Of a stretch of 33,551 nt of DNA, positions 1 to 33,551 are shown piece by piece. The position numbers and the translations under genes were made by a program. Below the pieces are notes generated by a model, which saw only the letters and a list, made by a program, of their open reading frames with translations, had not been told where the DNA came from and ran no database searches. The stretch's first letter is position 1, and each line of letters begins with the position of its first letter. Source of the DNA: a virus (taxonomy: Duplodnaviria; Caudoviricetes); the IMG/VR virus record IMGVR_UViG_3300020042_004008, positions 1 to 33,551 of that record. One strand, given 5' to 3'.

Positions 1-121
1 CCATTCGAGGTATCTATACAACCAAAGAATTTACCTTTTAATGGCTTTTTACCAACTAACAAAAGATTTCAATAATGGCAGAGGTACTACTTATAACAAG
101 AGCAGACTTAGTTAAATACAC
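1..121. repeat. Terminal direct repeat (assembly overlap), left copy
   Basis: 1-121 is identical to 33431-33551 and cuts through the portal 3' end and the start of the 75..578 ORF, so the contig is circular and complete. Confidence 0.97.
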
Positions 122-578
122 AGCAGTAAATGGTAATGTAGATACTGATAAATTCATTCAATTTATTAAGATTGCACAAGACATTCACATACAAAACTAT
201 TTAGGAACTTTGCTACTTGAAAAAATCAAAACTGAGGTAGAAGCAAATACTTTAGCGAATCCTTATTTAGACTTAGTAAACGATCACGTAAAGTGGATGC
301 TAATACATTGGGCTATGGTTGAATATTTACCTTTTAGTGCTTATACAATAGCTAACAAAGGAGTTTACAAACACGGAAGCGAGAACGCAGAAAACGTTAG
401 TAAAATTGAGGTAGATTTTTTAATTGAGAAGCAAAGAGATTTAGCACAACATTACACACAGAGATTTTTAGATTTTATGTGCGCTAACTCTACGGATTTT
501 CCTGAGTACAACCAAGCAACAAATAATGGTGAAGTTAGTCCAAGTTCAGATAATTTTTTAGGAGGATGGGTAATATAA
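75..578 (+). CDS. Putative head-tail adaptor / virion structural protein
   Basis: 167 aa, coupled to the portal stop (TAATG) across the circular junction; function inferred from size and position. Confidence 0.55.
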   Translation: MAEVLLITRADLVKYTAVNGNVDTDKFIQFIKIAQDIHIQNYLGTLLLEKIKTEVEANTLANPYLDLVNDHVKWMLIHWAMVEYLPFSAYTIANKGVYKHGSENAENVSKIEVDFLIEKQRDLAQHYTQRFLDFMCANSTDFPEYNQATNNGEVSPSSDNFLGGWVI

Positions 579-685
579 AAAAGTACAAGCCAAAACAAGA
601 CAATATTGTCAAATTAGAGTTATATTTAAAGAAGATAGAAAATGGCAGAGAAAAGGATAAGCGAGTTAACAGCAAAGGGAAGTAA
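566..685 (+). CDS. Small basic hypothetical protein (39 aa, MGNIKKYKPKQ...)
   Basis: Not in the ORF track; translated by hand; overlaps both neighbours and fills the gap. Confidence 0.4.
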   Translation: MGNIKKYKPKQDNIVKLELYLKKIENGREKDKRVNSKGK

Positions 686-1319
686 CTTACAAAGTACAGA
701 TTTAATTGAAGTTTCAGTAGATGCTGGTGGTGGATTGTACAATACAAGGTACATTACAGGTGCACAGATTACAGGCGCAGTAAGTAGTGCTAACTTTGCA
801 AATACAAATTTAACACTTACAAGTAGTAGAACACACGATGGAGATGGTTATAGTATTACATTTGATGATGTTTTAGCATTTAGAATAAACTCAAAGGTAG
901 GTATTAATTCAGCACCTAATGCTGGTGCAAGGTTTTATGTAAGTGCGGGTACAGGTTTATATGCTGGATATTTTGATGCTTCAGATGAAATAGGAGTTTA
1001 TGCAGTATCTTCAAGTAATAGAGCAGTTTATGCTTTATCTTCAACTTTTACAGCAGTAGAAGGTATATCAACAACAGGGAGAGGAGGGCATTTTAAATCT
1101 TCAGGTACTTACTCTTTATGGTCACAGTCAATGGATGCAACAAACAAACAGTCTATATTATCAAATGGATTATGTGACTTTAAAAACTACGCAGATACTA
1201 TAACTATATTGCAATTAAAAGATAGTGGTAGAGTAAATATGCCATCACTACCTACATCATCCGTTGGATTAGCTGCTGGTGATTTATGGAATGATTCAGG
1301 AACAATAAAAATAGCATAA
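642..1319 (+). CDS. Putative tail fibre / receptor-binding protein
   Basis: N-terminal KRISELT anchor-type motif, G/S/T-rich beta-repeat middle (GVYAVSS, AVYALSS, AVEGIST), C-terminal GDLWND. Confidence 0.6.
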   Translation: MAEKRISELTAKGSNLQSTDLIEVSVDAGGGLYNTRYITGAQITGAVSSANFANTNLTLTSSRTHDGDGYSITFDDVLAFRINSKVGINSAPNAGARFYVSAGTGLYAGYFDASDEIGVYAVSSSNRAVYALSSTFTAVEGISTTGRGGHFKSSGTYSLWSQSMDATNKQSILSNGLCDFKNYADTITILQLKDSGRVNMPSLPTSSVGLAAGDLWNDSGTIKIA

Positions 1320-1320
1320 A

Positions 1321-1578
1321 ATGATAGAAGTTGTAAACGCTGAAAAGCAAGTAAAAATAAGTAGGGTGTTTGAATCGTTAAGAGCATCTGAAAGTAAAGA
1401 ATCGTTAAGAGTAGGTTACTACGAAGTAACTGAAATTGATGATGTAGAGGTGTCAAGAGAATTGAAAGAGTATAACAGAGATTATGCTTTTTGGAAGTCT
1501 TCAGAATTAGGTTTAGCTATCTTAGGCATGGTTAACTTAGATTTAGCACAAAACGATCCATCTACACCACGTTCATAA
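1321..1578 (+). CDS. Hypothetical protein (possible fibre-associated chaperone)
   Basis: 85 aa acidic ORF directly after the fibre gene. Confidence 0.55.
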   Translation: MIEVVNAEKQVKISRVFESLRASESKESLRVGYYEVTEIDDVEVSRELKEYNRDYAFWKSSELGLAILGMVNLDLAQNDPSTPRS

Positions 1579-1757
1579 TGGAAATTGAGTTAACGCAAGC
1601 AAGCCAAGAGAGGCTAAGAGTATTGATGACTGAAAAAGTATTAATAGAGCAAAGAATAAACGATATTATTTATACTATTTGCGACTACAACGCAGTAGAT
1701 ATAAATAGTAATATCACTTTAGATAAAGAAATAACTAAATTAATTATTAATGGCTAA
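1578..1757 (+). CDS. Hypothetical protein (59 aa, MEIELTQASQ...)
   Basis: Not in the ORF track; TAATG coupling to the upstream stop; fills the gap up to 1750. Confidence 0.65.
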   Translation: MEIELTQASQERLRVLMTEKVLIEQRINDIIYTICDYNAVDINSNITLDKEITKLIING

Positions 1758-1953
1758 TTCCATAGGTTGGGGTAAAGTTAATACATCCATAGGATGGGGA
1801 GAAACAGCAGCAGAATCACTACGTGCAACTGAAGATGGAGCAATACGCTTTACTGAAGACACATTTAATAGAGTTACTGAGGGTGTTGATGCGAGTGGAT
1901 GGGGTGAATGTTACAACCAATCATGGACAGGCGAAACAGAATTAGAAGCATGA
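1750..1953 (+). CDS. Small virion-associated protein with IGWG and RxTEDG repeats
   Basis: SIGWG twice plus SGWG; RATEDG/RFTEDT/RVTEG motif shared with the 21391 protein. Confidence 0.6.
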   Translation: MANSIGWGKVNTSIGWGETAAESLRATEDGAIRFTEDTFNRVTEGVDASGWGECYNQSWTGETELEA

Positions 1954-2165
1954 AACTAATTGACAGAATAAAATCTAAGACCTCGAAAAAAAACAGAGTA
2001 TCAGGTCAAGTAAAAACAACAGTAGGTGCAGTATTGGGAGCAATAGCACTAAGCGGTTTAGTTGTAAATCCTATTGGGATATTAGCACTAACAATCGGTG
2101 GAATCATTTGTGGTGTTTCTGCTTCAAAGAATGCGTTAAAAGTTGAAGATACTGAGGAAAAATGA
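1950..2165 (+). CDS. Putative holin (two hydrophobic segments)
   Basis: Start moved to ATG 1950 (ATGA overlap); basic N-terminus, two transmembrane-like segments, upstream of the endolysin. Confidence 0.6.
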   Translation: MKLIDRIKSKTSKKNRVSGQVKTTVGAVLGAIALSGLVVNPIGILALTIGGIICGVSASKNALKVEDTEEK

Positions 2166-2431
2166 GTATAGACGAGCAAAACGATGTAAAGAAACAAATG
2201 CGTACTGAGTATTTGATAAAAGATACAGTTAAGGGTTCAATCCTGGCAATAGGTTTGTACGTTCTTTGGGGTGCTTATATGGAGCAGAACAAGTATATTA
2301 TTACTGAGGTTGAAAGTTTGCGTAAGCAAGTGGTTGACTGCAATAGCGAAAAGAATAATAGAATCCAGCAAGGTATTGATTACATTATTAAACAAGTAGA
2401 TTATGTTAACGACAGAACAATTAAACGCTAA
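2162..2431 (+). CDS. Membrane-anchored coiled-coil lysis-module protein (holin/antiholin-like)
   Basis: One transmembrane segment ([15 protein letters not shown]) then a coiled coil; overlaps the endolysin start. Confidence 0.5.
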
Positions 2432-2861
2432 GTACGGGGTTGCGAATCCAAACGGCACAGGATACTTAAAAACTATAACTCTACCTTATCCATTTATTTA
2501 CGATGGGCAAAAGGTAACTAAAATGAGATGCAACATTAAAGTAGCTGATAAATTCTTAGCAGTATTCAATGAGATTTTAGCAGTTTACGGAATCGAGAAA
2601 ATACAAGAGTTAGGAATAAATAAGTATGGCGGTTGTTTTAATTTTCGTTTAATGCGTGGCGGTACAAAGTTAAGCAGACATTCGTGGGGTGTTGCAATTG
2701 ATTTGGATCCACAAAGAAACCAACTTAAAGAAACAAGTAAGACAGCAAGATTTGCAAGACCTGAATACAAGGCTATGATTGACATTTTTTACAAGCATGG
2801 ATTTATTTCTTTAGGTAGAGAAAAGAATATGGATTGGATGCATTTCGAGATAGGTAGTTGA
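2403..2861 (+). CDS. Endolysin, M15 family zinc peptidase (L-Ala-D-Glu peptidase-like)
   Basis: R...[10 protein letters not shown] and DWMHFE motifs match the M15 Zn-ligand pattern SxHxxGxAxD...DxxH. Confidence 0.88.
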
Positions 2862-2903
2862 TAATCAATATTTTAAGTATTATAAAATAATAACCTAAAT
2901 GCA

Positions 2904-2933
2904 TTGTTAAATTGATTATTTTTACTATATTTG
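2904..2933 (+). promoter_or_regulatory. Bacteroidota primary-sigma promoter for the HNH gene
   Basis: TATATTTG (TAnnTTTG, -7 box) at 2926-2933 with TTG at 2904-2906. Confidence 0.6.
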
Positions 2934-2948
2934 TATAAAAATATAAGT

Positions 2949-3458
2949 ATGGAAAATTATAAACAATCTAATTATTTACCAATAGGGTATTTAATAAATG
3001 AATTTGGTGAAATTATTTCGCCTAAAGGTAAGGTATTGAAACAAGCTATTTCAAATAGTGGCTATAAGTTTTTAAATATAAAGAACAAAGGTTATTTTGT
3101 ACACAGGGCTTTAGCTTTTTGCTTTATAAATAATATTGATTCTAAACTAAATCAAATAAACCATAAAGATGGGAATAAATTAAATAATAGTTTAGATAAT
3201 TTAGAGTGGTGTACTAAAAGTCATAATATGAAACATATGTATGATATCGGTTTAAAGAAATATAAACCTTTACATTATAAAAATATGTTTGGTGTGGACC
3301 ACAATAGAAGTAAAAAAGTAAGGTGTATTGAAAGTGGTATTATTTATGAATCAATGAGTGAAGCTGGCAGAAAATTAAAAATAAGTTATTCATCTGTATC
3401 ATGGTCCATAAAAAATAAAAGACCTATTTTCGGGATGCACTTTGAAATAGCAGAATAA
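2949..3458 (+). CDS. HNH homing endonuclease (HNH_3 plus NUMOD1-like C-terminal DNA-binding domain)
   Basis: VHR...INHKDGNKLNNSLDNLEWCT..N motif and YESMSEAGRKL helix; ATG 2949 preferred over TTG 2931, which lies in the promoter. Confidence 0.9.
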   Translation: MENYKQSNYLPIGYLINEFGEIISPKGKVLKQAISNSGYKFLNIKNKGYFVHRALAFCFINNIDSKLNQINHKDGNKLNNSLDNLEWCTKSHNMKHMYDIGLKKYKPLHYKNMFGVDHNRSKKVRCIESGIIYESMSEAGRKLKISYSSVSWSIKNKRPIFGMHFEIAE

Positions 3459-3473
3459 TTACTATATTTGCAA
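3454..3473 (+). promoter_or_regulatory. Bacteroidota -7 promoter box in a 20-bp repeat
   Basis: AATAATTACTATATTTGCAA, identical to 10965-10984. Confidence 0.65.
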
Positions 3474-3501
3474 TTCTAAATTTTTAATTTTGATTACGAT
3501 T

Positions 3502-3534
3502 AAGTCCTGAGCAAACGAGTTCAGGACTTTTTTT
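3502..3534 (+). terminator. Intrinsic terminator
   Basis: AAGTCCTGA...TCAGGACTT stem followed by a T-run. Confidence 0.8.
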
Positions 3535-3611
3535 ATTTAGAATGATTCTATATTAGCGAAAAAATTTGGTAGTTACAAAAAAAGTACTACTTTTGAATCG
3601 TAATTAAAATA
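3535..3611 (+). promoter_or_regulatory. Early promoter 1 with upstream palindromic operator
   Basis: Palindrome TAGAAT-G-ATTCTA 3538-3550; TTTG 3565-3568, 19-bp spacer, TACTTTTG 3588-3595; then CGTAATTAAAA. Confidence 0.75.
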
Positions 3612-3618
3612 TAAAGAT

Positions 3619-3861
3619 ATGAGTTTCTTCACAGAACAAAGAGAAAAACAAGCGGATATTGTAAACGTTTACATTCATCCAAGCGAGAAAAAGTATTCAC
3701 TTTTAATGATGGCACAGAAAGCTGAGGAATTAGCTAAACGTCACAAGTTTTTTATTAATCACCCAAAGTTACCACAAGATGTAAGCGAGTGGCACGAACA
3801 ACGTGCTAAGTTGAATTTAGAGATTGGCGCAAGGTTAAGAGGTTATTATAATAAATTGTAA
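3619..3861 (+). CDS. Hypothetical early protein
   Basis: 80 aa ORF directly after the promoter. Confidence 0.7.
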   Translation: MSFFTEQREKQADIVNVYIHPSEKKYSLLMMAQKAEELAKRHKFFINHPKLPQDVSEWHEQRAKLNLEIGARLRGYYNKL

Positions 3862-3864
3862 GTT

Positions 3865-4278
3865 ATGAAAGCATTTAAAGTAAACAATCTAATTACCCCT
3901 TACAAAGCACACGCATTTATTGAGGCACAAGGTAACGAGGAGTTAATCAAAGAACACGTAACGTATGATATTAATTCGACTCAATGGATGGTAGAAGATG
4001 GTGTTTTATCTTTTACGTGGGATGTAAACGATGAGGAGGTAGAACACCAGTACAAAATGGAGGTTGAAACGGAAAACGAATTTGAAACCACAGTAGACTA
4101 TTACAACTGTGATACGCAAGACGTTTCTAGCTACATAGCCTCATTCTGTTGCATTAAAATTGGAAAGTTAACGTATTACTCCATTGAACAGCTAAAAGCC
4201 GATTTAGGTAAGGAAATATGTAATAAAATTAAAGACTACATTGATAGTCAAGTTGAAAACGCAAATGATGAGTTATGA
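3865..4278 (+). CDS. Hypothetical acidic early protein
   Basis: 137 aa, D/E-rich, tightly packed in the operon. Confidence 0.7.
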   Translation: MKAFKVNNLITPYKAHAFIEAQGNEELIKEHVTYDINSTQWMVEDGVLSFTWDVNDEEVEHQYKMEVETENEFETTVDYYNCDTQDVSSYIASFCCIKIGKLTYYSIEQLKADLGKEICNKIKDYIDSQVENANDEL

Positions 4279-4469
4279 ACGCAAATAGACTAAGAAAGAA
4301 AAACAAGGTAAACGGGTTGAATCCGACCTTTAGAAACAAGATGAACTATATCGCAATGGTTGATCAACGATGTAATTTTAAGCATTGTGCAAGCGTTGTT
4401 AATTGGAAACCTTATACTTTGATTGCTTATAGTGGATGGTTGCCAAGAGTTAACAATGAGGTTGATTAG
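4275..4469 (+). CDS. Hypothetical protein
   Basis: 64 aa, ATGA overlap with the upstream gene. Confidence 0.55.
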   Translation: MNANRLRKKNKVNGLNPTFRNKMNYIAMVDQRCNFKHCASVVNWKPYTLIAYSGWLPRVNNEVD

Positions 4470-4473
4470 AATG

Positions 4474-4506
4474 TGTTATGTTTCCGTTTCAATGGAACAT
4501 AACGGA
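4474..4506 (+). repeat. 33-bp direct repeat copy 1 (empty hairpin unit)
   Basis: TGTTATGTTTCCGTTTCAATGGAACATAACGGA, identical to 4941-4973. Confidence 0.95.
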
Positions 4507-4542
4507 GCGTAAGTAGGCGAAGGTTTTACAAATTTTTGAGCG

Positions 4543-4923
4543 ATGGCATACATAAATAAAGAAACAAGAGAAAAAGTTTGGAATAAGTACGATAAACGAT
4601 GTGCTTATTGTGGTACTGAATTAGAGTATAAGCAGTTGCAAGTTGACCATATTGAAGCACATTGGCATAATTGCGAGGAAAATAATTCATACGGAGTTAC
4701 CAAGGGTAAACATGAGTTAGAAAACTTTAATCCAAGTTGTGCGAGATGTAACAGGTGGAAAGGAACTTTTACTATTGAAGGATTTAGAAACGAGATACAG
4801 CAACAGCTTATACGACTTAAAAGAGATAGTTCAAATTATAGAATGGCACTTGATTACAAAATGATTGAAGAAAGCAATAAGCCCATTAAGTTCTTCTTTG
4901 AGCGATGGGAAGAAAATTTATAA
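4543..4923 (+). CDS. HNH endonuclease (zinc-binding McrA-like fold), cassette cargo
   Basis: CAYC...QVDHI...H...N..PSCARCN..K motif. Confidence 0.88.
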   Translation: MAYINKETREKVWNKYDKRCAYCGTELEYKQLQVDHIEAHWHNCEENNSYGVTKGKHELENFNPSCARCNRWKGTFTIEGFRNEIQQQLIRLKRDSSNYRMALDYKMIEESNKPIKFFFERWEENL

Positions 4924-4940
4924 AACTTTTGCTTACTTGC

Positions 4941-4973
4941 TGTTATGTTTCCGTTTCAATGGAACATAACGGA
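4941..4973 (+). repeat. 33-bp direct repeat copy 2
   Basis: Identical to 4474-4506. Confidence 0.95.
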
Positions 4974-5015
4974 ACGCAAGTAGGCATCCGTTTTAATGGT
5001 GCTTACTTGCTGTTA
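4967..5015 (+). repeat. attC-like hairpin (empty)
   Basis: TAACGG..GCAAGTAGGCA(T)CC-GTTTTAAT-GGTGCTTACTTGC-TGTTA. Confidence 0.8.
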
Positions 5016-5060
5016 TAGTCTGGTAGCGACTTTAAAGAATAAATTTAATTAGAACGAAAA

Positions 5061-5483
5061 ATGGAAAAAGAAATAAAAAAAGCGTTGGAAGAAATAAATC
5101 TAAAATTAGATAAAATTCAAGTCCAAAATAAATTAATTAGTATTAGAACTAAAGATGTTTTTAATTTTTATGAAGCGTGTATATTTTTGGAATTATCAAA
5201 CTCACATTTATATAAAATGACAAGTTCAAAACAAATACCTTATTACAAACCAACAGGTAAGAAATTGTATTTTAAAAGAACGGAGCTAATAGAATGGTTG
5301 CTTAGAAATAAATCTGAGCCAACAAATAAGGAATCTTTACAAGTTGAACCAATCGGAAATTCTGAACAGTTTAAAAAAAGTAAAGTAAATTTAAAATTCA
5401 TTTCAAAAAAAGATACCAAAGTATTGAATTTACAAGACATACAACGTAAAAAAATTATTTCAAAAATATTAGATAGAAAGTGA
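5061..5483 (+). CDS. Excisionase-like / MerR-type HTH_17 DNA-binding protein, cassette cargo
   Basis: FNFYEACIFLELSNSHLYKMTSSKQIPYYKP.GKKLYFKRTELIEWL matches the HTH_17 pattern; alternative in-frame TTG at 5085. Confidence 0.8.
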   Translation: MEKEIKKALEEINLKLDKIQVQNKLISIRTKDVFNFYEACIFLELSNSHLYKMTSSKQIPYYKPTGKKLYFKRTELIEWLLRNKSEPTNKESLQVEPIGNSEQFKKSKVNLKFISKKDTKVLNLQDIQRKKIISKILDRK

Positions 5484-5672
5484 GTGGAATTTTGAAAACC
5501 TATAAAGAATTAATTATCAACACTTTAATTTTCAAAGTGGAATTTTGGAATTTTAATAATTCCACTCAACACTTTACACCTAAAGTATCAAGTGTAAAGT
5601 GTAGTGCGATGGCTTTTTATTTCTTTTTCATACGATAAACAGTATTGGAACGAGAAACTAAGCTATCGACTA

Positions 5673-5733
5673 TAACGGTTGCGGCTATACGTCAGGTTTT
5701 GTTTTTCACAAAACTTGCGTATAGGTGGTGTTA
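5673..5733 (+). repeat. attC-like hairpin (empty)
   Basis: TAACGG..CTATACG(T)CAGGTTTTGT-loop-ACAAAACTTGCGTATAG..TGTTA. Confidence 0.8.
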
Positions 5734-5801
5734 CCTGCTGGTGCGGTTATTTTAGGATAAACTTTAATACGAAGAACGAAAGAAAAGAATTAAAAAAAGC
5801 G

Positions 5802-6434
5802 ATGGAAAATTTAGAAGTAAAACAAATTGATTATAAAACTGCTATGAATGTTATTCTTGAAAAACATTACTTACATAGAAAATGCCCTTGTTCTATTGCT
5901 TTTGGCTTGTTTAAAGAAAATGAATTAGTCGGAGTTATCGTATTTGGCAAACCATCATCCTATACATTATGTGAAGGGATTGCAGGTAAGGATGAAAGTA
6001 AAAACGTAATAGAATTTAATAGATTATGGGTTTGCGATACGATGCCTAAAAACACAGAAAGTTGGTTTACTTCAAGAGCAATAAAGCAATGCACATTTGA
6101 AATTATTGTATCATTTGCAGATACGGAACAAGGACATATTGGCTATATTTACCAAGCAACTAATTGGCTTTATTGTGGTGAAAGTAAAAAGCAAAGATAT
6201 TTTAGGATTAAAGATAATTCAAATAACGAAGGCGGAACAGAATACAGGAGAAGGGAACGAATGCCAAAAGCAAAAATAATAGAGCTATATGGAGAAGAAT
6301 ATGTTGAAGAATATTACAGCAGTTTGAAACATAGATACATTTACTTTAACGCTGATAAACGAAGAAAAAATGAGTTACTTAAAAAACTAAAATATGCAAT
6401 ATTACCTTATCCTAAAAGTGCGGTGGCTTTTTAA
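5802..6434 (+). CDS. Mom-like (GNAT-fold) DNA modification protein, cassette cargo
   Basis: HYLH, EFNRLW, NTESWF, SFAD...GHIGYIYQATNW motifs; true start likely ATG 5802, since the tracked 5679 extension runs through the hairpin. Confidence 0.72.
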   Translation: MENLEVKQIDYKTAMNVILEKHYLHRKCPCSIAFGLFKENELVGVIVFGKPSSYTLCEGIAGKDESKNVIEFNRLWVCDTMPKNTESWFTSRAIKQCTFEIIVSFADTEQGHIGYIYQATNWLYCGESKKQRYFRIKDNSNNEGGTEYRRRERMPKAKIIELYGEEYVEEYYSSLKHRYIYFNADKRRKNELLKKLKYAILPYPKSAVAF

Positions 6435-6485
6435 TTCTTTTCTAACGAAAATGTTAAATCGAAGAACGGATGTAGCACTTGCAGG

Positions 6486-6533
6486 TAACGGCTGCGTATA
6501 GGCGGTCGTTTTAATGCCGCCTATACGTTGTCA
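6486..6533 (+). repeat. attC-like hairpin (empty)
   Basis: TAACGG..CGTATAGGCGG(T)C-GTTTTAAT-GCCGCCTATACG-TTGTCA. Confidence 0.8.
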
Positions 6534-6607
6534 TAAGCTGGCTGCGGTTAATTAACAACTAAACTCAAATCGAAGCACTAAACAAAAGAATTAAAAAAAA
6601 AGAAGGG

Positions 6608-7348
6608 ATGGAAATAAATAAAATATATAACGAGAATTGCCTTGATACGATGGCTAAAATGCCTGATAAGTTTGTGGACTTAGTAGTTACTTCACCACCT
6701 TACAATATGCGAACAAGGATAAGGAACGGACAATACACCACAAGAGAGAAAAGCGAACATTTTAGCAAGAAGTATAAGCATTTTGACGATGCCTTACCGA
6801 TAAATGATTTTTACGAATTTCATAGCAGCGTATTGACTGAACTATTGAGAGTATCGAAAATTGTTTGTTATAACTTTCAAATAGTAACAGGAAGCAAGGA
6901 AGCGTTTTTTAAAATCATTGGCGACTTTAACAAGGATATTAAGGATATTATCATTTGGGATAAAGGAAGCGGACAGCCTGCAATGCACGGAATGGTTTTA
7001 AATAGCTGCTATGAAATGGTATTGATATTAGAAGATGATAAAAGAGCAGGCAGAGCAATACAAAACGCTAAATTCAAAAGAGGTGAAATGAATAATATTT
7101 TGAGAATTGGCAGAGGCAAGAAAGTATCTGATGTTCACGGTGCAATTTTCCCTGAACAACTACCATTTGATTTGATAAACGCTTTTTCAGAAAAAGAAGC
7201 ATTGATTTACGACCCTTTTATGGGAAGCGGAACGACTGGATTAGTAGCAAGTAAATTAGGTAGAAAATATATTGGAAGTGAAATAACAGAAGAATATTGT
7301 AAAATAGCTGAAACTCGTATTAAAGAGTGCGGTGGGCTTTTTTTTTAA
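6608..7348 (+). CDS. DNA amino-methyltransferase (N4-C/N6-A, beta class), cassette cargo
   Basis: Catalytic TSPPY precedes the SAM-binding DPFMGSGTT; HGAIFP. Confidence 0.92.
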   Translation: MEINKIYNENCLDTMAKMPDKFVDLVVTSPPYNMRTRIRNGQYTTREKSEHFSKKYKHFDDALPINDFYEFHSSVLTELLRVSKIVCYNFQIVTGSKEAFFKIIGDFNKDIKDIIIWDKGSGQPAMHGMVLNSCYEMVLILEDDKRAGRAIQNAKFKRGEMNNILRIGRGKKVSDVHGAIFPEQLPFDLINAFSEKEALIYDPFMGSGTTGLVASKLGRKYIGSEITEEYCKIAETRIKECGGLFF

Positions 7349-7465
7349 TTCTTTTGAAACGGAATTGTCAAACGAAGCAGGAACGTAGCAGCTTGCTTAT
7401 AACTACTTTATTGACGTAAGTAATGTGTAAAGACACCAACAAACACTACTAAAAATATTTACACA

Positions 7466-7714
7466 ATGCAATTTAAACACGGTTTTATTTACATGGGAGT
7501 TAGGTACGGTTGGAATAAAAAACAACTTTACAGACTCCCATTTAACCGTAACCTCAGAAACTACGATTTAAAACTAATCAAACCTATTGTTATCGGATTA
7601 ACAACGTGCTACAATTTGCAACGTAATAAAGTTACGATAAACAGAATCGAAAAACTCACCACTAAAGTAGATTGGAACATTGAAGTTTTGGATGTGGCAG
7701 ATTGCCCCTTCTAA
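7466..7714 (+). CDS. Small basic/aromatic protein directly after the cassette array
   Basis: 82 aa, YGW...LYRLP motif, acidic DCPF tail. Confidence 0.7.
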   Translation: MQFKHGFIYMGVRYGWNKKQLYRLPFNRNLRNYDLKLIKPIVIGLTTCYNLQRNKVTINRIEKLTTKVDWNIEVLDVADCPF

Positions 7715-7788
7715 TTTAGAATCATTCTAAACTACAAAAACACTTGCATAATTAAAACCTTCATACTACTTTTACAACGTAATTAAAA
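7714..7788 (+). promoter_or_regulatory. Early promoter 2 with palindromic operator
   Basis: Perfect TTTAGAAT-C-ATTCTAAA 7715-7731; TTG at 7744; TACTACTTTT and CGTAATTAAAA shared with promoter 1. Confidence 0.75.
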
Positions 7789-7798
7789 TTTAGAAATT

Positions 7799-8302
7799 AT
7801 GAAATCAATTTATGTAAAGCTACACGAAGCTAAAAAAAGTATCGGTGTAGTAAAGAAAAATGCAAAGAATCCGCACTTTAAAAACACTTATGCGGATTTA
7901 AACGCTTTAATTGAAGCGGTTGAACCAATCTTATTAGAAAACAGTTTAATTCTATTACAACCCATAAAAGAGGGTAAGGTGTTTACTGAGATAGTAGATG
8001 TTGAAAGTGGAGAAAGTGTTACAAGTTCAATAGACTTACCAACGTCAGGAAATCCGCAGCAGATGGGTAGTGCTATAACTTACTTTAGACGTTACACGTT
8101 ACAAAGTTTATTATCATTGCAAGCAGACGATGATGATGGGCAAATGGCAAGCAAGCCACAACCAATCACTAAAAAGCCATTGCCAGCAGATGCAATAGCA
8201 AAAGTTGGTGAGTTAATCAAAACGAAACAGAAAACTAAGGAGTTCTTTTTTGAACATTACGACTTAACAGAAGACCAAGTAATTTATATCAACAAGTATT
8301 AA
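7799..8302 (+). CDS. erf: ERF-family single-strand annealing recombinase
   Basis: KNPHFKNTYADL and GSAITYFRRYTL...DDDG signature. Confidence 0.9.
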   Translation: MKSIYVKLHEAKKSIGVVKKNAKNPHFKNTYADLNALIEAVEPILLENSLILLQPIKEGKVFTEIVDVESGESVTSSIDLPTSGNPQQMGSAITYFRRYTLQSLLSLQADDDDGQMASKPQPITKKPLPADAIAKVGELIKTKQKTKEFFFEHYDLTEDQVIYINKY

Positions 8303-8321
8303 CAATCAAAATCAAAATAAA

Positions 8322-8804
8322 ATGAGTGAATATAGCGTAGACAGAATGGAAGAAATGAACGAAATGCAGTTCGACATCCAAGTAATGAAAGACACAACAT
8401 TACCAACACTACAAAAGTATTTAGACTTTATCGAGTGGGCAGTAATGGAAGGAAACGAGTTAAACCCATTAGAAGCATTTGCTACAATCAAAAAGATGGG
8501 TAAGATGTTTGATAAAACAAAAGTAGTTATTGAATCAGAGGCAATTAGTGAAGCTGAAAAGTTTGGCACAAAGTCATTTGAGAAAGCTGGAATGAAATTC
8601 GAGTTAAGAGATGGAGCAAAGACATTCGACTACAAAGGAATCAAAGAGATAGACGATTTAGAGGAGAAACTAAAGTTGGCAAAGGAGAAGTATAAACTTG
8701 CTTACTTAAATGCTCAAAGTGGAAATATGAGTGTTACCGAAGATGGCGAAGTATTGGAGTTACCTGTGGTAAAATTCAGCAAACAAAGTTTAATAGTAAA
8801 ATGA
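8322..8804 (+). CDS. Hypothetical coiled-coil protein (recombination module)
   Basis: 160 aa, follows ERF. Confidence 0.7.
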   Translation: MSEYSVDRMEEMNEMQFDIQVMKDTTLPTLQKYLDFIEWAVMEGNELNPLEAFATIKKMGKMFDKTKVVIESEAISEAEKFGTKSFEKAGMKFELRDGAKTFDYKGIKEIDDLEEKLKLAKEKYKLAYLNAQSGNMSVTEDGEVLELPVVKFSKQSLIVK

Positions 8805-8956
8805 TTAAGCACGAACACATAGTAAAAGGGCTAATAGTATTAGTGTTAGTCCTTTTCTGTTATCTTTTCATAAAAGACCATGCAGAACAAAAGAAAGTGG
8901 CTAAGAAGTACACTTTAGAGCAAAAGTTAAAATTAGAAAAACTTGTAGAGTTATGA
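8801..8956 (+). CDS. Small membrane protein (51 aa)
   Basis: Not in the ORF track; ATGA overlaps at both ends; one transmembrane segment (GLIVLVLVLFCYLFI). Confidence 0.65.
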   Translation: MIKHEHIVKGLIVLVLVLFCYLFIKDHAEQKKVAKKYTLEQKLKLEKLVEL

Positions 8957-9138
8957 GAGCGCACGAATGGTCAGTAAAATTACCAGTATCTGAGTTTGTC
9001 TTATTCCTTGACTATTGGAAGTTTGAGAATTGGAACACAGAATATAATTCCTTTGAGGAGTTTTTACACGATAGCATAATATTCGAGGAAACAAAAGAGG
9101 GGTTTGAGTATTGGAACGAAATAAGTAAGAGATTATGA
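8953..9138 (+). CDS. Hypothetical protein
   Basis: 61 aa acidic/aromatic ORF with coupled overlaps. Confidence 0.65.
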   Translation: MRAHEWSVKLPVSEFVLFLDYWKFENWNTEYNSFEEFLHDSIIFEETKEGFEYWNEISKRL

Positions 9139-9947
9139 AAACTTTAAATAGTATTAGTGGAGGTAAAACATCAGCTTATTTAGCTTACCATTACCCAGCA
9201 GACTATAATTTATTTGCTTTAGTGAGAATAGAAGATAAAAATTGCTCACCAAAAGATAAAGGATTAATCAAATTAGTTTCTGATAAAATAGGAACAGAAT
9301 TTATTGCTACGGTTGAAAGTGATTTAACTTTAAAAGTTGTATTAGATTTAGAGCAGTTAATAGGTCGTGAAATAAAATGGTTGATAGGTGATACTTTTGA
9401 AGAGGTATTAAGTAAAAGAAAGAATTTCTTACCAAACCAAAGAACAAGATTTTGTACTACTGACATGAAAATTAAACCTATTGCTGAATATTGTAAGAAT
9501 GAAATAAAAGAAATAGTTTTAACAAGGTTAGGAATAAGATATGACGAAGAAAATAGAGTTAATTATGAGAATGTTGACTTTAAATTTCATAATGGATTTT
9601 CTAAAAATGGTAGAAATAAATGGAAGGTTGAAAAGTATAGAGAATTAGAATACCCACTTGTGAAAGATAAAGTAGAACACTACCAAATTTATAAATGGTC
9701 AAAAACAACTGGATTGATTTTTCCAAACGATTCAAATTGTGTTGGGTGTTTTCATAAACAAATTCCACAACTAAGAAAAAACTTTGAAGATGAGCCTTTA
9801 AAAATGCAATGGTTCGCAAACCAAGAAACAAAAAAAAGCAGATGGAAAGATAATGTAAGTTATGAGAATATAAAAAAATTAGGGTTACAAACAGACTTCT
9901 TTTTTGGCGGTGGTTCGAGTTGTAACTCTGGAGGATGTCACGATTAA
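9135..9947 (+). CDS. PAPS reductase-like (PP-loop) protein, candidate DNA modification enzyme
   Basis: SGGKTS PP-loop, RFCT..MKIKP, GIR.DE..R, SNCVGC cysteine cluster. Confidence 0.8.
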   Translation: MKTLNSISGGKTSAYLAYHYPADYNLFALVRIEDKNCSPKDKGLIKLVSDKIGTEFIATVESDLTLKVVLDLEQLIGREIKWLIGDTFEEVLSKRKNFLPNQRTRFCTTDMKIKPIAEYCKNEIKEIVLTRLGIRYDEENRVNYENVDFKFHNGFSKNGRNKWKVEKYRELEYPLVKDKVEHYQIYKWSKTTGLIFPNDSNCVGCFHKQIPQLRKNFEDEPLKMQWFANQETKKSRWKDNVSYENIKKLGLQTDFFFGGGSSCNSGGCHD

Positions 9948-9958
9948 ATATTAAAATT

Positions 9959-10147
9959 ATGAAAGTAGGAGATAAAATTAGAAAACGTGGCAAGGGCTAC
10001 GGAGTAATAAGCGAGATTAATGATTTAGGATATGAGGTGAAGTTCCTCAAAGAAACACACTTCTACGAGCATAGCAATATGGAGATATACTTTGCGTGTG
10101 TCATTTGGGCTTTAGCGTTTGTTGCATTTTTATACATTATACTATGA
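9959..10147 (+). CDS. Hypothetical protein with C-terminal transmembrane segment
   Basis: MKVGDK start after an A-rich leader (alternative start 9935); hydrophobic C-terminus. Confidence 0.55.
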   Translation: MKVGDKIRKRGKGYGVISEINDLGYEVKFLKETHFYEHSNMEIYFACVIWALAFVAFLYIIL

Positions 10148-10422
10148 AAGTAAACCAATATACACGTTCTTTTGAATGGCATAGGAAAGTATATTTAGCT
10201 ATAAAAGCTGGTATAAAAATTAAAACTATTGCAGATAATTTTAGGTGCAGCGTTTCAACTATTCACCATTCATTTTCAAAGTATCAAGATGTGTTTTCTA
10301 AAGAAGTTGGTACTGTGTCACTCGGATCAAAACAAGAGCCTTACTTCACAGAGTTACAAATGTTACAAGGATACGATGTTAACGCAGTAGAGTTTAGTAA
10401 ATCCGAATTAGAGTTATTATGA
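10144..10422 (+). CDS. Putative HTH protein
   Basis: ATGA overlap start (MKVNQY); IKTIADNFRCSVSTIH helix-turn-helix-like segment. Confidence 0.55.
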   Translation: MKVNQYTRSFEWHRKVYLAIKAGIKIKTIADNFRCSVSTIHHSFSKYQDVFSKEVGTVSLGSKQEPYFTELQMLQGYDVNAVEFSKSELELL

Positions 10423-10670
10423 CAAAAGAGCAAAAAATATTATTTATAGTCACTATGTTACCTTTACTGCGTGACTATGCAGAAGATTTAAAGGATGAAT
10501 TTCCTAACATTTGGAAGCAGTCACTAAAGAAAGCTACAAACGACTTTATAAATGAAGTGGATAAGTTAGGTAACTTTGTTACGCAAGAAGACCAAGAGGA
10601 AGTAAGGCAACAATACCAAGATATTTATATGGTTCACTTAGGTATTGCAAAAGAAATTTTTAATAATTAA
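10419..10670 (+). CDS. Hypothetical protein
   Basis: 83 aa, coupled overlap. Confidence 0.65.
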   Translation: MTKEQKILFIVTMLPLLRDYAEDLKDEFPNIWKQSLKKATNDFINEVDKLGNFVTQEDQEEVRQQYQDIYMVHLGIAKEIFNN

Positions 10671-10674
10671 GATT

Positions 10675-10962
10675 ATGTATCACAACACGACACAAGAAAA
10701 CGGAGTAACATTAAATGATTACTCTATTAAAGCAGAAAATCAAGAGGATGCAGTATTGGAGTTATTCCAAAAGTACGCTAAATTAAGCCCTTCAATGGCT
10801 TTAAGTAAGTACAGATTAGGCACAGGAAAGAATCCACCTTTAACAAGCATTAGACGAGCTATAACTGATTTAACAAAAGAAGGTAAATTAGAAATGACTG
10901 CTGAGAAAATGAAAGGTAGTTACGGAAGGGATGAATATTTTTGGAAAATTGCAACAGATTAG
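10675..10962 (+). CDS. Winged-helix DNA-binding protein
   Basis: Start at ATG 10675 (MYHNTT); TSIRRAITDLTKEGKL followed by a beta-wing. Confidence 0.6.
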   Translation: MYHNTTQENGVTLNDYSIKAENQEDAVLELFQKYAKLSPSMALSKYRLGTGKNPPLTSIRRAITDLTKEGKLEMTAEKMKGSYGRDEYFWKIATD

Positions 10963-10964
10963 AA

Positions 10965-10984
10965 AATAATTACTATATTTGCAA
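10965..10984 (+). promoter_or_regulatory. Bacteroidota -7 promoter box for the replication operon
   Basis: TATATTTG 10974-10981, TTG about 22 bp upstream; 20 bp identical to 3454-3473. Confidence 0.7.
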
Positions 10985-10988
10985 AAGT

Positions 10989-11080
10989 AGTTGACATCTC
11001 ACATCATATCAACTTAACGATGTTATTGAGCATCCAAATGAAACACAGGTGAGATGGTGCGGATTTTGGGTGCTTTTTTT
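10989..11080 (+). ncRNA. Structured leader RNA with kissing loops and terminator-like end
   Basis: AGTTGA/TCAACT and AGCATCCAAA/TTTGGGTGCT stems; loops CATCTCAC and GTGAGATG are complementary; T-run follows. Confidence 0.6.
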
Positions 11081-11102
11081 ATTTCACTAAATTAATAATA
11101 TT

Positions 11103-11795
11103 ATGGAAGGATTTATTTCTATACATAGAAGAATCAAAGAACATTGGGTTGTAGATAATCCTCAGTATTTTAAAGCATGGATTTTTATGCTTTTAGTTAC
11201 TAATTTTAAAGATGGTAGATTATTGCTTGGGGGTAAAGTGTATTTGATTAAAAGAGGGCAATCTAGTTTATCTATGAGATCGTGGGCGCATGAGTTTAAT
11301 ATGTCAGTAAAAGCGGTGGATACGTTCTTTAATTTATTGGTAAATGAAAACATGATAAAACGTGAAGTAATTGGTAAAGGGAAACATAGCACAACACTTA
11401 TAACTATTGAGAATTATGATAGTTATCAGCACTTTTCAGAATCAATAGAGAAACATAAGGGAATCGTAAGAGAAACGCAAGGGAAACACAAAGGAAACGC
11501 TAGGGGGGTACAATATAATAATGATAATAAAGTTAATAATGATAATAAAGTTAATAATGATAATAAAGAAAATAATATAAATATACCTTCATTTGAAATT
11601 TTTTTAGAATATGCCTTAACAAAAAAAGAAAGAGTTAGTAAAACAGATTTAAAATACAAATACGAATCATGGGTTGAAAATGATTGGAAGGATGGCAAAG
11701 ATAATAAGATTAAAAATTGGAAATCTAAATTATTACAAACATTGCCATTTATCAAAGAAGAAGTTATATTTACAAGCCCTAGAATATCAGTATGA
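11103..11795 (+). CDS. Replication initiator / replisome organizer (lambda O / DnaD-like)
   Basis: GFISIHRRI..HW N-terminus, RGQ, ITIENYD..Q, low-complexity linker, KIKNWKS C-domain; overlaps the helicase gene. Confidence 0.8.
   Translation: MEGFISIHRRIKEHWVVDNPQYFKAWIFMLLVTNFKDGRLLLGGKVYLIKRGQSSLSMRSWAHEFNMSVKAVDTFFNLLVNENMIKREVIGKGKHSTTLITIENYDSYQHFSESIEKHKGIVRETQGKHKGNARGVQYNNDNKVNNDNKVNNDNKENNINIPSFEIFLEYALTKKERVSKTDLKYKYESWVENDWKDGKDNKIKNWKSKLLQTLPFIKEEVIFTSPRISV
11448..11568 (+). repeat. Putative replication origin: five 11-bp iterons plus about three 18-bp AT-rich repeats
   Basis: GAGAAACATAA GGGAATCGTAA GAGAAACGCAA GGGAAACACAA AGGAAACGCTA (11448-11502); AATAATGATAATAAAGTT tandem (11517-11568). 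Confidence 0.75.
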
Positions 11796-13552
11796 AAAAG
11801 TTTATCGAATGGACAGATATAGAGTTCAAAAAAAATAGAGGTCAGGAAAAGGTTAAGTGTCCAGCTTGTATTGATATTAGAACAAACAAACATGATAAGT
11901 CACTATCAGTTAATCATGATAAAGGAATGGCTAATTGTCATTACTGCACAAGTGTATCAATTAGAGATAAGCAAGAAAATAATCCAAGCTACACACTACC
12001 AAATCAATCATGGCAAAACTTTACTAAACTTTCAGATAATCTAGTTAAATGGATTAAAACAGAAAGAGCAATAAGACAGGAAACATTAATACACTTTGGA
12101 ATTACTGAGGAAAAATTTTACCAACCAAAGCACCAAAAGGAAGTAAACAACATTGTATTTAATTATTTTGAAGGTGAAACGTTAGTAAATAAAAAATATC
12201 GTTCTGCAACAAAAGGATTCACTCAAAGCAAAGGAGGTAAACCAATACTTTATAACATTAATTCAAGCATAGGAAGTGATGATGTTTGGATAGTAGAAGG
12301 TGAATTTGATGTTTTGGCAATGTATGAAGTTGGAATAGAATCATGTGTAAGTATTCCAAACGGAGCAAACGACAATGATGACTATTGGATTAACTCAGAA
12401 AAGTATATTTCAGATGCTAAAAAGTTTATTATAGCAACAGACAACGACACAAAAGGAGTAGAAATAAGAGAAAAGATTGCTCAAAGATTAGGTAGATGGA
12501 GATGTGAGTATATTGAGTTTGTAGGTAAAGATGCAAACGATGATTTAAAATCGGGAGTTTTAAGAGAAACGATAAAAAATAAAAAACGTTTTCCTGTTGG
12601 TGGCACATTCTCAGTTGATGATTTATATGATGATATTTTAAGATTGTACGACAATGGATTGCCTAATACTTTATCAATTAAAAATCCATCATTCGGAAAC
12701 TTGAATAAAATTTGGACAACGATGCGAGGACATCTAACAACCATCACGGGTATACCTTCACACGGTAAATCTAGTTTTCTCGAATGGTACGCATTAAACC
12801 TAATCAATGAAAACGATATGAAGCTAAGTTTTTTTAGTCCAGAGCATAGTCCAATGGAATTACATCAAAGCAGATTAATTGAAAAGGTAACAGGTAAAAA
12901 ATTCTTCGGAGATAATCGACTGCAACGATCCGACATTGAAAGATACAAAGAATGGGCAAACGAAAAGATATATTTAACAGGTTGTGAGAATGGACAATTT
13001 CCTACATGGGATTGGATATTCAATAAATTCAAAGAACAGATGTTTGCTTTTGGTATTGACATTTTTATTATAGATGCTTTCAATAAATTAGAGTTTACAG
13101 AAAAAGGTGAGGAAAGACAATTGATTAGAAAAGTTTTAACTAGACTTACATCATTTGCTCAGATGAATAACGTATTGATATTTTTAGTAGCACACCCTAC
13201 AAAGATGCAAAAGAAAACAGATGGTACGTATGAAGTGCCAACGCTTTACGATGTAAGTGGAACTGCTGATTTTAGAAACCAAACTCATGATGGGTTTACA
13301 ATTCATAGAACATTTGATTCAAACGAAACAAGTGGATTCACTACCTTTGTGAACACAAAAACAAAATATCAATTTCAAGGCGAAATAACAGCTACTGAAA
13401 ACTTTATGTATGACAAAGATAATGGAAGGTATTACTCAATGACTGCAAGTCCTGATAAAACAGATTGGACTTTTAAGCATGAAGTAAAGCAAAGCGCATT
13501 ACAAAACTTTGGATTTGATGAGTTTGAAAAAATAGATGATTGTCCTTTTTAA
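11792..13552 (+). CDS. Primase-helicase (T7 gp4/Twinkle-like: Zn finger, TOPRIM, SF4 helicase)
   Basis: CPAC..CHYC; VEGEFD, ATDND, KDAND; Walker A GIPSHGKS; FIIDAFN; LVAHP. Confidence 0.92.
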   Translation: MKKFIEWTDIEFKKNRGQEKVKCPACIDIRTNKHDKSLSVNHDKGMANCHYCTSVSIRDKQENNPSYTLPNQSWQNFTKLSDNLVKWIKTERAIRQETLIHFGITEEKFYQPKHQKEVNNIVFNYFEGETLVNKKYRSATKGFTQSKGGKPILYNINSSIGSDDVWIVEGEFDVLAMYEVGIESCVSIPNGANDNDDYWINSEKYISDAKKFIIATDNDTKGVEIREKIAQRLGRWRCEYIEFVGKDANDDLKSGVLRETIKNKKRFPVGGTFSVDDLYDDILRLYDNGLPNTLSIKNPSFGNLNKIWTTMRGHLTTITGIPSHGKSSFLEWYALNLINENDMKLSFFSPEHSPMELHQSRLIEKVTGKKFFGDNRLQRSDIERYKEWANEKIYLTGCENGQFPTWDWIFNKFKEQMFAFGIDIFIIDAFNKLEFTEKGEERQLIRKVLTRLTSFAQMNNVLIFLVAHPTKMQKKTDGTYEVPTLYDVSGTADFRNQTHDGFTIHRTFDSNETSGFTTFVNTKTKYQFQGEITATENFMYDKDNGRYYSMTASPDKTDWTFKHEVKQSALQNFGFDEFEKIDDCPF

Positions 13553-13564
13553 AATTAAAAAATT

Positions 13565-14254
13565 ATGGAAAAATACAAAGTATTAAACTTATACGCTTGC
13601 CTTGGTGGTAATCGTTTAAAATGGGATGAAGTGGCACAAGCTAAAGGAATTGATATGGAAGTTATAGCGGTGGAATTAGATCCTGAAGCTGCAAGATTAT
13701 ACCAAGAAAGATTCCCAAATGATATTGTAATTGTTGCAGATGCGCATCAATATTTGCTTGACCATTACAAAGAGTTTAATTTTGTGTGGAGCAGTCCACC
13801 TTGCCCAACACATTCAAAAGTAAGGATAACACAAAAAAACACAGAAGCATTTACTCCTGAATATCCCGACATGAAATTATATGAGGAAATAATATTTTTA
13901 GATAATCACTTTGCCGGTAAATATATAGTTGAAAACGTAACACCATATTACGAGCCATTAATTGCTGCACAGAAACGAGGTAGGCATTTATATTGGAGTA
14001 ACTTTACTTTACCTAATGATTTAAATGAAAGAGAAATTGGAAAAGGAAAAATGTGCGGACAAATAAATGAAGAAAGAATTTTTTTAGAGTGGTTTCATGA
14101 GATTGATCTGTCTAAATATAAAGGCAAACAAGATAAAAGAAAAATGGCACGTAACTTAGTAGATTATGAAGCTGGAAAAACTATCTTTGAGGTTGCGTTA
14201 GGAATATACGAAGCAAAAAAAACAAATCAAATGAATATATTTGATGTAATATAA
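13565..14254 (+). CDS. C5 cytosine DNA methyltransferase (short type)
   Basis: NLYACLGG (motif I), SPPC (IV), ENV (VI), KRGRH (VIII-like). Confidence 0.85.
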   Translation: MEKYKVLNLYACLGGNRLKWDEVAQAKGIDMEVIAVELDPEAARLYQERFPNDIVIVADAHQYLLDHYKEFNFVWSSPPCPTHSKVRITQKNTEAFTPEYPDMKLYEEIIFLDNHFAGKYIVENVTPYYEPLIAAQKRGRHLYWSNFTLPNDLNEREIGKGKMCGQINEERIFLEWFHEIDLSKYKGKQDKRKMARNLVDYEAGKTIFEVALGIYEAKKTNQMNIFDVI

Positions 14255-14496
14255 TGTTTGAAACGAACAACTATATCAGATTTTACAAAGGTTATGTACT
14301 TAAGTCAATACACAAAGAGTTGATTAAAACAGATGCTTACTCTATTGCTGAAATAGATTTTATGCTTAAATTTAACGCTGGAATAGTTAAGAGTTGTTGC
14401 GAGATGGATTACTACGAAATAAACGAGTTAATAGTTTGGAGTTTTCAATTAGGAGATAGGATAGGATTAGAATTAAACTTTAGAGAAGATGATTAA
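14254..14496 (+). CDS. Hypothetical protein
   Basis: 80 aa, coupled on both sides. Confidence 0.65.
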   Translation: MFETNNYIRFYKGYVLKSIHKELIKTDAYSIAEIDFMLKFNAGIVKSCCEMDYYEINELIVWSFQLGDRIGLELNFREDD

Positions 14497-15001
14497 GCAA
14501 AAGAAGTGTAAAAACTGCAAAGAGTTATTTAAGCCTTATACAAGCCTTCAAAAGTATTGCACTAAGGAAATATGCCTAAAAGTATTTATAGAGCAAGAGA
14601 AGGCAAAAAAATGGGCTAAAACTAAATCTAAAATGAAAGCGGAGTTGATGACTTTACAAGATTATATTAAAATTGCTCAAATAGTATTCAATAAATGGAT
14701 TCGAGAAAGGGATAAAGGACAACCTTGTATAAGTTGTGGTAAGCCACCAAAAAAAGAAAATTGCGGACACTTTTTTAATGCTAACAATCATTGGAATGTG
14801 AGATTTAACGAAGATAACTGCCATCTACAATGCGAGCATTGCAACACATATTTAAGCGGAAACTTAATAAACTACCAAACAAACTTAATAAAAAAGATAG
14901 GGCAAAAAAGATACGATCAACTTTGTGAAGAATCAAAAGTAACTCGAAAATTCACGATTGACGAAGTAAAGGAAATAATCAATAAATATAAAAACAAATG
15001 A
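14489..15001 (+). CDS. ninG: NinG/Rap-family endonuclease
   Basis: FNKWIRERD..CISCG..CGHF..RFNEDNCHLQCEHCN motif. Confidence 0.88.
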   Translation: MIKQKKCKNCKELFKPYTSLQKYCTKEICLKVFIEQEKAKKWAKTKSKMKAELMTLQDYIKIAQIVFNKWIRERDKGQPCISCGKPPKKENCGHFFNANNHWNVRFNEDNCHLQCEHCNTYLSGNLINYQTNLIKKIGQKRYDQLCEESKVTRKFTIDEVKEIINKYKNK

Positions 15002-15336
15002 GTGAAGTAAAAGGAAAACTAATCGTTAAAGGACAAACGATAGTAGTTAGTGAGAAATTTTCTAAGAGAGAATTTGTAATTGAAACGACAGACCAATTCC
15101 CACAACCTATAATTATTCAGTTGGAACAAGACAAATGCAGTTTATTAGATAGCATAAACGTAGGTGACGAGTTGAATGTATCGGTAAATATCAAAGGTCG
15201 TAAGTGGGATTCACCACAAGGAGAAACTAAATACTTTGTTAGTCTTAGTGCGTGGAAAATTGATAAGTTAGGAGTGTTCACAACAGCACCTGAGCAAAAA
15301 GGAGTGGGTAACGTAGAATCCGATCTTCCGTTTTGA
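14998..15336 (+). CDS. Single-stranded DNA-binding protein (DUF3127-like OB fold)
   Basis: KREFVIET, NIKGRKW, LSAWKI, acidic DLPF tail. Confidence 0.82.
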   Translation: MSEVKGKLIVKGQTIVVSEKFSKREFVIETTDQFPQPIIIQLEQDKCSLLDSINVGDELNVSVNIKGRKWDSPQGETKYFVSLSAWKIDKLGVFTTAPEQKGVGNVESDLPF

Positions 15337-15575
15337 CCTACCTGGAATTAATACAATATTTCAGACAACTCGGTGCAGTACGTATCGAGTTGTTTAATGA
15401 GCATAAACGTGTCTATTTTCGTCACGAATCACTACAAAGGTTAATTGATACCTACGAAAGTATTTACAACGCTCACAACGGGAAAAAGAACAGAACAACA
15501 ACAAGTGCCAAGAATAACCTAAGTAGCATAAAGTATGCGATTGATAGGGGAATGGCTAAAATGGAATCAATTTAA
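15333..15575 (+). CDS. Hypothetical protein
   Basis: 80 aa, TTGA overlap with the SSB stop. Confidence 0.55.
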   Translation: MTYLELIQYFRQLGAVRIELFNEHKRVYFRHESLQRLIDTYESIYNAHNGKKNRTTTSAKNNLSSIKYAIDRGMAKMESI

Positions 15576-15599
15576 AAAATAATTCGTATATTAGCACCC

Positions 15600-16124
15600 A
15601 TGAATGCAGAATGGCTTAAACATATTTCAATTCATCATAAGGAATGGGTAACTATTGTTAAGTCATTCGGAAGCAATGAGCCTGAAGATATAGTGCAAGA
15701 TATGTATCTCAAGATACACAAGTACGTTGAGCCTTGCAAGATAATTACGGATGGAGAAGTTAACAAGGGCTATATTTGGTTTACACTACGCAGACTATAT
15801 TTAAACGAAGTAACACGATATAAATGCGAAAGATTAATAGACATTACTTTAGTAGCAGAACAAAGCGACACAATACAAAAACAAAGTTTTGATGTTATAA
15901 TAGATAAGGTAGATAATTTAGTAAGCAAATTTAATTGGTACGATGAGAAACTATTTAACTTGTACTTTAATACAGAACTAAGTTTAAGAGATATAGCAAA
16001 AGAAACAACTATTAGCTTATCATCCATTGCTAACTCAATAAAGCAATACAAAGCAATAGTTAAAAAAGAAGTAGGAGAAGATTACGAAGATTACATCAAT
16101 AACGATTTTGAATTAATAAAATAA
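15600..16124 (+). CDS. ECF-like sigma-70 family sigma factor
   Basis: Region 2 EDIVQDMYLKI..YIWFTLRRLYLN; region 4 LSLRDIAKETTISLSSI. Confidence 0.78.
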   Translation: MNAEWLKHISIHHKEWVTIVKSFGSNEPEDIVQDMYLKIHKYVEPCKIITDGEVNKGYIWFTLRRLYLNEVTRYKCERLIDITLVAEQSDTIQKQSFDVIIDKVDNLVSKFNWYDEKLFNLYFNTELSLRDIAKETTISLSSIANSIKQYKAIVKKEVGEDYEDYINNDFELIK

Positions 16125-16126
16125 TT

Positions 16127-16522
16127 ATGGCACAAAAAAGAACAAGACGAACACCAGCACAAATGGCTGAATCTAAAAAGTCACAAGGTTTAGGAGATAC
16201 AATAGAGAAGTTCACAGAAGCAACAGGAATAAAAGCACTTGTTAAATTTATTGCTGGTGAAGACTGCGGATGCCAGGAACGAAAAGAAAAACTTAACTTA
16301 CTATTTCCTTACAGAAAACCTTTATGCTTAACAGAGGATGAATATAACTACTTAACAACATTCTTTAGTAGAGCAAACAAAAACCAAATTAAACCAACAG
16401 AACAATTAGCACTATTAAAAATTAGCAATAGAGTATTCAAAGAGAAACAAGAAGCGAGCACTTGCGTATCTTGCGTAAAGGAAATGGTTGATCGTTTAAC
16501 AAAACTACACAATGAATATTAA
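16127..16522 (+). CDS. Hypothetical Cys-containing phage protein
   Basis: GLGDTIEK..DCGC..TCVSC, four cysteines that may bind zinc. Confidence 0.7.
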   Translation: MAQKRTRRTPAQMAESKKSQGLGDTIEKFTEATGIKALVKFIAGEDCGCQERKEKLNLLFPYRKPLCLTEDEYNYLTTFFSRANKNQIKPTEQLALLKISNRVFKEKQEASTCVSCVKEMVDRLTKLHNEY

Positions 16523-16799
16523 CAATAACCAACAGCACTTACTTATATTGCTCGTAACGTCACTACTTGCAATATTATTAGTATTCCTTAACTCTTGCGA
16601 GAAAGAGCCAGCACAGAAGACAGAATGCAGTTGCTACGAAGTACACGAGTATAAAGATTACAACGCACAACAAGAGCAAGTAATGTGGATGAGTGACTAC
16701 AACACAACACCGCAAGCAGATTTATGTTCTAAGGATAACGGACAATGGATTTATACAGGTAGTGTATCACAATTCAGATATAAAACTATTTGTAAGTGA
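16512..16799 (+). CDS. Putative lipoprotein
   Basis: Hydrophobic signal ending in lipobox FLNS-C; additional paired cysteines. Confidence 0.65.
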   Translation: MNINNNQQHLLILLVTSLLAILLVFLNSCEKEPAQKTECSCYEVHEYKDYNAQQEQVMWMSDYNTTPQADLCSKDNGQWIYTGSVSQFRYKTICK

Positions 16800-16996
16800 A
16801 AGAGTATTTATTAAATAAAATAGCAGAGCAAGTAGTTAAAAATAAAGATGAAGATTTCATACTTACTAATATTGAGGTAGGGAATGATTACAAAGATATT
16901 TTAGAAAACTACGAAGGCATTGCAGTAATATTTAATAGCGAGTTAAAAGACAATGAGCATAGGCTTACATTTAAACATAAAACAATATGCAAATGA
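16796..16996 (+). CDS. Hypothetical protein ending in a duplicated KTICK tail
   Basis: GTGA overlap; C-terminus matches that of the upstream lipoprotein. Confidence 0.6.
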   Translation: MKEYLLNKIAEQVVKNKDEDFILTNIEVGNDYKDILENYEGIAVIFNSELKDNEHRLTFKHKTICK

Positions 16997-17091
16997 CAAT
17001 ATTCGAGTACACTTATATTTTTAGAACAAAGTATGTAAGTTACATGAGTATAGTAATATGCAATAATTAAATAGTTAGATTCTATTTGAAT

Positions 17092-17388
17092 ATGGAAGAT
17101 AAAAGAAAAAATAACGGAAACAAAGGACATTCTACCAAAGCAAAGGGAGTTGATAAAAGAATGAATCCATACAGAGATGTTATAAACGATGAGATAACAC
17201 CTGAAGACCTAAAAAGTGTTTTAAGAATGTTAGTAGATAAAGCAAAAGTTAACAAAGATGTTAAGGCTGCACAACTATTAATGGAATACACAATAGTTAA
17301 ACCTAAACAAGAAATTGATATTACAACGGATGGTGAAGGTTTAGGATTCTACTTAAAAGATATTTTAGGTTTTGGTAAATCTAAATGA
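17092..17388 (+). CDS. terS: Putative terminase small subunit
   Basis: DKRKNNG N-terminus, AAQLLMEY..KPKQEIDITT C-terminus, overlaps terL. Confidence 0.6.
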   Translation: MEDKRKNNGNKGHSTKAKGVDKRMNPYRDVINDEITPEDLKSVLRMLVDKAKVNKDVKAAQLLMEYTIVKPKQEIDITTDGEGLGFYLKDILGFGKSK

Positions 17389-18577
17389 TAAATATAAATT
17401 ACTTGGTTCTGATAGTAGGTACTTTATTGTAACAGGCGGTAGGGGTTCGGGTAAATCGTATTCTGTAAACTCTATTATTCTAATGCTTACTTATGAAGTA
17501 GGGCACGTAATATTATTTACACGTTATACACTTACATCTGCTCACATTTCTATTATACCTGAGTTTATAGAAAAGATTGAACTTATTAATAGGTATGAAG
17601 ACTTCTACATAACAAAGGATGAGATAGTAAATATTAAAACAGGTAGTAAAATAATATTTAAGGGTATTAAAACAAGTAGCGGAACACAAACAGCAAACTT
17701 AAAATCTTTGCAAGGTGTTACAACCTGGATATTGGATGAAGCAGAGGAGTTGACGGATGAGGACACATTCGATAAAATTGATTTATCTATACGTCATAAG
17801 TTAAAACAAAATAGGGTAATACTTATTTTAAACCCAGCAACAAAAGAGCATTTTATCTACCAACGTTTCTTTGAATCAAAAGGTATTCAAGCTGGAACAA
17901 ATATAGTTAAGGGAGATACAACGTACATCCATACAACGTACTTAGATAACCTTGAAAACTTAAGTGAATCCTACTTAGGGCAAATCAACGATATTAAACA
18001 ACGCAGACCAACCAAGTATGAACATCAAATCTTAGGGGGGTGGTTAGATAAAGCAGAGGGTGTAATATATTCTAATTGGAGCATAGGTGAGTTCCAATAT
18101 CCAAGTATTTCAGTATTCGGTCAAGATTTCGGATTCTCAAACGATCCTACAACTTTGATTGAAACGAACATAGATAAAGACAATAAGAAAATCTACATTA
18201 AGCAGCATATTTACAGAACACATTTAACATCAAGCAATATTGCAGAGTTAGATAAGCAGTTTGCAAAGGATGGTTTAATAATTGCCGATTCTGCTGATCC
18301 ACGATTAATTAACGAAATTAAAAGCAAGGGTGTAAATATTGAGCCAACCATAAAAGGTGCTGGAAGTATTACCTATGGTATTGCTTTACTACAAGATTAC
18401 GACTTAGTAATAGATGCAGAAAGTACAGATGTAATAAAAGAACTTAATAACTATTGCTGGCTTGAAAAAAAGAGTGAAACACCAATAGACAACTACAACC
18501 ACGCATTGGATGCTATACGTTATGCAGTATCATATCAGTTAGACAATCCTACTAAAGGGCAATACTTTGTTTACTAA
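17372..18577 (+). CDS. terL: Terminase large subunit (PBSX-like)
   Basis: Walker A GGRGSGKS, Walker B WILDEAEE, LNP, nuclease DFG/DSA/NHALDA. Confidence 0.95.
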   Translation: MVNLNDKYKLLGSDSRYFIVTGGRGSGKSYSVNSIILMLTYEVGHVILFTRYTLTSAHISIIPEFIEKIELINRYEDFYITKDEIVNIKTGSKIIFKGIKTSSGTQTANLKSLQGVTTWILDEAEELTDEDTFDKIDLSIRHKLKQNRVILILNPATKEHFIYQRFFESKGIQAGTNIVKGDTTYIHTTYLDNLENLSESYLGQINDIKQRRPTKYEHQILGGWLDKAEGVIYSNWSIGEFQYPSISVFGQDFGFSNDPTTLIETNIDKDNKKIYIKQHIYRTHLTSSNIAELDKQFAKDGLIIADSADPRLINEIKSKGVNIEPTIKGAGSITYGIALLQDYDLVIDAESTDVIKELNNYCWLEKKSETPIDNYNHALDAIRYAVSYQLDNPTKGQYFVY

Positions 18578-18578
18578 C

Positions 18579-18606
18579 TACAATTTAAAACAAAAAGGTT
18601 ATAATA
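18579..18606 (+). promoter_or_regulatory. Putative late promoter (TACAA-N13-GGTTATAATA)
   Basis: Motif recurs at 25862, 29131 and 31408 before structural genes. Confidence 0.6.
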
Positions 18607-18608
18607 AT

Positions 18609-19322
18609 ATGAAGCTTGAATTAGTAATACCAACATCACTTAGTGAGATTCCATTAAAATCTTACCAAAAGTTTATTTCAATAGCTGAGAATAGCAACGA
18701 TGATGAATTTGTAGCGCAAAAGATGATAGAAACATTCTGCGGTATAGAGTTAAAAGATATTGTTAAGATGAAGTATTCAGATGTTGTGGACCTGGTCCAG
18801 CACTTTGAGAATATGTTTACAACTAAAACGCCATTTGTCCAACGATTCAAGATTAAAGACGTAGAGTTTGGATTCATTCCTGAATTAGAGAATATTTCTT
18901 TAGGGGAGTTTGTGGATTTAGAATCTAATCTATTCGACAAAAAAGCATTGAATAAAGCAATGGCAGTAATGTACAGACCTATCACAACAAAGTACAAAGA
19001 TAAGTACAACATTGAGCCTTACGAAACATCTGCAAAGTATGATGAAGTAATGAATTTTGCACCATTGAATGTTGTTTTAGGCGCAAAGGTTTTTTTTTGG
19101 AATTTAAGAAGGGAATTAGTGAATCTTATCCCGACTTATTTGGAGAATCAAGCGAAGGAGATGAGTACACAGCAGAAGCACAATTTGCTAAACGATGGGG
19201 ATGGTATCAGTCAATCTATGCACTCGCTAAAGGAGATATTAGAAACTTTGATGCAGTCACAGAGTTATCACTTAGAAAGTGCCTTACCTACCTTGCATTT
19301 GAAAAGCATAAAACAGAAATAG
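18609..19322 (+). CDS. Putative tail assembly chaperone (0-frame product)
   Basis: Start ATG 18609 (MKLELVIP); contains a T9 slippery run at 19090-19098. Confidence 0.65.
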   Translation: MKLELVIPTSLSEIPLKSYQKFISIAENSNDDEFVAQKMIETFCGIELKDIVKMKYSDVVDLVQHFENMFTTKTPFVQRFKIKDVEFGFIPELENISLGEFVDLESNLFDKKALNKAMAVMYRPITTKYKDKYNIEPYETSAKYDEVMNFAPLNVVLGAKVFFWNLRRELVNLIPTYLENQAKEMSTQQKHNLLNDGDGISQSMHSLKEILETLMQSQSYHLESALPTLHLKSIKQK

Positions 19323-19345
19323 AAATTAGTAAATTTAAGAAATGA
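19097..19345 (+). CDS. -1 frameshift extension of the tail assembly chaperone
   Basis: The -1 frame ORF opens exactly at the T-run and ends coupled (ATGA) to the next gene. Confidence 0.7.
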   Translation: MEFKKGISESYPDLFGESSEGDEYTAEAQFAKRWGWYQSIYALAKGDIRNFDAVTELSLRKCLTYLAFEKHKTEIEISKFKK

Positions 19346-19800
19346 CAACAGCATTTTACAATATTATAGACAGCCTTAGAACACACTTTCAAAACGATCC
19401 ATTAGTAAATGAGATTTCGGAAGGAGGTATGCACAAGATAGATTTAAACAAGCAGACTATATTTCCATTAGTACACATAATGGTTAATTCTGTAACGTTT
19501 GAAGGAAGCACAATACTTTACAACGTATCTATTATTGCAATGGGTATAGTTGATTATTCCAAAGTAGAAACAGTTGATAAGTTCAAAGGCAACGATAATA
19601 CGCAAGATGTATTAAATACTACTTTAGCAATATTAAACAGATGCTATAAGCAAGCACAAAGTGGTAGTTTATTTGACGATATGATTCAGGTGGTAGGTTC
19701 TGCAAGTAATGAGCCATTTGAGGAACGTTTTGAAAACAATTTAGCTGGATGGACAATGACATTTGATTTACAAACCCCTAATGAGATGACTATCTGCTAA
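19342..19800 (+). CDS. Putative tail terminator / completion protein
   Basis: 152 aa, FPLVHI and AGWTMTFDL beta motifs; position. Confidence 0.55.
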   Translation: MTTAFYNIIDSLRTHFQNDPLVNEISEGGMHKIDLNKQTIFPLVHIMVNSVTFEGSTILYNVSIIAMGIVDYSKVETVDKFKGNDNTQDVLNTTLAILNRCYKQAQSGSLFDDMIQVVGSASNEPFEERFENNLAGWTMTFDLQTPNEMTIC

Positions 19801-20327
19801 TGGCTGATGAATACCAAATAGCATTAAATGAGTTTAGAGATTACGTAATAAGTCAGTCACGTAGTAACTTAACACGTCAAAGAAAAAACGTTGATAGAAA
19901 ACTCTACAATAGTTTAAAAGGTAGTGCAAGACAATTACCTAACTCAGTAGAGATATTTTTTAGTATGGAGGAATACGGAGAATATCAAGACAAAGGTATT
20001 AAAGGTAAAAAGAGCCAAGCTAAAGCACCAAATAGTCCTTTTAAGTTTGGTAGTGGCACAGGTAGAAAAGGAGGTCTTACAGAAGGAATAAACCAATGGG
20101 TAAAGAAACGCAGAATACAATTTAAGAACAGAGATAATGGTCAGTTTATGAGTTACGATTCAACTGCGTGGTTAATCACAAGGTCAATATACAACAAAGG
20201 AATTAAACCAAGTTTATTTTTTACCAAACCATTCGAGAAAGCATTTAAAAATTTACCTACTGATTTAGTACAGAAATACGCTTTAGATGTAGAGAAACAA
20301 TTTATTGATATAATTAAACAACCATGA
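19800..20327 (+). CDS. Putative neck / tail completion protein (HK97 gp10-like)
   Basis: Basic; YGEYQDKG and GIKPSLFFTKPF motifs. Confidence 0.55.
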   Translation: MADEYQIALNEFRDYVISQSRSNLTRQRKNVDRKLYNSLKGSARQLPNSVEIFFSMEEYGEYQDKGIKGKKSQAKAPNSPFKFGSGTGRKGGLTEGINQWVKKRRIQFKNRDNGQFMSYDSTAWLITRSIYNKGIKPSLFFTKPFEKAFKNLPTDLVQKYALDVEKQFIDIIKQP

Positions 20328-21391
20328 GTAACATATTTACACGCAGTCCATTTATAATTGAGATAGACGAAGTAGGACAAACAGAAAGTAAGGTAGAGAT
20401 ATTTATTTGGAATACAGGTTCACAGCCAGCACAACCACAATATGTACTTACCAAACCTATTCCAGCAAGCAACAACACGCAAACAACGTACAATGTTAGT
20501 CCATTAATACGTGAATATATTACATTTCCAACACGACAAAACCCTTACAGTTTGGTTACTGCTTCTATTGAGCCAACACAAAGAGCAAACGTAGTAATAA
20601 AGACTTATAAATTTACAGGAACTTACACACTTTTAGATACATTAACTTATACTGCTTTTGATGGATATGGATATTACAACGATGGTTATAATTACGATTT
20701 AGGAGATTATCATTTAGATTCAGGAACATATTATTATTATTTAGCTGAAAATTCTAATCCAAGCACAAACACAAATGAAAGGGCTGGATTTATTCGTTTG
20801 TATATTAACTCAGGTGATTACAGAAGATATACAGAATTAAGCACAGGTTTACAAACAACTGCAAGTTTAATAAGTGGTGCATTTAATGAGATAGTAAGAG
20901 TAGCACCAAACTATTACGACAATGGTAATTTATTAGAAATATTTGATTCAGGTAACAACTTGTTATTCTCCTGGATATTTAAACCTATTGAGGAGTGTAA
21001 ATATGAAACAGTAGTATGCGATTTCGTAAATAAGTACGGAGCATGGCAAAGAGAGTGGTTTTTTAAAGCAAGCCAAGACACACTAAACGTTGAAAGTATT
21101 GATTACAACCTAATGCAAGAAGATTTAGTTAACTATGATGTGTTAGAAGGGCAAAGAAAATCATTTAACACCAATGGTAAAGAACAGATAAAAGTTAATA
21201 GCGGTTGGGTGTCGCAAGATTGGAACGAAACATTAAGGCAATTGATGCTTAGTGAGCGTATTTTGATAAACGATAAACCAGCAAAACTTAACACTAAAAG
21301 TCAAGAGTTACTAAAACACATAAACAAAAGTTTAATTAATTATACTTTAGACTTTGAATTTGCTTACGATACAATTAACTCTGTTATTTAA
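20324..21391 (+). CDS. Virion structural protein (distal tail-like)
   Basis: 355 aa, beta-rich, FVNKYGAW..F motif. Confidence 0.6.
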   Translation: MSNIFTRSPFIIEIDEVGQTESKVEIFIWNTGSQPAQPQYVLTKPIPASNNTQTTYNVSPLIREYITFPTRQNPYSLVTASIEPTQRANVVIKTYKFTGTYTLLDTLTYTAFDGYGYYNDGYNYDLGDYHLDSGTYYYYLAENSNPSTNTNERAGFIRLYINSGDYRRYTELSTGLQTTASLISGAFNEIVRVAPNYYDNGNLLEIFDSGNNLLFSWIFKPIEECKYETVVCDFVNKYGAWQREWFFKASQDTLNVESIDYNLMQEDLVNYDVLEGQRKSFNTNGKEQIKVNSGWVSQDWNETLRQLMLSERILINDKPAKLNTKSQELLKHINKSLINYTLDFEFAYDTINSVI

Positions 21392-23730
21392 TGAAAAGAA
21401 GTGTACAAATATACATTGAGGGGCAAAGGATAGAGTTATTCAATGATGAAAAGATTGAGGTAAATTCTACAATCCAAAACATCAGCGACATTTCCAAAGT
21501 GTTTACGGATTTTTCACAGTCTTTTAATGTTCCGGCTTCACCACATAACAACAGAATATTTACACACTTTTATAACAACGATGTAGATGGTACATTTGAT
21601 TATAGAGTAAGGCATGATGCAAAGATTGAAATAGACTTACTGCAATTTAGAAGCGGTAAGATTCAGTTGGAAAATGCAAAGTTAAAAAACGGAGCAGTAG
21701 AAAGCTATCAAATTACATTTTATGGTGATGTTAGAACACTTAAAGATTTATTCGGCAACGACAAACTTAGTATCTTAGATTATTCAGCATACGAACACGA
21801 ATATACAGGAGCAGAAGTACAAGCGAGAATTGAGGATGGTAGCACAGATTATGATGTACGTTATCCATTAATCACATCTACAAGATTATGGAGTTATGGT
21901 GATGCAACAAGCACAGACATTTCAACCAATGCTGGAAGTGTTAACTATTACGATTTATTCCCAGCGTTAAAAGTTGCAAGGATATTCGATGAGATACAGA
22001 ATTTTTATGGTGTGACATTCGAGGGTGCATTTTTAGAAAGTGAACGTTTTGAAAAGGTTTATTTATATTTAAAGAATCGAGAATTACCAAATACCAATAC
22101 AGAAACACAAGTAGTATATATTGTAAGTTCCACAGGTGGAGGTTTTGACACTACGGATAACTTTTTAGAGATTGCTTACTTTGTACCTGAGTTATTAAAT
22201 CCAATCGGGCAACATAGAATAACAATACAAGTAACAAATTTATCTATACCAGCAGCAACATATTACATAGACACTATTTCGGGAGGTCAAGTTATAAATA
22301 CAGTTGTAGGCACAGGAAATACAACGTATAGTAATGTTGTTACATTTGATAACGTAAGTGGATTGCAGCAGTTGTTAGATTGGAGGGTTCGTGCTTCACA
22401 GCAAGTAGATATTAGAGTAAATATATTTTATTCTATAAGTTCGTTTGGAGATGATGGTTTTGGTGGTATTCAGAATAATATTACTACATACGTAGGAAAC
22501 GGAGCATTACAAAGTTTAGAAACAAATGTAAACCTACAAAACGCAGTTCCCGATATGTTGGTAAGTGATTTCTTTACAGGAGTGCTAAAGGAATTTAATT
22601 GTACTTGCTATGGTATAGAAGATTTAACGTATCAGATTGAGCCATTAGATGATTGGTATGGTAAAGGTGCAGTAGTAGATATTACGACATTCACAGACGT
22701 TACAGATATTCAAGTAGAAAGAATTAAGCTATACAAAAAAATAGAGTTTAAGCATCAGCAATCAGAATCATTTTTAAATAGAGAATTTTTTGATTTATTC
22801 GGTAGAGAATACGGAAGTTTAAACCAAGTATTCCCTTACGATGGTGGTGAGTATGTTGTAGATGTACCATTTGAGAATTTGTTAATGCAGAAGTTTACCG
22901 GAACAGATTTACAGGTAGGTTATTGTATGACTAAAGCACCTGATTTTAAACCATACATTCCTAAACCTGTATTACTTTATCAGTACGATGAAACAGATTG
23001 TACGTTTAAATTTCAAACAGGATTTGGTAATGTTACAGTAAGTACTTATGTACCATTTGGACAAGATGCGTTAATTGATACGCAAAACTATTCATTAAAT
23101 TGGGGTAGTGATAATTCAAGTTTATTAGATGTTCCTATTACAAACTCACTTTACGCAACATATTATTTCGGATATATAAATAACTTATTCAATCAAAAGA
23201 ATAGGCTAACAACTGTAAAAACTATTTTACCTATTTCGTTACTTACATCACTAAGGTTAAATGATCGTTTAGTTATTCGGGATAAGCGTTACATTATTAA
23301 CGAGATGAAGTCAAGCCTTACGGATGGAGAAACAACATTCACTTTAATAAATGACTTTAGACCAATAGTATCGAATACTTCTACAACAGATTACAGAAGT
23401 AATTGTATTCAAGTTCCTATATTAATAAATAGACAACTGAGGGCTGGCTTAATTCAAAGGGCTTTAAGTGTAGAGGTTACGTCTTCTGATGCTGGTGTTA
23501 CAATAACTCCAAGTGTATTTACAAGGGATGGCATAGCAGTAGTTTGTGTGCCCGCGAATCCTGAAAGAGTTTACCAACGTATCACAGAAGATGGTAATAT
23601 AAGAATTACAGAAGATGGATTTATACGCAGAACTGAGGAAGGTGAAAATGTTTACTTTACTTTAGATTTAGAGTACACATGGTTTAACGGAACAACACAA
23701 ACAACACAACTAATAATACAAAACCCATGA
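21391..23730 (+). CDS. Large tail tip / baseplate hub protein
   Basis: 779 aa, FSQSFNVPAS..N N-terminal motif, C-terminal RITEDG repeats. Confidence 0.65.
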   Translation: MKRSVQIYIEGQRIELFNDEKIEVNSTIQNISDISKVFTDFSQSFNVPASPHNNRIFTHFYNNDVDGTFDYRVRHDAKIEIDLLQFRSGKIQLENAKLKNGAVESYQITFYGDVRTLKDLFGNDKLSILDYSAYEHEYTGAEVQARIEDGSTDYDVRYPLITSTRLWSYGDATSTDISTNAGSVNYYDLFPALKVARIFDEIQNFYGVTFEGAFLESERFEKVYLYLKNRELPNTNTETQVVYIVSSTGGGFDTTDNFLEIAYFVPELLNPIGQHRITIQVTNLSIPAATYYIDTISGGQVINTVVGTGNTTYSNVVTFDNVSGLQQLLDWRVRASQQVDIRVNIFYSISSFGDDGFGGIQNNITTYVGNGALQSLETNVNLQNAVPDMLVSDFFTGVLKEFNCTCYGIEDLTYQIEPLDDWYGKGAVVDITTFTDVTDIQVERIKLYKKIEFKHQQSESFLNREFFDLFGREYGSLNQVFPYDGGEYVVDVPFENLLMQKFTGTDLQVGYCMTKAPDFKPYIPKPVLLYQYDETDCTFKFQTGFGNVTVSTYVPFGQDALIDTQNYSLNWGSDNSSLLDVPITNSLYATYYFGYINNLFNQKNRLTTVKTILPISLLTSLRLNDRLVIRDKRYIINEMKSSLTDGETTFTLINDFRPIVSNTSTTDYRSNCIQVPILINRQLRAGLIQRALSVEVTSSDAGVTITPSVFTRDGIAVVCVPANPERVYQRITEDGNIRITEDGFIRRTEEGENVYFTLDLEYTWFNGTTQTTQLIIQNP

Positions 23731-23891
23731 TAAAAGATATTTTAGATTTATTAAAGTTAGATGATTGGTACGGACAATCTGAGGTTATAGATATTGCCAA
23801 AGGAAAATATAAACATACTTTTAGTTTTACAGAAATTTACAAGCAAAAGAAACGTGAGGTTTTACTTAGAAAAAAATTAAACAATGGCTGA
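23727..23891 (+). CDS. Hypothetical protein (54 aa, MIKDILDLL...EVIDIAKGKY)
   Basis: Not in the ORF track; overlaps both neighbours. Confidence 0.65.
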   Translation: MIKDILDLLKLDDWYGQSEVIDIAKGKYKHTFSFTEIYKQKKREVLLRKKLNNG

Positions 23892-25881
23892 AAAAAAAAT
23901 TATAGAGTTAGAGGTAAAGAGTAACTTAGGTTCTTTAAAATCACAATTACGTGAAGCACAGAACGATGTTAACCAATTAAGTGAAAGGTTTGGTGCAACA
24001 TCACAAGAGGCAATTAAAGCAGCGAAACGTGCAGCAGAATTAAAAGATGCTATTGGTGATGCTAAAGCATTAACGGATTCCTTTAACCCTGATGCTAAGT
24101 TTAATGCTTTATCGAGTTCAATCGGTGGAGTGCTTAATGGATTTCAAGCCTTTGAGGGTGCGTTAGGTTTAGTTGGTGTTGAGGGTGAAGCGGTGCAAGA
24201 AACATTACTTAAGGTGCAAAGTGCAATGGCTTTGTCACAAGGTATTCAAGGTATTGGTGAGGCAAGGGATTCGTTTAAACAATTAGGCGCAGTAATTGGT
24301 GATACATTTAAAGGTTTAAAAGGTGCTTTACTTGCTTCAGGTATTGGTTTATTTGTTGTGGCGGTTGGTGCTTTAGCTGCTAATTGGGATAAAGTTAAAA
24401 AGTCAATTTTAGGCGCAGAAACAGGACAAGAGGAATACAATAAAACTTTAGAAGATTATCGTAAAGGCGCACAGGATGCTATACTAAAAACAAACCAAGT
24501 TAAGAGCGCATTTGATTTAGCTAAACAAGGTGTAATAAGTAAAGAGGAAGCACTACAAACGTATAACGAAAGTTTAGGTGATGCGTTTGGTAAGGCTACA
24601 ACATTAGCGCAAGCAGAGGAACTTTATAATAGTAAAGCAAGTGCTTATGTAAAAGCTATGGGGTTACGTGCGCAAGCTAACGCATTATTTGCATTGTCAG
24701 CAGAGAAACAAGCGGAGGCAATAAGTTTGCAATTTGAGGATCAAACAACATTCTTAGATAAGACGTTAAACTCATTTAAAATTGCCAGCGGTGACATTGA
24801 AGGATTCCAAAAAGCGCAACAAAAAGACCAACAAAAAAGAGTAAAAGAGAATAGAAAATCTTTAGACGAACAATCTGAAGCGATAAGTAAGCAAGCGCAA
24901 AAATTATTACAAGATGCTGAAGTTACAGAAAATGCAGTAGGTATAAAATCCGAAGCTGAGATTAAGTTAGAAAGTGACAGAAAACAAAGACAAGAGGCAC
25001 AAAGACAAAGAAGGGAGGAAGATAAAAAAGCACAAGAGGAGGAGTTAAGAAGATTAGCGCAAATAGAGAAAGAACGTTTAGATAATATTCGAGAATTAGA
25101 GAATGAATTTAGAGCAGAATTAGAACAACAAAACGAGGAGTATAATAAAAAACAACTTAGCCAACAAGACCAAGATTTACAAGATGTGAACGATAAGTAT
25201 TTTAACCTTATTGAAAAGGCAAAACAATACAATATTGATACAACGGAATTAGAGGAGCAAAGGTTAAATGAATTAAATAATGTAAACCTAACTTACGCAC
25301 AACAAGAGTTAGCTTTAAATGAAGAAACTCAAAAAGCATTAGACGAACAAAACAAAGAAACAGCAGATAAGGAATTAGAAAGGCAAAAAGAATTACAACA
25401 AGCAAAGATAAGTTTAACAAAGCAAGGATTGACTTTAATTTCAGACCTTGCTGATTTATTCGGTAAAAAAGATGAGGCAAGCGCACGTAAAGCATTTAAG
25501 ATAAAAAAGGCTGCGAGTATTGCCACTGCTTTAATCGATACTTATCAAGGTGCTTCAAGTGCATTTGCTCAAACACCTGGAGGTATCGGAATAAAAACTA
25601 TTGCTGCTGGTATAGCAACTGCAAGCGGTTTAGTTCGTGTTGCTGCGATTGCTAAAACTAAATTTGAGGGTGGTAGTGCTAATGCACCAAGTGGTGGAGG
25701 TGGTGGTTCAGATAGTGGAGGTGCTTCTGTTAATGCTCCTAATTTTAATGTAGTGGGTAACAACGGACAAAACCAATTAGCGCAACTTTCACAACAACCT
25801 ATTCAAGCGTATGTAGTGAGTGGAGAAGTTACAAGCGCACAGGCTTTAGATAGAAATAGAATACAAAACGCAACACTTTAG
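23884..25881 (+). CDS. Tape measure protein
   Basis: 665 aa, Ala/Gly-rich amphipathic and hydrophobic segments, long E/Q/K coiled coil. Confidence 0.8.
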   Translation: MAEKKIIELEVKSNLGSLKSQLREAQNDVNQLSERFGATSQEAIKAAKRAAELKDAIGDAKALTDSFNPDAKFNALSSSIGGVLNGFQAFEGALGLVGVEGEAVQETLLKVQSAMALSQGIQGIGEARDSFKQLGAVIGDTFKGLKGALLASGIGLFVVAVGALAANWDKVKKSILGAETGQEEYNKTLEDYRKGAQDAILKTNQVKSAFDLAKQGVISKEEALQTYNESLGDAFGKATTLAQAEELYNSKASAYVKAMGLRAQANALFALSAEKQAEAISLQFEDQTTFLDKTLNSFKIASGDIEGFQKAQQKDQQKRVKENRKSLDEQSEAISKQAQKLLQDAEVTENAVGIKSEAEIKLESDRKQRQEAQRQRREEDKKAQEEELRRLAQIEKERLDNIRELENEFRAELEQQNEEYNKKQLSQQDQDLQDVNDKYFNLIEKAKQYNIDTTELEEQRLNELNNVNLTYAQQELALNEETQKALDEQNKETADKELERQKELQQAKISLTKQGLTLISDLADLFGKKDEASARKAFKIKKAASIATALIDTYQGASSAFAQTPGGIGIKTIAAGIATASGLVRVAAIAKTKFEGGSANAPSGGGGGSDSGGASVNAPNFNVVGNNGQNQLAQLSQQPIQAYVVSGEVTSAQALDRNRIQNATL

Positions 25882-25890
25882 GTTATAATA
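25862..25890 (+). promoter_or_regulatory. Putative late promoter
   Basis: TACAA-N14-GGTTATAATA, 2 nt before ATG 25893. Confidence 0.55.
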
Positions 25891-25892
25891 AT

Positions 25893-26483
25893 ATGGAAAA
25901 GTTACAAGATATTGAATTAACAATTAAAGACATTGAAAAGGATGGTGTCTTTGCTATTAGCTTAGTAGAAAATCCAGCTATTGAAGAAAATTGGGTACAT
26001 CTATCTTCACATCAAATTGAATTGAAAGTAGTTGATGAGGAAAAGAGAATCGTAGTAGGATATGCTTTGATTCCTGATAAAAAGATTTATCGTAAAGTTA
26101 AAGACAAAGAGTTTAATATTTTCTTTAGTGCAGAAACAGTAAGACATACTGCGGAACTTTATATGAAGCAATTAAACTTGAATAACGTAACAACTGAACA
26201 CGAGAATAAAATCGAGGGTGCAAGCGTTATTGAAAGTTGGATTACAGAAGATGAGAAGTACGACAAAGTAAATATGTACAACCTTAAACCAATCTTAGGT
26301 GGTTGGGCTGTAATGATGAAGATTTACAATGATGAGGAATGGCAAGCGGTAAAGCGTGGAGATTACAAAGGGTTTAGTATTGAGGGGAAGTATGAAGGTT
26401 TTGAACAGTTACAAAATAGTCATTCTATTGAAGATATTAGAGAAACTATTAAGAACATCATAAAAGATGGTTTAAATGGCTGA
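25893..26483 (+). CDS. Prohead protease (XkdF-like serine protease)
   Basis: ISLVENPAIE, EH, ESWI, KGFSIEG motif. Confidence 0.78.
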   Translation: MEKLQDIELTIKDIEKDGVFAISLVENPAIEENWVHLSSHQIELKVVDEEKRIVVGYALIPDKKIYRKVKDKEFNIFFSAETVRHTAELYMKQLNLNNVTTEHENKIEGASVIESWITEDEKYDKVNMYNLKPILGGWAVMMKIYNDEEWQAVKRGDYKGFSIEGKYEGFEQLQNSHSIEDIRETIKNIIKDGLNG

Positions 26484-26889
26484 GATTCCATATTTTGTAA
26501 GGTTTAAAGAAGTCACTACTTTAGTAGCTACAGATTCACTATTTTTAGATGATGTAGCAAGTGATGTGCCTAAAAAGATTGCTTTTAGTGATTTCGTTAC
26601 TGCGGTAGGTTTAGCACCATCAGGCACACCATACGTTGAAAAAACTGCTAACTATACTTTGACTCCATCCGATTTCACAGTAAATTGTACAAGTGGAACG
26701 TTTAATATTTCACTACCTACTGCAATAGGAATTACAGGTAGATGTTTTGAGATTACGAATACAGGGAGTGGAGTTATTACATTAGATGCTTTTGGGATCG
26801 AAACAATACAAGGAGATTTAACACAAACAATATACCAAGATGAGTGCTTTGTCATTCGGTCAACAGGTGCAAATTGGATAGTAGTATGA
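26476..26889 (+). CDS. Virion structural protein
   Basis: KTANYTL..ISLPTA..G beta module seen in fibre and decoration proteins. Confidence 0.55.
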   Translation: MAEIPYFVRFKEVTTLVATDSLFLDDVASDVPKKIAFSDFVTAVGLAPSGTPYVEKTANYTLTPSDFTVNCTSGTFNISLPTAIGITGRCFEITNTGSGVITLDAFGIETIQGDLTQTIYQDECFVIRSTGANWIVV

Positions 26890-28163
26890 GTTTATTAAGA
26901 CGTTTAAATATATTCGGTGCAACGAGTGGTAATGGTGCTGAGGTAACAGATGCAAATGAGTTAAAGGTATTACCTACAATGAACTTAGATGCCTTTGCGA
27001 GGTTGCGAGTATCAAATCCTCAAACAGTATTCGATAGTAAACAAGTATCAGATACTCAGACTTTGTTTTGGGATGATCAACAGATAAGCGGTTCAGGAAC
27101 AACAACAACATACAACACAAACCAAGCAAGTACAACTATAGCGGTAAGTAATGCAACTGCTGGGGTTAGGGCACGACAAACATACAGACATTTTAATTAT
27201 CAGAGTGGTAAAAGTCAGTTGATTATTTTAACTGCGATTATGGGTACTGCTGGAAGTGGAATAACGAAACGATTAGGACAGTTTAATTCTAAGAATGGGT
27301 TATTTTTTCAGTACGCAAATTCAGTTTTAAGTGTCAATGTTAGAACTTTCACAAGCGGTTCAGCAGTTACAACAACTATAAACCAATCAAGTTGGAATAT
27401 TGATAAGTTGGATGGAACGGGTGCGAGTGGAATAACATTAGACCTTACTAAAACTTTGATATACTTCATGGATTATGAGTGGTTGGGAGTTGGTACTATT
27501 CGCTTTGGATTCTTTGTTGATGGTGCACCTTACTACTGTCATTCGGTTCATAACTCAAATATAAATACTTTAGTTTATATGAGTACTCCAAACCTACCAT
27601 TGAGATATGAGATAACTAATAGTGGTGCGGGTACGGCAAGCAGTTTAGTACATATTTGTTCTACTGTTATTACTGAGGGAGGTAGAACAGATGTAGGTTA
27701 TCCGAGAAGTTTGAACAGAGCGACAAACACACTTACAACTAACAATGATGCTTTGATTTATCCATTGATTGCCTTGCGTTTAAAGAGTGGTTATTTAGGT
27801 GCTTTAGTTCGATTGTTAAACTTATCAATAGAATGTACATCAGCATCAACATACGCTTACTACATTATTTTAAACCCAACAGTTACTGGCACTGCGTTTA
27901 GTTGGATATCATTAACCAATAGTGCAATTGAATACGCTTACCCAACAAACGCAACAACGATAAGCGGAGGCACAGAATTACTAACGGGACTTGCAACAGA
28001 TACAAATACTGTAACTTCAGGAGCAGATGCTTTGTTAGACACAGATTTCGTTATAGGTTCGTCAATTTCAGAAGTTTCAGATATTGTAGCTATTGGAGTT
28101 CAGAGATTAGCTGGTACAACAGAAACATTTTACTCATCAGTAAATTTTAGAGAAACAGTATGA
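26886..28163 (+). CDS. Beta-rich virion protein (spike / decoration / lectin-like)
   Basis: Start ATG 26886 (ATGA overlap); DAFARLRVS, WNIDKLDG.G.SG, EWLGVG; T/S-rich. Confidence 0.6.
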   Translation: MSLLRRLNIFGATSGNGAEVTDANELKVLPTMNLDAFARLRVSNPQTVFDSKQVSDTQTLFWDDQQISGSGTTTTYNTNQASTTIAVSNATAGVRARQTYRHFNYQSGKSQLIILTAIMGTAGSGITKRLGQFNSKNGLFFQYANSVLSVNVRTFTSGSAVTTTINQSSWNIDKLDGTGASGITLDLTKTLIYFMDYEWLGVGTIRFGFFVDGAPYYCHSVHNSNINTLVYMSTPNLPLRYEITNSGAGTASSLVHICSTVITEGGRTDVGYPRSLNRATNTLTTNNDALIYPLIALRLKSGYLGALVRLLNLSIECTSASTYAYYIILNPTVTGTAFSWISLTNSAIEYAYPTNATTISGGTELLTGLATDTNTVTSGADALLDTDFVIGSSISEVSDIVAIGVQRLAGTTETFYSSVNFRETV

Positions 28164-28453
28164 TAACAACGGGAATACAATTAACAAGCAGTACAAGAGG
28201 TTTGCTTTTTATCTTAAACGATTATGCACCTATTTTAGGGTTTAGTAAGTTTTTTAGGGTGCAAGATACTGTACAAAATGTTGCTTTAAAAAGTACATGG
28301 ATTGAATACACCACCAACGATGGTAAGACGTTTGCAATATCTCATATTTACGATGCTTTGCAACCTAATATACTAAAAGTTGAAAGTGTAAACGGAGTTG
28401 CCCCTACATCTGTAAGTGACTTGTTTGATAAACTTTATACTATACTGTCATAA
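28160..28453 (+). CDS. Hypothetical protein
   Basis: 97 aa, coupled on both sides. Confidence 0.65.
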   Translation: MITTGIQLTSSTRGLLFILNDYAPILGFSKFFRVQDTVQNVALKSTWIEYTTNDGKTFAISHIYDALQPNILKVESVNGVAPTSVSDLFDKLYTILS

Positions 28454-28938
28454 TGGAATTAAAAGTAAACGATATTTTAGTATGTGTAGGTAAGTCACAA
28501 CTTAGTAAAACTATTTTAAAGGCTACAAACGGACAATGGTCTCATACTGCACAGGTTATTGAATTAAATGGTAAAACTTATATTTTCGATGCACAAGAGG
28601 GTGGATGTATGCCACGTTTGTACGATGTATGGATGCGTGAATTTGATTATGAGTATGTAGTATTTAGGAATCCTAATACAACGAATGACTTAAGTGATTG
28701 GTTTATGCAGTTTAGCGGTGTTAGATACGATAAAAAAGGGTTTGCTTTAGGTTTAGGAAAGTCTTTGATAAAAAATATCTTTAAAACTAAGGACACTATG
28801 CACCAAAGATATAGAAACAATGGTTTGTTTTGGTGTTCAGAGTTAACAATGAAGCCTTATGTAAACGATCCTGAGCAATACGCACCGCAAGATGTTTATG
28901 ATTTTTTGATTAGAAATAAATGGTTACAAATAAAATAA
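28453..28938 (+). CDS. Permuted papain-like NlpC/P60 enzyme (YiiX/YaeF family)
   Basis: N-terminal WSH, middle G.RYD, C-terminal WCSEL (His before Cys). Confidence 0.78.
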   Translation: MELKVNDILVCVGKSQLSKTILKATNGQWSHTAQVIELNGKTYIFDAQEGGCMPRLYDVWMREFDYEYVVFRNPNTTNDLSDWFMQFSGVRYDKKGFALGLGKSLIKNIFKTKDTMHQRYRNNGLFWCSELTMKPYVNDPEQYAPQDVYDFLIRNKWLQIK

Positions 28939-28944
28939 TAAATT

Positions 28945-29124
28945 ATGGCAAAGAAAGCAAGTCCAGTAGGAGGTAAAAAAGGTTGTTTATGTGATGATGG
29001 TACATACAACGTTAAATGTTGCACAGGCGAGTTAAAAGCACAAGGAATAGGAGCAACAACAGAACACACAATTAGCAATGTTAACCATACTATTGAGGTA
29101 AGGGTAACATCTAATGAACGTTAA
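28945..29124 (+). CDS. Small Cys-rich protein (59 aa, SPVGGKKGCLC..CC..QGIG)
   Basis: Not in the ORF track; A-rich leader; fills the gap on the + strand. Confidence 0.65.
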   Translation: MAKKASPVGGKKGCLCDDGTYNVKCCTGELKAQGIGATTEHTISNVNHTIEVRVTSNER

Positions 29125-29130
29125 AAATGT

Positions 29131-29158
29131 TACAAGCAAAAAAAACAAGGTTATAATA
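29131..29158 (+). promoter_or_regulatory. Putative late promoter
   Basis: TACAA-N13-GGTTATAATA upstream of the scaffold and capsid genes. Confidence 0.6.
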
Positions 29159-29175
29159 TTAAACGAAGTAGAAAA

Positions 29176-29769
29176 ATGAAAAATTCAAGCAAAATATTAA
29201 AGTCTATTATGGTAGCTTTAGGTATGGAGGTAAAACTCGAACAAATGATGTTGATGGATGGAGTGACTAAAATTGAGGCTGATTCATTCGCACCTGATAT
29301 GGAGGTTTTCATCCTTACAGAAGATGAGCAAAAAATTCCATTACCTGTAAACCAAGAAGGACAACCATACGAATTAGAAGATGGTAGATTACTTAACGTA
29401 GTAGTTGAAGGTATCATTGAATCAATTATGGATGCACCAATGGAAGAAGAAGAAGTAGCAGAGGAGGAAGTAGCAGAAGTTGAAGCAGAGAAAGCAACAA
29501 CAGCACCTACACCAAAATCTATTATCGAATCTACATCTAAAGAGTACAAATTCTCTATGGAGGAAATGGAAGCTAAAATTGTAGAATTAGAAGCTAAGAT
29601 TTTAGAGTTAACAAAAGTTGAGGAGGAGGAAGTAGAATTGAGTGAAACACCTAAGCCTATTTCTTTTAACCCTGAAAATGTAAACGAATTAGAACTAGTT
29701 GGTTTATCAGAGAAAGCACCAAAAGGTCGTAGAGATTCTATTTTGGAATCAATATACAATAGTAAATAA
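29176..29769 (+). CDS. Capsid scaffolding protein
   Basis: Very acidic, coiled-coil C-terminal half, directly before the major capsid gene. Confidence 0.7.
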   Translation: MKNSSKILKSIMVALGMEVKLEQMMLMDGVTKIEADSFAPDMEVFILTEDEQKIPLPVNQEGQPYELEDGRLLNVVVEGIIESIMDAPMEEEEVAEEEVAEVEAEKATTAPTPKSIIESTSKEYKFSMEEMEAKIVELEAKILELTKVEEEEVELSETPKPISFNPENVNELELVGLSEKAPKGRRDSILESIYNSK

Positions 29770-29786
29770 TAAAACAAAAATAAGAA

Positions 29787-30743
29787 ATGGCAACAACAAC
29801 AAACATTACAACTACATACGCTGGACAAGATTCTAAGCTATGGGTACGTGCTGCGCTTTTAAGTGGTAACACATTGAGCAATGGAGGTATGACAATCGTA
29901 CCAAACATTGCTTACAAAGCAGTGATGCACAAACTTGCAATTGATGGACTTTTAAAAGATTCTACTTGCGACTTTACACCACTTTCAACTATCGACTTAA
30001 CAGAACGTTATTTAACGATTGAAAATTTCCAAGTTAACTTGAACTTGTGTAAAAAAGATTTCTACGCTACTTGGCAAGCTGAGGAAATGGGTTATTCTGC
30101 AAACAAAGTTTTAGCAAAATCATTTACTGATTATTTGTTAGCTTACGTTTCTGATAAAGTTTCTCAAGAAATTGAGATTGCTATTTGGAGAGGTGCTGCT
30201 GCAACTTCAGGACAAATTGATGGTATCGTTACTTTATTAACTACTGATGCTGCATTACCAACTGCTAACGAAGTAGCTGGAACAACTGTAACTGCTGCTA
30301 ACGTAATTACTGAGTTAGGTAAAATTGTAGATGCAATTCCAGCTGCACTTTATGGTAGAGATGATTTGAGAATATATGTACCACAAAACATTGCTAAGGC
30401 TTATGTAAGAGCATTGGGTGGATTCGGAGCAAGTGGATTAGGTGCTAATGGTTCTAACAATCAAGGGACACAATGGTATTCTAACATGAGTGCTTTGTCT
30501 TTTGATGGTATTCAAATGTTCGTAGCAAATGGTTTAGCTTCAAACGTAGCAATCGCAACAACTACTGATAACTTGTTTTTCGGTTGTGGTTTGTTGAATG
30601 ATGCAAACGAGGTTAAAGTAATTGATACTGCTGAAACATTAGGAGATCAAAACGTGAGAATCGTTTTACGTGCTGGAATGGCAGTTAACTATCATTCAGT
30701 ATCAGACATCGTTACTTACGGAATCACAAACGCAGCTAACTAA
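29787..30743 (+). CDS. Major capsid protein
   Basis: 318 aa after the scaffold, strong codon bias, terminator follows; AIWRG..DG motif. Confidence 0.8.
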   Translation: MATTTNITTTYAGQDSKLWVRAALLSGNTLSNGGMTIVPNIAYKAVMHKLAIDGLLKDSTCDFTPLSTIDLTERYLTIENFQVNLNLCKKDFYATWQAEEMGYSANKVLAKSFTDYLLAYVSDKVSQEIEIAIWRGAAATSGQIDGIVTLLTTDAALPTANEVAGTTVTAANVITELGKIVDAIPAALYGRDDLRIYVPQNIAKAYVRALGGFGASGLGANGSNNQGTQWYSNMSALSFDGIQMFVANGLASNVAIATTTDNLFFGCGLLNDANEVKVIDTAETLGDQNVRIVLRAGMAVNYHSVSDIVTYGITNAAN

Positions 30744-30762
30744 TTAACTAAATTATAAACTT

Positions 30763-30794
30763 AAAGGGTGGTGCAATATACACCGCCCTTTTTT
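30763..30794 (+). terminator. Intrinsic terminator
   Basis: AAAGGGTGGTG-loop-CACCGCCCTTT followed by a T-run. Confidence 0.85.
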
Positions 30795-30808
30795 AATACT
30801 AAAAAATT

Positions 30809-31354
30809 ATGGCTTGTGATATAGCAAATGGTAGAGCAGAGGTTTGTAAAGATGCAGTAGGTGGTATTGATGCAATTTATTTCATTAACTATGGAATTGA
30901 GGCAGCAGATATTACTTACGATGTAACGAATACAGACGTAATAGATGCAGTAACAGGAGTTGCGAGTATCTATAAATACGAATTAAAAGGTACTAACACA
31001 ATGAGCCAGGTAATTACACCTTCTCGTGAAAATGGTACTACATTCGTAGAACAAACGATTACAGCTGAGTTAAAGAAACAAGACATCACTACGCATAAAA
31101 ACGTTAAATTGATGGCTTACGGAAGACCTCACGTAATTGTTAAAACAAGAAACAACCAATACTACTTATGTGGTTTAAATTGGGGTATGGAGTTAACAAC
31201 TGCTTCAGTAGAAAACGGTACTGCATTAGGTGATTTCACAGGTTACAAACTTACACTTGTAGGTTCTGAGAAATTACTTGCTAACTTAATTGATGTAACA
31301 ACAGATGCTGCATTAGCTACGGCTTTTGATGATGCAACTATTGTATTGGCATAA
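30809..31354 (+). CDS. Major tail tube protein
   Basis: MAC..G...CKD..GGI, SRENGTTF.EQ, G.DFTGY.LT; highly expressed codon style; own terminator. Confidence 0.7.
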   Translation: MACDIANGRAEVCKDAVGGIDAIYFINYGIEAADITYDVTNTDVIDAVTGVASIYKYELKGTNTMSQVITPSRENGTTFVEQTITAELKKQDITTHKNVKLMAYGRPHVIVKTRNNQYYLCGLNWGMELTTASVENGTALGDFTGYKLTLVGSEKLLANLIDVTTDAALATAFDDATIVLA

Positions 31355-31377
31355 GATTAAACTAAACTAAAAAAATC

Positions 31378-31405
31378 AGGGAGTGCAGTTTGTACTCCCT
31401 TTTTT
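31378..31405 (+). terminator. Intrinsic terminator
   Basis: AGGGAGTGCA-GTT-TGTACTCCCT followed by a T-run. Confidence 0.85.
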
Positions 31406-31407
31406 AA

Positions 31408-31435
31408 TACAAAAACTTTAATTTTGGTTATATTA
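31408..31435 (+). promoter_or_regulatory. Putative late promoter
   Basis: TACAA-N13-GGTTATATTA directly after the terminator and 2 nt before ATG 31438. Confidence 0.6.
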
Positions 31436-31437
31436 GT

Positions 31438-31770
31438 ATGATAGTATTAACAACAGATACAGGCAGTCAGTTTTTCCATTGCATACCACGTTCAAACGAT
31501 ATTGATGGTATGTTTATTACTGATGAGCAAACGAATGTAACTACTGAAGTAACTATTATAGCTTTAGCGGTTGGTGATTATACTACCATAGTAGAGGCAG
31601 AATTTGAGTTAATAGAAAACCATACTTACGTGCTACAATTGAGAAACGGAACAGATGTATTATTTTACGATAAGATATTTTGTACAGACCAACCAATTGT
31701 AACTTTTAGTGTTAACGATGGAACGTATGTAAGTAACACAACAACAAATGAATTTATAGTTTATGAGTGA
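31438..31770 (+). CDS. Putative head closure / structural protein
   Basis: 110 aa, beta-rich, before the portal gene. Confidence 0.5.
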   Translation: MIVLTTDTGSQFFHCIPRSNDIDGMFITDEQTNVTTEVTIIALAVGDYTTIVEAEFELIENHTYVLQLRNGTDVLFYDKIFCTDQPIVTFSVNDGTYVSNTTTNEFIVYE

Positions 31771-33505
31771 GAACTTTAATATCTTTAATTTATCGGCTTA
31801 TGTAAGTCCTACAATTAAAGAATCAAATAGTAATGATTGGGTTTTATTAGGTGAGAATAATAGTTATTTTCAGTATCTTATAGACTGCTATAATAATAGT
31901 ACTACAAATTCTGCAATTATAAACAATGTAAGCAAATTAGTTTATGGTAGAGGTTTAAGCGCATTAGATGCCAGCAGAAAACCAAACGAATACGCACAAC
32001 TAAAAACATTAATTTCTGATAACGATTTACGCAAGGTTATTGTAGATAGAAAAATGTTAGGGCAATTTGCATTACAAGTATTTTACTCTAAGGACAGAAA
32101 AAAGATTTTAAAAGCTTATCACATACCTGTGCAATTATTAGCACCTGAGAAATGCAATAAGGATGGAGAAATTGAAGCGTACTACTATTCTGATAATTGG
32201 GCAGAGCCTCGTAAATTTAAACCTAAAAGATTAGATGCTTTTGGTTTTGGATCGGGAGAAATTGAGATACTTTACTTTAAGCCTTATTCAGTAGGTTTGA
32301 AATATTTTGCTAATGTTGATTATATCGGTGGGTTGCCTTATTCGGTTTTAGAATCAGATATTGCAGACTATTTGATTAATGATGTACAGAACGGATTTAG
32401 TGGTACTAAAATAGTAAACTTTAATAACGGAGTTGTACCACAAGAGGAGAAACAAATAGAGTTAAGTAATAGAGTAAAATCCAAGTTAACAGGAACAAAA
32501 GGACAAAAGGTTATTGTATCATTCAATGCAAATAAAGAGAATGAAACAACTGTAACTGACATTCCATTAAACGATGCTCCTGAACACTACCAATATTTAG
32601 CAACTGAGGCAATGCAGAAAATTATGCTTAGTCATAACGTTACAAGTCCATTATTATTTGGTATTGCTACAACAACAGGTTTTAGTTCAAATGCAGATGA
32701 GTTAAAAAATAGTTTTATCTTATTTGACAATATGGTAATTAAACCTTACCAAGATGAAGTAATTGAAGCTATTGAAATGTTGTTAGGATTTAATGGTATT
32801 AGCTTAAAACTTTATTTCAAGACATTACAACCTTTAGAGTTTACCGATTTAGAGAACGCACAAAACCAAGAGCAAGTAGCAGAGGAAACAGGGGTAGAAA
32901 TGAGTGCGCAAAGTTGGGTTGATAGTTATGGTGAGGTTGGTGATGATAGCTGGATTTTAATTGATGCCTTTGATGATGATGGTAGCGATGAGTTCGATTT
33001 TGAAAAAGTTAAACTTAGCAGACAATTACTAAACTTTGTTAAAACAGGCAAAGCGAATCCAATGGCTAAGAGTGAGCAAGATGATGTGGTAAAAGATGTG
33101 AAATTTATGACTCGTTATCGTTACACAGGGCTATTAAAAGAAAACTCAAGACCATTTTGTAAAGCAATGTTACAAGCTAATAAGTTGTACAGAAAAGAGG
33201 ATATTATAGCAATGGGTGAAGATCCAAATGTTAACCCAGGTTGGGGTCCTGGTAATGGTGATAAAAATCGCTATTCGGTATGGAAATATAAGGGCGGAGG
33301 CGGCTGCCACCATAGTTTTAGAAGGGAAGTTTACGCATCACTAAACACAGACAGAGTTAGTCCATTATCAAACGATGCTGTAAAAATAGCAACGTCAACA
33401 GCAGAGAAAAGAGGTTATAAAATTAGAAACCCATTCGAGGTATCTATACAACCAAAGAATTTACCTTTTAATGGCTTTTTACCAACTAACAAAAGATTTC
33501 AATAA
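31763..33505 (+). CDS. Portal protein with C-terminal extension
   Basis: Portal-like core (NSTTNSAII, H.VTSP.LFGI, VIKPYQ), then an acidic linker and an RPFC...GGGGCHH domain. Confidence 0.78.
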   Translation: MSENFNIFNLSAYVSPTIKESNSNDWVLLGENNSYFQYLIDCYNNSTTNSAIINNVSKLVYGRGLSALDASRKPNEYAQLKTLISDNDLRKVIVDRKMLGQFALQVFYSKDRKKILKAYHIPVQLLAPEKCNKDGEIEAYYYSDNWAEPRKFKPKRLDAFGFGSGEIEILYFKPYSVGLKYFANVDYIGGLPYSVLESDIADYLINDVQNGFSGTKIVNFNNGVVPQEEKQIELSNRVKSKLTGTKGQKVIVSFNANKENETTVTDIPLNDAPEHYQYLATEAMQKIMLSHNVTSPLLFGIATTTGFSSNADELKNSFILFDNMVIKPYQDEVIEAIEMLLGFNGISLKLYFKTLQPLEFTDLENAQNQEQVAEETGVEMSAQSWVDSYGEVGDDSWILIDAFDDDGSDEFDFEKVKLSRQLLNFVKTGKANPMAKSEQDDVVKDVKFMTRYRYTGLLKENSRPFCKAMLQANKLYRKEDIIAMGEDPNVNPGWGPGNGDKNRYSVWKYKGGGGCHHSFRREVYASLNTDRVSPLSNDAVKIATSTAEKRGYKIRNPFEVSIQPKNLPFNGFLPTNKRFQ

Positions 33506-33551
33506 TGGCAGAGGTACTACTTATAACAAGAGCAGACTTAGTTAAATACAC
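33431..33551. repeat. Terminal direct repeat (assembly overlap), right copy
   Basis: Identical to 1-121. Confidence 0.97.

Follow-up and report, generated by a model that had tools for sequence, protein, structure and literature searches.

A motif pair at the tip of hairpins is a likely filling site for integron-like cassettes in a Bacteroidota-type phage

In classical integrons, the attC site lies downstream of its gene, the non-coding (bottom) strand is the one that folds, and the canonical spacers measure 5 to 6 nt. The first making of integron cassettes has been described as largely unknown (PMC5371416). Integrase-less arrays (CALINs) with DNA methyltransferases were reported in virulent phages by Qi et al. 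2023 (PMC9892861), with Polaribacter phage P12002L among the carriers and one P12002L site recombined by IntI1; the text consulted mentions neither start codons nor Flavobacterium phages, and neither arms nor a motif at boundaries. The group IIC-attC intron model (Leon and Roy 2009, as presented in PMC7923331 and PMC3053210) explains how a recombination hairpin that already exists acquires a gene. According to De Paepe et al. 2014 (PMC3945230), Rad52-like phage annealing proteins (Erf) recombine short diverged sequences, including within genes.

The window analyzed here, the whole 33,551-nt stretch of IMGVR_UViG_3300020042_004008, is a complete Bacteroidota-type phage. It carries an integron-like array of four cassettes but lacks a recombinase. 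An IntI-family integrase, searched for at the level of the window, was absent, and no Rfam family matched within the window at gathering scores. The locus resembles the integrase-less, methyltransferase-bearing phage arrays of PMC9892861. As described for integrons, single-gene units lie between imperfect hairpins with an AAC..GTT core (PMC5027507, PMC5371416), folding favors one strand, which is rich in G, as in attC (PMC5027507), the crossover is consistent with the AAC in the 5' arm of that strand, and a tyrosine recombinase adjoins some arrays. Three gene-less hairpins fold at z values of -4.4 to -6.0, and 131 bodies with complementary ends were found in related loci. Reassortment of cassettes between arrays at the core site was also seen. 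The same body was accompanied by a different hairpin in 49/77 pairs, and the hairpin was kept with the downstream body in 28/77 pairs, with the upstream body in 0/54, and in 4/600 random pairs, the pairs not being independent of each other; a strict test of cassette polarity, in which both neighbors differ, comprised only 4 pairs and gave no signal.

Other properties set the array apart from integrons. The phage cassette hairpin precedes its gene, and the coding strand is the folding strand, being lower in folding energy in 217/262 hairpins. Terminal repeats are about 15 bp long versus 7, and the unpaired spacer is mostly 5 nt opposite 1 to 2 nt; with our own detector, the best spacers were mostly 5/1 (111) and 5/2 (63) of 308. 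The classical 6/5 spacer geometry, suggested by a few examples, was not borne out by the consensus. A subset of the phage cassettes additionally has 70-nt arms, inner repeats, and a motif pair, and genes can sit in the hairpin loop. Against TIGR02249 (cut-off, 265), the recombinases of two related loci (L314 and L284) reached 170 and 117 bits, with the match broken into two stretches, and their best model was XerA (192 and 161; cut-off, 220). With neighboring recombinases below the integrase cut-off and an inverted hairpin polarity, the array is not a classical IntI integron. The intron model shares with these cassettes the joining of a gene to a hairpin with little flanking DNA. Besides an intron, that model depends on splicing and on reverse transcription, and only the 3' end is joined, whereas both ends of the phage cassettes are defined; no reverse transcriptase was matched among the 31 window proteins that were profile scanned.

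Eight motif copies had been annotated around all four cargo genes, and each of them was recovered. The HNH gene is flanked by TTTGAGCGATGG at 4535-4546 and 4897-4908 (12/12 identical), and the other copies are GCGTTGG at 5082, GCGATGG at 5606 and 5799, GCGGTGG at 6420 and 7329, and GGGATGG at 6605. The pattern G[CG]G[AGT]TGG occurs 8 times in 4300-7450, versus a mean of 0.45 and a maximum of 3 in 300 dinucleotide shuffles. Over the + strand of the whole window it occurs 14 times versus 3.9 expected, which leaves 6 copies outside the array. The word common to all four cargoes is G-W-G-S-G-W-K-G-G. Each copy adjoins an AT-rich inverted repeat, a feature previously overlooked, and lies at its inner end; a long hairpin therefore has the cargo as its loop. 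The HNH gene occupies the loop of a TAAC..GTTA hairpin, and the other three cargo genes lie in GTTA..TAAC bodies. All features given below are on the + strand.

The HNH hairpin spans 4500..4945, with inverted arms at 4511-4536 and 4913-4938. Its left motif (4535..4546) includes ATG 4543, and the HNH endonuclease ORF (4543..4923; profile match to PF01844) runs through the right motif (4897..4908). The identity of the two copies stood, but half of the right one (TTTGAG) represents the gene's own conserved F-E codons, the C-terminal end F[YFW][FY]E being found in 62/70 HNH homologues. Close HNH relatives end in ERW. A gene-less mini body closes the cassette at 4942..4970 (predicted unit, 4503-4969), and an identical 29-nt GTTA..TAAC mini body at 4475..4503 is the tail left by a cassette that was lost upstream. 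A gene-less relative (L183) has the same stem as the HNH hairpin, the HNH junctions are unchanged in a different stem at locus L348, and the same cargo was also seen in related loci with both outer arms replaced.

The HTH cassette follows a recombination-site-like TAAC..GTTA hairpin (4967..5015; fold z, -4.5). Its body, 5012..5676, has a terminal inverted repeat, an inner inverted repeat at 5064-5079 and 5614-5629, and motifs at 5080-5088 and 5604-5612. The excisionase-like HTH_17 ORF (5061..5483; profile match) ends 120 nt ahead of the right motif (5604), and this interval, 5484..5603, is a palindrome-rich non-coding cargo for which nothing convincing was matched in 25 HTH loci. The 55-residue C-terminal tail of the ORF had no match in the fetched homologues, nor did the HTH cargo DNA in plasmids.

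Start codons are supplied by the left motif, as had been proposed, at ATG 4543, 5802, and 6608 and at TTG 5085, but the HTH frame also offers an ATG within the arm, at 5061, with A at -3; HTH homologues begin where TTG 5085 stands. The three annotated frames that cross the right motif do so, ending in ERWEENL, SAVAF, and ECGGLFF before the stop. The proposal that an A-rich left arm acts as a Bacteroidota-style initiation region, which is characterized by adenine at -3 and an A-rich leader (PMC6847099), met with mixed evidence. The motif places G at -3 in 4/4 motif starts versus A in 23/33 core genes, and the HNH arm is T-rich, with 5 A in the 15-nt leader versus 9 to 11 for the other three motif starts and a core-gene mean of 7.7.

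The Mom cassette comprises a TAAC..GTTA hairpin (5673..5733; fold z, -6.0) and a body (5730..6489) with a 15-bp terminal inverted repeat, an inner inverted repeat at 5781-5796 and 6428-6443, and motifs at 5797-5805 and 6418-6426 around the Mom-family DNA modification ORF (5802..6434; profile match to PF25680). The methyltransferase cassette has a TAAC..GTCA hairpin (6486..6533; fold z, -4.4), which also precedes another methyltransferase cassette in L165, and a body (6530..7403) with an inner inverted repeat at 6583-6602 and 7337-7356 and motifs at 6603-6611 and 7327-7335; its N4/N6 DNA methyltransferase ORF is at 6608..7348 (profile match to PF01555). As the initial annotation had predicted, 3/3 tested non-cassette relatives of the Mom gene and the two closest non-cassette relatives of the methyltransferase share the ATG and diverge 1 to 2 nt before the right motif. 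For the methyltransferase, these junctions are inherited from older cassettes, which counts against the precise capture proposed. Its DNA is 82 to 100% identical to that of L318 and L319 up to nt 675 and 68% identical over the next 45 nt, which instead have 17 to 23 gene bases in common with cassettes of 32 to 37% protein identity. The methyltransferase interior thus looks, from these alignments, to have been swapped into an older, already filled cassette. Its stop varies with T-run length, 99% identical copies continuing to ..NEAGT before the stop. A copying of the inner repeat from the donor's own flank was considered and is unsupported by L318, L319, and L320.

The motif was found at cargo boundaries in many other arrays. 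The motif-pair layout recurs in 37 cassettes, which represent 15 families of cargo and 20 types of inner repeat; as 17 of the 37 belong to a single methyltransferase family, the number of independent captures is below 37. Both motif copies were present in 14/25 cargo clusters with an inner repeat versus 1/54 without (reverse strand, 0/50; motif background in this comparison, 4.8% per window), and in 13/20 versus 4/48 when longer contig stretches were used. Bases shared at the junctions number only 3 to 6 nt. The arms are carried by cultured Flavobacterium phages. Among the papers covered by the literature searches, none describes the motif or the arms.

A repeat on either side of a gene could arise if the gene inserted into a single apex motif by an illegitimate route and duplicated it. 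Direct repeats scoring at least 13 do flank relatives outside cassettes (6/39 non-redundant Mom and 2/16 methyltransferase relatives; null, 0.5 to 0.8%), the HNH repeat is perfect, and when the cargo is deleted in silico, a clean hairpin remains that bears one motif at its tip. Within cassettes, identity between left and right is not in excess, at 8.1/15 nt versus 8.3 in shuffled pairs (77% of shuffles reach 8.1), and the cores match at 5.7/9 within versus 5.9/9 between cassettes. That the two copies of one cassette resemble each other no more than copies from different cassettes do argues against target duplication. Side-specific forms of the left and right words are moreover kept across unrelated cargoes, and gene-less hairpins mostly hold two words, so that we regard this origin as very improbable.

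We also considered directed capture, in which the XerA-like recombinase or another partner, possibly starting from mRNA, would recognize the loop motifs and join ORFs end to end. In 36/37 cassettes, the right junction is found where the last ORF ends; this ORF crosses the right motif in 29/37 and ends 5 to 33 nt ahead of it in 7/37. The distance from motif to cassette end is nearly fixed at 67 to 80 nt, the Mom and methyltransferase junctions fall within 1 to 2 nt of the motif, and the pair, which serves 15 cargo families, is already present in gene-less loops. Against it, the precise capture of start codons that had been proposed applies to the 17/37 cassettes with an ATG in or just before the motif and not to the other 20/37. 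Cassettes also hold leaders of 20 to 160 nt, promoter-like regions, or several genes (up to four ORFs), as well as the extra 120 nt of the HTH cargo; the motif is degenerate and missing from most cassettes, 54/79 clusters being without an inner repeat; no candidate enzyme other than the recombinase was seen; and outside cassettes the same Mom gene ends at the identical residue, with target repeats on its flanks. Capture of this kind is, in our judgment, unlikely.

Gene-less hairpins with a motif pair do exist. A tandem pair, 2 to 8 nt apart, was found in 14/389 gene-less hairpins (reverse strand, 1) and a single motif in 3/389; all of these pairs sit in short TAAC..GTTA hairpins, where the predicted fold leaves them unpaired at the tip. 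The ready-made empty scaffold of the long-arm type was not found in viral and metagenome pattern searches, which covered one arm subtype with a gap of 95 to 125 only. The 3/3 viral and 28/28 metagenome matches to the outer-arm pattern of a gene-less GTTA..TAAC body were all chance matches, and the exact left-arm pattern had 0 viral matches. The tandem-motif loop occurred in 0 of 301 genomes of a host-related order; the loop type therefore looks phage centered within what was searched.

The gene-less pairs could be deletion products. This would fit a scheme in which words and inner repeats are selected as folding or binding elements of the single-stranded cassette, genes enter imprecisely and are later deleted back to the words, and gene-less pairs represent fully trimmed cassettes. 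Inner repeats do vary between related cassettes while remaining complementary (17.7 within versus 7.2 between cassettes), the coding strand is the better folder in most hairpins, like the G-rich attC strands of PMC5027507, and untrimmed cargoes exist. Deletion between similar words would more simply leave one word, yet singles (3) are rarer than pairs (14). Most cassettes function in the absence of the words, a gene's own stop should seldom be lost by trimming whereas 29/37 read through, and the inner repeat decays without compensation in some relatives (L316 and L103). We consider trimming a doubtful explanation.

The reading that we favor, at a probability of roughly 0.5, takes the motif pair with its inverted repeats for an acceptor hairpin that exists beforehand; short-homology recombination would fill the loop, and selection would then filter the products. 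Integron-like cassettes thus likely receive their genes at the hairpin tip, and recombination at short homologies, together with selection, is a more probable route than a dedicated enzyme for precise capture. In support, a TAA precedes the right motif by no more than 9 nt in 23/37 cassettes versus a background of 21%, and the HNH repeat overlaps conserved codons. The excised cassette would be a single-stranded dumbbell of the coding strand, either loop of which could hold a gene, the HNH gene in one and the other three cargoes in the other. A new gene would enter rarely, the (G)ATGG of the left word pairing with start codons and the (T)AAA(G) of the right side with AT-rich last codons or the stop. 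Only junctions that retain a whole, translatable ORF would survive, and start and stop would therefore often come from the arms. Cargo interiors and arms may later be exchanged between cassettes, plausibly through the phage ERF annealing protein and an XerA-like recombinase acting in trans. The window encodes such an ERF-family single-strand annealing protein outside the array (7799..8302; profile match to PF04404), a candidate agent of short-homology cargo exchange. Relaxed recombination as described in PMC3945230 fits the mosaic methyltransferase; it was shown for homologies much longer than 3 to 6 nt and explains no fixed motif. Junctions at ORF ends are more exact than random joining and selection easily give, which counts against the acceptor model, as does the small number of bases shared at the junctions, and no trio of donor, acceptor, and product was caught among the loci compared.

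A stronger claim, that Bacteroidota phages own a dedicated cassette-making site, a gene-less two-word hairpin that takes up complete genes or small operons end to end, seems improbable to us. If true, genes of ordinary phage origin would become mobile cassettes in an integron of inverted, non-IntI type, and de novo cassette creation would have its first defined acceptor. In the less directed reading, too, a phage recycles hairpin arms, and DNA modification genes gain a start, a stop, and mobility. With a candidate acceptor, filled versions of it that hold unrelated cargo, near-identical non-cassette genes, and cultured phages at hand, the question of cassette origin becomes testable at the bench.

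A terminator reading of the arms was discarded. No terminator was found on the + strand, promoter-like sites were at chance level, and arms with T on the left and A on the right also exist, so that no U-run follows the stem. The array ends at 7400..7420 with TAAC followed by TACT.., which resembles the end preceding the recombinase gene in loci L314 and L383 and, judged from this resemblance, is likely a docking site.

All eight copies of the GCGRTGG-type motif annotated at the borders of the four cargo genes were recovered (8 observed versus 0.45 expected), as were the three C-terminal tails read through the right copy. Previously unnoticed inverted repeats are present as well, each of these motifs lying at the inner end of one: 4511-4536/4913-4938 (HNH), 5064-5079/5614-5629 (HTH), 5781-5796/6428-6443 (Mom), and 6583-6602/7337-7356 (methyltransferase). 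From 4475 to 7403, TAAC..GTTA hairpins and GTTA..TAAC bodies alternate. The proposed layout of cargo behind an A-rich cassette arm did not extend to the HNH gene, which is instead enclosed by a TAAC..GTTA hairpin whose left arm is rich in T. Across 131 bodies with at least 8/9 complementary end bases (179 parsed), the ends were complementary over a median of 15 bp. In whole-body folds the two arms paired (32 to 42 pairs). Together with the inner repeats, these ends predict that the cargo forms the loop of a long single-strand hairpin. The methyltransferase arms (6530-6602 and 7357-7403) carry a second direct-repeat layer (TCAAATCGAAGCA / TCAAACGAAGCA), resembling the long loops of 115- to 127-nt hairpins in related loci L398-L400.

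Of 79 cargo clusters of at least 270 nt, 25 had an inner repeat scoring at least 15, a proportion inflated because loci were fetched by arm patterns or cargo homologues. The annotated motif, with one mismatch allowed, adjoined it on the left in 18, on the right in 17, and on both sides in 14; the corresponding counts for the 54 clusters without such a repeat were 4, 3, and 1. Background was 4.8% of 2,710 windows, and 0/50 on the reverse strand. Longer stretches (40, from 12 such records) yielded both motifs in 13/20 versus 4/48, and one array comprised 36 bodies. Requiring an inner repeat of at least 13 and both motifs gave 37 cassettes, 17 of them from one methyltransferase family, with 15 cargo families and 20 inner-repeat types; 32 cassettes in 14 families remained after removal of the window and of loci fetched by motif or cargo. 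The learned consensus, G-W-G-S-G-W-K-G-G, was the same on left and right and matched the window exactly three times, always at a junction. Motif presence is circular within this training set; the start/stop and identity tests are not. The motif-bracketed layout is thus real and widespread, and the initial annotation interpreted it correctly in part. Five cassettes of one large array (L398:8147, L399:3425, L399:4181, L399:13020, and L400:2761) share one small terminal gene, which is combined with a promoter-like region and with one to three variable genes; their inner repeats are of four different types, each still complementary.

The left motif, thought to supply the start codon, contained an ATG in 13/37 cassettes and followed one directly in 4/37. 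The remainder had leaders rich in A, regions resembling promoters, or as many as four ORFs. By a crude arm label, ATG occurred at the motif in 14/19 A-rich left arms versus 3/18 T-rich ones. The last ORF ran through the right motif in 29/37 cassettes, whereas in seven it stopped 5 to 33 nt earlier; the window HTH cassette was the only one doing neither. Its frame has an earlier ATG at 5061 than the annotated TTG, and stops 120 nt before the right motif. The methyltransferase stop within the arm depends on a T-run. A TAA occurred at most 9 nt upstream of the right word in 23/37 cassettes versus a 21% background. As to a Bacteroidota-style initiation region in the left arm, the motif places G at -3 in 4/4 window starts, versus A in 23/33 core genes; A at -3 is a positive determinant in Flavobacterium (PMC6847099). 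Arms therefore often provide start and stop, and do not form an optimized initiation site.

If the words arose by target duplication, left and right copies should match within a cassette, but agreement was 8.1/15 positions, compared with 8.3 after shuffling, making this origin very improbable; the words appear to predate the cargo. The inner-repeat score was 17.7 within and 7.2 between families. Gene-less TAAC..GTTA hairpins carried the motif plus a second copy in 14/389 cases, versus 1 on the reverse strand. This second copy lay 11 to 17 nt further and was often weaker; all 14 hairpins measured 64 to 82 nt, a class of 37 hairpins. Three others had a single copy. In four folded hairpins, the pair was predicted to be mostly unpaired at the tip. 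One gene-less hairpin (L183) shares a GCGAAGG..CTTTTGCTTA stem with the window HNH hairpin, and another (L181) has an A-run on the left and a T-run on the right. We give a probability of about 0.5 to a two-word hairpin acceptor that would exist before cargo, be filled rarely through 3 to 6 shared bases, pass selection, and later exchange interiors and arms, so that cassettes are recycled. A structural cap with trimming is an unlikely account. Searches for an empty long-arm body, covering one arm subtype and one size range, gave chance hits only (3/3 viral and 28/28 metagenome). Hairpins fall into size classes of about 60, 70 to 80, 88, and 120 to 127 nt, which suggests an origin by loop duplication. 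Two gene-less GTTA..TAAC bodies lack the motif (L295:514, 114 nt, whose loop contains a 26-nt tandem repeat; L118:2564, 84 nt), and in L001:2920-3000, L109 near 1537, and L122, ORFs start in a TAAC..GTTA hairpin loop and run across GTTA into the body.

With noncassette relatives, homology was expected to begin at the start codon and end before the right motif. DNA alignments of Mom to three relatives (L002, L003, and L004; 80 to 89% protein identity, tails diverging beyond YPK) end at 6416-6417; two methyltransferase relatives (L318 and L319; 96 to 97%) share the ATG and finish in RINENL*; HTH homologues begin M-E/D-E-I at the position of TTG 5085. The HNH tail was nonhomologous, as expected, only in comparison with more distant relatives: 62/70 homologues end F-x-F-E, and 14 of these continue RW. 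Methyltransferase identity to L318/L319 was 82 to 100% up to nt 675 and 68% over the next 45 nt, where 17 to 23 gene bases are shared with cassettes of 32 to 37% protein identity; a swap of its interior into a cassette that was filled beforehand is therefore likely. Several noncassette copies retain arm-like tails (GLF..), which argues that genes also exit cassettes. Local sequence was directly repeated around 6/39 nonredundant noncassette Mom relatives (5/9 at identities of at least 58%) and 2/16 methyltransferases (null, <1%), after exclusion of 41/80 and 14/30 usable loci as redundant or cassette-borne. The swap, tails, and flanking repeats oppose a simple capture story; directed capture, favored by the right junction coinciding with the ORF end in 36/37 cassettes, is doubtful. 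No capture step was observed. Outside cassettes, direct repeats of 13 to 52 nt often flank these genes, as in Mom (L003, L015, L018, L026, L027, and L050) and methyltransferase (L324, L325, L338, and L341) relatives; they copy the end of the preceding gene or the leader and ATG of the one that follows, and thus supply start and last codons of the new DNA-modification gene. A palindrome-rich 120 nt (5484-5603) follows the HTH ORF; neither it nor the 55-residue HTH tail matched the homologues fetched, and the HTH cassette could be chimeric or in decay.

Phage CALINs have been reported, one in a Polaribacter phage (Qi et al., PMC9892861), attC features were given by Nivina et al. (PMC5027507), and cassette formation has been called largely unknown (Loot et al., PMC5371416), an intron model being cited via PMC7923331 and PMC3053210. 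Passages of PMC8618304 and 10.1101/2023.11.21.568050 contained nothing bearing on such cassettes, and the literature searched yielded no description of motif or arms. Motif-bracketed cassettes offer a testable link to the open question of how cassettes form.

In 28/77 pairs the hairpin kept its downstream body, versus 0/54 for the upstream body; this places the probable crossover at the 5' TAAC and delimits window units 4503-4969, 4970-5675, 5676-6488, and 6489-7402. The other 49/77 pairs joined the same body to another hairpin; modules are therefore exchanged. The coding strand folded better in 217/262 hairpins. In L314 and L284 the array is followed by a same-strand tyrosine recombinase, which scores below integron-integrase and XerA cut-offs; such a recombinase was present in 3/10 further records, and none in the window. 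Such arrays work like integrons, yet lack two defining integron features.

The record is a complete 33.4-kb phage with 121-nt terminal repeats, encoding terminase, primase-helicase, ERF, and NinG. Cultured Flavobacterium phages match its array arms, so the host is likely a member of Bacteroidota. Similar intergenic modules at 3528-3618 and 7711-7798, with a 29-nt inverted match between them, flank the array region and contain TAnnTTTG-like words, presumably promoters; similar leaders occur at 2926, 3463, and 10974. Outside the array, a 270-aa ORF without a Pfam match (9135-9947) starts like PAPS-reductase-domain cargoes of other arrays (L400:4121) and ends close to GCGGTGG at 9907. A free-standing HNH_3/I-TevI-like homing endonuclease (2949-3458) follows the endolysin gene, and a 9-nt tandem repeat coding NNDNKV (11516-11583) lies within a replication-initiator-like ORF (11103-11795).
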